Assembly: GCA_026026165.1 (NCBI GenBank)
Contig: JAPEUD010000037.1
Location: 124,001 to 188,000 of the forward strand
DNA from: Sarea resinae
Taxonomy: Eukaryota
Length of the DNA stretch: 64,000 bases
Direction of reading: 5' to 3'
This document shows, in pieces, positions 1 to 64,000 of this stretch. Under the pieces are notes generated by a model, which saw only the letters and a list, made by a program, of their open reading frames with translations, ran no database searches and was not told the origin of the DNA. The first letter of the stretch is position 1; each line of letters begins with the position of its first letter. The translations under genes were made by a program, and so were the position numbers.

Positions 1-926
1 TTTCCATCCTCCGTTCGACTCCTGTGAGCCAGGAGGGGAGGGATTGATGGACCGAATGAAGCTAGAGGGGATATAAAAAGGGGAGAGAGACAAATATCAG
101 AAGTCCATGAATCGAATCAAATCAATTCACTTAGTTCGGATCTCTTTTTTTTTTTTTCCAAAGCTCGTTGTTCGCGAGTCGGAGCTTCTACCTCATAAAA
201 AAACGTTCCAATGTCATAATCATAACTCTATGAACTCTGTGCAGATGAACAGTGGTTCCGGAAACGCAGGGTAATTTTCTATAAGTCTTCCCATCGGAAA
301 TTCAGTTGTGATCTCGAAAGGTAGGAAGGAAGATCAGTGATACGTCCATCTAAACGCTAGCCCTTTGCATTGTACGAATACTTTTGGAATCACTTCTTAG
401 AGCGGCAGCATACGATTAAAGCTACTTGATGTAATCATAATAATAATCATCGTCTGGCTAAACTGTTCTTGTTGTGTACACACCTTACATGAATAATAAA
501 TATATCGCGTTCCGGAATATTTCAACATGCATTTTGATCGAAAATAGATGGAACGAGGGGAGGAAGTATGGATGGATGGATAGATAGATAGGTTTCATGA
601 TCAGGACAATATATCAAGCGGTGTTTCTTTCTATACCTACTGCCAGATCGGAGATCTCTGTGTAGTCTGTAGCAGGTAGGTGCTTTGCGAATACAGCTTG
701 AGGGTAAAGTAGTGTGATCGATCTATATGCTGGGCCTACCTATATATTTACATATATGCAGGTAGGTAGATAGGTAGATAGGGCGAGACTGACGGCCATA
801 CTGCTGAGGGGATTTGTTGGAAGATAGGGGGCTTCAGAGAGAAGGGGAAGAGAAAAGAGAAGGAGATGAAGGGAGAGATGACACTAGGGTTTTTATAGCT
901 GTTTACATACAATATGTAAGATGCTG

Positions 927-928
927 AT

Positions 929-966
<38 letters not shown>
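927..966. repeat. (TC)n(TG)n compound microsatellite
   Basis: tctctc...tgtgtg run read directly, downstream of the Sec39-like gene. Confidence 0.9.
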
Positions 967-1153
967 ACGGGGGAGGGGATGGGGAGGGGGTAAAGAGGGT
1001 ATATATTTGATTCCATTCCGACAAAGACCCGCGGCGTTGCTTAGCACTCAGCCTGAACCGGCATCGCCGAAAACCCAAGAAAGAATATACCAAAGAAAAG
1101 AAAAGAAGTTGCACAATTGCAATTCCGTGGATCCTATGCTCACATGCAACTGA

Positions 1154-4100
1154 TTATTCCCTTTGATCCATGCCTCCCTCGTGCTCCTGCTGGTGTGATT
1201 GCACAGGCGTAGCGCCCAATACCCAGCCTAGCCCGCTCGCCAACCCCCCCGTCACCATGTTCGAGACCACGTCTCTCTTCCTGACCCGGCCTCCACCCTC
1301 GGCGGCTACGAAACTGCCTGCATCGCTACCGGCACTCGCCGTACTGGCGGTTCTGTTGTGCTGCTGCTGTTGCTGCTGTGCTGTGATATCGAACCCTGGC
1401 CCCGCTCCAGTGCGCCTCGTCCCCCGTCCAGCCCCGCCTGCTCTCGTTTCCTTTGTAGAGGAGACAGCAACACCATGAAGCGGAAAGGCAGACCTGGAAA
1501 GGGCCGCGGCGGCGCCTCTAGCAACATCAAAAAGACCCATAGGCGCCTCCTCACCCTTGCTGGCATGTCCGAACTGCCGTCCACCTCGGCGCGCTAGACT
1601 GGTATAATCGTCCTCTTGAAGCATCATACCACCTCCGACGAAGCCGCCGGGGATAGCCGAGGCACGTTTCTTATTCGCGCCGCGGTCATCCCAGGAGGTC
1701 TCTTCCGCGCTTTCCTGCGCCAGGAGGACGGATAGCTCTTCTTCGCATCTGCGCCATGCTGCTAGGATCTCCGAGAGCGCGGCAGGCGGGGCAATGAGGA
1801 GCGATTGCGAGAGAAGATCCATGCGCTTCTGAAGGCGTTGTAGCGAGGCGCTTGTAGCGGTTGTGGTCGTTGCGGCGGACGTAGCGGCATGGGCTGATTT
1901 GCCTAGGCGGTGACGGCCGGCTTGGAAGGCAGCACGCCACGAGATGTCATCTTGATCGGTGGGCGGACTGGGTTGGAGCGCCTGAGAAGATGCAGGCGAG
2001 GGAGGTGTGAGACGATTCAGAACATATGAGTAAGCGGTTTCGAAGTCATCTTCGGCCAGAGCGGCCTCAATGGCCATGCCCGTAATGCGTCGTTCAGCGG
2101 CGCGGGACTGTCGTTCTTGCTCTTCGGGCGTCATGTCCATGACCTGACCGTTGTGATCGCGATTAGTAAGGCCCGCGGCAACAAAGTTACGGCCGATACT
2201 TGTGAGGTCGTCGAGTTTGGTGTAACTTTTGGGGTTCTGGTCGAGGACTTTTTCGAGGAGGAAGATAGGGTCTCGGTGAGCGCGAATGTTGACGGGCTGG
2301 AAGAGGACGCCGTGGTGGAGGGTTAGTGAGTAGAATGATAGAGCGTGAGTGGCAGAGATGAGAGCCTCCACGCGAGCGAAGGCTGGAGAAGTCGGAAAAT
2401 GGTTGCGGAAGGCTTGAAGACTGCGCACACGACGTCAGGACAATTTGTATGGCGGATATCGGGAGAACTACTCACACGTCAGATGCGCGCTTGACGCCAC
2501 CACGAGTCCGATTGCCGTTGCTCGCATTGTCGTAGAAGTTCAAAGATGCGTCCAGAACGGCTTTCTCTACATGAGCCAAGGGAAGGGGCCGTTGGGAAGC
2601 TGGCTGCTCGACGTAAGCCTCAACCGCAAGATGATAGCCTAGAAAAGTGAGCACATTGCCGATAGATTTGATCAACATTACTCCCAGAGCGGGCCGACTT
2701 ACTACTTCCATTGAGGAAAAGCTTGAGAATCTCCAGTTCGGCCGTGCCCTTCTCAACTTTTCCTAAAATGCCAGGCCCTTGTAGAGCCTGACTGCTCTCG
2801 GCGCCCTCTTGAAGCTTTTGCTCCACACCCCATCCCCAGAGCCAGAGTATATCGTCTCTAATTTGAGCCCATTCCTGATCGTCTCTTTTTGGCCTCGTCA
2901 TGATGCTACGGATTATATTCTGAAGTTCATTGGTTTGTTGTTCCTGATTGCCGAACAAATAAAGCTCAGTTACTTGTCTGAGCGAGGCCTGGTGACCGAG
3001 ACGCGCAAGGACACAGGTGGAGAATAGCAACGCCTCAAGAAGAGCGAGATTTTGCTCCGTCGGTTTAGTCAAAGGGTTGTCTGCTCGTAAGAGAGCATTC
3101 TGCAGCAAGGTCGCAGCACTTAGCTCATGCGACGCGGGGAGTTTCGAGTTCATGCTGAGCAGCCTGGTGTGACCCGACGGTAGATTTGGTGGAGGATCTA
3201 ATTGCAGAAGCTGGGATAATCGCACAAGTATGCGATGTACGCCTCGAAGAGCTTCAGCAGTTGCATCGGGATTGGCGAAACAGGCTGCCACCGCCACTTG
3301 TGCATATCGAAGCTCCAACCGCCGCTGAGTCTCTTCCTCGAGATATTCCCCACCATCGTCGTAACCACCGTAATCAACATCTCCAGGGCCATCCCAATCT
3401 TCCACTGCGCGTACTATGAGTGGAAAATCTGTCCTTGCTGCTGACAAAAGCCACTCAAATACATCTTCCCACCCACTGCCTTGTGTCAAACTTGCATCCC
3501 CTGAATCCTGGGTCTCCAGACCCGGCTCTTGATCCGCAGATGCAATAGAGGATTGAGTTTCAATCTTCCGTCTCTTCCGTCGATCGTCACCGCACATCCA
3601 TGGGCCAACCAAGCTCCTCAAATCCCTTGCAACGTGATCCGCCTGGCCTTCGTGTTTTGATTGCGATAGTAGAGCATCAACACCAGCAAGGCCTTCCAGA
3701 CGCTCGAATTCAGCTAATGCCAAAGCGGACTCCGCTTGCGGGTAGTATTCATAATTAAGACGCAGCAGCGGTAGTAGCGTGGAGATGAGCCATATGCGTA
3801 GGTAGTTGGAATGGTCGAGGAAAGGAACAAATAATTGGGGGAGAAGAGTCAGGAGTCCCGCATTCTCGTCGATGAGATAAGCGCGGTGGATCAGGAAGAG
3901 AGTGAGGCTATCGGTCGAGATGCTTGGCGGGATCGATGAGGGGGCCAGGGGAAGTAGATGTAGCTTCCGAACACGTTTACGAGCTTGAACTTCGGAAAGC
4001 TCTTTTACGGGACTGATGTCGATACCGCCAGCCGCATCATCATCGAAGTCGCCATGTACCAATTCGTTGAGGTAAGGCGTGTAGAGCTGTGGATCCGTGC

Positions 4101-4263
4101 ATTCAGGTAGAAAGCTCAGGAGGATGCGCAGAACCAGCGTGGGGTGGAGGGTTTTGGAGTGTAATGCCGTGAGGTTTCGCAGGGCAGATATGTTGGAGTC
4201 TGATGCTAAATGAACAGCCAGCAAGACACAATGAGCTGGTGAGATATTCGCTGGATCAGCCAT
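1154..4263 (-). CDS. SEC39: Sec39-domain secretory pathway (Dsl1 complex) protein; exons ~4263-2703, 2638-2476, 2420-1154
   Basis: Three ORF segments joined by GT-AG introns; motifs 'FYDNASNGNRTRGGVKRASD', 'ATHALSFYSLTL', 'ALAEDDFETAYSYV', 'RRCEEEL' resemble filamentous-fungal Sec39 proteins. Confidence 0.75.
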
Positions 4264-4710
4264 GGCTGGTATCCGGTCTGCTGTTGCTTGCTCTCGCGGT
4301 GACGATGCTGCTTCAGCTACTTCCCATATGGGGATTTGTTGTTTCGAGTTGACAGCTACTTTGGTGTCTATGACCCCCCGTACCCTTATCGTAACAAAAT
4401 TGCTCGATCTAAAGTGAACTGAGATTCTTCTATTGATCCGAACTGTCTTGCCTCTCTTGCAATGAAAATATAGATATAAAAATTCTCAAATATATTCAAT
4501 TGTTTTCTAATCACCAGTGATGCCTTGCTATCAATCTGTCCGGAGTTGTGTGTGATGGAACAATTGATGCCGGGCCATGTAATCCTTTTTCCCTAGAACC
4601 CCCACCATACCAGTAGACACATATTCAGAAGCACAATACCCATAATCATTCCAGCCTTTTCCCGATTTTCAATCCAATCATCAAAACTATGCCAGCAACA
4701 AGGCTGCACC

Positions 4711-7534
4711 CTACAACTCTCCAGCCCCGCTCTCCGCGTCGACTCTCAGTGACGTATCGACATCGACATCGACATGTGAGTCTTTCTCGTCCAAAAAGCT
4801 CAAACCCTCCATAGCCTTACCGCCACACGCTCGTTCCAGCGTCAGGAAGGCGAAGTGGCCCCCAATAACGGGACGAGCGAAGAAGTTCGGGCCGGGAAAG
4901 CCACCGTCACCTTCAGTATTGTAGAGATCCGTGAATGGGCGATCTGGATGACTCTAAATAAGCAAGAGCAGAGAATGAAAGGGATAGTGCATACCGGTAA
5001 CTGTTTCGTTGATCCAAAGAGCCACGCCAGCCAAGATTTCTTCTCTGACTTTCTTGCTCGTAACAGCTGCGGCAAAAAATTCCCAGTCGCTCTTGGTATA
5101 CAAATGCCTGTTGTCGAGAGGAAGCCCATAGCGTTGATTGACAGCGTGGTACCAGTCGCTTTGAACCTTGTAGATGTGATTAGGAATAAAGCTGGTTTCA
5201 GTGCTGTTGCTGGGGTCGCCGTGCTTCAACGGCTTCTGGCCTTCCAAAGTCGATGCGGCGGGACCGTTGTGCGAGGATGGAAGGTGGAAGCAAAGCAGCG
5301 AATCGGCAAAGAGGTTGTAAAGGGTCGTCCAGGAACCATACCAATCGTAAGCTAATTTGGCGTGGGTGCCGTCTCGAGACATGCCGAACTCTTCCCATTT
5401 CTTGATGTAGACTTCGGAGATGTTCTGAAAGAATCGTAAGCCGACGCAAGCCAGCCTCAATGATAAGATGTTACCTTGTAATACTCTACATCTTCCGGTA
5501 TACCAGCAACATCGGCAATTTCACTCATAGCTTTGATACCGATTATGCCTTTGAGAGCAAGGTTTGTCTGCAAAGCCAGCCAGCCAGCAAAGTCATCGGT
5601 CGACACTAGAAGCTGTTAGACTTTCTCATACAAAAAGAAGGGGGGCGTGAACCGACATTGGTTTTGTGGCTCTAATGTAAATTCTACGAGATAGCCTGTC
5701 CACTGTTTCCATAACTTGTAGCTTCTCTGGACCCATTTCTTGGCCTGTTTTTCGCCGTTCGTTTCCCCTCCCCACTTGTTGTCGAGGCCAAAGATGCTAT
5801 CTCGAACCTCAAGGGTACCAAGGGCAAAGGGACTGCCTTCAGCAGCTTCATCAAAGTCCCCACCTCCCTGGCTAGACCATATTGAGCCAGCAGAGCTCTC
5901 AGTTTCGTACCTCAAGGAGTTGACGAGAGCAAGACCCATGATGAGAATATCACCACATTCTTCGACAGGCATGTATTCGTCGTTTCCATCTGCATGGCCG
6001 GTGGCGTTGGGGAAATGATAACCCAGATCGTGCATGGCGTATTTGTTGGGGTACTGGCCACTCAAGATGTGCTCAATCAGTGGTTCGAGAAGGTAAGCTA
6101 GCCATCGAGGATTCGTATAGAGGAAGAATGGGAAAGCCGGGAAAATGACATCGATGGTCTGGAAGTTCCCGTTTGACGATATCTCCTTGAGGAAGAGTAT
6201 GGGATTCTCGGGAGTGCCAGAGAAGCTTGTGGCGCCAATGGTTTGGCGTGCGGAAAGGGCGACGATATCTACGTAGTCATCCGAGCCAGATTTATAGGCA
6301 TCCGCAGCAAGCTGTGCTGAGTAGTTGCCCGCAAGTTTGGTAGCAGTTTCAACATCCAGGTAATGGAACATCAGCAAGGCTTCAGTCGAGAAGAACCAGG
6401 ATGCCCAAAGCGGTCTCATGAATGTCAAACCTCGAGCTGAGGCGAACTGCACGACCGGATCTTGGATATGTGCAATTGTGAATAGGACGCTGTCGCTGGT
6501 CTTTTCACTGGAGTTGAGATGGAATGATTTGGAAAAGGCAAAGACCGGCTCGTCTTCCATGATTCCGCGAAATGAGTTGTCCACCTCGTTTTGGAGCGTA
6601 CCGGTCCTGGAAAAGCGCTGTCTCAAGAGAGCAGAAGTACCAGACTCGTGTCGAACGTCCTTGAAGAGTCAGCACCCCCGATATCTCAGCTTTGATGGCT
6701 TTGTACACTTACCAACGGTGCAGTGAAATGCAATGTCCCCCACTCCGCTTGATCAGCCCATTCCGTCAACAATTGCTCAGTCTCCCTTTTCACCTTCCAG
6801 GTCTTTAATCCTTTCTTGTCGTCCCCAAGAGCTGACTCTGACAACTCCCAGGTAATTCGGTTGTCCCGGTTGCCACTGACCCATTGTCCATTGACGTCGA
6901 TGTATACATCAACGTCAAAGCCTCCGTACACATAAACGCTAATGTAAGACGCAGGGATTGATTGTCTTAAGGTCGATGTTGGGGTGATCGGTGACAAGAA
7001 AGAGAGGACAATCTCGAGTGGCTCGAGTCCGGAGCTTTTCGCCGGGGGAGGAATTCGGTAGGTGAGATTGGTGACGGAAGCATCGTATTTGGCACCAACG
7101 TACGTTGGATAAGATAGATTATAGCTATGCACCGTGAGCTTCTTCATAGGTCGTCAGGTTGGAAACCTATATACCCTTCACTTTTCCCCGGTGGCTGGAG
7201 CGAGTCCTGAGGTCTACCCAACAACGGATAGACCTTTTCTGTTTCTGGGACTGCGGCTAATACGGAGAATCCAATCTAAGTGATTTAATGGGAGTTAGAG
7301 ATGGCCAAGGTTACATAGCAGCGGTCGTAGCTCAAAAGAAAGGGTGGCTACCTCCTGTCCGGTCCAAAACATCGGCCATTTGCTCCACGGCGGCTCTCTG
7401 GCATCATTGAGCCAAGTGCTCAAATACGGATTGCGGACAATCAGTGGAAGCACTGGTGGGGTGAGCGTCGAGGCCTCAACGGTGCTTGCCAGAAGCGCCG
7501 AGGCAGCAACAGCCGCATGTACGAGCCAGCGCAT
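4711..7534 (-). CDS. gtaA: Secreted glutaminase A (GtaA-like), multi-exon
   Basis: Signal peptide then 'PPVLPLIVRNPYLSTW', 'LFLKEISSNGNFQTIDV', 'EYMPVEECG', 'YGLPLDNRHLYTKSDWE'; final exon 'DRPFTDLY...FFARPVIGGHF' ending at TAG 4711-4713. Confidence 0.88.
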
Positions 7535-8265
7535 ATCGGCGATATGATTGATTGAAAAGCTCTATCTCCTCTCTAATTGCAGAGATGGAGTGGTATAGGA
7601 AAGGTGCAAAATATCACGGGAGCACATACGAGTCCCACCTACAGAGTGAGTCGTGACCGGCGGGTATGCGTATGCGTATGCGTACCTGGCTGGGGATTGG
7701 CAGGAACAAGCGGCTACGTAAGGTACCTCGCAATAGGTCGGATTAGGAGCTTTCCCCACACTCGAGCTCCCATTATGGTCAATCCATTACGCCTTGAGAG
7801 GTACGAGCCCAATGGCGGGGCTTACTCGACGAGTAGGTACTGTGACCTTGAAGACACGAAGGTTTACCCGCTAGAGCTGCTGTACGAAGTACACGTTACC
7901 TCGTACTCAGCAGTCGAGGTCCACTCTATCATGCACCGAAGTCTCAGGTACGGAGTACTCGCCCGAACAATTTCTCCATTGAGTCTCACATCTGCTTGGA
8001 ATACTCCTTATACGACAAGAGAAAGACGCAGTAGACATGGGAATACTCCGATACTGTCGAGCACATTAGATGCTACTTAAGGTACCTAGGTAAGTGAAAG
8101 AGTTAGCAGAGCTAATTCAAGTACTAACTTACTCCAGGTACTATGATCAATCGCCCTACGCATTTCTACTCGACAATTTTCGCTCACGCTTTGTTAAAAA
8201 TCTACGTGATCACAGTTCTTGAATGAGAAACTGAGATATGTGGATGAGTATCCCAAAAATTCAGC

Positions 8266-8271
8266 AAAAAA
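8266..8271 (-). terminator. Pol III oligo-T terminator of tRNA-Glu
   Basis: TTTTTT on the minus strand just 3' of the discriminator base. Confidence 0.8.
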
Positions 8272-8275
8272 GATG

Positions 8276-8407
8276 TTCGGATACCGGGAATCGAACCCGG
8301 ATCTGCCCGGAGCTATTGTATGAAAGCGGGCTGGAACTTGTTAGTTATGCGACCGAAGGCGTTGGAGGAGGAAGAAGTACCGATGCTAACCGTTACACCA
8401 TATCCGA
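8276..8407 (-). tRNA. tRNA-Glu(TTC) with two introns: 50-nt GT-AG insertion (8380-8331, between positions 27/28) and 10-nt canonical intron (8320-8311, positions 37/38)
   Basis: Acceptor TCGGATA/TATCCGA, D-arm GTGT-AACGGTTA-GCAT, anticodon stem GCCCG/CGGGC after removing both inserts, loop CT-TTC-A-C, T-arm CCGGG-TTCGATT-CCCGG, T6 run 5 nt downstream. Confidence 0.92.
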
Positions 8408-8437
8408 TTGTTGTTGAGAAATCTGCTCTGATCTTCC

Positions 8438-9700
8438 TTATATATCGTCTTCCTTGAGCTCTCGTCCTTGCGAAAGAAATGAGGATCGCGAGATCCTCCT
8501 TATTGGACTAAGCTCTTCCTTGTCAGTACTACTGCAATACGGTACTCGGACTGGTTCGAGCTCGGCGACGCTTCCCCTCTGAACAATAACGATGCCATTC
8601 GACTCCGGCTCCGCCACCAACTCTGCAATGGCCGCGTAGTCATCTCGTCTGGCTTGATTACCTCTCTAGATCCCGGGTCTTCTATGCTGTCCTTCTCGAT
8701 GCCAAGTCTCTCCTTTAATATTTTGATTGCACCCCTTCTCTAGAGGCTTAGCCCCTGATTCCCCACCTTGCATTTGTTGTTGCTCTTCGGCTTGATGGCT
8801 TGCCTCTTTCCATCCGCATGATCAAATGCGGCATATCACGCTGGGATCCGAATTCTGAATATTTCCTTTCCCCGAAATTCAGATAAGAATGCCTCGAATG
8901 TCGACTTCGTCAGCCCTACGGGCCCCAGTCGGAACAATATTTTCGTTGTTTGCCCAAGTTTGAGACGACACGATCGATTGGTTCCTATTGGCACGACGAT
9001 CTGACACCCGTTCAGCTTCTCCCGCACATACAGGCCGCTCCATCTCACGTACGTGGGTATCCATGATGGCGACACTGACTCCATTCCTTCCGGCTTTAAT
9101 AATGCTCCATTTAACGCCTGCTCCCCCCAACCCTGGCTAGGTCACTATGGTTTTGCATTCACTTCCAGCGAGGCGGTAATTCGCTTGTCGAATTGCCCTA
9201 GCTTTCTCTGAATTGGCCGTAGCCCATTTCCTTACATGTTCCGAGGATAAGCCTGAAGCTTTACCCCCTAAAGACGATGGCCCCTGGGGAAATGTTATTT
9301 GGGCTTCGAATCCTGTAGCCTGACACAGACCCTTCTATCCTTGGGGCTGATCCCATTGCTTTGCTTTGGCTAACTCCCAGTATCGGGCGTTCATATATGG
9401 CGCGTATAGTTCCGCTCCAAGGCAGAGCAAGCCCTCCATAAGGTAAACGAGAGGAGAAGCCGGTATTTCTCTTTCCTTGCTGCTAGTATGTAGTATTCAT
9501 CTTCTCATCAAGCTCAGACAGCTGTTCCCGATCCCTATTTCTACCATCGGACGTCTCGGGACCGGTATCCGGCAAGTCTTACCCGGTGCCTTATAATTCG
9601 AAATATCGTGCATCACAGATCTCGAAATGTCGTGTTAGCTTCATAGTAGACCCTGTTGTGTATATTCATTTATTAATGAAGGGGCGCGCGAACCCCTATA
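8438..9700 (-). pseudogene. Degenerate coding relic, possibly a distant member of the GIY-YIG-associated family found at 24-32 kb
   Basis: Stop-interrupted frames, e.g. 'VYLMEGLLCLGAELY...WDQPQG*KGLCQATGFE...VRKWATANSEKARAIRQ', loosely like 'CLLAEAIYTSWLGA...WRGACTHSPLAE' plus a basic tail. Confidence 0.3.
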
Positions 9701-10251
9701 GCGTCTTTGAATCCAAGATTTGCGGAGCCAAAGATAGCAGTTCTACCTCAGAACAGAGTCTTCCTGCCAGACTTATTCGTTGGCCCTCTTGACGGACATC
9801 CCTAGTGCTTCTACTACTTAGTCTGTCCATTCGTGTATGAAATCTCCCTAGTAGGGGCCAGTGTCTATTTAGTTGAGCGGCAATCGTCTTTTCAAATACT
9901 TAGAGCATCCCAGGCATCGATATCGGTAGATAGACAGCAATCGGTATTTTCAAGCATCAGGCCGGTGCTGAATCGTTGTGTTTTGGTAATTCGATCTAGT
10001 CCGTCGTACACTGTCTCTACGGTGTCTAAATTTAGAAGCCAGGGTGATGGGAAGGGTTGGTCACGAGACAATAGAAGAGAGGGCACATGCCGGGTTATCA
10101 ATATGATTGTTTGAAATATTTTAAACACAATGGCTATCGCTAAAATGCTATGAAGAATCGCTCAATATGTGCCTTCAGATACCTTCCAGGTGTACTGCTC
10201 GATTTCCCCCTGCCAAGTCCAGGAAAAGACATATCCACAGAACAGCAAGAT

Positions 10252-12239
10252 TTATACAGCACCAGCGACATCTGCATCATTTTCCCATCCGTCCCAACTA
10301 GGCCCGTCAAAGCCATTGGGCCGGCTACTTCTTGAAAATCCCACGTCAAAGCCCTCGATGCTGACGGGCGATCGGACGTATTTGAGCCTCGCATCAAAAC
10401 CCCGACTGTAGCACTCGTGAAAGACTTTTTCGCCAAAGAGTTCGGGATGTGCACGCTTCATGCTATTCAAGGCGCGCTTGCCGACCTCGTCGACACTGTC
10501 GTTGTGACGAAGACCAAAGAAAGAGGCGTCGTGTTCCGAGCGCTGTTGTTCTTGGATGGATGGCGGGTAGAGGCCAAGTTGGAGGAGGTAGATGTCGTAT
10601 TGGGAGAGGGAGACTTTTCCGTAGTAGGAGCCGCCGTATTTTGCTCGGCGGAAGAGACCTGTCAAGGCAGCAATGGCGCCCATGCAGCCGGTGCTTCATG
10701 CAGATATGAGCATCGCAGCTTTTGATTTCAAGAATAAAGGAGCCTTACCCATAGTCACTCATAGGGAAGGGAGGCACAACCGGCTCGTTGAGCCCCATGA
10801 ATTTCCCTTGCGCCCAAGCTACCCCTGTTACGCAATCGGCAATCTGTTGCCAGCCAGGTCGTCCAGCCCACTCTCCCACATGCCCAAAGCAGTCCTCGGC
10901 GACATAGACTATGCCTTTACCTCTGTGCTTGGTAAGCTCGATGATCTGCTGGGGGCCGTATCCCAGGCGTTCCAGAGCGCCCGGCCGATAACCATCGAGA
11001 ATGACGTCGGTTTCTTGTAATAGGCCCTCGAACACTTTACGGTCGGCGGGATCCTTGAGATTGAGGTCTGTGGTGTGCTTGCCGATATTTCTAGGAGATG
11101 GTTAGCATTATAATGCCGACTCGCGCCTTTGTGCTTGAACGGTTGGAGATACTAATGGATGCAAGGAGACAATTTGATCTTATTTTGATGTGCTTTGGAA
11201 TCACTCACCCATCGACTTGAAAGAATGGGACGTCACTTAGATTCGGTGACGTAATTTTCATCACGTCGGCACCATATTCTGCCAGAGTGCGGCCGATAGC
11301 TGGACCGGCTATGATCCTACATAACTCCAGGACCTTGATACCCGCTAGGATCTCTGGTTTTGAGCTTGGATGTGTTGCATTTGGAAAGGGAGCCGGAGGG
11401 GAGGAAGTTTCCAAGTCGTCGACCCTCCATGGTGGCTCTCGTATCAAAGCTTGCCCCTGACAGATGTCAACATCTAATTCTGCTCGATCGTAGCATCTGA
11501 CCCACATGATTCGTCTCCTGGAATTGTTCCCACGTTAGACATGTCACACCGGCCTGTCTTCTCTCAGCATTCATCTTCTCTAGCTCCCCCGCCGAAAATT
11601 GCTTGACATGCTTCTCTATGAGCTTGATGCATTCATGATAGTCGGTCATGTCAGGTCGATGCCCCTCGAGCCCGACCATGTTCAGGGCTGTAGTAGCTTC
11701 GAGCGATCCATGAAGATGGAAGAATTCGCCGGGATTTCTCGTCTCGTACAGATTTGCCGATAGTCTTCGATACAGTATGGATTGTGCTTTTAACAAATCG
11801 GTATCTACTCAGGTCAGCAATCTTGCCAACAACGCCCAATACCAGTGTGTAGAGAACCTTTTAATAACACTTTGACCTCGGGGTCCGCTTTCCCTAGGCC
11901 ATTGAGAGTGCTAACATATGCAGAAAACAAAAATACAGTTGCCAATTCCGCATCCACGGTGATCCTTCTCGGCTTGACCTGATACCTTAGATCTGCAATG
12001 GCTGCGGCGGCACATGCTTCTAGCGATTTCAGAGCCACGGCCGCTTCTGTCTCCTTGAAGGGACATGGGAGGTAGACCTTGCTGTTGGCGTTGGCGGACG
12101 AGAAGCTCAGCTGCGCAACCTGACTCCGAATTTCCTGGGGTATCTGATCCCCCGCCAATCGCAATGCCTGGTCGATGGCCTGCCGGGCCCCGTCCAGGAC
12201 CGAATAATTGCTCGTTTCATCCGGGGTTACAATGGTCAT
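10252..12239 (-). CDS. CoA-transferase family III (CaiB/BaiF) protein, multi-exon
   Basis: 'GIKVLELCRIIAGPAIGRTLAEYGADV', 'DVILDGYRPGALERLGYG', 'RPGWQQIADCVTG', 'PPFPMSDYG'; ORF pieces separated by GT-AG introns. Confidence 0.9.
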
Positions 12240-12923
12240 GTTGGCGGAGGTTCCTCGTCTGCCACAAGCGACTCATGCTGATATCGATACTGGGGCAGTT
12301 GCAGGTTTATATTGATCCCTACGACGGAGCTATCATTCTCAATCTGATCGGCCTTGGTTGTCAACGGCTTGGTAGGCTTGCTCGAATCGGATAGTGGATA
12401 CCACCGACTCGCACTGAATCGAGGGCCCTGACCGGCACGGCAGCTTAAGGCTGACGGGGGATACCGTTGGCGGCGGATAGAACAGCCCGATGACATGCGG
12501 GTGCGGCTTCCGACCGCCGCCCGTCGCTCTGCTGCCATTGCGTGTGTATCGTCGTCTACTTTGCAAGCCTGGAGACGTTTAGGGAGCGTTTGGCGATGGA
12601 CTAGATAGTACTATGTAGAGCTTGGTGTGATTGGGGCCCATGGCATGTACCACTGGCCGACAATCGCAACAACCATCGATCGCTATCCGCGCACGACATG
12701 GCGGCGAAGACGAAACGACGGGCAGCCATGTCTATGCGGGGAAGCGGGATCGACGTGGGCGCAAGGCCAATGACAACCAGCTTGCGTGAAGGCTTGACCA
12801 CCACCCCATCTCCTGTGACCTCAGCTTCGATGTTGGCGTGTTGGCGTGTTGGAGGTCAGGTCCTTGCTAGTGGCCCCGTAAATGAATGAATATCAACACC
12901 GGTTCCCGTCGCACACCCTTCCG

Positions 12924-12924
12924 G

Positions 12925-12969
<45 letters not shown>
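12924..12969. repeat. (TGC)n/(CAG)n trinucleotide microsatellite in divergent promoter
   Basis: ~15 tgc units read directly. Confidence 0.9.
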
Positions 12970-12971
<2 letters not shown>

Positions 12972-13804
12972 CGCGGCCGTCAATGGGTATCGATACCCTT
13001 TATATCTTGACGACCTCCATTTCACAATACCTAATCGCTGTGAACGGTATGCATGAGATGCACGAGATGGAGATCCGAGATTCCGTGGTGTGGGAAGGGG
13101 GCAAAGGGGGGGATTCCTCGCCATTCGTCGCCCACTTCTACTCTCCCCCCTCGTGAATGGGAGTCTCCTAAGCTCCCCAAGCCTCCTCAGCCTCCTCAGG
13201 CCACCAGGGCGCACTCGAGGTCGACAAGCAAGCCGCCATCATCATCTACTACCTCATACGACTATCCAGCTCGTACTACTCGGTCAGGTACCTCTTACTC
13301 GGGCGGGAGATAAATCTAGTGATCTCACATCAATCCCACCTTATTCCAATGTCATCTCCTCTTCTTGACCGCCTCTCGAACTCATCCATTGATTGATTGA
13401 TTGCCTTGCTTTGCCTTCCAATGCCTTGCCTTGCCACTACTCGGGCAGGATGATGGGGTCTAGGCTCTGCCGCATCCAGTAAAGGTAAGTAGACGACTAC
13501 CGCACTGCCAGTGCTGCCGACCGACCCTCTTCCGATACACCATCCACCCTAACTCGAAGTACCTTTACCTCGCTCGGCCGCCGTTTCACTACAGTCTACG
13601 GCGTACTGCGTACTTCGTACTCGACCTGCCCCCCCGTCATCCTCGATCCCTCCGCTCTCCCTCTCCCTCTCTCCCTGCCCTCGCTTGATCTGATCCGCCT
13701 GGGTCGTATCGGAAGACGTCTCCAGCGTGACCTATTACTTTCACTCAACCGAACCTGACCCTTCCAGTCGAGGCCAGGACCATCGGATGAGGTATGAATG
13801 AAGG

Positions 13805-16582
13805 ATGACTCGTCCGAAAGTGGACCCCGACAAGAGACAGCGGACTGCTCAAGCGTGCGACAGTTGCAAGCGGAGAAAGCAGAAAGTGAGTTGCCCATCC
13901 TGCCGTGTGCCCTGCCCCCGTTGCACCGGAGAGGAGAGGAGGCGAGGAGTTCGCACACCCCGGTCTTGGCGTTCCTGTACTGCGATGATGCTCACGACTG
14001 CTGTATTACCTGCAGTGCAATGGCCGATGCCCTTGCAACACGTGCGAGAGACGCAGTCTGTCATGCACATACGGCGCCACCGACCACACATCTGCGGATG
14101 ACTCTCCTCCCCCCAAGCGTCAATTGACCGAAAGTGGCATTGCTTGGGTGGGAGCCGGCGTCGCACCCGCTCATCACGGCCTCTCTCCACCGCCATCGCT
14201 CCCAACCGATACTCCCAGACACGGACATTCTTCACCTCAAGGCGAAAAGCCAGTAAAACCAGAACTCAATTCACTCAGGCCGAATTTATCCGATCCTCTA
14301 ATTTCTAATCCTTCCGCGCCTCCCAAGATAGAAGGCGGCCTTCCTATCGGAGAGTCACGTGGTACCACCCAAAGTGAAAATGATGAAGAAGCGTTAGATA
14401 TATCCGTTCTCTTCAAAAGTACTCTGCTAATCTGTTGCAAAGAGTTGTTTATACTCAAGCTCGTATGCTTCAGGATCCGACTGGTCGACTACGTGAGCAT
14501 TGTTTGCCGATCATTAAGAATTAGCTAATTTGGTCATAGTCTATGTGGGCGACTCAGGCACGCTTTCTTTCCTGCAGCTTGTTCGGATGACTGTTGAAAG
14601 CGTTGTTGGACCATCTCCTTTTACCTTGGACCCCAGACGGCACCGAATCCTGGAGAATGTCATGTCGTTGCCCCCTAACGTTAGACATACGCACCTCCTC
14701 CCTGACAAAAAGACCGCCCAAGTCCTGATCGAGTCCTTTTTCGTAAATGTAAGCATGATCCGAGCCGCAGTATTTGATTTAGTAGCTCACCCGTGTTAGA
14801 CCCATGGCCTGGTTCAGGTTTTTGATCGCGCCACTTTTTTGACCAATGTAGATAACTGCTACTCTGATCCTCTTTCCACCGACCCATCCTTTCTGTGTTT
14901 GCTCAACCTCGTTTTTGCCATTGGTCTTGTTTTGGCTATGCCAACTCCGGGGTCATTCGAAGCCAAGGTGGTCGATAAGCTGAGAGCCGATCCTTTAGAT
15001 CGAGCGGAGATTTTTTATCGGAATGCCAAGAATCTGAGCGATCCTGTGTCAGGCTTTGAAGATGCGGATTTCTGGTCCATCCAAGCGTTGTTGCTGATGG
15101 CCATATATATGCTGGCCGTTTCCAAGAGAAATGCCGCCTTTGCATACTTTGGTATGTGACTGCATTCTTCTGAGAGGCTTTTCGCTCATAAATTATAGGC
15201 ATGGCAGTACGGTCTGCATTCGCTCTAGGTTTGCACCGAGAGGAGACGCTCGTCATATGGAACCAGCACGAGCAACAAGAAAGGCGCAATCTTTGGCGGA
15301 GCCTGTATGTGATAGATCGATTTCTATCCGCTTCTCTTGGGCGACCCACAGCCATCTCGGATGACGATTGCTCGGGTGACACCCTGAAGCCCGCGGATAC
15401 TCCACCTTCTTCAATACCAGCAGATCCCAATCAATACAACTCCCTTGGCCTAGAGGCTTCTGTACGGATATGCAACGTCATCGGTATCATTTTGAAACGG
15501 GTCTATCAACAACGGAAGGTTTCTACTCGATTAGCTGGAGAGATTGCCGATCTGTGTAAGATTTGGCCCAAGGCTCTCTCACCTTCGCTCCATTGGAGAC
15601 AAGCGACGGCCGCGAATCCCAGCCAAGGAATTGCTATTCTTCACGTCAACATTTTCTATTGCCACTCAATCATTCTCCTGAATCGGCCATTCTTTTTGTT
15701 TTTGTTTCATGTCGAAATTCAAAAATTCAAATCCGGTCAAGGTCGACGTACGCAACGTTCAGGGAGGATGGAGAAGTTTGCCGAAGCTTGCGTTATAGCC
15801 TCGACGCATACCGTTGCCTTGGTCCAGAATGCTTATGAGGGTGGCTACCTGCCAAAGAGGAATCCCTTTGTCATGTAAGTTGATTCGTTGGTTTTTGAGA
15901 TGTAAGCTTACTGGGAGAAAGATACTTTTTGTTCGCTGCCGCCCTAATTATATTGTGTAATGAGTTTGGTGGACTTTACTTCAACCCCGATGGCGATGCG
16001 TGCATCTCTAACTCGATTACCTTGATGGCCTACTGTGCCGAAACCGATCCTCAAGCCTCACGACTTCTTACGATCTTGTCCACTTTCCAGAACGTCGTCA
16101 TAGCACGAAAAGGTGCAAACAGCACTCGACTCACATCTCAAGCATTAGATAAAAATTCCAATGCTTTGAACCAGTCGAACATTCAGTCCTCACCCTTGGA
16201 CACCCAAAACCAGAACCCACCATTAATGAGACCCGAGACTGCATTCAATCAAGTCTCACCAACTGCCGTCATGACGTCACCGTCACAGCCACAAACCCAG
16301 GGGGGCCCTCAAGCTCCTTTACTTCGGCAAACGTCTGCGACCTTTGGTTTGCCTGATTTAGGAATCAACCGGGGTAGCAACCAAGGCCAAGCCACTTCTG
16401 ACGATTCCGCCGGACCGGATGAGCAAGTCGAGTTTGACGCCTTGTGGCAGTGGCCTGCTACTATGACTGGGAGTGCCACCGTCCCAGGATCCGAACCAAT
16501 GATTGGCGCCGGCGTTCAGGGCATCAGCGACAGTAGCGTTCCCTTGTTTGGGAATTGGGAGTTGTCTGGGCAATGGACTTGA
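13805..16582 (+). CDS. Zn(II)2Cys6 fungal-specific transcription factor, multi-exon
   Basis: 'ACDSCKRRKQK' | intron | 'CNGRCPCNTCERRSLSC'; 'YVGDSGTLSFLQ'; Fungal_trans motif 'AVRSAFALGLHR...RRNLWRSLYVIDRFLSASLGRP'. Confidence 0.92.
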
Positions 16583-17061
16583 TGAGAGCGGAGCGAAGCT
16601 GCCAATCGTCCGCCAAGAAACTGATGGGTTGCAACGAGAAGCCGTGAGACAGACGGTGGACTAGACAGGCCGATGACTCATTACCCTTTTGAACGGCATG
16701 CTCTATGGCGTGAAGCTGTGAAATAAAACAGCTTCTGCCTCATTTGCGCATTTCGGAAGTCGTGAGGAGAGTTGGGTTTGTGATATTTAACACTATGGTG
16801 AGTGGAACTTGTCAAGTCAAGGTTCCCAAAAAGGTTCTTTCCAAGGCCGAAAGATCAGAGTGAAGTTCAACTTGCTCGCTCAACAGTCATCGAAAAACTC
16901 CAAGCGTCACGACCAGAAGTCGCCAAATCCAGACTAGCAGAGTACATGTCCAACCATATCTCGCGATCGAATTTGGTCTCGATATCCCCTCTCCATCATC
17001 AGACGATCTCCACTCTTCCTTTCAAGGCGAAAGAAAAGTCTTGCTATCCTCCACTCCGTCT

Positions 17062-18519
17062 TCACGCGCGTACGCCTCCCTCGCTCGACGTCATCGGCGT
17101 CGCGCCCGCAACCGAGTTGCCTTTGGCCTCTTCGTATGAAGCCAATTTGAAGTCGTATGGAAGGTCGAACTGGGCGCGCGGGTCGCCTTCGCGCGGCAGG
17201 AAGTCGACGACCAGGGATTTCTTGACGGCGAAAACGGCGTCATCCGTGATGTGCTTGTCGCGGCGGTCGAAAATCTGCGTCACGATCGGCTTGTAGCCTG
17301 GGGCCGTGACCTATATGAAGGGATGAGGTTAGGACTGTGTGCGGCTGTGAGATGAAGGATATTATGGATGGAAGCTCGACTCTGTAATTTTATGTAGATC
17401 TTGTTCAGAAGCAAAGAAAGGGGGGAGATTGAAGCTAGCGATCCGATTATGGATAAAGGGCGCGCAGAGAGATAGAGAACTGTAACATCACAACTCACAA
17501 TGAAATGGATATGCGCCGGCCTCATGGGATGGCGATCTAAAAGCTGCAACAACTTGCCAGCCGGCCCGTCATAGGGGATCGGATAGCTCGTGGGTCTCAG
17601 GCAGTAGAAGCTATACGACCCATCCTCACCCGTCGTGAACCTGCCCCGGAGATTCATATCCGGCTGCTCGGGATCCTGCTGTTCATACAGGCCGTTGGGC
17701 GCCGTATGCCAGACATCGAGCAGCGCGCCCGCGATCGGCTTGCCCGAGAGGTAGTCGACCACGCGCCCGTGCATGTACGTGTGGTCGCCGTTCAGGATCT
17801 CCTGGCTGCTTCCCTCGCGCACGATCGAGGCGTCCATGGGCAGCTGCGGCGCATTGTGGCGGTAGAACGGACCGAGGATCGCCGTGGCGGTTGGCAGGTC
17901 GTGCGTCGGTGTCGCGGTCAGGATCTTGAATGTGATTTCGTCGACGAGGGATTCGAGACCGAGCACATCGCATAGGAGCTGTCCTTCGTTGCGCACCTCG
18001 GTCGACATGCGACCTGCTTCGTTGACCTAGGGAGAAATGCTATGTTAGTGGAGAAGGACTTAAAAAGAGCATAGGTGTGCGAGATTTCGCAGTGGCTCTT
18101 TGGACAGGAGAGGGGCTTAGGAGAGAGAGGTGCTTGAGGTGGTCCAGATGCAACAGAATCGAACAGGATATAAAGTAGAGCAATCGAGACTGACTGACCA
18201 TCTCAACGGCGGCCATCCACTCATCGATCGTGACCTCGTTCTCGCGTGCAAAGTCATGGAGATGTTGGATCAGACTGCCGACGACGGAGCGGATTCGCGG
18301 CGTGGCTTTGGGGCCCGTGGCTGCCACGACGTTGGCTGTGAAGTGCGGGTCGAATTGGTGGTTCGCTTTCGCCGTTGTTGCTTCTTCTGTTCCGGCGGCT
18401 GTGGAGGGAGGAGAGTCCTTCGGGTTGTTGCAATTGCTGCAGGTGTCGTTGTCCGCCGAGGACATGGTCTCGGGAGCGAGCCGGAGCGGGACGTGTGAGG
18501 TGGTGGGCGGTGAGGCCAT
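17062..18519 (-). CDS. Intradiol ring-cleavage dioxygenase (catechol/hydroxyquinol 1,2-dioxygenase type); exons 18519-18199, 18026-17499, 17310-17062
   Basis: 'LIQHLHDFARE', 'AILGPFY', 'DVWHTAPNGLYEQQD', 'YPIPYDGPAGKLL', 'RPAHIHFIV', 'DDAVFAVKKSL'; spliced length 1098 nt, in frame. Confidence 0.93.
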
Positions 18520-19432
18520 TATTGCTGTCTTTGTGTAATTGTGTGAGGATTTTGATATTTGGTGATGTGGGATTATGAGGACGGTGATTTGGGGGTCGTA
18601 GGTGAGGACTCAATAATGCTTGGGTATATAGTCAAATGCTAGGAGAGAAAGAAAGATACGAAGAAGCCTCTTGTATTTGGCCGCCTAAACTGTACAAGAA
18701 GAATCCACAGCCCAAGACAGCTGTCTTGTTTTATTGCGTATTGCTGTAGAATGAGAATGAGGTTTCAGTTCCCTGGGACAGGGGCGCAAGCTGCCATGAT
18801 CTCCAAGAGGAAGCAACCAACACCTTCCACACAGCTGCCTGCCGTATCCAGCAATAGAATGCCGCGGGGTCCTCAAAATCGAATGATTTAGTGGATTGGT
18901 ATGCAGGTGATAGGTGAACGGGCAGGCAGGGAGGGCTCCTGCGGGGCCGTTGCGTGCAGCTATTAGTGTGCGGGAGGCCTGCGTGGGGCGGGCTTCGGTA
19001 TCGGATTCGGTGGGAAGGGGGGGTCTAGGACTCGCGCGCTTGGGTGAAGAGGGTCCGAAGGCGCTGAAATGGATGATCCGAGTAGTGCACACTTGCAGAC
19101 GAGTTGGGGATTTGATGAGAAACAGTCCGATCTTGTATGGCTGTATCCCTACAAGCACTGTCTCCAACCAATATGCTATCGATAATGAGCAATTACCAAA
19201 TGCGTAGCCACGATCAGCTTGTCGCAGAGGCTTGTGATGCGGGGCGGAGGACTGATCAAATAGATAACGGAGATATAAGTGGTCAAGCGCGATCTGATAA
19301 GCCGAGCGTGCCAAGCCAGCTGTCTGCTGACTGATCACCTCCCCGTAGCCGGACATCTCGACATCGCAGAGCAACACCAATTGAGTGCGGATACTGTAGC
19401 CCAGCAGAAACACCTCTCAAGCACTCGTCACA

Positions 19433-19991
19433 ATGTCTTCAGGATACGGTCTCAACGGCGGTAAGTCTTGCCTCTGCAATTGAGCGTCTGCGGATTTGGC
19501 CACGCTGATCGCGCCCATTTCCGCGCTCGAGGTGCATCCGGAATTATCCTGGTGATGATGAAGCCGTAATGATTCGCGGCATCCTGACTGACGATGCACT
19601 TCTTTTCGAATAGGGCCGTCTCGCTGCTTTCCCTTCTGGCAGGAGCTACTTGCTTGTTACGTCGTCAACGCGAATGGGGAGGACACCACCGGAAAGAAGA
19701 AGTGTCTGCCAGTGATGGAAGATTATTATGAGTGTCTGCACCACAAGAAGGAGGTGCGTTGATGAATAATTCATCCTGCTTGCAAATACACAGTCTGGAC
19801 CCGTCTCGAAGACCTAGAAGGCTAATCAAGTCTGTATCCCTCAGGCTGCCAAAACCCGGGCGCTCCAGCACGCATACCGAAAAGCACAAGCCGCTCATCC
19901 GAGAGAAGACGCGCCCAAAGCAGGTCAGATACGGAGACTGGGGCTGTTGGATTCGGAGGAGGATACGAAGGCAGTTCTGGGCTCGAGTTGA
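19433..19991 (+). CDS. NDUFS5: NADH:ubiquinone oxidoreductase small subunit (NDUFS5-like); exons 19433-19460, 19614-19753, 19845-19991; missing from ORF track
   Basis: Spliced product MSSGYGLNGGPSRCFPFWQELLACYVVN...KKCLPVMEDYYECLHHKKEAAKTRALQ with twin CX9C motifs. Confidence 0.88.
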
Positions 19992-21862
19992 AGCGATGAT
20001 CTGGAAGGGTTGGAGCGATGTAGCATATTGGTTTATATGTAGTCCTCATGGTTCTAGCATTCGGACAAGCGGACTACCTATATAAATGAAAGACAACCTA
20101 CTTCAAGGTTTTAACCATTGCTCCGGTAACTGGATTCGTTGCCGTTACTGGATCTTTTTGGAAATTGTGGGTGACTGGTACTGAGAGTAGTATGGCGACT
20201 GCAAGGCGCTGGTACGACACCTTCATCTCCAGTTCTTCTATTCGAAACTGAAGATTTCAATGTGTTTCGATGTGTTCATATAATTGCCCTCTATAAGATG
20301 CTACGAGAGCCGCTTGGTTCCGAAGAGTCGTCGTGGCAGATGTTGGAACAACGGAACCGGCTTAAGGCTCTCACGTATTGTGTTTATGTTCGCACCTTTA
20401 ATTCTCCGGCACTCCGGTATGGAGTGCCAAAAGTCTTCCTAAAGATTGATATTTGACCAGTCCACGCCATTATTATTACAAAATTACGATTAACGTGCTC
20501 CCGATCCATGGTCTCGGACAAAGACCCCCTGTCGATGGATGGCACAGTAGGATGTGCGTGGGAATGCCTCCTTAGAAAGGGGTGCGATTTCTCAAGTCTC
20601 TGAAGCCTATCAAAGTACTAGAATAGACCGTCCTGTGCTACGTAGTAAGAGTCGATTAGCTCGCATCAGAGCTGGGACGATTCGTCTTGGATATAGGTGT
20701 CCTTCTAGATGAATCGCGACCACTATTCTTGTTAGTCACATGTATAGCCTCATATTTCAGCTCGATAATTCACCAGAAATATTATTCCCCTTTCGGCTTA
20801 CTGTAAGGTGGGACAGGTAGTCAAAAGAATCTCCAGCAGCAAGCTCAAAAATATCGTAGCCGATATTCACACCAGATTCGGATTGATAGATGCTGCGAAT
20901 CAATGCGCCCTTATAAGCTGTAACAACCTAACGGTTTCGGCCGTCCCACCATGGATAGTTTCGTCCGCCGTGAGCCTTGGAAGACCGCCTTTCAACGGGC
21001 TTCTCTCGTCCGCTTTGTGCCTTTGGGACGGTTTTACCGTATCAATTCTTGCCTACTAGGTACCTCGTATGTATCCGAGGATGGCTTTATCGTGACACTT
21101 TTAGTGCATATGACTCGACGAGTCAAACACCACATGCGGATACAAGAGGCGCGCGCCAGTAGACAGTAAACAAATGACAAAGAAACCCCAAATTCAATAG
21201 GGCCATCAAACACCCGGTGGGGATAATGGAGCTTCGCTGTCACATGAGAAGTTGCATTCTAAATACGTCACGCTTTAGGAAATGTTACTCATCCCGACGT
21301 GTCTCGACCTCCAGGCGGGTTAGGTTGTTTCTCCTACTTCAACTGGCGGTGGGAGATAGAGTCATACTCCGGAGTACCGTAGTATGGAGGTAGGGCCTGT
21401 AGGGCCAGTCGAGCGGGCAGATGTCGATGATACGTCAAGTGGGCTGGCACAACTACATAGTACCACTACCTAAACACACACGCACACGCACAAAATATCT
21501 GCTGAGGTCCAATTTTCCAGTGATCTGGCTGCCCAATGCGACGTCGAGGTGGGGCTCCCGCACGGTGAATCACTCAATCGATTGGCTCGCTTAGTGGAAA
21601 AAAACTCTAACCGGCCCAGTCCATTTGCCTCCTCGTTCCCTCGCCAGGTTGCCAGAGAAGGTTCTTAAACGCTGTCGACCCTTCCCATCCTCCTGTTTCT
21701 CTCCTCGTCAGCTCAGTGAGTGAAAACCCTCATCCATCAACTTTCCATCGCTCCTTCGGACTAACAGACCAGCAGCACCACAACGCATCAGCCGTAGTAT
21801 CTGAGCAGTTCAAGCCTTCTTCACAAACCACATCTCCCAAGCATTCAAACACAGCCTTCACC

Positions 21863-23727
21863 ATGGGGTAAGCCTTCCATCTGGGTGACGATGCGGCGTG
21901 CCGCCTCAACGCGCCTCGTATCAGTTTGCGCCTCGTGGAGGATATCGCTGACTTGGCCTCCGCTCCACAGTAAGGAAAAGACTCACATTAACGTCGTCGT
22001 TATCGGCCACGTCGACTCCGGAAAGTCGACCACTACCGGTAAGTCGAAAGCAATCTGCGCTCCCTTTGCGCGCAAACTTACAATGTTCTCTTCAGGTCAC
22101 TTGATCTACAAGTGCGGTGGTATTGACAAGCGTACCATTGAGAAGTTCGAGAAGGTAAGAATATCGGCCACATTTTCTTTCATTTTTCTCTTATCGCTGC
22201 CCCTCGTTGGCGGGCGCAATCTTTATGGTGGGGGAGGGGCACATACGCGCTAGGCGAGATTTGCGATCGCACTTTCATACTTTCGCCTATTGAGGCAGTC
22301 ACGCATGCCCTTCACAGTCCCCTTTGGCCAACCTCCTTTTCAACTTGCGTTTGATCAATCCCATCTTCAAGATACCATTGCGCTATAATGCGCCTCGTCG
22401 ATCATGCCGTCACTAACACATCAATAGGAAGCTGCCGAGTTGGGCAAGGGTTCCTTCAAGTACGCCTGGGTTCTTGACAAGCTAAAGGCTGAGCGTGAGC
22501 GTGGTATCACCATCGACATTGCTCTCTGGAAGTTCGAGACTCCCAAGTACTATGTCACCGTCATTGGTAAGTGATGTGCTGATTCTTTTCCACAACTTGA
22601 ATGCTTATCCTTCACTAGACGCCCCTGGTCATCGTGACTTCATCAAGAACATGATCACTGGTACCTCCCAGGCCGATTGCGCTATCCTTATTATCGCTGC
22701 CGGTACTGGTGAGTTCGAGGCTGGTATCTCCAAGGATGGCCAGACCCGTGAGCACGCTCTGCTCGCTTTCACCCTCGGTGTGAAGCAGCTCATCGTTGCC
22801 ATCAATAAGATGGACACCGCCAAGTGGGCCGAGGACCGTTACCTAGAAATCATCAAGGAGACTTCCAGCTTCATCAAGAAGGTTGGCTTCAACCCCAAGT
22901 CGGTTGCTTTCGTGCCGATTTCCGGTTTCAACGGTGACAACATGATCGAGCCCTCCACCAACTGCCCCTGGTACAAGGGTTGGGAGAAGGAGACCAAGGC
23001 CGGCAAGTCCAGCGGCAAGACTCTCCTCGAGGCCATCGATTCCATCGACCAGCCCACCCGTCCCCATGACAAGCCCCTCCGTCTTCCCCTCCAGGATGTT
23101 TACAAGATCGGCGGTATTGGCACTGTGCCCGTCGGCCGTGTCGAGACTGGCGTTATCAAGCCCGGCATGGTCGTTACCTTCGCTCCCCCTATGGTCACCA
23201 CCGAAGTCAAGTCCGTTGAGATGCACCACGAGCAGCTCAAGGAGGGTCTTCCAGGTGACAACGTCGGCTTCAACGTGAAGAACGTTTCCGTTAAGGAAAT
23301 CCGCCGTGGCAACGTTGCTGGTGACTCCAAGCAAGACCCCCCGAAGGGTGCCGAGTCGTTCAACGCCCAGGTCATCGTCCTCAACCACCCTGGTCAAATC
23401 GGTGCTGGTTACGCTCCAGTCCTCGACTGCCACACCGCCCACATTGCTTGCAAGTTCGCTGAGCTCTTGGAGAAGATCGACCGCCGTACCGGCAAGTCCA
23501 TCGAAGACGCTCCCAAGTTCATCAAGTCCGGTGACGCCTCCATCGTCAAGATGATCCCGTCCAAGCCCATGTGTGTCGAGTCCTTCACCGAGTACCCGCC
23601 CCTTGGTCGCTTCGCCGTCCGTGACATGCGTCAAACTGTCGCGGTAGGGGTAATCAAGAGTGTTCAGAAGTTAGAAGCCGGCCAGAAGCTCACCAAGGCG
23701 GCCGCGAAGAAACAGTCTGGTAAGTAA
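21863..23727 (+). CDS. tef1: Translation elongation factor 1-alpha; exons 21863-21867, 21971-22038, 22096-22154, 22428-22566, 22619-23727 (459 aa)
   Basis: '[24 protein letters not shown]', '[20 protein letters not shown]', '[21 protein letters not shown]'; strong codon bias. Confidence 0.99.
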
Positions 23728-24479
23728 ACGGAGTTCGTGGCTCATTTGGCTGCGGATTTGGTGCGGATTTGGTTGAGATACGATGCCTTTCTTTGCTCCT
23801 TTAGTGTCACATGGTCAATGATGAAATGATGGTTCGGGGCTTTGCAAATGCGCTTTCTAGATTACAAGTAGTAAAATACAAATCCTAGAGGCATCACTCT
23901 TCTATGCAATATGTGATGTGAGATCTGTAAATGGTTTAATCTGGTTCTTTCAATTTGGTTCTATGTAAATAAGGGACAATTGATACGACCGGAGCGCTAA
24001 GTAATCAGACTCGTCACGTGAGTCCTCACAAGTATCTGTCCTTCGCTTGAATCGTAGCGGTGGTGCATGGATGTCTGCCAAATACCCCTGGAGCAACTCA
24101 AGCAAATCCGGATTAGTATATCTGTGCTTCGTGCTTCCTAATTCGTACATCGATTAATCTCGACCTCGATCTCGACTGGCACGGTATTGATCCTCAGCTC
24201 AGGACAAGGACAGCACAGCACAGCGTATTGACTCCTGGACTCTGTATTAACAGTACTGCTCTCGGTATTGCTATCGCTCTTACTGTTGCAATTGCTCTCC
24301 CTGTCGCTAGCAATTCCCCGCATATATGTGGGCTAAGTAGGCATCCTAGTCATTGGCTGTATCAGAGCTCTGGCGGGAGAGGGGGCCGTCACAGTTTGCG
24401 GCCTCAGCACCGACGGCGGTGAACTTGCTGTCGCGGCGATAGAAGTCTGGCTACTTCGTACATCCAATCCAGTTCCGAC

Positions 24480-25520
24480 TCCTACTTTTGCGATTGCTTC
24501 TCTGCCGCCCACTTTATTTTCTTTGCCTTGAGTTCATCTCGTTCTTCATCCGTCATCGCCGCTTTTCGTTTTCGGGCCGATTCGCTTTCTCTCTTTCTTT
24601 TCTTTGCCAGGAATTCATCCCGTTCTTCATCCGTCATCGCCATTTTCGTTTTCGGGCCTGTGTCTCTCTTTTCTCTTCTTCTTTTCTCGCTGCTCTTCGT
24701 TTTCTTCTCTGTTCGTTTTCGCTGTCCCGCGTCTCTCTCTTCTCTTCTTCCTTTCTCGCTGTTCTTCTTCTCCTTCTCTGTTCATTTTCGCGCTCCCTTG
24801 TCTCTCGTTTCTCTTCTTCTGTCTTTCCTGCTCTAAGAGCTCTTCTCCTCTCCTTATATCTGCGCATATATTAGCGCTGCTTTTCTCTCGCCTCTTCCTT
24901 CTCCTCTGTCATCACAAGCGCTTTCTTCGCCTTGGGTTTTCTGCTTCTCGCGGCGTTTCCAGCTTTCAATTGCTTCAGTTCTTTCTCATTCATGTGGGCC
25001 CGTCTATTGATTTCATACGTGCGGAAATACTTGCGCTCCTCTTCCTTCCTCTCTTCGTCCCATTTTCCCTGTTTGATCATCCTGGAGGCCGCAACCTCCT
25101 CGTTATGCCTTTCACGTTCCTCGGCCGACCAGGCTGCCTGCTTTTCTCTTCTCTCTGCCCTCTTCAAGGGGGTCCAGTTCCTGTAGGACCGGTACCTTCG
25201 GAGTCTTTCTCCCGTCAACTCCGCTTCCTACTTCTTGAAATACTCGCGGTATTTCTTTAGTTCCAATTGCCTATCTATTGGAAGCCGGAGGTTTTCCACC
25301 AGCGGCGAATGGGTACACCCCCTGCCCGCCATTCCAGCCCGTCATCCGGCCGCATTTGAAGTAAGTCGCTGGAGACTCTTGTTGTGAAGACCGCTCCCAG
25401 CCAGGCTTATAATTGTGCTTATTATTTCTTTCTACATTACGCAAACGGACTTCCAACCACAAGCCATCTGATCTCCTCGAAGATACCGATATTGGCCAAA
25501 TCAGCCATCATGGCCCGTCT
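24480..25520 (-). pseudogene. C-terminal half of a GIY-YIG-family paralogue with stops/frameshifts and expanded internal repeats
   Basis: 'CTHSPLVENLRLPIDRQLELKKYREYFKK*EAELTGERLRRYRSYRNWTP...EKQR*YMRRYK' aligns by eye with 'CTHSPLAENLRLPIDTELRKKRYREYLKNW...EKQREYMRAYK' of 30203-31661. Confidence 0.85.
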
Positions 25521-25609
25521 AGCCATCTATTATTGTATTTTATTATATTAGTCAAAATATTTCTAGTATTCTTAGAAGTCAAAAGGGCATGGTAACAGAA
25601 GTCGGTTGG

Positions 25610-25905
25610 ATATTCAAGGAGCCGCATTCGATAAAGCGGACAACGGTCTCCGCCATAGTGTCCGCAAAGAATCGAGTTCCTGAGGCCGCTTCGGAGAAGG
25701 TTTTGGAGGTGCAGGGGCCGCCCAGTGTTCTCCCCAGGCTGATTCGGATGGGTGAACGATATGGCATACGGAACAGCCATGGTGGAATTTTAGCCAGTGG
25801 TCTTTGAAAGCCGCATTCGACAAAGCGGATGACGGTTTCCGCCATGGTATCTGTGAAAGTGTACGTGCCTAAGGCCGCTTCGGGGAAGGTTTTGGAAGTA
25901 CAAGC
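25610..25905. repeat. Diverged ~95-bp direct repeat (two copies, ~25620 and ~25809)
   Basis: agccgcattcga(t/c)aaagcgga...aggccgcttcgg(a/g)gaaggttttgga present twice. Confidence 0.8.
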
Positions 25906-26504
25906 TTTATGGATTGTTTCGCTGCGGAGAAGAAGATATACAAATGCTTGCACAAGCAATGAATGTGTTTGCGGTTCTTCTGTCTTGTTTGTCTCGGACC
26001 TCTGTTCTCTCCTCTGGCCAGCACCATTCGCTCTCCTCTTCCCAGTCAGAATAGCTCGATGTCTAAGTCATACACAATTAATTGTTTTATTGGTTCGGGT
26101 GCAGTCTCTGCTGCATTCGCTTGCAATAGACGCAGATGAGCTGTACGGTAAATGAGACAATCATATGGACATACTTCGATCCCGAAGCGTGCCGAGTCTC
26201 TTTTTGGGTTGTAAGGGTAATTAGGTGGTTTTAGTACGTTATCAACTCGAGCTTGCAAATCCTCAATTATTTAGTATATTATATATACTATTAGATGATG
26301 CGTCTCTGGCTCTGTAGCTTTCTAGCGTTAATATACTATCAATGTTATATTCTTTGTTAGTGGTCTTATCCGAATTGTCAGCTCTTGTCCCCAGAGTCGC
26401 ATCATTGCTTGACTGCATTTTATAAAACCGGCTTTTCTCGCTCTCAACATTTGCGTGGAGCTTTCTGTCGCTCCCATCGTTCGAAAGAGTCTCGTGTCCG
26501 GCGC

Positions 26505-27240
26505 TATGGCTGACTTCTCGTACGATGCTAACAAGCTACCTCTTGGCGGAAACAATCAAGACTCGATCACCGTCCGAATGGCTCCAAGTAATTTGCGAAT
26601 TCACGCCGGAACCCGTTGAACGTGTCGTCGGAGGCCATTGGAGATTGTGCGTTTGCTCAATTTTCTAGGCTTCACTCATGTAGGATAGCATCAGGAGCGA
26701 ACATACCTTTTCTTACCGTCTCTGGAAGGGCGCTATTGCTGAAGAGCTGAAAATTTCTCGTAGCTCAGTGAGATGTGTTGGCTTCAAGAAGATCAATTCC
26801 ATCAGATGCTGAATGGACTCTGGTAAGGTGAATCCGAGATGGATCCAACACCGTCCCTGCGAGGATTGAAGAGTTAAAGTGTTGAAGAGCCGAAATTTGT
26901 ACTTTCGAGTAGGTCAGTGAGATATTTTGACTTCAATAAGATCAAGTCCATCAGACGCTGAACGGTCTCTGGTAAAGTGGATTCGAGAGGGATTCAACAC
27001 CGTCTCTGCAAGACCTAATAGCCCTTAAGTGAGAGGACACGGCTGACCCAAGCGTCTATGGGAATATTCTGACGACTGAAGCCCCGGCCATCATGCCTAC
27101 CTCCATGTAGGGTCGGCTATCAGATACATAAAGTGCCTTAGAGGGAGGCGCCGCGGGCACGAAAGGTCGAATATTTGAAAGACTGAGTAAATTCCCATAA
27201 GCTAGAGAGCCTCTCGCTCGAAGCCATAGTCTCTTAGTAT
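26505..27240 (+). pseudogene. N-terminal half of a GIY-YIG-family paralogue, inverted orientation, interrupted by an insertion
   Basis: 'LAETIKTRSPSEWLQVICEFTPEPVERVVGG' (~26540-26635) and 'DTADPSVYGNILTTE/PGHHAYLHVGSAIRYIKCLRGRRRGHE' (~27036-27165) match the intact gene's 'WAEIMKSRTPQEWLSLIGEYTPKPVKDLLGG' and 'ETAESGVYGHLLTTTDEGHHAHLYVGSATKFGHGLRHRRAEHE'. Confidence 0.82.
26738..27010. repeat. Diverged tandem duplication, two ~125-bp copies
   Basis: tgaagagc...tcagtgagat...aagatcaa.tccatcaga.gctgaa...caacaccgtc.ctgc at ~26740-26860 and ~26883-27009. Confidence 0.8.
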
Positions 27241-27344
27241 CCCTGTATGATCAAAGGGCTCACCGACTGTCCTATTTTTGCTCCCTTCTCGCTCTGTATC
27301 GGATCGTCACTAGATCTGAACGGTTTGAGATCGTCTTTCTTAGC

Positions 27345-28480
27345 TCTGTTCTCGCTAACATTCAATCGTTAGTCTGCTTCGGATCTCACTCTTTCCATTT
27401 ACCGTCTGTTTGGTACCTGATATTGGCATAGTGATGCCTGATATTGGCATAGTCACTTGCGGTGAATCCTCCGCCAATCTTGGAAAACGAACAGCATGTC
27501 ATCGGATAGCCCCATGATGGATCCGATCCTGATCCACCTTCAAACCGCAGAGAAAGCTGATGCATTAGAAGAACGTGCCACGAGTAGGGACGTGGATCAT
27601 CCTGTTGGCATAGCATACATAGCCAGAGCACACACACATTTTGATTATTATCTTGACCTCAAGCCAAGCCAAGCGAAGCCCGTCGACGACTATCTTTCTT
27701 TGGGGTCAAAGGATGGAAAAATCCATCGAAGGTAGCAACACAAGCAAATCTGAATTAATGCAGTTCTGACTTCTATTTCTGGCTCGCTTCTCCGCCCATT
27801 TCTTTCTTTTCTTCGTTCAGCTCGTTCTTTCTCGGTCACCGCCGCTTTTCGTTTTCTGCTGTTTAGTTCTCGCGCTTTCTTTTCTCGATTTTCTCTTCCT
27901 CTGTCTTTTCTCGCTAATATTGAATCGTTAATCTGCTTCGGATCCTAGTCCTTCCATTTACCGTCTGTCTGATGCCTGATATTGGCATGGTCACTTGGGG
28001 TAAATCCCCACCAACCTTGAAGAATGAATAGCATTTCATCGGATTTGTTCTACGATCGATCTGTTCCTGATCGACCTTCAAGCCGCAAAGGAAGCTAATG
28101 CATCAGTATCGAGATGTCATCGGGCGCTTTCTCGAGCATGTCGAAGATATCGCACCTCTCCCCGTCGTTAGAAAAGGGCCTGAATTTGGACTTCTTCTTA
28201 CCTGGGCGAGTGCATCCTGCCTCTGGAATTGTCTATCGCATTCCAGAGGCAGGATGCATTCTAGGCAACCATGGTGCTCTGGTCGAAGAGATGGAAGTTC
28301 TAGAATGCCCAAATAGACCATTCAGGACAGCAGCTTACGACGATATGGGTGACCAGTAGATTCGTGTGGACCACGTAAATCTGATCCGAGTCGCAGCCGC
28401 GAACTTTGAAGACGTCGGAGAGCAGAAGACTGAGGACAAATTAGAACGTGTCACGGGTAGGGACGTGGACCAACCTGTTC
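27345..28480. repeat. Diverged direct duplication (27345-27605 vs 27908-28100 plus 28440-28480), with a further GIY-YIG-family tail fragment at ~27770-27915(-)
   Basis: tctcgctaa.att.aatcgtta.tctgcttcggatc...ttccatttaccgtctgt...gatattggcat and gtagggacgtgga.ca.cctgtt each occur twice. Confidence 0.78.
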
Positions 28481-28689
28481 TTAATGAAACGAGTCGACAA
28501 AGAGGACCCAAAAAACAAAACTCTTTACCGCCAAGCGGGCCTGTTAGCGGAGGCTGTCTTCACGGCGTGGGTCGGGATACTCTCTAAATCTTCTGAGCCT
28601 TGATTCTCTATGAATAGGCAGCCGAAGGTTTTCAGTCAAGGGCGAGTGTGTGCATACCCCACGCCATTCAACCTCGTCGTATGGGTATA

Positions 28690-28930
28690 TATTAGTCATC
28701 GCTGCTTTTCGTTTTCTTTTGTTTTTGTTCTCACGCTTTCTTGTCTCAAATTTCTCTTCCTCTGTCTTTCCAGTTCTAAGTATTTATCTTCTCTCTTTGT
28801 TTTACTCACGCATGTAACTTCTTTGCTTCTCTTTTGCCTTTTCCTTCTCTTCTTCAGTCGTCTCTAAAGCTTTCTCAACCCATTTGCTTGTGTTGCTAGC
28901 ATATACTTCCTTTTGGCTTGGTCTCCGATA
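28690..28930 (-). pseudogene. Additional fragment of the GIY-YIG-family K/E/R-rich tail
   Basis: 'KALETTEEEKEKAKEKQRSYMRE*NKERR*ILRTGKTEEEK' versus 'KAKTMTEEEKEEKREKQREYMRAYKDRRRELRA'. Confidence 0.72.
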
Positions 28931-30062
28931 ACATCTCTGTATATTACCTGAGAAACAAGAGGCTATTGTACATTCTGAATAAGGTGTTAGTTGCAGAAGG
29001 AAAGCAAAATTGAAGCGGGGGGGGCACAGGCTCTTTATACTACCTTTTCTACTCGAGTTCACTGGGTCTGACCTATCTAGAGCAGTGACTCACTAAGTCC
29101 CGTACTTACCTAAGGTAATGATATGTGAATAGCGCTGCAGTGAATTGATTGCGGGGCATATGCAAAAATTCACTATAATATATCATTCACTCGAAAATAT
29201 TTGTACGCTGATAGATTGTGACACGAGCAAAACGTAGTTTAGCCTTGCATAGTATCGCTCCTTCCCTTTACCTAAGACCCATTTGCATCAGTATATCTCG
29301 TGGGCTAGCATAGCTTACGAGTAAGAGAAGTTGAAAAGGCAACTTACGCTTAGGGATATCTACTCGCGCTGTTCAGAACGTATTGCCTTTCATTACTACT
29401 CAGAGTAAGTATAGTAGCCCATGATTAACTGCCATGATTGACTCTCTCTAAACTAACCTATTGTCTGCTTACCTAGGTAGTCTATGACGAAGTATTAGGT
29501 AGACTATAACGCTTCCTAACGGTACAATCAATCCTCTCTAAAGATCGCGAGGATCCTAGCCTTCTCTGCCTCTGTACCTTACCTTAGCTTGTTTCGAGTA
29601 GAAGACGGCCTAATCAAAACATTCTCTGCTGTTCATCAGGCTCCTTGGCCGAAGTTTTGTTACATTTCTGAAATAAACTACTACTATTCATGATCTTGGC
29701 TAGACTTAGCTTTCTTACACATTGGGAAAGCTTACTAACGCTGTTCGAACCCGCTTCGTATCGTCGCGATAAGGATAGGAGCTACATCCTGCGCTTCCAG
29801 GGGAACTGGCAGACGAGTACGAAGTACTTGGTACATTGTGAATTTCTAATCCACACCCCTTTATATATAATCTTCACTTATATTCTCTTAGTAGAGTCTA
29901 CTGATCTACTAGTACTAGGAACATACCTACCTTGCCATAAGACCTCTTAGTAGACTCTCGCTTATCTGTCGTATAAGATTTCAGGAAAGGGGGAGTGAAT
30001 GTAGAGGTAGTCTTGGACTTCATTTATTAAGCTAAGGATAGCAGTGACAACTAGTCAAGGTT

Positions 30063-30197
30063 GCAGGGCTTTAAGCAACTGCGTGCGGTAGGAATGGCAG
30101 GGCTTTCAGCAGCTGCGTGCGGTAGGAATGGCAGGGCTTTAGCAACTGCGTGCGGTAGGAATGGCAGGGCTTTCAGCAACTGCGTGCGGTAGGAATG
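30063..30197. repeat. 34-bp tandem repeat x4
   Basis: Unit gcagggcttt(a/c)agcaactgcgtgcggtaggaatg, 5 bp past the stop codon of the GIY-YIG gene. Confidence 0.95.
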
Positions 30198-30202
30198 ACT
30201 TC

Positions 30203-31661
30203 TCATTTCCCCGTCTTAGCTCTTTTTTCAGCGGCTTTTGCTCTCGACTTGGCATTCTTCTCTGCCCTCTCTTCTGCTGTCATAGCGGCGTTCTTCTTAT
30301 TTTGCGCCTCTTGGTCTCTGCGCTGCTGTGCTGCTGTTTTTTCAGGGTTTGTTGCTCTCAGCTCCCTTCTCCGGTCTTTGTACGCTCGCATGTACTCCCT
30401 CTGTTTCTCCCGTTTTTCCTCCTTTTCCTCCTCGGTCATTGTTTTGGCCTTCTTCTCTTTATATTTCTTTGACTTAGCCGCATTTGCAGCCTTAAATGCT
30501 TTAAGCTCTTCTTCATTCATCTGCTCCTTTTGGTTCTTCTGGTATGTGCGCATGTAATTCCGCTCATCCTCCTGTCTCTCCTCGTCCCAATTATCTCGCT
30601 TCCTTTTCCTCGACTCGGCCACTTGGCTGTTATGTGCCGACCTCTCTTCTGCCGTCCATGCGGCTTGCTTCGCCCTTCTCTCTTCCTGCTTCATCGGCGT
30701 CCATTTTCGGTACGCTTGGTACCTTGTCAGGGCTGCCCCTGAGAGGTTCGCAACCCAATTTTTGAGGTATTCTCGGTACCGTTTCTTCCGCAGTTCGGTA
30801 TCAATCGGCAGTCTCAAGTTCTCAGCCAAGGGCGAGTGGGTGCAGGCTCCCCTCCAGAACGTGCCATCATACGGGCATAGTTGCAAGAGGTTATCGTGTG
30901 CAACGTTGTGGTAAAAGGCCCCCAGCCACGATGTGTATATTGCCTCAGCAAGGAGGCACACGGACCTAATGGTCAGCTTTTCCTCTTGGCCCTCTGGATT
31001 ACCAGGCATCTGGAACAGAGTCACCCAGGTCCCTTCCCGGCGGACATTCTTCTGAGCCATGAGGCTGTGATGATACCCTGGCCTAAATTGCTCGATTAGC
31101 TTGGCTATCTCCGGTCGATCGAAACGACTTTGCCATATTGGCCAGCAAAGACAATAGACTCTCATGAGACCTGCCTCCGAGAGTGTATCCAAACAAAACC
31201 AGAGTCTAGAGGCTCTGTACACAATCAAACGATTATGCGTCATGATGAGATACGATACAGATATAAAAGACAGTTACATACTGGGTTTTTGCTACGTTCG
31301 GGTGTTCATGTTCAGCCCGTCTATGGCGAAGACCGTGCCCGAATTTCGTTGCCGATCCGACGTATAGATGGGCATGATGCCCTTCATCTGTCGTCGTTAG
31401 CAGGTGCCCGTATACTCCGGATTCCGCAGTCTCTGCCCATTGAAGGGACTTGAATTGCTCTATGGTTGGCGCTGCCAACCCGCCCAGTAAGTCTTTCACT
31501 GGCTTCGGTGTATACTCGCCGATAAGAGAGAGCCATTCCTGGGGAGTCCGAGACTTCATGATCTCGGCCCAGGTCTGCGACATATAGGTCAAAATTAGCA
31601 GGGAGAATATCTTCTCGAGCCGTTCGGCGAAGAGCATCATATTATCGTTTGAGTTACTCAT
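30203..31661 (-). CDS. Intact GIY-YIG-type endonuclease-like protein with K/E/R-rich C-terminus; exons 31661-31282, 31214-30203 (463 aa)
   Basis: 'SGVYGHLL...HLYVGSAT...GLRHRRAEH' fits the GIY-YIG pattern (GVY, YVG, downstream R and H); 67-nt GTATGT...TACAG intron joins two ORFs in frame (1392 nt). Confidence 0.7.
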
Positions 31662-33289
31662 CTTGTTAGATACAAGAATATTGCCGTGAAATAAGATTGC
31701 GGAAATGTTTGTGATAGGGAATGGGGATGTTGGGGATGTTGGGAAGATAGACAGGATCGGAAGGCAAAGAAACGGGAACAAGTGGGACAACCGAAGCAGA
31801 GAACCAAGCGGCAAAACAAGGCAAGCACGACAAGCTTGAGAGGAGGTAGGAGAGTCTATCGTTCAGATTCAACTTTACAGGTTTGAGCTAGTTTTACTAA
31901 TTATCTTCAACTCTACGTTCTTTCGAATCATTAGTTTGTTCCTCAGCATCTTCAGCTTTACGTTTTATTGAATTGGTTTCGGACAGAATCAGCATTGCTA
32001 GCAGACAGAGAAGGGCATACACGCAGATATTGGACCGTTCGAGCTCACGAAGGAACAACAATGTCCAGCAACGTAGCAGCCTTCCCCTCTTACAGAGGAC
32101 AGCATCGGAGCCAGCATGGCGGCGAGTCGCGGAGAACGGCAGGACCTGGGCGTCAGTATAGGCCGAAGCTCTGGTTGGAGGGACAAAGCCTGCCTCGACG
32201 GCAGAGAGGGCCCATGATGGGTATAAAAAGATAGTCAGAATGCTGGCCCATAGAGTCAGGTATTGGGAGGAGACACTGTCTGATAACGGTGCATCTCTTG
32301 GTCGAAAGCGTCGCTGCCATAGCACTACACGGATCAGTCGGAAAGAGCGTGGCCTTGTACCGTAGAAGGCGGCGTAGGAGCGAGCATGTGGATAGCACTG
32401 GCGGCTTCTTCCATAGGAACGCGGTCAATATATCAGAGATAAAGAGTAATATGGGACTGCCCAGTGGGAAAATCACAGTCTTTGTATCCAGGTACCGGCA
32501 ACACCAGGTCTGCAATGTCGAATAGCTCTGAAATCAATCATATCAATGTAGCACATATATGCAGACACTACGCTGTAGATAATTGTAGACATAGTATTTA
32601 AACTAACAATTTGCTTCTTGAAATATTTGTTTCCCAGACTTCCAACAACGATAGAGTAGCTTTCATAGGTGGGCTGAATCGTACTAGAGCTATTCCAGCG
32701 ATACTGCTGTGAGGTTACAGCGCCTTGAGTGCGAGCATATGTATGAGACGATGAGGTTCATAATAAGTCGAAGTGACAGTGGACGCTGACCCCTATTTTT
32801 GCACATCATGATATTTATAACGCTTACACAACCTACGCAGTACCTAATTAACGACTTTGTAAGTGTAAATATTTGCTATAGCTTTGTTTTAAACAGGAAT
32901 AAGCTACAAGGCTATAGTTGCTCGCAGTAATAAGGACAATGCATATTTCTGTCAGGCCGCCCACTGGACTTCTAGCTATGGTAGAGTAGGCCGGAATGCC
33001 ACCAATGACTAAGCTGAGGATGCTGCGCGTCTCCGGCGCCTATATGATGATGCAAAACCGAGGTATCTACTGCGCAGTACTACAGTACTCTACCTCAAAT
33101 TTTGCCCTCGGGGCCGCACAGGTACTACCTTGACTACCTTAGTAATTGGCCCTGATTAATAATCAACACTACGTACTACAGAGTCACAGCTAGGTAATCA
33201 CAAGAACGCGCAGATGTCATGATTCAACGTCAACAGCACTTTCATTGAGCTAATTAAAAAAAGCGTACGTATTGCCGACGAGAAGCTGT

Positions 33290-33461
33290 GCGCTTTAGCG
33301 CAGAGGGCGCTTTAGCGCAGAGGGTGTGCCGTAGCAGAGTGGGCGAGGCGCTTTAGCGCAGAGGGCGCTTTAGCGCAGAGAGTGTGCCGTAGCAGAGTGG
33401 GCGAGGCGCTTTAGCGCAGAGGGCGTGCCGTAGCAGAGTGGGCGAGGCGCTTTAGCGCAGT
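33290..33461. repeat. Compound tandem repeat containing six copies of gcgctttagcgc
   Basis: Units gcgctttagcgcagagg and gtgtgccgtagcagagtgggcgag; overlaps the stop codon of the zinc-knuckle ORF. Confidence 0.93.
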
Positions 33462-34507
33462 GGGTGATCGCGTTCGGGACGTCTCTCTTCGTCGCTGAAG
33501 TCTATTTTCTCATCGAGGTCGAACATATCCTCGTCTTCATCCGCAGGCAGAGCTATCAGAGCTGCCGCTTCCGCCTGCCGATTGAGCTCTCTCTGTTGAG
33601 CGGGAGCTAGACGTACCACCGGCGGAGCTATCTCTTCTGCCGCGGGAGCAGGGTCTTGCTGGGCAGGGGCTTGTTGGGCAGGGGCTTGTTGGGCAGGGGC
33701 ATCTGGCTGCTCTTGCTGGGGTGCCCCAGCCCGAAGGACAGGGTCCTGAGGACGCTGTTGATTCCGGGGCGGGGGATGGTTGCGGGCGGGTGGGGGACCG
33801 CGGTTCTCCCTCTGGGGACGACGATCCTGGGGCGGCTGGTTGGCCGGGCGATTGGGAGCAGGGCGTTGGCGGCCTCTCTGCTCTGGCTCACGGGCTCTGT
33901 AACCTCGAGCTTGGTGGCGGACGGGAGAGCGAGACCGAGAACGCGGGCGACTTGTAACACCCTGCACCGCCTGCATCATCTCACGCGCAAGGGCTATCCT
34001 CTCCAGTTCAACATCGTTAGAATTGAGCCGGGCGTTGCTTTCCTCGCGGCGGCGGCGGGGTTGCGGGGCAGCTCCTCGAACCTCATCCTCGCCCTGATCC
34101 TGACGACAGTACATCCATTGATGCCCTCGTCGCCCACACGTGCGGCATAGCGCTCTGCAGGGTGGGGCGTGGAAACCATCGCACCTAGTGCAACGCCGTG
34201 CTATCTGTTGATAGTTTGGGATGCACTCGCCCAAGTGGCCTCGGCCGCATGTTGGGCACAATGGTCTGCCTCTGTTGTTTCTGCCCTGCTCGCGGCGCTG
34301 CTGCTGTTGCTGTGGCTGTGGCTCTGGCTGCTGTTGTTGCTGCTGCTGCGGCTGTTGCTGTTGCTGTTGCTGTTGCTGGGGCTGCTGTGGCTGCTGTTGC
34401 TGTTGCCCTTGTTGCTGCTGTTGCTGTGGCTGCTGCTGCCGCTGGCGGCGACGCTGCAAGAGTTCGAGAAGAATTTCCTCTTCTTGATCTGGAGTGAGGT
34501 TATTCAT
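33452..34507 (-). CDS. Gag-like polyQ / triple CCHC zinc-knuckle protein (351 aa)
   Basis: CPTCGRGHLGEC, CTRCDGFHAPPC, CRTCGRRGHQWMYC; polyQ N-terminus, RS/P-rich tail; uninterrupted ORF. Confidence 0.65.
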   Translation of the reverse strand: MNNLTPDQEEEILLELLQRRRQRQQQPQQQQQQGQQQQQPQQPQQQQQQQQQPQQQQQQQPEPQPQQQQQRREQGRNNRGRPLCPTCGRGHLGECIPNYQQIARRCTRCDGFHAPPCRALCRTCGRRGHQWMYCRQDQGEDEVRGAAPQPRRRREESNARLNSNDVELERIALAREMMQAVQGVTSRPRSRSRSPVRHQARGYRAREPEQRGRQRPAPNRPANQPPQDRRPQRENRGPPPARNHPPPRNQQRPQDPVLRAGAPQQEQPDAPAQQAPAQQAPAQQDPAPAAEEIAPPVVRLAPAQQRELNRQAEAAALIALPADEDEDMFDLDEKIDFSDEERRPERDHPLR

Positions 34508-35189
34508 CTTGATAGTGGATACTCACCTGCTATTGGTATCGTTATTAGTATCAGTAACAGTATCAGTATTGGATTTGGATTTGGATTTAGTATTAGTGTT
34601 GATGATGATGTTGGTGATGGTAATGGTGATAGTGATGGTGTTAGTGTTGGTGTTGGTGTTGGGAGAAGGAGAAGGTCAGACGAGGAAGTAGGTAAAGTGA
34701 GGTGAGAAGTTCTACGCGTTTATCATTGTGCGTCTGCATCATTCACTGCTATTGAATACATCTAGCCCTAATCAGCAGGGTAGGGCAGGGCTACGCTTCC
34801 TGACTTTACTTGTCTAACGTGACGGTGACACTGTGCATGCACAATTGTCTATAGTGAATAGGGTCTTGAGGCCAGAATCTCTTCGTATTGCTTCAAAATC
34901 AAGCTCCAAGGACACCTACACTGCTAGAATACATTCTATAATGGTTATGACCCGCAAGCAAGCTTACGGCCAAGATAGCCCGAAACTATCATCTTCTCAT
35001 TGACTACAGACAAATGAATGATAATCTCACTTGCAGTGCGTCTAGTCTTGACAAGTAAGAACATGAGTGCTGTAGACCTTCATCGTCCTCTTGACACCGT
35101 ACTACCCTAGAATGCCCGACTCCCAAAATGAGAACCCTCTTGCGCCCAAGCCAGACGCCTCGCTGACCAATGTAATCCAAATCAGGATC

Positions 35190-38100
35190 TTACAGAAAGC
35201 TGAGTTCGTCTTCGCTCTCCGAGTACTCGAGCAAGGATTGTTTTCTTCGCGAGCGGCCCCGTTCGTAGTGTCTCGGACGGCTTTTCTCCACAGCATGCTT
35301 CGCAGATGTTTCCAAGATCTTCTCGTTTGGAGCAATGGGATTGAGCGGCCGACGAATGTTCTTAGCTTGATGAAAAGCTCGAGCGGTCAACGGCTTGGTG
35401 ACAATCCGTGCATAGTTCTCAGCCGTTGATAATTCGTCCTCTTCACTGTCGTCACTGAGTATCCAGGGTCTTTTCACAGGCTTCGATGCCCGACTAGGTA
35501 GCGTAGTTTGTCTGCCTGGCTTGTAGAGTGTCGTATCGCTGTCACCGTCAGGCGTCCGCGCTCTTGACTCCTTTGTCCCTGAGACTTTGGCTATATTGGA
35601 GTCCACCCGTTGTCTCTTGTTTGGTACATGTCTGTGCCCAGGTTGTACTAGAGCTTGTGGAATGGCTTGTCCACTAAAACTGTCTGTGTCTGAATAGTCG
35701 CCGCTTACATTCGAGAGAGTATCTCTGTCCTCCGATTGTGGCGATGAATCCACGATGAAAGCGTTTTTTCTACGGGACTGCTCCTTGCTAAACGAACTGC
35801 CTTCTGAGAGATTGCGCTTATGCGGCAGAGCAGACATGTCACAGAGGTCGAGATTAGTCCCTCTTCTGTCATCGACTGAGACTCGCCGAGGAAGCGTTGA
35901 TGCGTCTTGAACGCTCTCATTTTTGTTGACCGGCCGGCGGATGCGTACTTTTCTCTTTTGAAGAAGGCTAGCGGGTGTCGCCGCAACCCATTCGCAGATA
36001 CCCTCTTCCCATCGGAAGCCAGACTGAGTCCGCTTATCCCGAGGTGTCTTCATTGGAGTTTTCATGGAACCTAGGCCTTGTTCGACCAGCCAGTCTTGCA
36101 TCTGCTCTTCAAAATCGGGACGAATAGAAGAGCCGGTTTGCTCAGTAAATTGCTCAATGCCTCGCACGATGATAGCGGCAAGATATTCTGTTGAGAAGGA
36201 GGTGCCAGCCTTGTATGGAAGAGACATCAGACGAAGCGCGAGAGATTGTAGGTGTTGGAAACCATCATCATGGGAAGCCCTACCACAGCAGCGCGCCAGG
36301 GAGCAGAAGAAGTCGGCAAGTCGATCAGTATCTTCGAATGCCTCCGCAGAGTTTCCTTCCGGTCTGCTGCGCAACGCACAGAGCAATTCAAGGCTTTCTG
36401 CTTCCCGGAAGGAAATCGAATCCTCAAAGCTACCTCTAGGCAGCTCAGGAAGAAGAGCATTAGCGAGAAGAACTGTCCTATTGAGTAATGCATGGGCTCG
36501 TCCACCGAATTCATTCGAAGTCGGTGGCAGTATAGAATCGAGCTGGACCGCTTGGCCGACCGCAAAGGCTAGGCCTTGTAGAGTTTCCCATATTAAAGGT
36601 GTGATACCTGACTGTCTTCCTGGATGTGCCATAAAGACACGCGAATGAACATCTGCAATTGCGACCAGAATGGTAAACAAGCTCGATATCGTATTGCCAA
36701 GGGCATCGATTAATTTGGACGTTCCTGCTCCAGCCAGAGGGAAAGCGCCAAACTTTTCTAGCGTGTGCTTGTTTTTGGGCCCCCGAGGATTACTGGGCTC
36801 CTGGAACATGAAAGAAGGCAATCTTCCACAGCTCCGAATCTGTGAGTGTTGCAAACGAAGCGAATGAATTTGAGCCTCTAGAGTCTCTGTGCAAGGAATA
36901 TTGCATGAAAGCTCGACGGCTGTCCGAAGAAATGAAGTAGCATGCGCGGATTGCCCATCATTTTGAGAAATGGACTGAATTACCCGAACCCACACAGGAT
37001 TGACATCTCTAGTAGCTAGCCATTCGATTGGAATTGATCCGTCTCGCAATAGCTTCTCTAGTTCTCTGTAAAAGAATCCCACACGATTGGTCCGTTCTGC
37101 GTATCTCTGAAGGGTATGCAAGCTTCCTGAGGTGGTCGGAGCGAAGAGAGCACTCCCTACACTCGAAGGCTTGGGCAAGCGGCAATATCTTGAATTGAGA
37201 CATGAGAGCAGTTCTTCTGCCTCATCGTATGAAACGCACTGAATGCATAGCATTACCAAGCCTCGCCCAAACTCTTCGTCGATGAGGCCTTCGATGATGG
37301 CTCGGCCAAGTAAGGAGATCCCTTGAGCACGTACAACGCCCCTGAGGGGTTTCCATCCTGCTGTCCCTGATGCGCCAAAACTCTCTAGATCCGAATAAAC
37401 CTCCGAAGCAGCATCATCTCTGCTGTCGTGGTCCTGTTCAGTCTGCCATAATTCTACTGCTGTGATATAATCCGGTACGATTTTGACGCAAGTCGAAAAG
37501 AGGGATCGAGCTCCTTTGGGGCTATCCCTTATCGATACTGGCTTTGTCGCTTTCAAAAGAGTATCTAGCCCAGTATATATTCCATTTATCAATGCCCAAC
37601 GAGTCGGTGGTATTGCAGTCTTCATATCGCGGAGGATGGGATTAGGGTGATCTCCACGTCTGCTGCTTTTCGTTTCCTTATGCAGGGGGCCAAACTCGTC
37701 GAGTGTACTATTTGTATCGATATCTTGGGTCTCTTCTGACATTGTCCGAGCAATCATTGGTGTAGGAACAGTTACCTCGCCTGGACGAGATGGGGGAGCT
37801 TGTCTTGACCCAACTGAAGCGGGCGCATTCCCCTTTTGCTGTAGAATTTGCTCATTTGATCGCCCAGAGTATTTGAATTTAAGCTTCTTAGGAACGCGAC
37901 GATCAGGTACCCAGTCGGGATCCACAGGAGAACCTTCCGTGGTGGTCCCCAGCTTGTCATTTGCGATAGAAGTTCCTATATCTTGTCCTGCTGCAGCGGC
38001 ACTATTCTTGATCCGCTGAGACGCAGTGTAATTCTCTCTTCCAGCTTTACGTAGCAGCAATATTCTAGAAGCCAAAGGCCGTAAAAGTCGCTGGCAGCGT

Positions 38101-38213
38101 GCTGTTGTCCATGGAGCTTGTGGGACTGTTGACGATTGCTCGATGGGAAGCAATTCCGCGCTGCGGCGATTGCGCATCAATTCGGGGAGCAAGCCGTGCT
38201 CCATATCGTCCAA
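35190..38213 (-). CDS. Hypothetical protein (1007 aa, single exon)
   Basis: Long uninterrupted ORF; N-terminal 'WTTARCQRLLRPLASRI' and 'FRWEEGICEWVAATP' look like conserved blocks. Confidence 0.8.
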   Translation of the reverse strand: MDDMEHGLLPELMRNRRSAELLPIEQSSTVPQAPWTTARCQRLLRPLASRILLLRKAGRENYTASQRIKNSAAAAGQDIGTSIANDKLGTTTEGSPVDPDWVPDRRVPKKLKFKYSGRSNEQILQQKGNAPASVGSRQAPPSRPGEVTVPTPMIARTMSEETQDIDTNSTLDEFGPLHKETKSSRRGDHPNPILRDMKTAIPPTRWALINGIYTGLDTLLKATKPVSIRDSPKGARSLFSTCVKIVPDYITAVELWQTEQDHDSRDDAASEVYSDLESFGASGTAGWKPLRGVVRAQGISLLGRAIIEGLIDEEFGRGLVMLCIQCVSYDEAEELLSCLNSRYCRLPKPSSVGSALFAPTTSGSLHTLQRYAERTNRVGFFYRELEKLLRDGSIPIEWLATRDVNPVWVRVIQSISQNDGQSAHATSFLRTAVELSCNIPCTETLEAQIHSLRLQHSQIRSCGRLPSFMFQEPSNPRGPKNKHTLEKFGAFPLAGAGTSKLIDALGNTISSLFTILVAIADVHSRVFMAHPGRQSGITPLIWETLQGLAFAVGQAVQLDSILPPTSNEFGGRAHALLNRTVLLANALLPELPRGSFEDSISFREAESLELLCALRSRPEGNSAEAFEDTDRLADFFCSLARCCGRASHDDGFQHLQSLALRLMSLPYKAGTSFSTEYLAAIIVRGIEQFTEQTGSSIRPDFEEQMQDWLVEQGLGSMKTPMKTPRDKRTQSGFRWEEGICEWVAATPASLLQKRKVRIRRPVNKNESVQDASTLPRRVSVDDRRGTNLDLCDMSALPHKRNLSEGSSFSKEQSRRKNAFIVDSSPQSEDRDTLSNVSGDYSDTDSFSGQAIPQALVQPGHRHVPNKRQRVDSNIAKVSGTKESRARTPDGDSDTTLYKPGRQTTLPSRASKPVKRPWILSDDSEEDELSTAENYARIVTKPLTARAFHQAKNIRRPLNPIAPNEKILETSAKHAVEKSRPRHYERGRSRRKQSLLEYSESEDELSFL

Positions 38214-38839
38214 GAGAATAATATTGTTGCTGGTTCAGAGACTATTCTGAGCCTGGGATGGTTATTAGAGAAAGTCACACACACTCGAATGGAACTGACT
38301 CAGTCTTGGTCCAAAAGCCGAACGTCTGAAGCTTTGGTGAGCGACAATCATCTAGGGTCGTTTTCTAGATTCTGCATTTCCAAGATTGGCTCTCGTCGTG
38401 CGGTAGCGTGTAAGTCGGAGACAGTGCTCGGCCAGCAAGATCAAGATGGCGAGAACGATAGCTGGACTCCAAGCCAATGTTTACATTTGTCGCTACTCAG
38501 CCAGTACGAGGTACTCGGATAAACATCTAAACATCAGATATGATCGCCAAGAACCGGCGCAAGCGAGAACGTTTCCATATCAGATCTTTCCAGGTTGGTC
38601 GTTCCAACTCCCAGTTTCTTGGGTCTTGGCCGCATTCGTTCGCTAAAGCTGACGCGCAACCCAACACATAGCATAAAGTGCTAGAGGTGTCTTAGAGTGG
38701 ATAATGTGATTCGATTTCTCTCTTTCTCTCTCCGCGCTCAAGAGGCCATCTCATGATAAGAACCCAAATGATTCTGCTCATGCGGATGTCGGACTCAAAA
38801 TGACAGTCCGTCCAAGTCCTCGAATCCTTCTCTATCTAA

Positions 38840-40787
38840 ATGATGACCTCTCTTCTCCGTCACTCATTAGGCCGTAGAGGCACGAATTTGGCACATGGCC
38901 ACGTTTTTGATTTGATTACGTCTCTAAGCCGACCTCGGCAACATTTCCTAATTGTCTGTCCCATTCGTCACCAGTCCCCAGTTTCGAGCGGTGTTTCTAG
39001 AAGATGGGCTTCTCAGCAGTCTGGCGGCTACGGGGGAAGTCAAGATTTCGATGTACAACCAGGTAGACACTTAACGGCAGAAATCAACTCTTTGCCAATG
39101 CCTGAAACCACTGACGTGCTGTTATAAAGTTCAAACGGTGCCTAATAGCAACCAAGGCAGCTCCGAGGATAGTGAGGGGAAGCAAGACCAAAGCAATGCT
39201 AATCAACCACGCCCCTTGACTTCAACGCTTTTCAAGATGTTTGAAAGTGCTGCCACTACTTTGGCGTCCTTGGCTATATTAGCGTAAGTAGAAGAATAGG
39301 CCATTCTTTCGCAGAGCAAAGTTCCTAACTAGAACGCCACTTTCACCCAGCATCGCCGGATATGGATATCACAAGTATTACAAGTATCTCGTGCTCGAGA
39401 AAATGTCAAACGCTTTCGAACCCGGGGATCCGATTTTAGATCTTGCTGGGGCAGGGAAGAGACCCTCTGCGGTTACTTTCGACGAGGAGCCGAAACATTG
39501 GGTTTTGAGGGAGGAGCAGCAAAAAATCGATGCTATCCTTGATGGGAGCAGATCAGGACATTATTACCTCTTGATCGGCGAGAAAGGAACAGGGAAATCT
39601 TCCATGCTCATCGACGCCATGCAGAAGGTCGGCGGCGATGGGATCTCCATGTTTGAAGCACATGCGGATCTCGAGATCTTCCGGATTCGCTTGGGGAAAG
39701 CGCTCGATTTCGAATTCCATGAAGATTATATCGGCTCGCTTTTCAGCATCAGGGGCCCAAGAGATACGACAGCGTTACTTGATATCGAACGAGCTTTTAA
39801 CAAGTTAGAGAAGGTGGCGCTGAAGCACCGAAAGACGAAGGATCGCCCTCTGGTATTAATCATCAACAGTGCCCATCTCCTCAGAGACGACGAAGACGGA
39901 CAAGATGTCATAGAGCTCATCCAGCAGCGAGCAGAACAGTGGGCAGCAAGTAACCTAGTCACGGTAGTATTCAACAGCGACGATTACTGGGTCTATGAGC
40001 GCCTGAAGCAATACGCTACTCGCATGGAGGTACTTCCAGTACTTGACTTGCCTAAACATCAGGCTCTGATGGCATTAAGAAATTGTCGAATGAAATATCT
40101 TGGAGAGGACCCGCCAGAGAATATCTTGGAGCAAGTCTACAAGAAGATTGGTGGTAGACTTACGTTCTTAAACCGGGTAGCACAGTCTAAAGACATGCTA
40201 CGTGCTTGTGAGCATATTTGCGAAGTCGAGAAGAAATGGTTCCTGAATAAATGCTGGATCCTCGGCGAAGAGATGGATGACGACGTAATGGATGAGCAGA
40301 AATACTCGGTCAGTTCCCCACCATGATGCAACAGAAGCATTCTAAGACCAAACAGTCCGCAGCGATGGTCTTGGCGAAAGCCCTAGTCGACAAAGAAAAG
40401 ACGATGAAGCAGAAGTTTGATGCCGAGGGTGATATTGTTCTCCCAGAGATACCACTACACGAGGCGCGGCAGATCATGACGAGGGCGGATTTTATCAAGA
40501 GTTACGATCATATCAACATTTTTACTATCGACTCGAGGGCAATGGTACGTGCCGATTCGGTGCCTATGCAGAATGCCTTTCGCGAGATATGTCGGCAACC
40601 CGGCTTTGACGAGCACCTCGAAGCGACGCTGGAACGGATTTCTGCAATTGAAAGTCTTGGACGGACCCGAGAGTTGGTGCTGAAAGATCTCTGGAATCAA
40701 GGCCAATATCATGTCAAGGTACGCAATGGGAAGGGGCAAGTAGAAAAGCATGTGGTGTTTGATGCTCAAGGCTCAGAGAAAGCCTGA
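38840..40787 (+). CDS. P-loop AAA+ ATPase-domain protein, probably mitochondrial, multi-exon
   Basis: Walker A 'LIGEKGTGKSS'; Arg/Ser-rich presequence-like N-terminus; GT-AG introns near 39062, 39284 and ~40308. Confidence 0.8.
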
Positions 40788-41730
40788 AGAAGCATCACCG
40801 AAATCACGAATTCTTTCTTCGCCCGAATACCTAGATACATTGAATGTATAAGTAGCGAACAATACGAGACGTCAGCGATGGCTCTCATCATGATAGTTCT
40901 CTTCAGCTTAAGACTGCTGTCGTCTGACATAGCTGCGTCCCATTCATGAGTTATTCGATCCCGAGGGGTCGATGAGACTATGACAGACACGTCGATACTT
41001 GGCCCGGACTACAGAGCGACAGTCTACTACGTCAAGGTAAACAATGCCCCCGACCAGGTGGAGGACGTATTGAGTATCACCGAGTACCGGAGAGGTACCC
41101 AGTCCCCAGCTCTCCAGGCTGTGGATCGACAAGGCAGAACAATGATAGAACTCTGGAAGAAATCCAGGATCATCCTCCATACCGTATATGCCTAGCAGAT
41201 GACGCCCATGATCAATGACCACCTCAGGACCATGACCATGACTCTGTAAATCCGTCTGATGCAGACGATACTGCGGTATATACGCCATCCCCTGCGTACC
41301 AGGCGGCCCGATCGCAGCACTTACTGCGTACTCTACTCCGTAGACAGCTGCAGCACGGCAGCACGGCCAGCCAAGCGACGGATCAACGCCGCCGCCCATC
41401 CGAGACTTGCCGAGCGCCGGAAATGAAACCAAACGCGGTGCGCTAAGTTTTCATGTCACCGAGCTTCGTGACGAGATCTTTTTGTGAGCCAAAGCTCATC
41501 TGCAAATGCTCTTGCACACTACGCACCTACTCTCTGCTTCACCTTTATTTTGTATTCACATCCTCTCCACTTCCTCCATTTTGTTCTCCTCCGTTTCTTT
41601 TCTCCCCGTTGTACTATAGCACCATCTCTTTGGCCGCTTTCGCTGTTGTTCGCTCCGAGCTGAACGACTACCCCAGACTCTTGATCGAGCAGAGAACTCT
41701 GGCGTCACCGTGAAAAGGTAGATTGTGAAA

Positions 41731-44700
41731 ATGGCCGCAGCTGGTGAGTTCCCTTGACCTGCAATCTCAGCCAACATTCTCCTCTTTTTCACATCCACAG
41801 CAAAGCGAATCATGCTAAATCACGGATGCAGCAGAATCGAGTGCACACGACGATGCACAGAAAGTCAATGCTTCGTCGGGCGAATCTGATAACGCAGCGA
41901 TCAAAGCCGATGGGGAAGCTGAAGGCCAGGCAGCCGACAGTATGCTAGCATTCGATCTTTTCACTTCAATTGATGTGTCAAACTGACTCCGGACAAGATG
42001 TATTCCAGCTCACTGTCCGCCTGCCACATGCTCCCTACAAGACCCAAATAATGGTGAGCAGCTGCTGTAGAGAATAGCGCAATGCTAGGATGTCTGTTGA
42101 TGATCTCAAAGGTTTCGACCCAGGAACAGGTTCAAGACGTCCGTCAATCCATCGTGGAATTCCCCAGCACTTTCCAGTATTCGTGCTTTCACCTCGAGCA
42201 CGATGGCCAGCGCATCAATGACTTCGTTGAGCTATCTGAAGTAACCGGTCTTCATGCCGGATCGGAGCTGACATTGGTTGAGGACCCTTACACCGAGAAG
42301 GAGGCTCGTATACATACGGTCAGAATTCGGGAGCTTATCGGTGCGGCCGGAGATCGGGTAGATACATTGCACGGCATCCTGGCGGGAGCGTCGTTGCACG
42401 ATAGTATTTTGACCGAGACGGAACAGGCGGCATCGAGCAGCAACGGCAACGAGAAAGCTGCCTCGTCTAGTGATGCTCATGCCATGACTGATTATGACTT
42501 CGATGCTCCAGGATCCGTGAAGACCCTTATCCCTCCGCCACAGGACGCTGCGCCGAAGACAATCAAATCCATTTCTGTATCTCCATGGAATCCTCCGCCG
42601 TACCACCTGCGACAGAGAGGGCATTTGCTCTATCTCCAGGTGACGACAAACGAGGGTGAGCAGCACCAAATTACCTCGCATGTGTCTGGATTTTACGTCA
42701 ACAAATCATCAAACAGCAAATTTGATCCTTTTCCGAGGTCACATCCCAAAAGCTTTTCGGCGCATTCGCTTTTGTCGCTGATAGAATTAATTTCTCCGTC
42801 GTTCAGCACTTCGTTCTTGGCTCTTCAGGAATACAACAACAAGAAAGATCCTTTGTCAACTTTCCAGTTGGCCAATGCAATGCCATCAAATCCTTGGCTT
42901 GTCCCTGCTGCAAATTCACCTCTGCTAGCCCACCATCCGGATGTCGCTCGAACGCAGGAAACCTACCTTATCTCTGGGGTCGAGACTTCAGAGACGTTAC
43001 GTGATTGGAATGAGGAATTCCAATCAACGCGTGAACTGCCAAGAGAGACCGTTCAAGATCGGGTATTCAGGGAGCGCTTGACTTCTAAACTCTTCGCTGA
43101 TTACAATGACGCGGCTTCTCGAGCAGCAGTCTTGGTTGCCAGAGGCGAAGTTGCACCCTTGAACCCAACCGAAGATAGGGATGCCCAGATCTTTGTATAT
43201 AACAACGTGTTCTTCAGCTTTGGTGCAGACGGCGTCGGCACGTTTGCCTCCGAGGGTGGGGATGAAGCTGCCCGCGTTGCTACTGGCAAAGACGTCATGG
43301 GAGTGAGAGCTGTAAACCAGCTTGATATCCCAGGCCTTTTCACTCCTGGTACCGTTGTAGTCGATTACATGGGCAAGCGTCTGGTTGGTCAGAGCATTGT
43401 CCCGGGTATCTTCAAGCAACGAGAGCCCGGCGAACACCAGATCGACTATGGTGGTGTTGAGGGCAAGGATACAATTGCCGAGAATGAGACGTTCAAACCT
43501 CCTTTTGAGAAGCTTTCGAAAGCTCTGAGAGTTAAAAAGCACGCTGTTTGGGACAAAGATGGGAAACGACATGACCTCGAAGGCAGTGTAGAGACGAAGG
43601 GTCTGCTAGGAACGGATGGCCGAAAATACGTCCTCGACCTGTACCGGATAACACCCCTGGACGTGGCGTGGTTAGAGGAGCATCATGAGGGCCCATCCAA
43701 GGATGGAAAAATCCCTCAGTATCCGCACAGGATGGCTGTTCTCAGGCCAGAGCTGGTCGAGGCGTATTGGAGGATGAAGATGCGAGAGTATGTGAAAGTT
43801 GAGGTCGAGCGTCGTAGAGAGGGTAAGAAAGAGGCCAACGGTGACTCTGGAAAGACATTGGCCCAAACCAACGGCGCGGAAGAGGCAAATACGGACAAGC
43901 AACCCGAGGATGGGTCCGAAGTTGCTAATGGTGAGGTTGCTAAAACCGAGAATGCCGACAAGCAAGAGACTGAGCAGGAACGTATCGACATCTCGGGATT
44001 CCAGCTCTCGTTGAACCCCGACGTATTCAGTGGACAGGTCCCTCAGACCGAGGAAGAGAAACAAGAATGGGCCAGGGACGAGGAGGAGGTGCGAGCAGCT
44101 TGCACGTACCTCAACCAGGATGTCTTGCCGGAATTGGTAGGTTGCAGGCTTCATTCCCATGATTATATATATCTGACATGGTCTATAGATCCACCATCTT
44201 CAAGAAGGCGACGTCGGCTTTCCCATGGATGGCCAGTCATTGAGCAGACTTTTGCACAAGCGAGGTATCAACATCAGATATCTCGGACGGGTCGCTTCTC
44301 TTGCTCAAGAGCTTGGCCCTCGATTGCAGGCCCTCAAACTGCTAGCCGAGCAGGAGATGGTATCTCGCGCATTCAAGCATATTGCTAACCGTCATCTCCG
44401 TCATCTTCCTGTTTCGTTTGTAGGAACTTGCGTTGCACATCTCCTTAATTGCATGCTTGGAACTGGACTGAACAAGAGCCCGTCGGCAGAAATCGACGAA
44501 CATCTACGGTCGCTATATTCCGAAGCAGATTTCGGCTTCGAGTCAATCACCCCTGAAAATTTGACCGCAGAAATACAGGCACAAGTCAGCCTACGGTTCC
44601 GCTATGACCTAGGCGCAGAGTGGCCTTCACGGATCAAGCCGTTGCAGATGCTACGTGAGGTTGCCTTGAAGCTTGGTCTCCAGCTTGAAGCAAAGGACTA

Positions 44701-45957
44701 CGTGTTTTCCAAGCAATCCGCTGTGAACGGAGAAGCAGAAGTCCCTGTGTCAAATGGTTCGCCAGCTACCAATGGTCACTCAAACGGCGGCAAGAAGAAG
44801 AAGAAGAGCGCCGAGCGTAACTCTCCGGCCTCCTCTGTTGCTTCTGGATCTTTAAATTCCCCGGTCACATTTAGTCCTGAGGATATTCTGAACATCGTCC
44901 CGCTTATCAAGGACGCTGCCCCACGGGTAAGTGGTTGATTCATAAAGCTTGTATGCTGTCATCGTCTAATGTTGTCCAGAGTACTCTCGCAGAAGAAGCC
45001 CTCGAAGCGGGCCGCATCTCTATTGCTCAAAACCAGAAGGAGCTAGGTCAGGAATTGCTGCTCGAATCGCTGTCGCTACACGAGCAGATCTATGGAATCT
45101 TCCATCCGGATGTCGCTAGAGTTTACTATCAACTCTCCATGCTGTATTACGGCTTGGATGAGAAGAATGCGGCCGTAGAGCTGGCTCGGAAGGCTGTCAT
45201 TGTCTCCGAGAGAACTCTGGGACTGGACTCGTCGGAGACTGTTCTTAGCTATTTGAACCTCGGATTGTTTGAACATGCTAATGGCAACACTAAGTCTGCC
45301 TTGGCATATGTCCGACATGCTCTAGAGCTCTGGAAGGTGATCTATGGTATCAAGCATCCAGACTCGATTACGACTATCAACAACGCAGCCGTCATGTTGC
45401 AGCACCTGAAGCAATACCATGAATCGCGCTTGTGGTTCGAGGCCTCGCTGTCTATCAGCGAAGAGGTTTCTGGAAAGCAATCTGTTAACACAGCGACACT
45501 CTTGTTCCAATTAGCCCAGGCGTTAGCACTTGACCAAGACTCCAAAGGAGCAGTCAATCGGATGCGCGAGGCGTATAACATCTTCCTAGCCGAGCTTGGT
45601 GCAGAAGACAGAAACACGAAAGAAGCTGAAAGCTGGCTTGAACAGCTTACACAGAACGCCGTGTCGATCGCGAAACATGCCAAAGACCTTCAGGCTAGAA
45701 GACTTCGCCGCGTGAATGTCACTCCTCGTGTGACACTAGGAACACGGCCCCAGCCTCAAGTCGGCCAATCGGCGTCAGATGCGGCCAATGGCACCGACTC
45801 CCGAAGTGGTATCGATCTAGATTCGCGGAGCATTGACGAACTTATGAGGTTTATCGAAGGAGGCGGGGATACGACGAAAAGATCGTCACAAAAGAAGCGA
45901 CCTGGGCGGAGTAACCCCAAGCGCAGGGGAGGTGGAGCAGTCGGCGCAACAGCATAA
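41731..45957 (+). CDS. CLU1: Clustered mitochondria protein (Clu1/Tif31), multi-exon
   Basis: 'SPWNPPPYHLRQRGHLLYL', 'RDWNEEFQSTRELP', 'GLLGTDGRKYVLDLYR', 'LHKRGINIRYLG', C-terminal TPR repeats. Confidence 0.95.
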
Positions 45958-46288
45958 ATCAACATGATTGAGATGGTTTTCTGGTAACATGCCGGACTGC
46001 TTAAGCTGTGTGATAACAGTGAAAGCAGGATACGGTCGTTGTCCATGGTTCGGTGGCTCGCACCACGTTGTTTTATTATGCATTTCCATTCACCTTTCTG
46101 GTCGTTTCTTGCATCGGTCACCTTCCGTCCTCATTTTCGACCAGGAAGGCGAACATGCGTTTAGACGCCACTCCAGCATAGCACACTCCCTGTACAAAAG
46201 TTGTATAAAAAATCTGTACTATATCATGGGGCTTCTATTGCTTCTCTCGAGGTGTCGGGCCATCGGTGTAAATGTTTAATAAGAATCA

Positions 46289-46344
46289 TTCCACTCTTCC
46301 ACTCTTCCACTCTTCCACTCTTCCACTCTTCCACTCTTCCACTC
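46289..46344. repeat. (TTCCACTC)x7 perfect tandem repeat
   Basis: Read directly. Confidence 0.95.
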
Positions 46345-46734
46345 CGTCATTGTAATAGAAGAAGAGCACGTCCGGGGTCTCACATTGATTTGGATACGTC
46401 CTCTTTACTGCGCAGTAGGGAGTAGTGGCTGTGGGGATCTGGGCTAATTTGATGACATCAAGCGGCCGCCGCACTTTTCAAGTCAACCTAAGTTAAAGTA
46501 AGGTCGTTGTGTCGTTGAATACCAGCCAATCAGAACTTGATCGCTAGGTAGTGTGCCGCCGCTTGCCATCATCATCACAAACACGAACTCTGCATTCTTT
46601 CACGTCGCAACATCAACAAAAGCTGCGCGCGTCCCGACCCACTGCAGCAGTCCTGCTCCACACCTCTCTCGCGACCCAAATTCTCTTCTCAATCATCGTC
46701 ATTGCTCCTATACGATCACTTGAAAAACGAAACC

Positions 46735-47821
46735 ATGCCTCCAAAGAAATCCCAGTCTAGGCTCGCCGAGGCGACTGGGTCCACGCCTGCGCCACTCCCG
46801 GCCTCGAAACTCCCCGCACCCTTGCGCTTTCCGCTGCTTGTGGTATTCAGCTTGACCTTGTCATCATTGCTCTACACGTTTGCGGCCGACTTTACCGCGG
46901 GCGAGCTTGCGAGCGTCAGTCGCAAACTGGACGGGTGGGGAGAGATCTTCGGTCTGATAGGATGGCGAGTCGTGGAGCTGGGCACTGGCTGGTGGTTCGA
47001 ATATGACGGTGAGAGACCCCGCGATTCATCTGTTTCAGGCTGCTATTCGGCATCTATGATTTGTATCTCATGAAGACGCTGAAGACTAATGTTTCGGGGC
47101 TATAGGCGTCGATCTCGCGTCGTTGACTCTTCTGTCGCATCTTCCACCTCTGTATCTGCTCACGACCTTCTATTCCGTCCGTCCAGCCACTGTCGTTGTC
47201 TCCTTGGCCATCGACCTCTTGACCACATACGTGCCGTTCAGGCTTCTGCGCCCGCTCTCGCCTACGCACAATTCCCAGGCGCCGAAATCCGCTGTGCCGA
47301 ATCGGCCCATCATAAACGATATCTCGGTGCAGGCATACACGACGCTATTAGCGGCAGCAATTTATGGTCTCGCGTTCTACTCCGCCTTTGCGAGCTGGCT
47401 CCCGGTGTATCTGGTGGTGCACTTCGAGGGCATCAAGGACATCTCGGCTGCGCACTCGGCCGTGCTCCCGTTCTTAGTCGCCTCGTTTCTCCCAGTAGGG
47501 TATGCGGCCAGAGAATTCATATTTACACCCGCTGTCGGCGCACGGGCGGATTTGGGAGACGCCCGCAGCAGAGGTTTCAATCCAGCTACGGCGACTCTTC
47601 TAGAGACCCTCAAGTACAATGTTTGGGGAGGCAGCAAGGGATCAAAGGTCGTCATCCAGCGAACGACTGCGTTGGTTCTTATCAGTGGCTTCAACACGTG
47701 GCTTCAGAGCTATGTCACCATTGAGGGCGTAGAGGCAGCCGGTGCGGCTGGGTGGGCTGGGATATGGGCTGCAGCTGGGTTGCTAACGGGCTTGACGTTT
47801 TGGTGGGTTGGGGATGTCTGA
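46735..47821 (+). CDS. Hypothetical multi-pass membrane protein; intron ~47009-47105
   Basis: Two ORFs joined by GTGAGA...CTAAT...TAG intron; several hydrophobic helices; ends 'FWWVGDV'. Confidence 0.78.
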
Positions 47822-48434
47822 GGAAGTTGATCTAGAACTCCACTGATGAAAGGTTCCTCGATTTCTCAATGATTGCTCTATTCAGCTATGGAACATTTTC
47901 TCTCTGATCTGGGTATTTCGGCAGGCTCCCTAGTGAGCACACGAGCTCACTTCAGTAGTATGGTGCTGCTTTATTACTGGACAAGCGGCGACTTGGTCAG
48001 CGATCTCTTTTCGGCTTGGCTTGGAGTTGTTGGCCTGCTCCGGCCCCCCAAGGCGAGTTCGGAATCGGGTGGCGGCGGGCTTTCGGAAGGCATGCTCGAT
48101 CGGACTGCTCAAGATCAAGACAGATTGCCGACTCGCGGAAGGATGCGTATGAGCTGCTGCGAGATTTGCTATTTGCCTGCTTCCAATTAGCTCTTGCTTC
48201 AGCACTCTAATCTCAAATTAAAAATTGAATGGTATTTCCATGACGCACCCATTGACCTCGGATGTAGGCGCAGCGCAAGCAGCTTCGACATGTGTAACAA
48301 GAAGGGGTCTAAAAGACACCATCTCAACGTCGAGCTTCAGGTGGCGCCGCGCTTCAAGCCGCAGATTCCATACGGATTGAATTGCTGCAATCGAGGCCGC
48401 GAGGGGGTAGTATCAGCCATACGATGGCACTTGC

Positions 48435-49004
48435 TCAATTCTGCCGCGGCTTGACGATCCCGTCGTGGACAATGTAGTAGACCACCGTACTGTCATCATC
48501 TACAGTGGCCAACAGTAAGCGTTTCGTCGTCGTCCTCGAATCGTCGCTGACCCCTCCTACCCCTTCCCCTTCCTCCTCGGAACCCACGCCCGCAGGGACG
48601 GCGCCAAGCAGGTCAAAGACGTCGGCGAATCGCCTCAGGCTCCATTTCTCCTTCAGGTGCGTCGGCAGCACCCACTCTCTCTGCAACGGGGCGTCGGCCT
48701 CGCGCATGCCGGCCTTGAGCATCTCGATCTGCTCGTCCGGGTGGATGTAGAGCCGCTGCGGCGGCAAGCCCGACAGGATCGGCCGCGGCAGAGGGGTCGT
48801 CGGGGAGAGGGGCGAGTGCGTGTGGAAGGTCAGCGCGGTCCAGTCGTGCTGGTGTTGCAGGTTGTGCTGGACCTGCAGGGCCAGCGTCTGGAGATGGGCT
48901 GGGTGGACCTGGGCGGCTTGGGTCGTCGGGTTGTCGGTCGAGGAGGACTCTGCGAGGGCGGAAAAGGCTGACGGAGGGGGTGGGGCGGCGGTTGGAGATG
49001 CCAT
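48435..49004 (-). CDS. SEN15: tRNA-splicing endonuclease subunit Sen15
   Basis: 'QVQHNLQHQHDW', 'LYIHPDEQ', 'EWVLPTHLKEKWSL', C-terminal 'LLLATVDDDSTVVYYIVHDGIVKPRQN'. Confidence 0.9.
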   Translation of the reverse strand: MASPTAAPPPPSAFSALAESSSTDNPTTQAAQVHPAHLQTLALQVQHNLQHQHDWTALTFHTHSPLSPTTPLPRPILSGLPPQRLYIHPDEQIEMLKAGMREADAPLQREWVLPTHLKEKWSLRRFADVFDLLGAVPAGVGSEEEGEGVGGVSDDSRTTTKRLLLATVDDDSTVVYYIVHDGIVKPRQN

Positions 49005-50687
49005 GATGTATTGAAGACGGCTCTTGAAACGCTTTTGGTGAGGATGGTTGCTTCACCTTTCACACTTGCTCCCCCGAGTCGATCGAGCCCGTGCTGTGGT
49101 GGTGGCAGGATCTTCTCTGATTGGAAGAGGGCCGCGAAACGCACAGCGTGACGGGCAACAGTACGAAGGCGGTGAGCAATGGATTGCTGCAGCCAAGACG
49201 TTGGGGAGACTATGTACGCAGCCCAGTGAGTATCTCGAGTCACCAGATAGACACCGATGGCATCTACGGACTACAAAGTACTACAGTACGTACCCGGGCC
49301 ATGAATCTCTACTTCGTACATGATGGAGTATCGATCACAGTATTGGTCAGCGCTACGGGAAGGGTCCTTTGCATTACTCAGACAGGAGAAAGAGGAGACA
49401 GAAGAGGTCTCAGCTCTGACGACATCCCCATCCAGTCCCTTGACCATGGCCGTCTCGCATCTATGAAGGTACTCCGTCGTCGGTATCATCTCTTGGTGGT
49501 GGCGTGGCGGGTCGTGTCGTGTCGTGGGTTGTGGATGCCCGTCTGGCGTCTGGCGTCTGATTCGGAATCTTCGCTCTGGTTCCTTTGTTTCCCTCATCCT
49601 TCTGCGTGCCAGTGAGCCAGTGGGTGTAGTCCGAGTACCCAGTACACGTCGTACCGGCGTACCGTCGTCGTGCGCCGTACTGTCGTTCTTCGTCCCCGGT
49701 ACTTCGTACCTGACGTCAAGTGACGGTGGGTGCGGATGCTGCGGAAGTACCGGAAGGCCAGGAACCGGCAAACTCTATCGAGAAGAGCGAGAAGAATTGC
49801 CTCTTGTGGCATTTCATTCAAGCTGGCACAGCTGAGCAAGCAAGTACTCCGAAGTACCCAGTGACGAACGAGTTGTCGATCGGGATGATCCATCATCTCT
49901 TTTGCTGGCCGTCATCTTCGAGGCTCGAGCCATGATGCCTTCATTCGCGTCCTGGCGCCGTGGAGAGACGAGGTACTATGGTAAGTTCACATCTCGGTTT
50001 CCTTTCGGAGCCAACGCCCCGTTGCCCTGGCGTTTCCCCCTGGGCGAGACCAGTCCAATCCAAATACTTGCACCGTCAGCGTCTTCCAAGTTCGGTCTGG
50101 GTACTGGCTACGACACTCCTCGACACCTCACTGAGACTTTGGGCTGCGAACTAAGGGGGAAACAGTACTAGATCCCCCGTGCACGGCGACTGATGACTCT
50201 AGCAGCAGTACTCCGGAGTACTCCGTGCTATCAGTCCAGAGCGCCTACGACACTAGGTACCTAGTACGGAGATTGTGTCGATACATTACTCTTCATTAGT
50301 CCTGTTCCCCCAGACTCGCTGCTCCGATTCCCAGACTGCTATATACATTTTCACCATCACCCACGTCTCGCCATCTCGGCATTCGTCTATCCTCAACCAC
50401 CACCATCTATCCATCCGCACATCCTCATCCCCATCCCCATCCCCATCCCCATCCTCACGCTTAAATCCCACTCTTACCGGTCTTTTCGTGCACTTTTAGA
50501 CTTTGGATGTCACTTGCCTCTTCGTTCATGCCTATACAACGCGATCTTTCGCCTTGCTCGCTCTAATTACTTTGCGACTGTGCATTCATTACCTGTCCGC
50601 TCTCTCGACGAGAGCCAGTGGCCGAGCACGCCAGCCGAATCTTCCGACTGAGGAAACCACCTCAACTTGCCATCTCCATCCAAAGTC

Positions 50688-52532
50688 ATGGCTTCCTCGG
50701 ACCCTCCCAGGACGCCGTCTCCGGTCCACATTGCCATTTCTCCGGCGCCCAGTAACCCAACCTCGCCGACAACCCCACCAGGCGATGGTGCTCGGACACG
50801 CCAGCGTGCCTCCTCGAATGCTTCCCGCCTCCGCGCGGCCTCGTTGAGGTTGCTAGAGGCTCCTTTTCCGAACATTTCTCGGGCGTCGTCGCCGGGCAGA
50901 GTCCCCGACGACGACGACGATAATGACGGCGAAGACGATGGCGGCCATACACGACCGCGGCGCAACTCGTCGGTCACGCGGCTGCGCAGTGCCTCGTTGA
51001 GATTGATGGAGGCTAACCCGCCCCGTGGAATGTGGTATGCAACGGGTGACACCCTCGCGAGAGCGCCATCCTTGCGAGATATTCGTGGAGGTGCCTACGA
51101 CGATGAAGGCTGGAACGAGCACGAGCAGCGAGAGAGGAGCAACACGGAGCAGCGGGAGAGGTCCGGTTCTGTACAGCGGGTGAGGAGTCACAGCGCACAG
51201 CGGCCGAGGAGTGATAGTGTGCAGCGGGTGAGGAGCGATAGTGTGACGCGAGAAAGGAGTACTACCGAACAGCGCGAGAGGAGTAAGACGGAGACGATGA
51301 GCCGGCCGGCTTCAAGAATACGGTTGTCGCGACGGATCTCGGCGAAAAATGCAGCAAACATGGCAGGCCTTCAGAGCGAGTCGACCGTACTGGACCCCCG
51401 ATTGTCCGAGGGAGACGAGCGGGAGCCCTTTCCCTCGATGGACGTTCGAGTATCGGAAGCCGATGAGGCGGAACGATTTCCCTACCTCACGCCCGAGGAG
51501 AGGACCGCCAAACGAAATTATACCTTGCCGTCAAGGACAGAGGCACTGGCTCCCGAAGGCGCCGACCAGTATCCCAAGTCCACCGAAGAGAAGACCTCTG
51601 TCAGCCAAGAGACGACCGATAAGCCCGAGCCACCACTCCCCCCAGGTGCTTACCCTAACGGTTACGTCTTCCCACCGAAACACACTTGGGCTCAGTCCTG
51701 CGCCATTGGCTGGAGGGCCTATTGGAAATTCTTCAAGACGCCTTTCGGGTTTCTCGTCACGGTGTACGGCTTGAACATTATCGCGTGGGGTGCTATGGTG
51801 TTCTTCGTCCTTTTGGAAGCTGCGCCTGCCATGTGCCATCCCAATTGCAATGACATCAACTCTCCCCGTCGAAAGTGGATCGAGTGGGACTCTCAAATTC
51901 TGACGGCATTGTTCTGCGTGACGGCTTACGGACTGGCCCCTTGGCGGTTCCGCGACCTGTATTACCTCATGCAGTACCGCCTCCAGAAAAGGCAGGATGC
52001 ATTACGCCGACTCGCCGGTATCTATCGAAGCTGGTTCCGCCTTCCCGATAGCGAGAGTCTTATTGGGAATGAAGCGTCTATAGGTGTCACTCCGGACCCA
52101 GAGAATGATCCCACCGTTCCTCTTCCGCCCTCCGCAGCCCCGAATCCTCCGCTTACCGGAATTCGTGCTCCTGCAACAGCTATTTGGAAGCTTGACTGGG
52201 TCATCTGGTCGAACGTCTGGAATACTCTATTCCAGGTGGTTCTATGCGGAGTCATGTGGGGCTTCAATCGGCACACTCGGCCAGCGTGGAGTGACGCGCT
52301 TTTCATGGCTTTGGGGTGTGTTGTCGGCGCCACTGGCGGCTTGATGGTCTTCTGGGAAGGCCGGAAGGTGAAGCGAGTCGAAGGAGTGCCATGGCGGCCT
52401 GAGGACTACGAAGCAGCTAGGGAAGCCGAGAGAGCCATGGAGCTGCAAAACAAAGAAGAGAACAGCGATGGCAGATGGCAAAACAGTCCGGTCAAAGAAA
52501 GGGACTCCACGAGCGGCGACGTTTTGAGATGA
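50688..52532 (+). CDS. DUF2985-like integral membrane protein
   Basis: 'TPFGFLVTVYGLNIIAWGAMVFF', 'WIEWDSQILTALFCVTAYGLAPWRFRD', 'WGFNRHTRPAW'; single long ORF. Confidence 0.75.
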   Translation: MASSDPPRTPSPVHIAISPAPSNPTSPTTPPGDGARTRQRASSNASRLRAASLRLLEAPFPNISRASSPGRVPDDDDDNDGEDDGGHTRPRRNSSVTRLRSASLRLMEANPPRGMWYATGDTLARAPSLRDIRGGAYDDEGWNEHEQRERSNTEQRERSGSVQRVRSHSAQRPRSDSVQRVRSDSVTRERSTTEQRERSKTETMSRPASRIRLSRRISAKNAANMAGLQSESTVLDPRLSEGDEREPFPSMDVRVSEADEAERFPYLTPEERTAKRNYTLPSRTEALAPEGADQYPKSTEEKTSVSQETTDKPEPPLPPGAYPNGYVFPPKHTWAQSCAIGWRAYWKFFKTPFGFLVTVYGLNIIAWGAMVFFVLLEAAPAMCHPNCNDINSPRRKWIEWDSQILTALFCVTAYGLAPWRFRDLYYLMQYRLQKRQDALRRLAGIYRSWFRLPDSESLIGNEASIGVTPDPENDPTVPLPPSAAPNPPLTGIRAPATAIWKLDWVIWSNVWNTLFQVVLCGVMWGFNRHTRPAWSDALFMALGCVVGATGGLMVFWEGRKVKRVEGVPWRPEDYEAAREAERAMELQNKEENSDGRWQNSPVKERDSTSGDVLR

Positions 52533-54155
52533 TGAGCGACGGCAGACAATGGAGCATCTTCTGAAAGATTGTATACATTGTCAGCACATCCATAAGCATC
52601 CTCGATCGACAGGAGTCTTGTTGGGACTTTGGCTTGGGCCTGCGGGCCTTTCTGAAAGCATATTGCGAGCGGAATCCAGCGATCATAGAGACTTCAGCTG
52701 CTCTAGCTGAAGTCCTTCGACGGCAACCCAGCTACAGCAATTGGGAATGGATGCAAATGGGTATCGGTGGTCCGGCACGGGAAATCGCATAGTGGAGCAC
52801 TTTATGAGGATACGTCCAGGTGCTATTAGCGCGTGTCTGTTTTTCCTTTCTGCATTCTATTTGGTTTGATTCAGTCGGTTCCGTTCGTTTTAGCCAGCCC
52901 GTCATGATACCTGCACCACTACTCTAAGATGATACTTGTACTATTCCATACACTCTCCATTGTCGTTCGCTCAGCATATTTGAAAGAGAGAAATTCCCCA
53001 GCCCAACGTCTGAACTTGGAAGATTGATGTTTACTACCTTTTCCGATAATGATATCCCTGATCCCTCGATGATCTCTCGACATTTGATGATGACTGGATG
53101 TGCACCGCTGGCGTCTTGAAGCGATGACAGCGAGTCAAGAGATGACAAGATTCATGAAAGTTGGAACCTTGGACCTGGGCAGGTACTGTATGTAGTAGGC
53201 TTGTTGATATAGCGAATCTTGTTTGCGTGTCCGGGTGTCTATGGTAGGTACCTCGCCTCACCGCTGTCTGCGCTTCGTCATGCCCCGCTCGGTACCCTAT
53301 CGGAGTACCTGTACTTGGTATCCGTTGAGAATGATACGTCAGTCGCCGCTATGGATGGCTCTATCGAGTAGCAGTACTTTGGCTCTATCACTCCGTACCT
53401 CGCCATCTATCTACTCGGGAGTACCTGTGGATGGATGCATCTCACCTCACTTCTGGTGTCTGCTGTGAATTCCCTTCTTCCGTCTGCCCCTCTTCTCCAG
53501 CCACTGGTGCTGAGGTACTCTTCTCCTCTCAGGCTTCCTGTTGACGAGCTCTTCTTCAGAACCTCCTCGACCACCTTCTACGGAGTACGCCGCTGCTCTA
53601 CCCTCAAGCCAAGGAGCAGCCGAGCACCAGCTGAGACAGGTGAGGTAACCTGTTCGCCGATCAAAGCTGTCCTGCGTATCTCCCTGCCGTGAATCATAAT
53701 CACCTGCACAAGACGTCCATCGTCTATCTTGCTTCACTCTGTTCCCGCACCTTCGCTCCTGGCCCGATACCGTCCAGTCTGCTCAAGCCCTGAAGGTACT
53801 TCGTATATCACGCTTGAGGCACCAGACCGGGCCCGAACTACCCGTGTGACCTGGTCAAGAAGCAAAACGACCGTCAGGCACCTTTATTCTATTTGCGTCC
53901 TAGCAATCAAGGCCACCAGGCATTCGTCGCCCTATCAGCAAGGCTGTCCCGCCATTATCGGCATATATCAACTCTGTGGAGCCCTCCGGCTCCGTCTAGT
54001 CTATCTTCACTACCTAGTCCCCTTGCCATCTTTTGAGCTTCATCATCGCTACTGAATAGGTAGCCAACCTGCCAGCAGCTGTTGCAACATCACACATTCC
54101 ATCTGCCGTGCACGGTTCGTCAGTCTCACCCCGGCCATCAAAACACCTCGACAGG

Positions 54156-54544
54156 ATGGGTCTTGCATACAACGTCTATCTCAACTCGAACCGTATCTAC
54201 GGCTGCAAGAACTGCAAAACCCACTTATCGAATCACGATGATATCATAAGCCGGGTGAGTAACTCCTCCAATGTATCCTCCAACATCAGAGCTGACACCA
54301 AGGCACGCAGAACTTTCGAGGTCAACATGGCAAGGCCTATCTCTTCAACTCAGTGGTCAACATCACCCAAGCGGAAGCCATGGAACGCAATATGACAACC
54401 GGCAGACACATCGTCCGAGATATAAATTGCAGACAGTGCCAAGAGACGGTGGGCTGGAAGTACGACAAGGCTTACGAGAGCTCCGAGAAGTACAAGGAGG
54501 GCAAATATATCTTGGAGGCGGAGCTGCTATGTGCCGTGTCCTGA
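54156..54544 (+). CDS. MOH1: Yippee-family zinc-binding protein; exons 54156-54254, 54311-54544 (110 aa)
   Basis: 'YGCKNCKTHL', 'NFRGQHGKAYLF', 'MTTGRHIVRDINCRQCQETVGWKYDKAYESSEKYKEGKYILE'. Confidence 0.9.
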
Positions 54545-56851
54545 TCGAAAGTACATTGCAGGAGCTTATGACGGCTCGCTCAACCAACAAGGGCATGGTG
54601 TTATTGGGAAGGATCACGATGGAGATATATGGGAGGGATGTTTACGTCTGCATCACTAAGCGGAGTGCGGTTGCATGTGGAGTTCTTGTGTCGTTGGTTT
54701 TTGACAAGCGATGTGTCTGGAGCATGAGGCGTTTTGCTTGCCCTGGTTGTCACAGTGGTCACCATTTCAGGGATATCTCTCGGAGCTGCCTCGCTCGGAT
54801 CACCTGAGCACTTTCCTCAACACTTGGCTTGCAGCACAGGAGCACCCTTAGGGAATCTTTCTTTGCTTATTGAATTCAAGACTGGCATCAAAGAAAGTCC
54901 TCTGATATTGTCCATTCCGCTCTAAGGTATCTCGGGATTGACTGTTGCGAGCCCTGTGCGAGCCCAAAGTTTACTCTGTGAAGTCTGATTCTGATAGAAT
55001 GTTTCGGCTCCCAGGCTGGAAAATCGGTGTTGAGTCGCCACGAGTAATGCGTACGCTCGTGTTTCTGGTGTTTCAGGCACGTGCCCACACTGAGCAACGT
55101 CTTCATAAAGTCCTGAAGTCAGTAGGATCCCCCATTCGGCCGCTCCACTTGCTTGGCTAGACTTGGTCCTCAGAAGCGCTTATCTCATTCTATTTCTCCT
55201 TCTTTCGCTGTACCAGTTGAGAGCCGAGTGGTTTACCTGGTCGGTGACTGCCGCCTCAAGCATCTCACCAGAGGTTCGAAGCAGGCTCCTCACAACCGGC
55301 CGCACATAGATTCAGGATGACACGAAAGTCTGAAAGCTGAATGTGAAGGATGGACGGCCTGGAGCTGCGACTAGACGACATAGGTCGCTACTGCGCAGTA
55401 GGTTGGCTCGGCGTAACATTCTGGCGAGGTGATGAGATTCGCGAGATAAGATAAGCTATTCTTTGTTTGCCCTAAATCTCTGCCTGTTCCACTAGAGGAC
55501 CCTTGGACTACCTTCAACCTAGCCATCTCTACAGTATCTCTATTCGGCGCGCTGCTGTGATCGCAAGGCATGGCCGTATAGATGGGTCTCTGAGGGAATT
55601 GGGACAATGGATTGACCTGGAGAGCATGGAAGATGAACTTGGAAGTATTTGAAGGCCCGTTTCACCTCAGGGGGTGAGCCTGGTCTCAGCTGTTTACTCT
55701 ACCTACTCCTAGAGAGTGCTTAGATGTTAGATGCATCAATGCTGTGATGTGCAAGATGAAAGCAGTCAAGGGATTGGCACTTGAGCACTGGTTGAATAGT
55801 CTCATGTTGTCTATATATGACGCTCCTGGTGAAAAAATCAATGCAACGGTCAGATAAATGATGCGTAGAGCCTTATTACTTTGATAAGCTCTCCAATCCC
55901 ACCTGGTGTCCGTAACTGGAATCTGGCTTAGAGCCTGTTCAAGGTATACGCACTCATTGCTCATTCGACCTTGGTCAGGATGAACACAGTGCATAGATAG
56001 ATAGGCAATTGAAACTTCCTCAAGTGTCGTAATCAGATCGCAACACCATGGCACGGTTTCTCGAGAGTAGAGCATTGGCGAGAACGAGCAGCCAGCCGCC
56101 TGACTGCAGCTGCTTTAGCTTCATAGTCCGAGACCTGGATTGTTTACCCTCGTAGCATGTTAGCAGATGAGGCCATCATTTGTGGTTATTCTCCGTAACA
56201 GCGAAAAAGAATCCGAATCTATTATCTTGGCGATTGCAGCTGCAGAATCAACCAGATTTGCCCGTTTCGTTTGTCGTTTGCCGTCAATCTCGTCTCGCTT
56301 CCTTTGTGCAACGTAGAAGTTCAAAGGTGGCCGTACCGCGAACTTGAAAGTCTGTCTGCGGGGACTCTCGTCTTTCTCTCTTCTCTTCCACCCTCTCTTC
56401 TTTCTCTCTCTTTACCGAATTCACCTCCATCGCTCATCACCATCACCTCTGCCACCAGCACCACCACTTCCTTCCACCATCCACCCCACCCACTTCCTTA
56501 CTTCCTCACCTTCCTCCTCTTCGCCATCAACTCATCTCCCTACCTACCCGAGATCGACACATCTCTCCATCTCGCACCATCCCCGCTGCCGACACCTCGC
56601 GTTCCAGATATCACCACTTCGTCGTATGTTGACGCGGACATGCCCCCATCTACGCCTACAACTTTGTGGAATGCTGATCCATCTCTATAGTCAAACATCC
56701 CCGATCGTTCTCATCCGGACCTCTGTCTGCAAGACCTCTTTGTGGATCCATCCCGTCTGATCAACTACGAACCCAAGATCAGTCTTCTGTGCATCTACCA
56801 TCTAATCTTCACCACCAACCACTTTACACCTACTAAACCTCATCACCAACC

Positions 56852-58126
56852 ATGTCTGCCGAGGATACCCGCGAAGCTACTGGCCTCTCTAATGAAGACC
56901 CTTCGTTCAGTGATTCGTTCAATCGAATGAACATTGAAGGCGGGGCTGACGAAGAGCGTCTTGGTCCCGATGGCGCGCCTGCCCCGAGGACTGAGGAGGA
57001 GTATGCGCAGGCCCCGTTGACCCTTCGTGCCATCGTATCTTCCAAGGAAGCGGGCGTCATCATCGGCAAGGGAGGCAAGAACGTGGCCGACCTTCGCGAT
57101 GAAACTGGAGTGAAAGCTGGAGTCAGCAAGGTGGTGCCCGGTGTTCATGACCGTGTCCTTACTGTCACTGGCGCATTAGAGGGCATGGCCAAGGCGTACG
57201 CCATCGTCGCCAAGGGCCTCTTGGAGGGAGCTCCTCAAATGGGCATGGGTGGCGTGATTTCCACGAACGGCACACACCGTGAGTCTCCAATTTCCTTCGT
57301 CTACGGTATCTTTGCTACCAAAAGCGCGAATCGAGGCATTGGTTCTGTAATCCACTGTCATTTGCGCGTTCAAGTTCACGCGTTTATGCAGTCGTCGGGC
57401 TTCTGCTAATACGATGTCTGGCCTCCAGCTATCCGACTCCTCATCTCCCACAACCAAATGGGAACCATCATTGGCCGTCAAGGGCTAAAAATCAAGCACA
57501 TCCAAGACGTCTCTGGGGTGCGCATGGTGGCTCAGAAGGAGATGCTTCCTCAATCCACTGAACGCATCGTGGAGGTCCAAGGGACTCCAGATGGCATTCA
57601 AAAGGCTGTTTGGGAGATTGGAAAGTGCCTCGTCGATGACTGGCAAAGAGGTACGGGTACTGTTCTCTACAATCCAGCTGTGAGAGCTCAGGTCGCCGGT
57701 GGTCCATTGGCCAATGGCATTGGTGGCCCTGGTTTCAGCACTGGCGCGCCGCGTTCCTACAACCGCACCGGCAACGGCGCCGACTTCAGCGACAACCCCG
57801 TTGGCTCTTTCAATCGCCGCTCCAACTCGGACGCTGGCTCTAGGGCCCCCACCACCACTGAAGAGGGCGAAGAGATCCAGACTCAGAACATCAGCATTCC
57901 GTCTGACATGGTTGGATGCATCATCGGCCGGGGTGGAAGCAAGATCAGTGAGATCCGAAAGAACTCCGGAGCTCGTATCTCAATTGCCAAGGCCGCCCAT
58001 GATGATACCGGCGAGCGCATGTTTACCATCATGGGAAGTGCGAGCAGCAACGAGAAGGCTCTGTACCTCCTGTATGAAAACCTTGAAGCTGAGAAGATGC
58101 GTCGAAGCCAGATCCCGCAAGAGTAA
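56852..58126 (+). CDS. Triple KH-domain RNA-binding protein (Rnc1/Hek2/Pbp2-like); exons 56852-57278, 57429-58126
   Basis: Three KH GxxG loops: 'GVIIGKGGKNV', 'GTIIGRQGLKI', 'GCIIGRGGSKI'; spliced length 1125 nt, in frame. Confidence 0.93.
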
Positions 58127-59218
58127 ACGCGCGGGCTCAGGATTCACCGCCAGGGTATCATTATCTGCGCCAAATCCTCACCTGCCTGACTCTTCACCTG
58201 CCCAGAGCTATTACCATGCGATAGCTGTGAAGAGCTTGGGCTCTCTCGTTCTGTGGTCTCTTTTTCTCTTTTCACGGTCATCCTCTTGCTCTCGCGCAAG
58301 CGATATCACTGCTTCTCAGCCAACAAGGTTGGGTCAGAGACCTTCCCCTCTGTTCAGCGGCTTTCGGCTTCTTATGACTTGACGATCCTTGTTCCCCCGC
58401 CGATCCCTCTCACACCCTTCTGCTGCACATCCTTAAAACACGCGTCACCGCGTTCTCCCAGTCTCTGGGCAGACGCAATGCAGCAGAGGGCGCAGATTTC
58501 ACAACGTCCGAACCGTCTCCTGTCTCACCTCTGTTCCTGTATCACCCTCGGGTGTCTGCAATCTCCTTGATCTCCTTCCTTAGCAGACGCCCTGTCTCTC
58601 ACACTCTTTCTCTCCCCATGTATCACTTTGACCACATCCTCTTGTCTGCTCGTCTAATCACATGCTTCTCGCTCCTCCTTCCTGAGCTCAATGGCAAACC
58701 CGCTTTCCTTCATACCTCTTTCATCCCCCATCCCCGTCCGGTCCCCCAATGAGTTATTTACGGATACTGTGATGTCTTCACTTGGGGCACTAGATGGGAT
58801 CAAATTTCAAAAGTCAAATTGCCTACCTATGCTCGGTCTCGTGATATCAGTTGTACCCTCGATACGGAATTTACCTGCACGGTAGACGACTAATGTGATC
58901 CTTTGGATCAGAGCAACCCTGCCGAGAACAGCTCACACATGAGGTTTTCTCCCACGCTTACTGCAGATGTCCAGACCCTCACCAGTGGAGAAACGTCAAA
59001 GCCATAACTCTGTCATGTACTGATTAACGTGATCCCTAATGTGTTTGATGAGTTACTAGCGATTTGAGAGAACAGCCAAAAAAAAAACCCAAGCTGAGTC
59101 AATTTGCCCCGCTACATGCTCTACATGCGCATTCCTTCTCTAATCAATTGGAGCCCCCCTTTCGCTTCAGCCATGCATGCTCCGCAACAACAATACTGGC
59201 CCCTGGATGGCAGCTAGC

Positions 59219-60460
59219 CTAGGCGGTATCATCGGGATGGAAGACCAACGTCCTGACCTCGATGCTCTCCCTCGGCGCATCATTCACATGCTCCGGGTTC
59301 TCAAACGCGCTATGGGCGACGCGCCTCGCGCGGCCATCGAGCTTGCTATCGAAGCACTTAATCAGCAGCACCTCGTCGGGCCGCTGGCCATACAGATAAT
59401 GCCAGCGATGGGCGTCGTTGGCCTTGACGGTGTAGGTCTCGCCCTCGCGGTCCGGGTAGATCAGCTTGAGCGGCACCAGGTCGGCGTCGGCGACGCTGTT
59501 GGCGTCGGCCACGCCCAGCGGGTCCTTGTAGATGGCCTTGATCGGCCGCCACACGTTGATGATCTGGAACCGGCCGCGCAGCAGCTCGGCCGCTTCGTCG
59601 GGCAGGTGGTGGCGCACGCGCGCGGGCGCCGCCGCGTATGATTGGTCGATGTGCACGCGCTGCACGGGGCCGCGCAACGCGGCGGCGTGCTGCGCTTCCT
59701 CGGGCGTTTGCGGCGAGCTGTTTGCTGCTGGCCGCCGGATCGTGTGGTCGAAGATGAAGACTTTGCTGGCGCCCGTGCTGTTGGGGGTGGGGGGAAGCCG
59801 TTTGTTAGCTTGTTGTTCTTCTTTTTTTTTTCCTATTCGTTGGAGTCTTCTCTGCTGATCGGACGAATGAAGGGAGGGTGAAAGGGAGGGAGGGGTGCAT
59901 ATGAAAGGCGGACGGCCAGAAGTGTAAGAGCTGGTAGAGGGGGCACTGGGCGAGACGGGATAGGATGGGATGTGACAGGACACGACGGGATGGGATGGGA
60001 TGGGATGGGATATGAGGAGACAGAAACACACTCACGTCTCCTTCAAGATCTGCTCGACCTCGGGATAATAAATCTCCTTGATCTCATCGTCGTCGACGAA
60101 ATCCTTCTCGCGGCTCTCGTGGCCGACGACCTGGAAGCCGGTCCGGTCGAGCGTGTAGGCGTGCTCGGAGCCGCGGATGTCGTGCACGGGCAGCGTGCGC
60201 GGCTCGATGGGCTTGTCCGTGAACGAGCTGAGCTGGCCCGCGTAGTTGGGCGAAGGCAGCGTGCCGTCGCCCGGGTCCCGGTAGTAGTTGAATACCGCGG
60301 ACACGTCGTGAGGTTTGGTGTCTGCTTTTTTGGCTGGCGGCGCGTGCGTGGTCGTGGTGTTGGTGTTGGTGTTGGTGTTATTGGTCTTTTTGGACGACGA
60401 GGATGGGGACGAGAGTTCGTGCGGGGCGGTCGTGGACGGCGGGAGTGCGATTGAGGCCAT
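59219..60460 (-). CDS. CmcJ/AsaB/GA4-desaturase-like oxygenase; exons 60460-60036, 59777-59219
   Basis: 'YTLDRTGFQ', 'VHIDQS', 'RFQIINVWRPI', 'EVLLIKCFDS', 'VAHSAF', 'RESIEVR'. Confidence 0.82.
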
Positions 60461-61019
60461 TTTCGTCTTTTTTCTTAATACGTGTGCTGCAATCGAGGAT
60501 GCCGAGGATGAGTCTGTATATGGTCGACTATGATGCAGTATATAATCTTTACTGCTATCCCAGAACTAGCAAGTCTTTCTTCTTCCGAGAAAAGCGTTCT
60601 CTGTATACCACTCTCTGATATTTTTTTCTTCTCTTTTCACGGAGTTGGTTGAGTGGTTGGTTGATTGGTAGGTTGATAGATCAGTCTAATGATGAAGCAA
60701 GATCCAATGTTGACAAAGATGCCATCATCCTGCTTTATATACACCACCATCCCCCCCCTCCCCCCCTCCTCGACGAAGAGCAGACAGACTACGCAATCCT
60801 CAACATGGTAAGCAATGCCGACATCCCATCCATCCAAATCATCCATTCAGGAATCAGATCAGATCCGATCAGTCATCAGTCATCAATCATCATGCCAGTA
60901 TGCCGCCGCCGACCCGCCGCCACGCCGACAGTTGATCGATGTAGGTTTGTAAGACACCCGTTCCTTACTGCGAGGTTACAAAGCATCCAATCTTCATACC
61001 TTACAGAGCAGGTGCGCAG

Positions 61020-61312
61020 TAGGCAGGTAGGTAGGTAGGTAGGTAGGTAGGCAGGTAGGTGGACGTCAGTAAGGTAAGCAAGTAGATACCTTGGATATGA
61101 GGCAAGACACCAAGCTGCACGATTTCCTACTCCACACATCACGTCTTCGGGCCCCAGCATCGCGTGCGCCGACCAGCGCGGCCCTGATTACGATCGTGGA
61201 CATCAAACGGTCCGCCCCCCCTCTACCTCCACCTCCCCCCGGAAGTATCACAGAGTCAATCGGACCTGAGCTGACCTATCCTAATCGGACCTAACCTAAC
61301 CTAACCTAACCT
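61020..61312. repeat. Simple repeats (AGGT)n at ~61020-61060 and (CCTAA)n at ~61290-61312
   Basis: Read directly. Confidence 0.8.
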
Positions 61313-62028
61313 GACATACCTAAACGCCCATCCATACCCCCATCCGTACCCCCCTGATCCATCCATCTCATCCCTCCATAGAGTACCCATCAGGCAAAAG
61401 CGCCCTCACCCACTGATGAACGATAAAACATGGATCCATGGAGATGAACTGCGGGGCATCTAAGCGGTAGGGTACGTCCATGCCGATCATTAGAAATCCG
61501 AGAAGAGTAATCAATCCAATGTGGGATGGGAATGGCTCTGAGGCTCCCTTGTCGGGATGGCATGGAGGGGATGGAGGGATGAGTTGCGTGGATGGGATGG
61601 AGGGATGGAGGGGAGGGGAATTGATCATGCAATCTTCGCATGCCATTGGCTAGGCAGGTAGAGGGAGGATCTTGGACCTGGGACGGGGGCTTTCACCATC
61701 ATCATTGCCATCATCATCACCATCACCGTCACCATCACCGTCCATCATCCAGCATTCATTCATTAAGCCTCTGATCACGATTCACCCCCCGAATCTCTCA
61801 AACCGACCGGTCTTTCTATCATCAACCATCGCTCATCTCTCATCCATTTCATCTCATGGCATCTCAGCAAACGTAGGTAGATAGAACAAGGTGCCCTCTG
61901 TTCGACCTGATCACCAAGAACAACAACACGACTGGTTCCTCTCAATCGCCAGAGTTGACGTGATCGCAGGTGCACGGTGGATGGATATGAACTACGACAG
62001 GGGTCCGTATGCATGGCGGGGAATTAAT

Positions 62029-62074
<46 letters not shown>
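62029..62074. repeat. (GCGGGC)n hexamer microsatellite
   Basis: ~7.5 units read directly. Confidence 0.9.
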
Positions 62075-62075
<1 letters not shown>

Positions 62076-62421
62076 GAGAAGAGAGGCCGTCCGGGATGGC
62101 AGGCGGCCGATGGGCTTGACTAGATTTGGCACGATCGGGATCAAGTAGGTCCGGTTGTGTTTGGGTTGATTACGGATCTGGCTTCTCCTTCGGACACGCC
62201 GAGTAATCGGACAACCCATCTGCCCTCGACTTTGCTGAAGATGCAGTGGCTCGCGGGATGAGAGACAGACAGACAGACCAAAGAGAAAGGATACAGCTGG
62301 TTGTTCCAAAATGCAGCACTGACGCACGCTACATCAAGAATGCAATGCATGGAGGATATTCGCTACAACAAGCTATAGCACGCACAGCTTTCTCGGCTCT
62401 GAAACACAAGCAAAGGAGTGA

Positions 62422-64000
62422 TCAAGCATCATCTCTCTTGCCCCTTATTGTCCCAAGCTTGAACTCCTCGTTCATCAACGCTTCCCCTTTCTTTTCCCCT
62501 TTCTTCCCCCCTCCAGGGCTGCCTGAATGCTCCTCGGGCCCGGCGTCCCCAAAAAGGAAGCCAACCTTGCCAGCCGTGCCGTCCTTTTTCCGAGCCTCGA
62601 CGGGAAAAGGTGAAGAACTGACAAATTCGGATCGGCGTTGGTCTTCTCCAAGCATCCAAGAAAACGAAGACTGTGCAAGTGACGGCCGTGACTGATGGAA
62701 TGGATGCGGTCCAAAACTCTCTCCTACCGTAGGTTTCTCGGGTTGGACCAACGGAATCGGAATGTCAGAATCAGGAGACTCATTTTGCGACGGACTCCGA
62801 GTTTGCAAGGGTGCGGCTGGCTCAGATGATATCGGATGTTGTCCAGGGTTTGAAGACGACTTCTGCGGAGTGTTGGCGGACTCATTCGCGGTCACAGCCG
62901 GCTCTAGGGGTGACGAGGGCTGCTCCTCGGGCTCGGAAACAGTGTTCGACGAAACTGACGTCTCGTTTTGTGTAAGACCTTCCGTCGTGAGGAGAGGTAT
63001 CGTAGGATCTTCTAAATAGACCTGCACGAATTGAACCTTGGCAACGGCTAGGCTGAGAGCCTCTGCAGCTGCTTTCTCTACAGATTCGCCTTCGCTAATC
63101 TCCTTCTGATGTTCCCAAAGTCCCTCTAGTGACTCTTCTAGCATCTTGGCCAAATTCTTGTTCCTTGCCTGAAGAGCGTTGAGTCTCTCTGAAAGCCGCG
63201 AGGGCTCCGAAGAGCCAATACCCTGTTTGTCTGAGCTTGTCCTCGGGGAACGAAGGCCCGACGGCGCAACTTGTAAGTTTCGCTTCATATCTCCGACTAC
63301 TCCCCGCACAGCCTGATTGATACCCCATTTCTCGCCTCGACTGAAAATTTCTTTTGCAGCATCATGTAAGACTGCGTCGAGGCCAGCCTGTTGAGGAAGA
63401 TGATTTCGAGCTGAGCCCAAGGGTGACCGAAACCGAGGAGCTTGTTGCCTCGGTGGTGATGCGGGTGCATTAGTAACCGCACGATTGGCACCTCTGCTAC
63501 TTGGAATCTTTGCACCCTTCTTTTGTCGTGCTGGACTGCCTTGAGGATATCCGGATATTACCTGAGCGGCTCCGTCGGAAAGGGGATTATCTCGCAGGTG
63601 TAGAGCATCGCGGACTAGACTCTGTGGCCCATTGGGTGCTAGAAGAGGGGGATATCTGAGCAGCAAGGTGAAAGCCGTTGTGTAGTCCGCTGCGATCACT
63701 ATAGAATATATTTGATTCAGAGTCAGACTCGTAGGATCGGCTAAACCACTTACGTTGTTCTCGGATCCGCAGCAACATCGCTACGCATATAAGATCAACT
63801 AGGTCCAGCCCAGGGTCTTCCGAGAAGAGAACGTCCCACAGGGCGAGGAGTTCGTCGAAGGGGAATTCTCGACCGAAAAGCAATCGCACCCAGCGACTGG
63901 AACACGGTCAGGTTTGTCCGCAATCTGCTGCCCAATATGAAGGAAGGCTGACATTACAAATACCTGTGGTAACACGCCAATCTCCGTCAATCTGTGCGCT
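62422..64000 (-). CDS. TBC-domain Rab GTPase-activating protein (TBC1D5/Gyp6-like), 3' part; 5' end beyond window
   Basis: 'IGVLPQVF', 'RWVRLLFGREF', 'LWDVLF', 'ICVAMLLRIR', 'LLLRYP' across GT-AG introns. Confidence 0.85.

Follow-up and report, generated by a model that had tools for sequence, protein, structure and literature searches.

Can the making of a tRNA depend on the spliceosome? The question is raised by a tRNA-Glu(UUC) gene of Sarea resinae that is otherwise intact and carries an insert in the style of an mRNA intron, so that making the tRNA from it may need the spliceosome. Textbooks and current reviews keep the two splicing systems separate, with the spliceosome serving Pol II transcripts (and a small number of snRNAs and rRNAs) and protein enzymes serving tRNA. 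The gene lies in a window of 64 kb (the whole stretch of DNA that was analyzed, in whose coordinates all positions are given here), and the evidence comes from this single locus in a single assembly, which is labeled a metagenome-assembled genome by one of the sources. Sarea resinae belongs to the class Sareomycetes; the genes of the window are typical of Pezizomycotina, and the nearest named relatives of an ORF of 1014 aa are lichen-forming or allied ascomycetes, at 29–37% identity.

The tRNA gene sits within approximately 2.7 kb of non-coding DNA between two protein-coding genes. The locus tags of these two genes are two apart, so that the public annotation has one feature between them. The parts and neighbors of the tRNA gene are the following:

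8438 to 8444, minus strand: TATA-like element TATATAA at 37 to 31 nt before the first tRNA nucleotide, read directly.
8381 to 8407, minus strand: exon 1 (nucleotides 1–27), comprising the 5' strand of the acceptor stem, the D arm with the A-box region, nucleotide 26 and G27.
8331 to 8380, minus strand: putative spliceosomal-type insert of 50 nt, between tRNA positions 27 and 28.
8321 to 8330, minus strand: micro-exon of 10 nt (nucleotides 28–37), comprising the remaining 5' strand of the anticodon stem and the loop as far as A37.
8324 to 8322, minus strand: anticodon TTC, within the micro-exon of 10 nt.
8311 to 8320, minus strand: ordinary tRNA intron of 10 nt at the canonical 37/38 site, given by ARAGORN after deletion of the 50 nt in a script and by direct reading.
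8276 to 8310, minus strand: exon 3 (nucleotides 38–73), comprising the 3' strand of the anticodon stem, the variable loop of 4 nt, the T arm, the 3' strand of the acceptor stem and the discriminator A.
8287 to 8297, minus strand: B box, in the T arm of exon 3.
8266 to 8271, minus strand: run of six T (T6), the Pol III terminator, 4 nt (CATC) past the discriminator, read directly.
7534 to 4714, minus strand: glutaminase A gene (Pfam GtaA_6_Hairpin, 3.1e-54).
On the other side of the tRNA gene from glutaminase: family III CoA-transferase gene (Pfam, 2.1e-19).

The gene thus laid out occupies 8276–8407 on the minus strand as a unit of 132 nt in three pieces with two inserts, and its anatomy suggests that introns of two different kinds are combined in a single tRNA-Glu(UUC) gene of a filamentous ascomycete. 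Once both inserts are removed, all four stems are perfect, and the hallmarks of a tRNA-Glu (U11-A24, U13-G22 and the 4-nt variable loop) are seen. In the 10-nt intron, the G three nucleotides before the 3' end can be paired by C32, as is usual for tRNA introns at 37/38. The B box, the T6 run and an A-box region inside the tRNA give the host gene its Pol III features, and a search of the gene for pseudogene decay in the form of stem mismatches or lost boxes or terminator found none. Apart from the insert, the gene has the appearance of a functional Pol III unit. As for the upstream TATATAA, a Pol II promoter would look identical. Pol III genes of fission yeast use upstream TATA boxes. For U6, such use is stated in the part of PMC5855946 drawn on here.

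The behavior of tRNA finders depends on whether the 50 nt are present. Over the window, ARAGORN with default settings gives no tRNA and Rfam gives no match at its gathering thresholds. With a permissive threshold at 7600–10250, the Rfam tRNA model reaches 21.2 bits against a cut-off of 29 (E of 0.36), in a match that takes part of the 50-nt insert as a false acceptor strand, and the other matches there are chance hits to lncRNA and miRNA models. When introns are allowed, the only return from ARAGORN is a poor “tRNA-Ile(aat)”, with an intron of 58 nt and an anticodon stem containing two non-pairs, and the possibility of a single long intron in another tRNA is ruled out by this bad stem. With 8331–8380 deleted in a script, the same program calls a clean tRNA-Glu(ttc), in which the intron is of 10 nt and the anticodon stem of 5 bp, GCCCG/CGGGC. 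A B-box pattern occurs twice in the window, in this gene and inside an ORF at 45434; only one of these two occurrences is a tRNA, which leaves tRNA-Glu as the sole tRNA gene in the 64 kb.

The splice signals of the insert were read on the minus strand. The donor is GTACTT (8380–8375) in the context tcg/GTACTT, with a G at −1, and 14 consecutive pyrimidines follow at insert positions 4–17 (8377–8364). The motif AACTAAC is found at insert positions 35–41 (8346–8340) with the putative branch A at 8341; since the motif ends at insert position 41, it is followed by 9 nt and the branch A lies 10 nt from the end. The acceptor is CAG (8333–8331). The boundary of the insert is ambiguous by one G, with G/GT...CAG/C and /GGT...CA/GC leading to an identical product, and only the first of these is GT-AG. 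An additional AG lies at insert positions 43–44, only 3–4 nt past the branch A, and splicing to it would yield a defective tRNA. The longest run of T in the 50-nt insert is 2, and a run of four or more is found in neither insert.

Much of this had been described in an earlier note on the same DNA, and it stands: a minus-strand insert of 50 nt between positions 27 and 28, whose removal restores a perfect anticodon stem; a GT donor, a pyrimidine tract, an ACTAAC ending 9 nt before the 3' end and a CAG; no run of four T within it; and intact other stems, B box and terminator. Every checkable detail of its description of the gene was borne out, with the exception that the canonical intron at 8311–8320 had been overlooked.

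To what extent does the insert resemble the introns that this genome actually uses? The reference for this comparison is the set of ten introns in both flanking genes, fixed by mapping of two spliced database proteins, P0056 (830 aa) and P0176 (570 aa), that are 100% identical to these genes and whose source label is a metagenome-assembled genome of Sarea resinae. The set is unbiased in the sense that the analyst made no choice and the junctions were set by the database proteins. Four junctions (P0056 residues 61/62, 96/97 and 610/611, and P0176 residues 127/128), corresponding to three non-consensus donors and GtaA intron 2, were also read in alignments with seven homologues each, and each is gap-free in 7 of the 8 sequences, the exceptions being P0075, which is without the exon, and P0248, which has a gap of 9 residues.

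The reference donors are GTAGCC, GTATAT, GTAAGT, GTCGGT, GTAACA, GTATGC, GTTCTC, GTGGGT, GTGAGT and GTAAGG, with a G at +5 in 6 of the 10 introns and a G at −1 in 8 of them. Their lengths are 49–118 nt with a median of 52, compared to 50 nt for the insert, and the branch motif is CTNAY (or TTGAC) with its A at 9–19 nt from the 3' end (9–12 nt in 7 of the 10), compared to −10 for the A of the insert. The donor of the insert scores 4.38 bits, relative to leave-one-out values of −1.4 to 5.9 bits for the reference introns, and 12.8% of the 6,682 GT sites in the window score at least as well. The summed score of 12.5 bits is under those of all ten training introns (13.7–21.8 bits, values that are not leave-one-out), mainly because CTAAC is preceded by AA in place of TG or GC. 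A different set of 20 introns, picked by a consensus regular expression and by eye from ORF-joining candidates, had a G at +5 in all 20 and was dropped for selection bias; by that biased set GTACTT had scored −0.09 bits with 31% of GT sites as good, and the reading of an aberrant donor drawn from it is overturned by the ten-intron reference. Against this genome's introns, the insert is ordinary. The claim that it matches the mRNA introns of the window in size and layout is in this way upheld, with length, donor, branch distance and acceptor all fitting the reference.

The resemblance is also uncommon among stretches of the same length. A strict test (GT, CTAAC with its A at 6–30 nt from the end, and AG) is passed by 3 of the 127,902 windows of 50 nt on both strands of the 64 kb, including the insert itself and part of a real intron, and on block shuffles the mean is 10.65. 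Under the donor, branch and acceptor model built from the ten introns, the score of the insert is equaled or exceeded in 30 of the 127,902 windows. A random insertion of 50 nt would be this intron-like in about 1–2 cases in 10,000, a post hoc figure with boundaries fixed by the tRNA fold, which we do not take as proof because it was computed after the fact and very many windows were scanned.

We consider it probable, with good confidence, that in both sequence and origin the insert is a spliceosomal-type intron. A further claim, that a full pathway leads from this gene to a working tRNA, with the spliceosome taking the 50-nt GT-AG intron and an endonuclease and ligase taking the 10-nt intron, may well hold, and we stop short of calling it probable. 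In such a pathway, Pol III would transcribe the whole 132-nt unit and would read through both inserts because no run of T in either exceeds two. The spliceosome would then remove the 50-nt insert in the nucleus as a lariat by means of the GT, the AACTAAC branch site and the CAG, and the rejoining of G27 to C28 would complete the anticodon stem; the 10-nt intron at 37/38 would be removed by the usual tRNA endonuclease and ligase. As for origin, we conjecture that the intron reached an abundant RNA by transposition or reverse splicing. This origin, like the Pol III transcription and the spliceosomal splicing, is a step that we infer. If the gene is alive, two different splicing systems would be needed, and only this pathway fits the anatomy. 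Intact tRNA body and a complete set of splice signals together favor function, or else a very recent insertion. Our estimate for function, made from 64 kb of DNA, is held down because such splicing has no known precedent.

The folding of the precursor may act in either direction. The pairs G27-C43 and C28-G42 are neighbors, so the tRNA fold would hold both splice sites side by side, and this could assist splicing. When folded without constraint, the precursor reaches −33.5 kcal/mol, with its D-arm region paired to the branch-site region of the insert, compared to −22.2 kcal/mol when the cloverleaf is constrained, and the whole-precursor fold has a z-score of −0.55. A non-cloverleaf fold of this kind, together with the early AG after the branch A, could hinder splicing.

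The kind of intron proposed here is already known in the form of spliceosomal introns in U6, other snRNA and rRNA genes, and a tRNA host would be new if the case is real. No spliceosomal intron in a tRNA gene turned up in literature searches of mainly open full text, in agreement with the earlier statement that none was known. Bhattacharya et al. in 2000, a paper cited in PMC5855946 and PMC6652019, are said to have described spliceosomal introns in nuclear rRNA genes of ascomycetes. The insert resembles these in being a GT-AG intron with a branch site, in a non-mRNA gene not transcribed by Pol II, in Pezizomycotina; it differs in that the rRNA host is a Pol I transcript and the host here is a Pol III tRNA. 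We know of no contact between tRNA and the catalytic center of the spliceosome. The U6 intron of S. pombe has been experimentally confirmed, whereas the tRNA-Glu insert is known here from its sequence.

The closest parallel is in fungal U6 genes. In the sections of PMC5855946 used here, spliceosomal introns are recorded in fungal U6, U1, U2 and U5 snRNA genes and in rRNA genes, and tRNA is missing from the list of hosts as given there. Fungal U6 genes are transcribed by Pol III and can hold as many as four introns each, with canonical signals, and many of these introns are species-specific insertions, most of them without experimental validation (PMC5855946, in the same sections); U6 introns were found in S. 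pombe (Tani and Ohshima 1989, 1991) and surveyed by Canzler et al. 2016, as summarised in that paper. RNA abundance, structure, or nearness to the active site are named in that account as possible determinants. The present case is like fungal U6 in having a small non-coding RNA host transcribed by Pol III, internal promoter elements, and a short intron with canonical 5', branch and 3' sites, and Pol III architecture and canonical splice signals occur together in the tRNA-Glu gene as they do in the fungal U6 type. Fungal U6 introns, as far as PMC5855946 describes them in the sections cited, are otherwise unconserved, are thought to come from reverse splicing, and are in many cases known from sequence only. 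The present gene is unlike U6 in that the host is a tRNA and not a spliceosomal snRNA, and in that the same gene also holds a protein-spliced intron. Since the host is tRNA-Glu(UUC) and not an snRNA, the case would work like that of U6 and is not a member of the U6 class.

Related sequences were also sought beyond the window. A metagenome scan with a forced insert of 33–63 nt between the D arm and the anticodon loop of tRNA-Glu(UUC) gave 0 matches. A scan with the 25-nt 5' half, in which position 3 was given as S, gave 69 loci, all with C at position 3, which are tRNA arrays from water samples and are non-fungal; the G3 form of the 5' half is absent from these 69 loci, and an insert at 27/28 is found in 0 of 69. 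In a collection of prokaryote genomes, the exact 5' half and the exact 3' part had 0 and 0 matches.

The most serious alternative to a working two-intron gene is a young dead copy, in which 50 nt of DNA have been inserted into one of several tRNA-Glu(UUC) genes, transcripts of this copy go unspliced and are degraded, and the other copies supply the tRNA. We regard this as a distinctly possible reading, if on balance a doubtful one. The inserted DNA could be a spliceosomal-type intron that had transposed; a chance resemblance of unrelated DNA to such an intron is less likely. According to the portion of PMC4090602 considered here, when one among many synonymous tRNA genes of a eukaryote carries an insertion, it is regarded as a pseudogene, and the present gene is like such single-copy insertions in its non-canonical site and in its rejection by standard tRNA finders; it is unlike them in its full set of splice signals and in showing no other decay. 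A dead copy would also agree with the review PMC13149111, which states, in the part cited, that tRNA splicing does not use the spliceosome, and neither there nor in our literature searches is there a known case of spliceosome action on a pre-tRNA. The best precursor fold not being a cloverleaf points the same way. Against a dead copy, decay is seen neither in stems, boxes and terminator nor in either set of splice signals, so that the copy would have to be very young.

The variant in which the resemblance is due to chance would require the coincidence of 1–2 in 10,000, although a resemblance at the level of 2 in 10,000 can arise occasionally by chance among approximately 250,000 scanned windows. 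Insertion of a DNA transposon is opposed by the lack of a second copy of the insert within the 64-kb window (the best other match is of 11 nt) and by the lack of terminal inverted repeats or a target duplication at the insert ends beyond the one ambiguous G. It is argued in PMC11146597, in the part seen here, that the spliceosome may transpose short introners of fungi and algae. In regard to an introner family, the 64 kb are a small part of the genome, and one copy is seen therein.

A different possibility is that the insert is an intron of a non-coding Pol II transcript of the minus strand, either a long 5' leader of glutaminase or an lncRNA, which crosses the tRNA gene or its relic. This seems improbable. 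It draws on a near-consensus intron-like stretch of 47 nt on the same strand at 8086–8132 (GTAAGT...GCTAAC...CTAG), which lies between the tRNA, 143 nt upstream of it, and the glutaminase start codon at 7534, and on the TATA-like element at −37 to −31, which suits Pol II too. However, 8086–8137 resembles an intron just as much on the plus strand, a leader exceeding 700 nt would presumably be unusual, and the perfect restoration of the tRNA by excision is left unexplained. An overlapping coding gene was considered as well and rejected: removal of the insert, of the neighboring intron-like stretch or of both opens no long frame, the longest being 101 aa unspliced and 87 aa across a junction, and with no protein-coding frame opened by its removal the insert is not an intron of an overlapping coding gene. 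Coding potential in the region is likewise weak, with poor codon-usage scores across 7600–10150, no Pfam family for 7 of the 8 ORFs and a match under the cut-off for the eighth.

Removal of the insert by protein enzymes, with the tRNA endonuclease acting at a non-canonical site, or its retention as an expansion in the mature RNA, is very improbable. Precedent exists in the nucleomorph and C. merolae tRNA introns outside 37/38, with two or three introns per gene, some of which have been confirmed by RT-PCR (PMC4090602); in the portion of that paper used here, these are the only eukaryotic tRNA introns outside 37/38, and they are short or BHB-dependent. The present gene is like those of Guillardia theta nucleomorph and Cyanidioschyzon merolae in combining an anticodon-stem intron outside 37/38 with a canonical intron in one gene. 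It is unlike them in that their introns, as described in that source, are of 3–24 nt or depend on a BHB, and the insert here is 50 nt long with spliceosomal signals and without a BHB. Three registers were tested for this motif and it is present in none of them: in the best, shifted by one G, 3 of the 4 central pairs and 1 of the 4 outer pairs can form, and the GT-AG register has 0 of 4 central pairs. The insert does not match a Sen-type protein-spliced tRNA intron in position, being at 27/28 and not at 37/38, the site that the 10-nt intron does fit. As to retention, the insert is without a stable structure that would suggest a functional module, having a minimum free energy of −1.1 kcal/mol and a z-score of +0.8, with 158 of 200 shuffles folding at least as well. 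By either route, the layout of GT, branch site and AG would be an unexplained coincidence.

An artefact of assembly or sequencing, to which the label of metagenome-assembled genome lends some color, is scarcely credible, as no mis-join would supply intron signals in an insert of exactly 50 nt and keep the two tRNA parts in register, and the flanking genes are collinear with their homologues.

The consequences of a spliceosomal-type intron in this gene depend in part on whether the gene is alive. Even a young dead copy would still be a dated record of the arrival of a spliceosomal-type intron in a non-mRNA gene. If the full pathway is true, tRNA gene finders miss a class of genes, and the locus would provide a very small natural substrate for studies of exon definition and of spliceosome access. 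The spliceosome would be capable of acting on a Pol III transcript that lacks a cap, is highly structured and has exons of 27 and 10 nt. The locus would, moreover, directly record an intron that the spliceosome had transposed into an abundant structured RNA. Intron gain could then reach any abundant RNA, a point that bears on the reverse-splicing model of intron spread. The tRNA-Glu(UUC) of Sarea resinae would then be the first tRNA substrate of the spliceosome and a nuclear tRNA that needs both eukaryotic splicing systems.

In the precursor, the branch-site region (8340-8356) of the 50-nt spliceosomal-type insert has a complement within exon 1, in the 3' portion of the D arm and the end of the exon (8381-8391): GUUAG faces CUAAC, and adjacent bases extend the match. 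Because of this complementarity, the lowest-energy fold of the precursor is the pairing of D arm and branch site rather than the cloverleaf. The complementarity could be due to chance (precursor z-score of −0.55), or it could influence access to the branch site. The insert also carries the heptamer TCGCATA (8346-8352), which matches TCGGATA of the 5' acceptor strand of the tRNA-Glu(UUC) gene at 6 of 7 nucleotides and is taken as a false acceptor strand by the Rfam tRNA model; no broader similarity points to a duplication.

The two flanking genes, which encode glutaminase A and a family III CoA-transferase, have locus tags two apart in the source annotation, and there is therefore exactly one publicly annotated feature between 7534 and 10252, the interval holding the tRNA gene; this feature may be the tRNA itself or a predicted protein. 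Non-coding DNA downstream of the tRNA gene holds, at a distance of 143 nt from it and still upstream of the start codon of the glutaminase gene, a stretch of 47-48 nt (8086-8137) that can be read as a near-consensus intron on either strand:

8132-8086, minus strand, intron-like reading GTAAGT...GCTAAC...CTAG
8090-8137, plus strand, intron-like reading GTAAGT...ACTAAC...CCAG

This stretch may mark a non-coding Pol II transcript that is missing from the annotation, or else an intron in a 5' leader.

A scan of metagenome contigs with the 5' half of the tRNA gene gave 69 tRNA-Glu(UUC) genes (L001-L069) that share the same 25 nt save for a C at position 3. They are located in dense tRNA arrays, with 2-10 tRNA calls inside 1.6 kb at 63 of the 69 loci. 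Judged by eye, seven loci (L008, L013, L029, L041, L044, L061, and L066) have 8-24 additional nt past the anticodon loop. ARAGORN reports an intron in the Glu genes of three loci (L013, L043, and L066). The 69 loci resemble tRNA clusters of phages or giant viruses, and in some of them the anticodon loop carries a short insert.

With intron positions set by the spliced proteins from the database, a G at +5 is absent from 4 of the 10 introns of the two flanking genes (4944-7351 and 10694-11857); the 5' splice sites of these four read GTAGCC, GTATAT, GTAACA, and GTTCTC. Comparison with homologues supports the three non-consensus junctions examined and one further junction. Two public homologues in these alignments (A1 for the glutaminase, A2 for the CoA-transferase) lack residues exactly where exons join: P0075 is missing the segment corresponding to glutaminase exon 2, and P0248 has a 9-residue gap directly after LLK, the end of CoA-transferase exon 1. 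Both probably reflect errors in the gene models of those genomes, at splice sites that depart from the consensus. The 5' splice sites in Sarea resinae are loose, and a consensus-based search would overlook introns of this fungus without a G at +5, as the first such search here did.

Follow-up and report, generated by a model that had tools for sequence, protein, structure and literature searches.

A fungal tRNA-Glu(UUC) gene with an apparent spliceosomal intron ten nucleotides upstream of its canonical tRNA intron

Can a single tRNA precursor depend on two different splicing machineries, and if so, which of the two acts first? The question is raised by a gene in the window, the stretch of 64,000 nucleotides that was analysed here (G000:C75:124001-188000, from an assembly of 25.5 Mb in 143 contigs). 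Over 84% of its length, a Sec39 ORF at 2620-4485 of the window matches at 100% identity a protein labelled as from Sarea resinae, an ascomycete of the class Sareomycetes. At window positions 8407-8276, on the minus strand, lies a tRNA-Glu(UUC) gene of fungal type that carries two inserts, one of 50 nt and one of 10 nt.

The gene and its place in the tRNA set

The elements of the locus, in the order of transcription, are the following:

8438..8444, minus strand: TATA-like element, -37 to -31 relative to the tRNA 5' end
8408..8418, minus strand: CAA-rich leader, the likely transcription start region (inferred)
[quoted passage not shown]
8331..8380, minus strand: putative 50-nt U2-type GT-AG intron at tRNA positions 27/28; donor GTACTT (weak), acceptor CAG
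8340..8345, minus strand: candidate branch site ACTAAC with branch A 8341, 10 nt from the intron 3' end
8321..8330, minus strand: exon 2, 10 nt, positions 28-37; C32 is 8326 and the anticodon TTC is 8324-8322
8311..8320, minus strand: 10-nt canonical tRNA intron at 37/38, directly after A37, with a BHL-type motif
8276..8310, minus strand: exon 3, positions 38-73; B box 8297-8287
8266..8271, minus strand: T6 run, Pol III terminator-like, read from the sequence

When both inserts are taken out, all four stems are paired in a perfect cloverleaf and ARAGORN calls tRNA-Glu(TTC), a call it also makes after removal of the 50-nt insert. The cloverleaf, A box, B box and oligo-T terminator of a functional Pol III tRNA gene are all present. 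No protein gene was found over the locus, and overlap with one is unlikely because the nearest start codon on the same strand, which is the likely start of a downstream glutaminase A-like gene (PF16335), lies at 7534. In the raw window ARAGORN found nothing without intron search and, with intron search, miscalled the gene as Ile; the latter call assigns the 50-nt insert to a single long canonical intron and was rejected, as it breaks the anticodon stem. Rfam gave no match at this locus in the window at the gathering threshold. Standard tRNA finders would thus miss or mislabel such genes.

The predicted product is identical at 70/72 positions to the intron-less environmental Glu(UUC) gene L312 and colinear with it at both junctions, and in a contig of run X3, exon 1 runs straight into the 10-nt middle piece, where the anticodon is CUC, and this into exon 3, with neither insert. 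By this comparison of sequences both exon junctions are confirmed by intron-less homologs, and the two-insert architecture is real and no chance artefact. One record of run X1, which may be the source of this DNA, spans the stretch without change. The coordinates given for the exons and both inserts in the initial annotation proved correct throughout, and the two introns are indeed separated by a middle exon of only 10 nt (8330-8321).

The tRNA census of the genome covered all 81 T-loop matches, 55 Rfam matches and a by-eye subset of the terminator-anchored matches; anticodons were assigned by hand, and seven abnormal tRNA-like loci and the mitochondrial-type tRNAs were left out. It comprises 63 ordinary tRNA sequences with 44 anticodons (including Leu(CAG), which has C33). 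A standard eukaryotic tRNA set has 45 anticodons, and 44 of these were found besides the UUC of the window locus, which is the one otherwise missing. A second Glu(UUC) gene was found neither among the 81 T-loop matches, the Rfam matches and the terminator-anchored subset, nor with patterns for the Glu 5' end and the anticodon arm. Since each of the 13 other U34 anticodons was found in one gene, a single copy is the norm. The three Glu paralogs have the anticodon CUC and canonical introns only; a C34 anticodon cannot read GAA, the codon at 1206 of 2749 Glu positions in 90 long ORFs (about 44%). Being the only Glu(UUC) gene found in an otherwise complete tRNA set, the window gene is probably essential, the single copy being counted in an assembly of 143 contigs with non-exhaustive patterns, of which the T-loop patterns overlooked Lys(UUU), a gene that came up only in a separate search.

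The gene recovered by that search (L175, G000:C79:165200-165290, +) is a single Lys(UUU) gene with A54 in its T loop, as in initiator tRNA, and was missed by the Rfam list too. Several candidates for a further Glu(UUC) gene were discarded: L119 offers a hairpin like a D arm, with CTTTCA, and lacks a T arm and an acceptor partner in the DNA examined, L200-L203 have no tRNA body, and 29 further loci (9 + 20) from one of the pattern searches were likewise rejected. That search had 25 more matches, one being the known C70 paralog and 24 lying outside the examination. The genome also holds two tandem tRNA-like genes (L021/L027, G000:C1:167539-167867, -) with perfect arms, C33 and the anticodon TTA, which would pair with the UAA stop codon; they are perhaps pseudogenes or suppressor-like. 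Six other tRNA-like loci (L060, L061, L065, L073, L080 and L095), kept outside the tRNA counts, combine an A box, a B box and a terminator with anticodon arms of abnormal form. An insert of 228 nt is present in L095 and an internal tandem repeat in L065, and the four of the six that were tested gave no Rfam match at E < 0.8.

Two inserts with different signals

The 50-nt insert has GT at its 5' end and YAG at its 3' end, at the very borders that the mature tRNA requires. Its GT...CTRAY...YAG layout was found in 134 of 2,000,000 random 50-mers from the window (6.7e-5), and of the 28 GT/GC-AG excisions possible in the gene, a single one restores both the D and the anticodon stems. Among the canonical tRNA introns of the genome (n=57) one starts with GT, two end with AG and none does both. 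The introns of the genome were characterized with an unsupervised mixture model, which inferred ~107 introns from 429 branch-acceptor candidates in ~720 kb; an ORF-bridging intron search, which gave 7 GT introns against 1-8 for decoy dinucleotides, was dropped in favour of this model. The inferred introns have most of their weight at 45-55 nt, a modal branch distance of 10 and G+5 at 0.83. Both the length of the insert and its branch-to-acceptor distance (10) are modal for this set, and its branch and acceptor fit as well. A repeat-family search with the insert (as DNA) returned the locus itself and exon pieces of one paralog, with 2 candidates scored and two known paralogs missed.

The donor fits less well. 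GTACTT lacks G+5 and so falls outside the extended consensus GTRNG; its score of 2.9 bits, where the median is 8.7, lies under all 77 confident donors (1st percentile 6.8) of a model that is biased towards the consensus. Upstream of branch sites GTACTT was observed once where 2.9 were expected, which is no excess. In the D loop a cryptic GT pairs equally well with the U1 5' end (-4.3 kcal/mol each), and the last G of the acceptor is predicted to be paired in the anticodon stem. On the other side, donors of the form GTANHT, also without G+5, are in excess (47 vs 30, z 2.9), and the donor of the third intron of U6 in this genome (see below) scores -0.06 bits, lower than that of the Glu(UUC) insert. 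Neurospora spliceosomes are described as accepting >200 donor variants (PMC4408805). The leaning of the model towards the consensus, the GTANHT excess, the weaker U6 donor and the donor variety in Neurospora count against resting much on the low donor score. The 50-nt insert may be likened to the mRNA-type introns of fungal U6, all U2-type sequence signals being present save the extended donor, and it is very likely that the spliceosome removes it in vivo.

The 10-nt insert had been described as an intron one base 3' of the TTC anticodon, and this is borne out, with its border at 37/38. ARAGORN sets it one base later (38/39); the 37/38 border is favoured because the intron-less homologs have C38. 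The proposed pairing of its antepenultimate G with C32 also holds: the third-last base, 8313, is G, its partner is 8326, and the pair C32-G(-3) has a predicted probability of 0.69. The neighbouring U33-A(-4) is predicted at 0.66, and a competing register, G31-C(-2), at 0.57. The BHL motif has 3/4 central pairs, 3/3 outer pairs and a 3-nt bulge. An A-I pair is present in 42 of the 57 canonical introns of the genome and is therefore an ordinary feature. Two PF01974 genes lie above the cut-off in the genome, and we read them as Sen2-like and Sen34-like. With the 37/38 position, the A-I pair and BHL motif, and the SEN catalytic subunits all found, the 10-nt insert is, by its sequence features, an ordinary SEN-type intron. 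The Sen2-like ORF (L360, G000:C109) has a moderately hydrophobic N-terminal segment at residues ~55-72 (mean hydropathy 1.24), which might be tied to membrane association. Canonical introns occur in 57 of the 62 distinct tRNA sequences of this genome, against the much lower 24% reported for budding yeast (PMC10275265).

Two other accounts of the 50-nt insert were weighed at this point. It might be a BHB intron cut by SEN, as in Cyanidioschyzon merolae and archaea, or both inserts might leave as one piece; tRNAs in which one endonuclease cuts several introns have been described (PMC3978253), and a 68-nt excision could have its 3' end at a TAG that lies within the short intron. We regard this as highly improbable, since no BHB is present at the insert (2/4 or 1/4 central pairs in two registers, and 1/3 pairs in each of the outer and inner helices), excision in one piece would delete the anticodon exon, and the GT, branch and YAG, whose exact fit to the borders is rare by chance, are kept in six related introns. 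The gene might also have been disabled recently, its decaying intron no longer being removed and a working Glu(UUC) gene being missing from the assembly or the searches. The donor is weaker than the GTRAGT of the relatives described below, the assembly is in fragments, and a gene can escape pattern searches, as Lys(UUU) did at first. Recent loss of function is nevertheless quite improbable: the exons, so similar to the intron-less homolog and with every stem paired, carry no disabling change, branch and acceptor are intact, the other 44 anticodons were all recovered, and U6 has a donor that scores weaker still.

Relatives and other small RNA genes with GT-AG introns

A metagenome search with the 5' exon pattern gave no matches. 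Scanning with the 3' exon brought up 116 loci, 25 of which were dropped because the DNA examined held no fungal Glu 5' end; the remaining 91 are divided into 69 CUC and 22 UUC loci. None of the 69 Glu(CUC) loci has a strong-donor GT-AG insert. The 22 UUC genes comprise 11 without introns, 8 with the canonical intron only and 3 with two GT-AG introns in addition to the canonical one. In these three genes (L288, L259 and L262, on metagenome contigs) the GT-AG introns lie at 16/17 and 26/27, 10 nt apart. The genes are alike in their exons (71-72/72), and their introns agree at 36-41 of 47-55 positions, with donor, branch and acceptor kept; such retention of splice signals amid diverged introns is expected if the signals are in use. 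The three are possibly close kin and hence not three independent events. Their donors read GTRAGT, and that of the window gene is weaker. No homolog shares the intron position 27/28, the nearest one in the relatives being 26/27. The 3' half of the window insert bears a closer resemblance to the D-loop intron of the relatives than to their 26/27 intron (summed score 116 vs 67), a score reached by 12 of 5000 shuffles and by 1 of 93 intron-like controls from the genome. The case for homology between the insert and the D-loop intron is no more than suggestive, and we consider it unlikely, though conceivable, that an intron has moved within the Glu(UUC) gene. Among the metagenome Glu(CUC) genes (in the range L244-L359) a conserved TCGGAR word, which repeats the tRNA start, lies 8-32 nt upstream in 51 of 59; it may represent either a leader hairpin or an acceptor-stem insert.

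Within the genome itself, the only U6 match found (L144, G000:C72:136267-136530, +) has three GT-AG introns of 53, 53 and 49 nt, with two 11-nt exons between them, a B-box-like word in the first intron and a TATA upstream. If L144 is a working U6 gene, the fungus must splice a Pol III-type RNA. A Ser(GCU) gene (L069, G000:C52:232454-232686, +) has, next to a canonical intron, a 132-nt GT-AG intron after nucleotide 20, in the D loop, with a strong donor and an ACTAAC branch; its paralog L111 is without the GT-AG intron.

Overall, the proposal that this tRNA would need two splicing machineries is well supported by the comparative evidence, because no other Glu(UUC) gene was found, the cloverleaf is restored exactly, a BHB is absent, U6 has three introns of this kind, and relatives are built alike.

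Probable order of removal and its consequences

A pathway from the spliceosome to SEN had been proposed on the ground that SEN recognises the folded tRNA body, so that the 50-nt intron has to go first. The order stands as the most likely one; the reason is weaker than claimed, because the anticodon arm is predicted to form in the unspliced precursor. Since the insert ends in G, the anticodon stem can form there as it does after splicing: the last G of the insert takes the place of G27 and is predicted to pair with C43 (0.99), and pairs 28-30 (0.99) and the A-I pair (0.69) are predicted alike before and after splicing. Only the D arm is predicted to be destabilised (0.5 unspliced vs 0.96-0.99 spliced). 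A compartment argument, with the nucleus first and the mitochondrial surface thereafter, appears better than the folding argument. The spliceosome is nuclear, and budding and fission yeast bracket the filamentous ascomycetes phylogenetically. In both of these yeasts SEN sits on the surface of mitochondria (PMC10275265). As to the enzyme itself, human TSEN cleaves isolated anticodon stem-loops, slowly (PMC10275265), and its choice of site is affected by insertions in the anticodon arm (PMC10485636). In the multi-intron tRNAs of C. merolae the 37/38 intron is reported to be removed always last (PMC3978253). The timing of U6 splicing is treated in 10.1101/2023.01.27.525755.

The A box, B box, TATA and T6 run suggest that Pol III would transcribe the gene into a single precursor of ~150 nt. 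In the nucleus the U2 spliceosome would then excise the 50-nt intron and join G27 to C28, as the sequence signals, the exact restoration and the precedent suggest. With the spliceosome acting first, the 10-nt exon would be no micro-exon, because the downstream exon is then 55 nt plus the trailer. The end-processed pre-tRNA would be exported, and SEN, with the fungal ligase, would excise the 10-nt intron at 37/38, introns at this position being canonically removed by SEN with a ligase. The order would be set mainly by enzyme location; a half-unfolded D arm would help and the anticodon arm would not. We hold the whole pathway, spliceosome first, to be reasonably probable, and, given that the spliceosome removes the insert, it is likely that it mostly acts first. 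It had also been pointed out that the insert lengthens the spacing between A box and B box; this is true (104 nt) but unremarkable in the genome, where 6 of 62 other tRNA sequences have a spacing of >=104 nt from canonical introns alone.

Both machineries could also act with the order left free, or with SEN often first, the precursor being exported, cut by SEN and returned to the nucleus, or SEN being nuclear in this lineage. The equal predicted probability of the anticodon stem and the A-I pair in the unspliced precursor would allow this, the weak donor would slow the spliceosome, and yeast is known to return aberrant tRNAs by retrograde import (PMC10275265). We consider it unlikely, as an extra cycle of export and import would be required and the C. 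merolae order, with the 37/38 intron last, speaks against it. A different possibility is that the spliceosomal step takes place on a capped transcript: one made by Pol II from the TATA, with the tRNA cut out of it, or one of a capped minority of Pol III transcripts. The TATA and the CAA-rich start are common to the window gene and 3/3 intron-bearing relatives and occur in 0/11 other Glu(UUC) homologs checked; a CTCAAYA word <=16 nt upstream is present in 4 of 68 tRNA-like genes of the genome, the window gene included, and also in L288, L259 and L262. A T5 run lies within the second intron of L262, and in yeast a cap is carried by 5-22% of the pre-tRNAs (PMC10275265). A capped intermediate is improbable nonetheless: the A box, the B box and the T6 run are intact, a TATA-like word 20-48 nt upstream is also present in 15 of 62 other tRNA sequences and a TATA precedes U6, none is evident upstream of the Ser(GCU) gene that has a GT-AG intron, and the U6 of S. 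pombe is a spliced Pol III transcript (PMC5855946).

For the favoured reading, a Pol III precursor spliced by the spliceosome and then by SEN, the closest known case is the mRNA-type intron that fungi such as Schizosaccharomyces pombe have in U6 (Tani and Ohshima 1989, 1991; Canzler et al. 2016; reviewed in PMC5855946). Shared features are a short GT-branch-AG intron, a structured Pol III-type RNA, lineage-specific positions and several introns per gene. Unlike U6, the host here is a tRNA and no component of the spliceosome, and a second, protein-catalysed splicing step would follow. A host of this kind leaves no room for explaining the insertion by reverse splicing at the active site. Kohrer, Vogel and Domdey reportedly saw in 1990 that an engineered yeast tRNA precursor with a pre-mRNA intron is spliced by the spliceosome in vivo; their system was an artificial construct, whereas the window locus is a natural gene. 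Spliceosomal introns are likewise described in other abundant fungal non-coding RNAs, namely U1, U2 and U5 snRNA and ascomycete rRNA (Takahashi 1993, 1996; Bhattacharya 2000; PMC5855946), but these are Pol II or Pol I transcripts and none needs the tRNA endonuclease. The 10-nt intron has the position, the A-I pair and the 3-nt bulge of the canonical eukaryotic 37/38 intron, which is characterized by the BHL motif and the A-I pair and removed by SEN/TSEN (PMC10275265, PMC10485636); it differs in sharing its precursor with an apparent spliceosomal intron 10 nt upstream. The multi-intron tRNAs of C. merolae and archaea also have several introns, one of them outside 37/38, but all of these are BHB introns cut by the tRNA endonuclease (PMC3978253), whereas the 50-nt insert has spliceosomal signals and no BHB.

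Passages of recent reviews treat tRNA splicing as spliceosome-independent (PMC13149111, PMC12530127, PMC10275265) and place eukaryotic tRNA introns at 37/38 (PMC10275265, PMC10485636), and the string 'spliceosom' is absent from the text of a review from 2026 on the tRNA genes of photosynthetic organisms (PMC13578239). No natural tRNA gene with a spliceosomal intron was found in the literature covered, which consisted mostly of open papers. What appears to be new here is a spliceosomal intron in a new class of host, an apparently essential single-copy tRNA that would also need SEN. A natural class of spliceosome-dependent tRNA genes in filamentous fungi, to which the sole GAA decoder of this genome would belong with its weak-donor intron and the spliceosome acting before SEN, seems to us fairly probable.

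If this is true, about 44% of the glutamate codons would depend on a weak-donor intron that is removed from a Pol III transcript, and the relatives would fit two spliceosomal introns and one SEN intron into a 72-nt tRNA. An essential tRNA that needs both systems would overturn, for fungi, the view that tRNA splicing is independent of the spliceosome. [quoted passage not shown]

Follow-up and report, generated by a model that had tools for sequence, protein, structure and literature searches.

An abruptly recoded 3′ end of tef1, beside an island of mostly decayed GIY-YIG-like nuclease genes in Sarea resinae, suggests rewriting by a mobile element

The tef1 gene of Sarea resinae, encoding the elongation factor EF-1alpha, lies in a 64-kb stretch of DNA (the window); its last 28 codons are chosen quite differently from those that precede them, and shortly beyond its stop codon lies an island of putative nuclease genes. 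This raises the question of whether a mobile element rewrote the end of tef1, or whether the terminus changed for other reasons beside neighbours that are bystanders. The gene encodes a protein 89-91% identical to fungal EF-1alpha proteins, and its features are as follows.

21863..23727, + strand: tef1 (EF-1alpha), 459 codons, with a spliced coding sequence of 1380 nt that translates cleanly
21863-21867, 21971-22038, 22096-22154, 22428-22566 and 22619-23727, + strand: the five exons of tef1, as read from the sequence
23641..23727, + strand: recoded tail of tef1 (28 codons and the stop), an outlier in codon usage and amino acids
23641..23652, + strand: core patch GCG GTA GGG GTA, four consecutive synonymous purine-ending codons for the conserved AVGV
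23725-23727, + strand: stop codon TAA of tef1
23728..23885, + strand: 3′UTR of tef1, its end probably near 23885, where a metatranscriptome contig (see below) stops without a loose end
23744-23773, + strand: 11-nt tandem repeat in the 3′UTR

From 23641 the frame reads GCG GTA GGG GTA ATC AAG AGT GTT CAG AAG TTA and onward, in the order given by a preliminary description of this locus, which had also claimed that six codons (GCG, GTA, GGG, AGT, TTA and AAA) are absent before this point and occur nine times in the last 28. The counts bear this out: the six are missing from the 340 exon-5 codons upstream, and from all 431 codons of the tef1 body, against 9 of 28 in the tail (Fisher p = 3e-12). 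With TCT added, 10 of the 28 tail codons are absent from the rest of the gene, while the other 28-codon windows (n=404) hold at most two gene-unique codons (none in 291, one in 100, two in 13). The sliding-window test of codon adaptation that the same description had proposed gave a concordant result, with a geometric-mean relative adaptiveness of 0.25 in the tail and 0.60 in the lowest other window; third-position A likewise goes from 10/340 codons of exon 5 before the junction to 5/28 after it. The best (maximum-likelihood) change-point in codon usage within tef1 is 23641, with positions 23632-23641 almost as good. The log-likelihood of the tail is -33.8 under background usage, -35.8 under that of the nuclease genes and -50.2 under that of the tef1 body, and the log-likelihood ratio (background minus tef1 body) is +16.4 for the tail and no higher than -8.0 elsewhere in the gene. 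In its codon usage the tail is like the ordinary genes of the window and unlike the body of tef1.

The first four changes had been described as synonymous within a conserved 10-residue motif, and AVGV is indeed preserved. Of the 105 codons for A, V and G in the tef1 body, 100 have a pyrimidine in third position, and none is GCG, GTA or GGG; in the AVGV patch all four end in a purine, and the run GCG GTA GGG GTA has a chance of ~0.0014 even at the frequencies of ordinary genes. Because of this, the respelling of AVGV looks directional rather than relaxed. Further along, six of the seven lysine codons of the tail are AAG, so codon selection has not simply vanished there. The window holds no other obviously highly expressed gene that could act as a control for terminal codon relaxation.

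The protein sequence of the tail is likewise unusual. We compared it with 108 EF-1alpha tails (15-32 aa; 94 of them distinct) taken from the 115 closest proteins listed, a set that includes no close relative of Sarea resinae (best body identity 89-91%). KVTK is present in 101 of the 108 and KLTK in none, but our tef1 has KLTK; 103 of the 108 finish in KK, while ours finishes in GK. Of the 94 distinct tails, the most similar is 59% identical to ours, whereas tails in the set have a median identity of 91% to their nearest neighbour; the median identity of a fungal tail to all others is 68%. The tail is an outlier among the 108, departing at near-invariant residues, as the preliminary description had supposed in calling it atypical for fungal EF-1alpha. 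A search with the tail gave no protein with an identical tail among the 8000 candidates to which it was limited, but only chance look-alikes in non-fungal proteins, and an exact-pattern scan of JGI metagenome contigs for the recoded motif gave 0 matches.

These observations bear on whether the tail could have drifted in place, both codons and residues of a weakly constrained terminus having changed in this lineage, with the island beside it coincidental. The variation of EF-1alpha tails among fungi (the median of 68% above) and the lack of a close relative in the comparison set are in keeping with drift, as is a second sample, described below, which has the same tail at ~95% identity, such that the tail may be old and fixed. 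Drift would not, however, be expected to start abruptly within the invariant AVGVIK motif, nor to take four adjacent optimal codons to never-used ones by transversions while 431 upstream codons stay optimised; the AAG preference among the tail's lysine codons, and the apparently high abundance of the tef1 transcript in the second sample (contig depth 923), also argue against it. We consider drift distinctly unlikely.

The junction could also be an error of assembly or binning, in which a chimeric contig was joined, within conserved tef1, to the gene end of another organism; NCBI assigns a protein of this contig to a metagenome-assembled genome (MAG), and tef1 fragments of other fungi are present in the same run at depths of 2-5. 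A separate Logan contig from the likely source run (3462 nt, depth 321) nevertheless spans 22466-24400, and so crosses 23640/23641, with 0 differences, and its depth agrees with that of the upstream contig (335). The library of an unrelated study, a metatranscriptome, has in addition a 270-nt contig (depth 923) over 23604-23885 at ~95% identity, which lacks 11 nt at 23751 and is otherwise colinear with our sequence; it shares the tail from ~23659 onward, together with the 3′UTR. Because the tail recurs in this second sample, the recoding is not confined to our assembly, and an artefact is hardly credible. The depth of this contig is such that the tef1 transcript appears highly abundant in the second sample. 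Cover over the tef1 5′UTR is zero there, an absence which proves nothing. The share of the words of this locus found in a run is 1.00 for the likely source run and 0.13 for the next best; a further 18 runs have small shares of the stretch (0.05-0.08), which we read as conserved tef1 exons of other fungi.

Might the rare codons be functional, slowing translation ahead of the stop, forming RNA structure, or providing a regulatory binding site at the end of the mRNA? The tail of the metatranscriptome contig would fit this, in that its differences among the mismatches listed (6 of 15) are synonymous (23694 C>A and 23706 G>T). RNA structure was rejected, because positions 23611-23760 fold no better than shuffled sequences (z = -0.04); a functional role for the codons would also leave the amino-acid divergence unexplained, and we know of no comparable recoding in fungal tef1. 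We regard this explanation as very improbable. A hidden intron or alternative last exon was considered as well, as the tail ends TCT GGT AAG TAA and so contains GGTAAGT, and was rejected because no second tail-coding piece lies downstream and the metatranscriptome contig is colinear.

The preliminary description had placed a nuclease island next to tef1, and what lies there resembles the WHO clusters of yeasts more than it had recognised: by tblastn, one intact and at least three diverged, stop-riddled copies of one GIY-YIG-like nuclease family lie at 24.5-31.7 kb, with no further copies elsewhere in the window.

24521..25452, − strand: decayed copy 1, covering the C-terminal two thirds of the gene and convergent with tef1, with ~0.8 kb between its 3′ end and the stop of tef1
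26546..27607, + strand: decayed copy 2, the N-terminal half with the GVY..YVGSA region, interrupted and with stops
28445..28860: decayed copy 3 with rearranged fragments, 28445-28582 on the + strand and 28699-28577 on the − strand, and C-terminal repeat remnants to ~28860
30203..31661, − strand: intact GIY-YIG-like gene of 463 codons, from sequence and reading frames
31661-31282, 31281-31215 and 31214-30203, − strand: exon 1, intron (GTATGT..CAG) and exon 2 of the intact gene
30063..30197: 34-bp tandem repeat of 4 copies (95% matches), directly 3′ of the nuclease stop

The island begins 0.8 kb past the tef1 stop, and all copies are within 8 kb downstream of tef1; the nearest is dead, and the intact gene, which has an intron of spliceosomal type, is 6.5 kb from the stop. 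Decayed copy 1 is 54% identical to the intact copy over 209 aa (E 2e-54, tblastn) with 4 in-frame stops, and an additional piece of it lies at 24682-24521. Copy 2 is found by tblastn as pieces at 26546-26635 (53%), 26994-27077, 27086-27175 (53%) and 27557-27607, and the stretch 27904-28480 repeats part of it (families D11, D13 and D15). Copy 3 is 43% and 61% identical to exon-2 residues 56-100 and 109-149 (tblastn) and is connected with copy 1 by repeat families D2, D5 and D7. The copies, at ~54% protein identity, are not alignable by blastn. NCBI annotates part of the intact gene as a hypothetical protein from a MAG of Sarea resinae, and this record was the sole match when exon 2 was used as a query. 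Leakage of repeat-induced point mutation (RIP) from the repeated island into tef1 was rejected as a source of the recoding, because the pyrimidine-to-purine changes at AVGV would need transversions and the RIP index of the nuclease copies (TpA/ApT 0.62-0.79) is normal.

An island of this kind may have nothing to do with the junction. The tef1 terminus could have been replaced by recombination unrelated to site-specific homing, for example by repair after a transposon or other insertion, or by ectopic conversion from a decayed tef1 fragment or retrocopy, the nuclease genes being bystanders in a junk-rich region. A patch taken from a tef1-derived copy that had not been codon-optimised would then suffice to give the sharp change-point and background-like codons; the tail has no intron, which suits a cDNA-derived donor, since several Pezizomycotina seem to have an intron after KVTK; and tandem and dispersed repeats abound between 24 and 33 kb. 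Such recombination would leave unexplained the confinement of four diverged copies of a single nuclease family to this part of the window, and the start of the patch inside the most conserved motif with all four codons purine-ending; nor was a donor copy found in the 64 kb. Three other members of the family have no visible tef1 linkage, a point in favour of bystanders; they are on metagenome contigs (L001-L003, 1.9-2.4 kb) which have no tef1 and are too short to say much on linkage. We think non-homing recombination, in any of these forms, unlikely.

What kind of enzyme the intact gene may encode is indicated by its family, which is fungal, comprises 152 representatives and was found in Pezizomycotina, with conserved motifs GVY, YVGSA, GL..R and LAE. 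The window protein has GVY and, 15 aa on, LYVGSA, such that the two short motifs of GIY-YIG enzymes are present, although it has S in place of N of the family's SHNPL motif. An alignment of 31 sequences has an invariant G in GVY and a nearly invariant Y, G and S in YVGS; GL..R (R114) is invariant in 7 close sequences and the E of LAE (exon-2 residue 90) in 10, residues which we take to be the equivalents of I-TevI R27 and E75. Curated profiles gave little: Pfam returned 0 families for both exon ORFs at E <= 0.1, and no significant GIY-YIG-clan match for the window ORFs and 16 family members, although 6 of these 16 have sub-threshold matches at the motif site (17.4-20.7 bits, cut-off 25) to DUF123, which we take to belong to the GIY-YIG clan. 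A PDB sequence profile search gave no nuclease, and the ESM Atlas gave GIY-YIG as a lead only, for exon 1 (score 0.88), with nothing for exon 2. Other family members carry varied DNA-binding modules (HTH_38, Myb), as site-specific nucleases do. The fold was examined on a homologue, P0126 (42% identical to exon 1), rather than on the window's own spliced protein. The top match of its AlphaFold model (pLDDT 80.8) among 48,161 chains is the I-TevI catalytic domain 1ln0_A (rmsd 2.3 over 86/92 residues, 24% identity), at a Z of 6.9 that is ‘middling’ and below the tool's comfort level of 8; the GIY-YIG domains of UvrC (Z 5.1) and T4 EndoII (Z 4.9) also match, and Foldseek, with nothing at E <= 0.001, listed GIY-YIG chains only as weak matches (E 1.5-4). 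Together, the conserved motifs and the resemblance of the homologue's model to I-TevI suggest that the window gene encodes a GIY-YIG-like nuclease.

Had an element carried in a new tef1 end, some of the native one might survive. We looked for relics of it in the island and across the window with four kinds of query: the window's own exon 5 (tblastn), a degenerate DNA pattern (3 mismatches), peptide motifs and 100 EF-1alpha C-termini; none came up. At <=90 bp, such a relic may have been lost through decay or deletion. The nuclease C-terminus, which is K/A-rich, has a weak likeness to EF-1alpha tails (E 0.008, 1 of the 100 queries), which is probably due to chance. Only the likely source run holds the locus, and no island-free allele was seen. 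The preliminary description had proposed that 23640/23641 is a cleavage or replacement junction of the neighbouring nuclease island; the abrupt change-point, the background-like codons and the island itself support this in part, while the searches gave no relic, no island-free allele and no tef1 on the three metagenome contigs. The link between the junction at 23641 and the nuclease is therefore our inference, as are cleavage of tef1 by the nuclease and replacement, rather than mutation, of the tail.

The data suggest that a mobile element rewrote the end of tef1. The reading that we favour, tentatively and without holding it probable outright, is that of a nuclear homing locus resembling the WHO elements of yeasts or the mORF elements of mitochondria, in which the 3′ end of tef1 was replaced or selected for cleavage resistance. 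Members of a GIY-YIG-like nuclease family of Pezizomycotina would have inserted time and again a short way beyond tef1, and one intact gene and at least three relics would be what is left of them. Their target would be the most conserved DNA near the end of tef1, the codons for QTVAVGVIK, and the occupied allele would be protected by having, from ~23641, a different version of the tef1 tail. This could have come about in either of two ways: the new tail arrived with the element, by asymmetric gene conversion running from the break to the stop codon; or it was selected in place during an arms race. The respelled AVGV patch (23641-23652) is a candidate for the site made cleavage-resistant, and the new tail would still encode a working EF-1alpha tail with the codon usage of an ordinary gene. 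Two further observations run counter to this. With the intact gene 6.5 kb off and the closest copy a dead one, there is no evident sign of protection or homing at present; and as the tail is common to a lineage ~5% diverged, an old, fixed, lineage-wide feature fits equally well.

Yeasts of the genera Torulaspora and Lachancea carry WHO elements at FBA1 (Coughlan et al. 2020, PMC7282813; Osborne, Monnin and Wolfe 2026, 10.64898/2026.08.13.744650), with which our locus can be compared. The later paper ranks WHO as a third kind of homing element, far less common than inteins or homing introns, and describes it in Torulaspora only, with LAGLIDADG enzymes (10.64898/2026.08.13.744650). As at FBA1, diverged nuclease genes and pseudogenes lie immediately downstream of an essential, highly expressed and conserved gene; our copies are ~54% identical and the nearest is decayed, while in WHO clusters identity reaches 55% for the closest pair, and a pseudogene can occupy the position next to FBA1 (10.64898/2026.08.13.744650). 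In both, there is a sharp contrast between the two ends of the host gene, here in codon usage and in the residues of the tail. WHO resistance can come from synonymous changes in a conserved stretch, traded against optimality. WHO-induced conversion extends 106-306 bp towards the stop codon and 5-14 bp the opposite way (PMC7282813), the direction that we propose here. The nuclease is, however, not a WHO family member, because it is GIY-YIG-like and no LAGLIDADG or zinc-finger family was detected in it, whereas the WHO proteins are HO-related and combine LAGLIDADG with a zinc finger; the comparison concerns a possible mode of action. About 28 codons and the UTR are altered here, rather than half the gene, and the host is a filamentous ascomycete and not a budding yeast. 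No relic host-gene fragments were found in our locus, while WHO and mORF elements often leave 3′-end relics of the host gene, although decay or loss of such relics is described for WHO too (PMC7282813; 10.64898/2026.08.13.744650).

In the mORF elements, an endonuclease ORF moves together with a coding segment that replaces the C-terminal end of the host gene, and the resulting hybrid is expressed; a foreign C-terminus of this kind is reported for atp6 of Allomyces macrogynus and for atp6, atp9, cox2 and nad3 of a Glomus sp., the atp9 element using a GIY-YIG endonuclease (PMC3630166). Our locus resembles these in having a putative endonuclease gene near a host gene with an atypical C-terminus, and, for atp9, in the predicted type of enzyme. 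The mORF elements are mitochondrial, their ORF is usually in phase with or directly abuts the host gene, and the native C*-terminus persists downstream; ours is nuclear, with separate, partly convergent nuclease genes, an intron of spliceosomal type in the intact one and no native C-terminus found. A third comparison is with I-TevI, to which the homologue's predicted model is closest, and with the Seg enzymes, which like our putative nuclease are modular, with a catalytic domain and a separate, presumed DNA-binding region. In T-even phages, free-standing Seg enzymes cleave a neighbouring gene of genomes without the enzyme, and their spread is accompanied by co-conversion of the flanks. The family described here differs in being eukaryotic and nuclear, in having no significant Pfam GIY-YIG match, and in its C-terminal helical repeats, which are rich in K, R, E and W and unlike the known I-TevI DNA-binding modules.

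We found no description of such an element in the literature (open-access full text and bioRxiv). It is possible, if doubtful, that filamentous ascomycetes harbour a second, independently evolved WHO-like class, in which a previously undescribed GIY-YIG family targets a 15-residue stretch of tef1 and a resistant, rewritten gene end is carried or selected; serial invasions and an arms race would then have produced the downstream nuclease graveyard, the non-optimal codons and the aberrant C-terminal tail. The gene concerned is in standard use as a barcode and phylogenetic marker for fungi, and the common reverse primer EF1-2218R presumably anneals to its conserved 3′ motif; a mobile or recoded tef1 3′ end could therefore mean primer failure or conflicting phylogenetic signal. 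If the homing interpretation is true, replacement of a host gene's 3′ end would be a recurrent strategy of nuclear selfish DNA, and a fungal nuclease family of 152 clusters would gain a testable role and may offer new long-site nucleases.

The tef1 gene of the window, which comes from a filamentous ascomycete, could be read from the sequence as follows:

21863-21867, 21971-22038, 22096-22154, 22428-22566 and 22619-23727, + strand: exons of tef1 (EF-1alpha)

Its spliced coding sequence gives a clean 459-aa EF-1alpha, 89-91% identical to the best fungal matches. The preliminary description had proposed that the 3′ end of this gene is abruptly recoded, and this observation is confirmed: starting at 23641, the reading frame runs GCG GTA GGG GTA ATC AAG AGT GTT CAG AAG TTA, and the six codons said to be missing upstream (GCG, GTA, GGG, AGT, TTA and AAA) occur in none of the 340 exon-5 codons before this junction and in none of the 431 codons of the gene body, against 9 of the 28 codons of the tail (23641-23727; Fisher p = 3e-12). 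Geometric-mean relative adaptiveness, in a sliding check, is 0.25 in the tail and at least 0.60 everywhere else in tef1. A leave-window-out scan found 10 of the 28 tail codons to be absent from the rest of the gene, while the 404 28-codon segments without tail overlap hold at most two such unique codons. Taking nine long ORFs of the window (4504 codons) as background, the tail has a log-likelihood of -50.2 with the usage of the tef1 body, but of -33.8 with the background and -35.8 with the usage of the nuclease gene; the log-likelihood ratio (background minus body) reaches +16.4 in the tail and never exceeds -8.0 in the other segments, and a two-regime split has its optimum at 23641, with 23632-23638 nearly equal. 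These scans, likelihoods and split together show that the recoding exists, sets in abruptly and goes far beyond chance.

The first four tail codons, encoding AVGV, all have a purine in third position, where the gene body has a pyrimidine in 100 of its 105 A, V and G codons, and the chance of such a patch is ~0.0014 even given background codon usage. The patch looks directional, more in keeping with selection for difference as such than with simple relaxation. That a weakly constrained EF-1alpha tail drifted in place is in our view unlikely, and a function for the rare tail codons themselves is highly improbable. The recoded motif (23632-23658) is where EF1-2218R, a reverse primer in wide use for tef1 barcoding, anneals, and the four third-position changes could impair amplification in this lineage.

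That an assembly artefact explains the tail is scarcely conceivable, as an independently built Logan contig from the likely source sequencing run (3462 nt, depth 321, spanning 22466-24400) crosses the junction with 0 differences and at the same level of depth as the upstream contig (335). At depth 2-5 this run also contains pieces of tef1 from other fungi, and one of these has an ordinary tail that starts TCT GTT GCC AAG TCC GAG AAG; the sample was therefore not a pure culture. A second contig (270 nt, depth 923), from a wood-decay metatranscriptome of another study, aligns to 23604-23885 with a single gap of 11 nt and 15 mismatches; the gap is one unit of an 11-nt tandem repeat at 23744-23773 in the tef1 3′UTR, a simple length polymorphism between two lineages. 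Among the six of these 15 mismatches that were listed, those in the tail are 23694 C>A and 23706 G>T, both synonymous, which leaves the identity of the AVGV codons unproven. A lineage ~5% diverged carries the same tail and 3′UTR, and most simply also transcribes them.

Other simple causes were rejected. A hidden intron or alternative last exon is ruled out by the colinearity of the metatranscriptome contig; RIP, by AVGV codons that are purine-ending where the body is pyrimidine-ending, and by normal RIP indices in the neighbouring island; and RNA structure, by a region around the junction whose folding is no better than that of shuffled sequences (z = -0.04).

The tail had also been called atypical for fungal EF-1alpha. 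Among the 115 closest EF-1alpha proteins listed, a set that holds no close relative of the window organism, 114 have RQTVAVG[VI]IK and 108 have tails of normal length (15-32 aa). KVTK is present in 101 of these 108 tails and KLTK, which the window tail has instead, in none; 103 end in KK, where the window tail ends in GK. Its identity is at most 59% to any of the 94 distinct tails listed, for which the median nearest-neighbour identity is 91%. The tail is, by sequence, clearly tef1-derived, yet an outlier among the 108, as had been suspected. In about seven entries the sequence after KVTK or KV runs on into VS..., as expected of a terminal intron left unannotated in these other Pezizomycotina; window tef1 has no intron at that site, so its tail is the intron-less version.

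An island of nuclease genes (24.5-31.7 kb) begins 0.8 kb from the tef1 stop:

31661-30203, - strand: intact nuclease gene, 463 codons (exon 1 31661-31282; 67-nt intron with ends GTATGT..CAG; exon 2 31214-30203)
25452-24521, - strand: decayed copy (tblastn, 54% identity over 209 aa, E 2e-54, four in-frame stops)
26546-27607, + strand: decayed copy, N-terminal half, interrupted and stop-containing (tblastn)
28445-28582, + strand, and 28699-28577, - strand: rearranged nuclease pieces (tblastn)

The intact gene is separated from the tef1 stop by 6.5 kb, and the nuclease copy closest to tef1 is dead. With both exons as tblastn queries, further copies in the window were found only between tef1 and the intact gene; C-terminal remnants are linked by repeat families, local segmental duplication is visible, and the copies have diverged beyond blastn detection. 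The island thus amounts to a nest of a single nuclease family, in which three or more decayed members, old or heterogeneous, accompany an intact one.

Several smaller features accompany it. A 34-bp tandem repeat (four copies, 95% matches, 30063-30197) directly follows the intact nuclease stop codon, and a 189-bp tandem duplication (86-87% identity, 25620-25902) lies in the spacer between the first two relics. Tandem repeats of 58/41 bp (33290-33464) precede a Q-rich ORF (33452-34507, - strand) with three CCHC-like Cys/His knuckles and no Pfam match; this ORF may belong to the host or be what is left of a gag-like gene, and may mark the island's far edge. The nuclease C-terminus (...AEKNAKSRAKAAEKRAKTGK; 30206-30271, - strand) weakly resembles EF-1alpha tails (E 0.008, one of 100 queries) and ends in GK, as does the tef1 tail; this likeness is probably chance, because the C-terminus is K/A-rich.

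The intact nuclease carries the motifs GVY...LYVGSA...GL.HRR...LAE. Pfam gave no match in the window's nuclease ORFs, and the ESM Atlas offered GIY-YIG for exon 1 as no more than a lead, at score 0.88. An exhaustive HMMER search with exon 1 returned 152 cluster representatives at E <= 1e-3 (34 at E <= 1e-10); ten clusters looked up have 1-3 members each, and three of them are named (Aplosporella prunicola, a Piccolia ochrophora MAG and Boeremia exigua). The family is thus diverse, low-copy and of Pezizomycotina, not a high-copy transposon. Its conserved blocks are GVY, YVGSA, GL..R, LAE..T.WLGA and SHNPL, the last being THSPL in the window copies. In six of the 16 members examined, a sub-threshold Pfam match to DUF123 falls precisely on GVY..YVGSA; HTH_38 is significant in one member, and Myb domains occur in one. 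The Piccolia homologue P0126 (42% identical to exon 1 of the intact gene) has the same architecture and an AlphaFold model of mean pLDDT 80.8. Foldseek with this model gave weak rows alone, several being GIY-YIG domains, and a Foldseek-independent search of 48,161 chains placed first the I-TevI catalytic domain 1ln0_A (a middling Z of 6.9, rmsd 2.3 A, 86/92 residues, 24% identity) and also listed the GIY-YIG domains of UvrC (Z 5.1) and T4 EndoII (Z 4.9), amid unrelated helical matches to the C-terminal tail. The island family is very probably GIY-YIG, with the fold compared on a homologue and a middling Z.

The arrangement at tef1 follows the logic of two known systems. An account of WHO elements (10.64898/2026.08.13.744650) describes diverged endonuclease genes and pseudogenes clustered downstream of the essential, highly expressed FBA1, whose 3′ half has given way to a cleavage-resistant variant, and a target site under an arms race, even at the enzyme's cost; conversion tracts, according to PMC7282813, run 106-306 bp towards the stop codon against 5-14 bp the opposite way. 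Mitochondrial mobile ORFs, as PMC3630166 relates, insert with a foreign C-terminal coding piece, one in Glomus atp9 employing a GIY-YIG enzyme.

By analogy, the tef1 3′ end may be a nuclear homing locus of this kind, a reading that we hold as quite possible, if short of probable. The nuclease would recognise the codons for QTVAVGVIK, which are the best-conserved DNA close to the end of tef1, and an occupied allele would be immune, as this stretch and all downstream of it would be a different version. The earlier homing interpretation is partly supported: the abrupt junction and the adjoining nuclease cluster stand in its favour, and against it no relic of a native tef1 3′ end was found in the window (with its own exon 5 in tblastn, a degenerate DNA pattern, peptide motifs and EF-1alpha C-termini). 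Also against it, the intact nuclease gene is distant from tef1 and the closest copy is dead, no unoccupied allele was seen, three contigs (1.9-2.4 kb) carrying other family members have no tef1, a metagenome contig scan gave 0 matches to the recoded motif, and the tail's occurrence in the ~5%-diverged lineage is just as expected of an old, fixed feature. In a variant of the scheme, a decayed relic tail would have been re-installed via recombination inside the cluster, which would explain the absence of a leftover relic. It is somewhat unlikely that non-homing recombination replaced the tef1 end with the nucleases as bystanders.

A nuclear GIY-YIG homing element, be it at tef1 or in Pezizomycotina, turned up in neither open-access full text nor bioRxiv, and the titles listed there dealt almost wholly with mitochondrial genomes. 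If the link between nuclease and tail fails, what stands is a well-documented, still unexplained patch replacement that ends a core housekeeping gene; if it holds, the locus would be of the WHO/mobile-ORF kind, with another nuclease superfamily, host gene and fungal subphylum.
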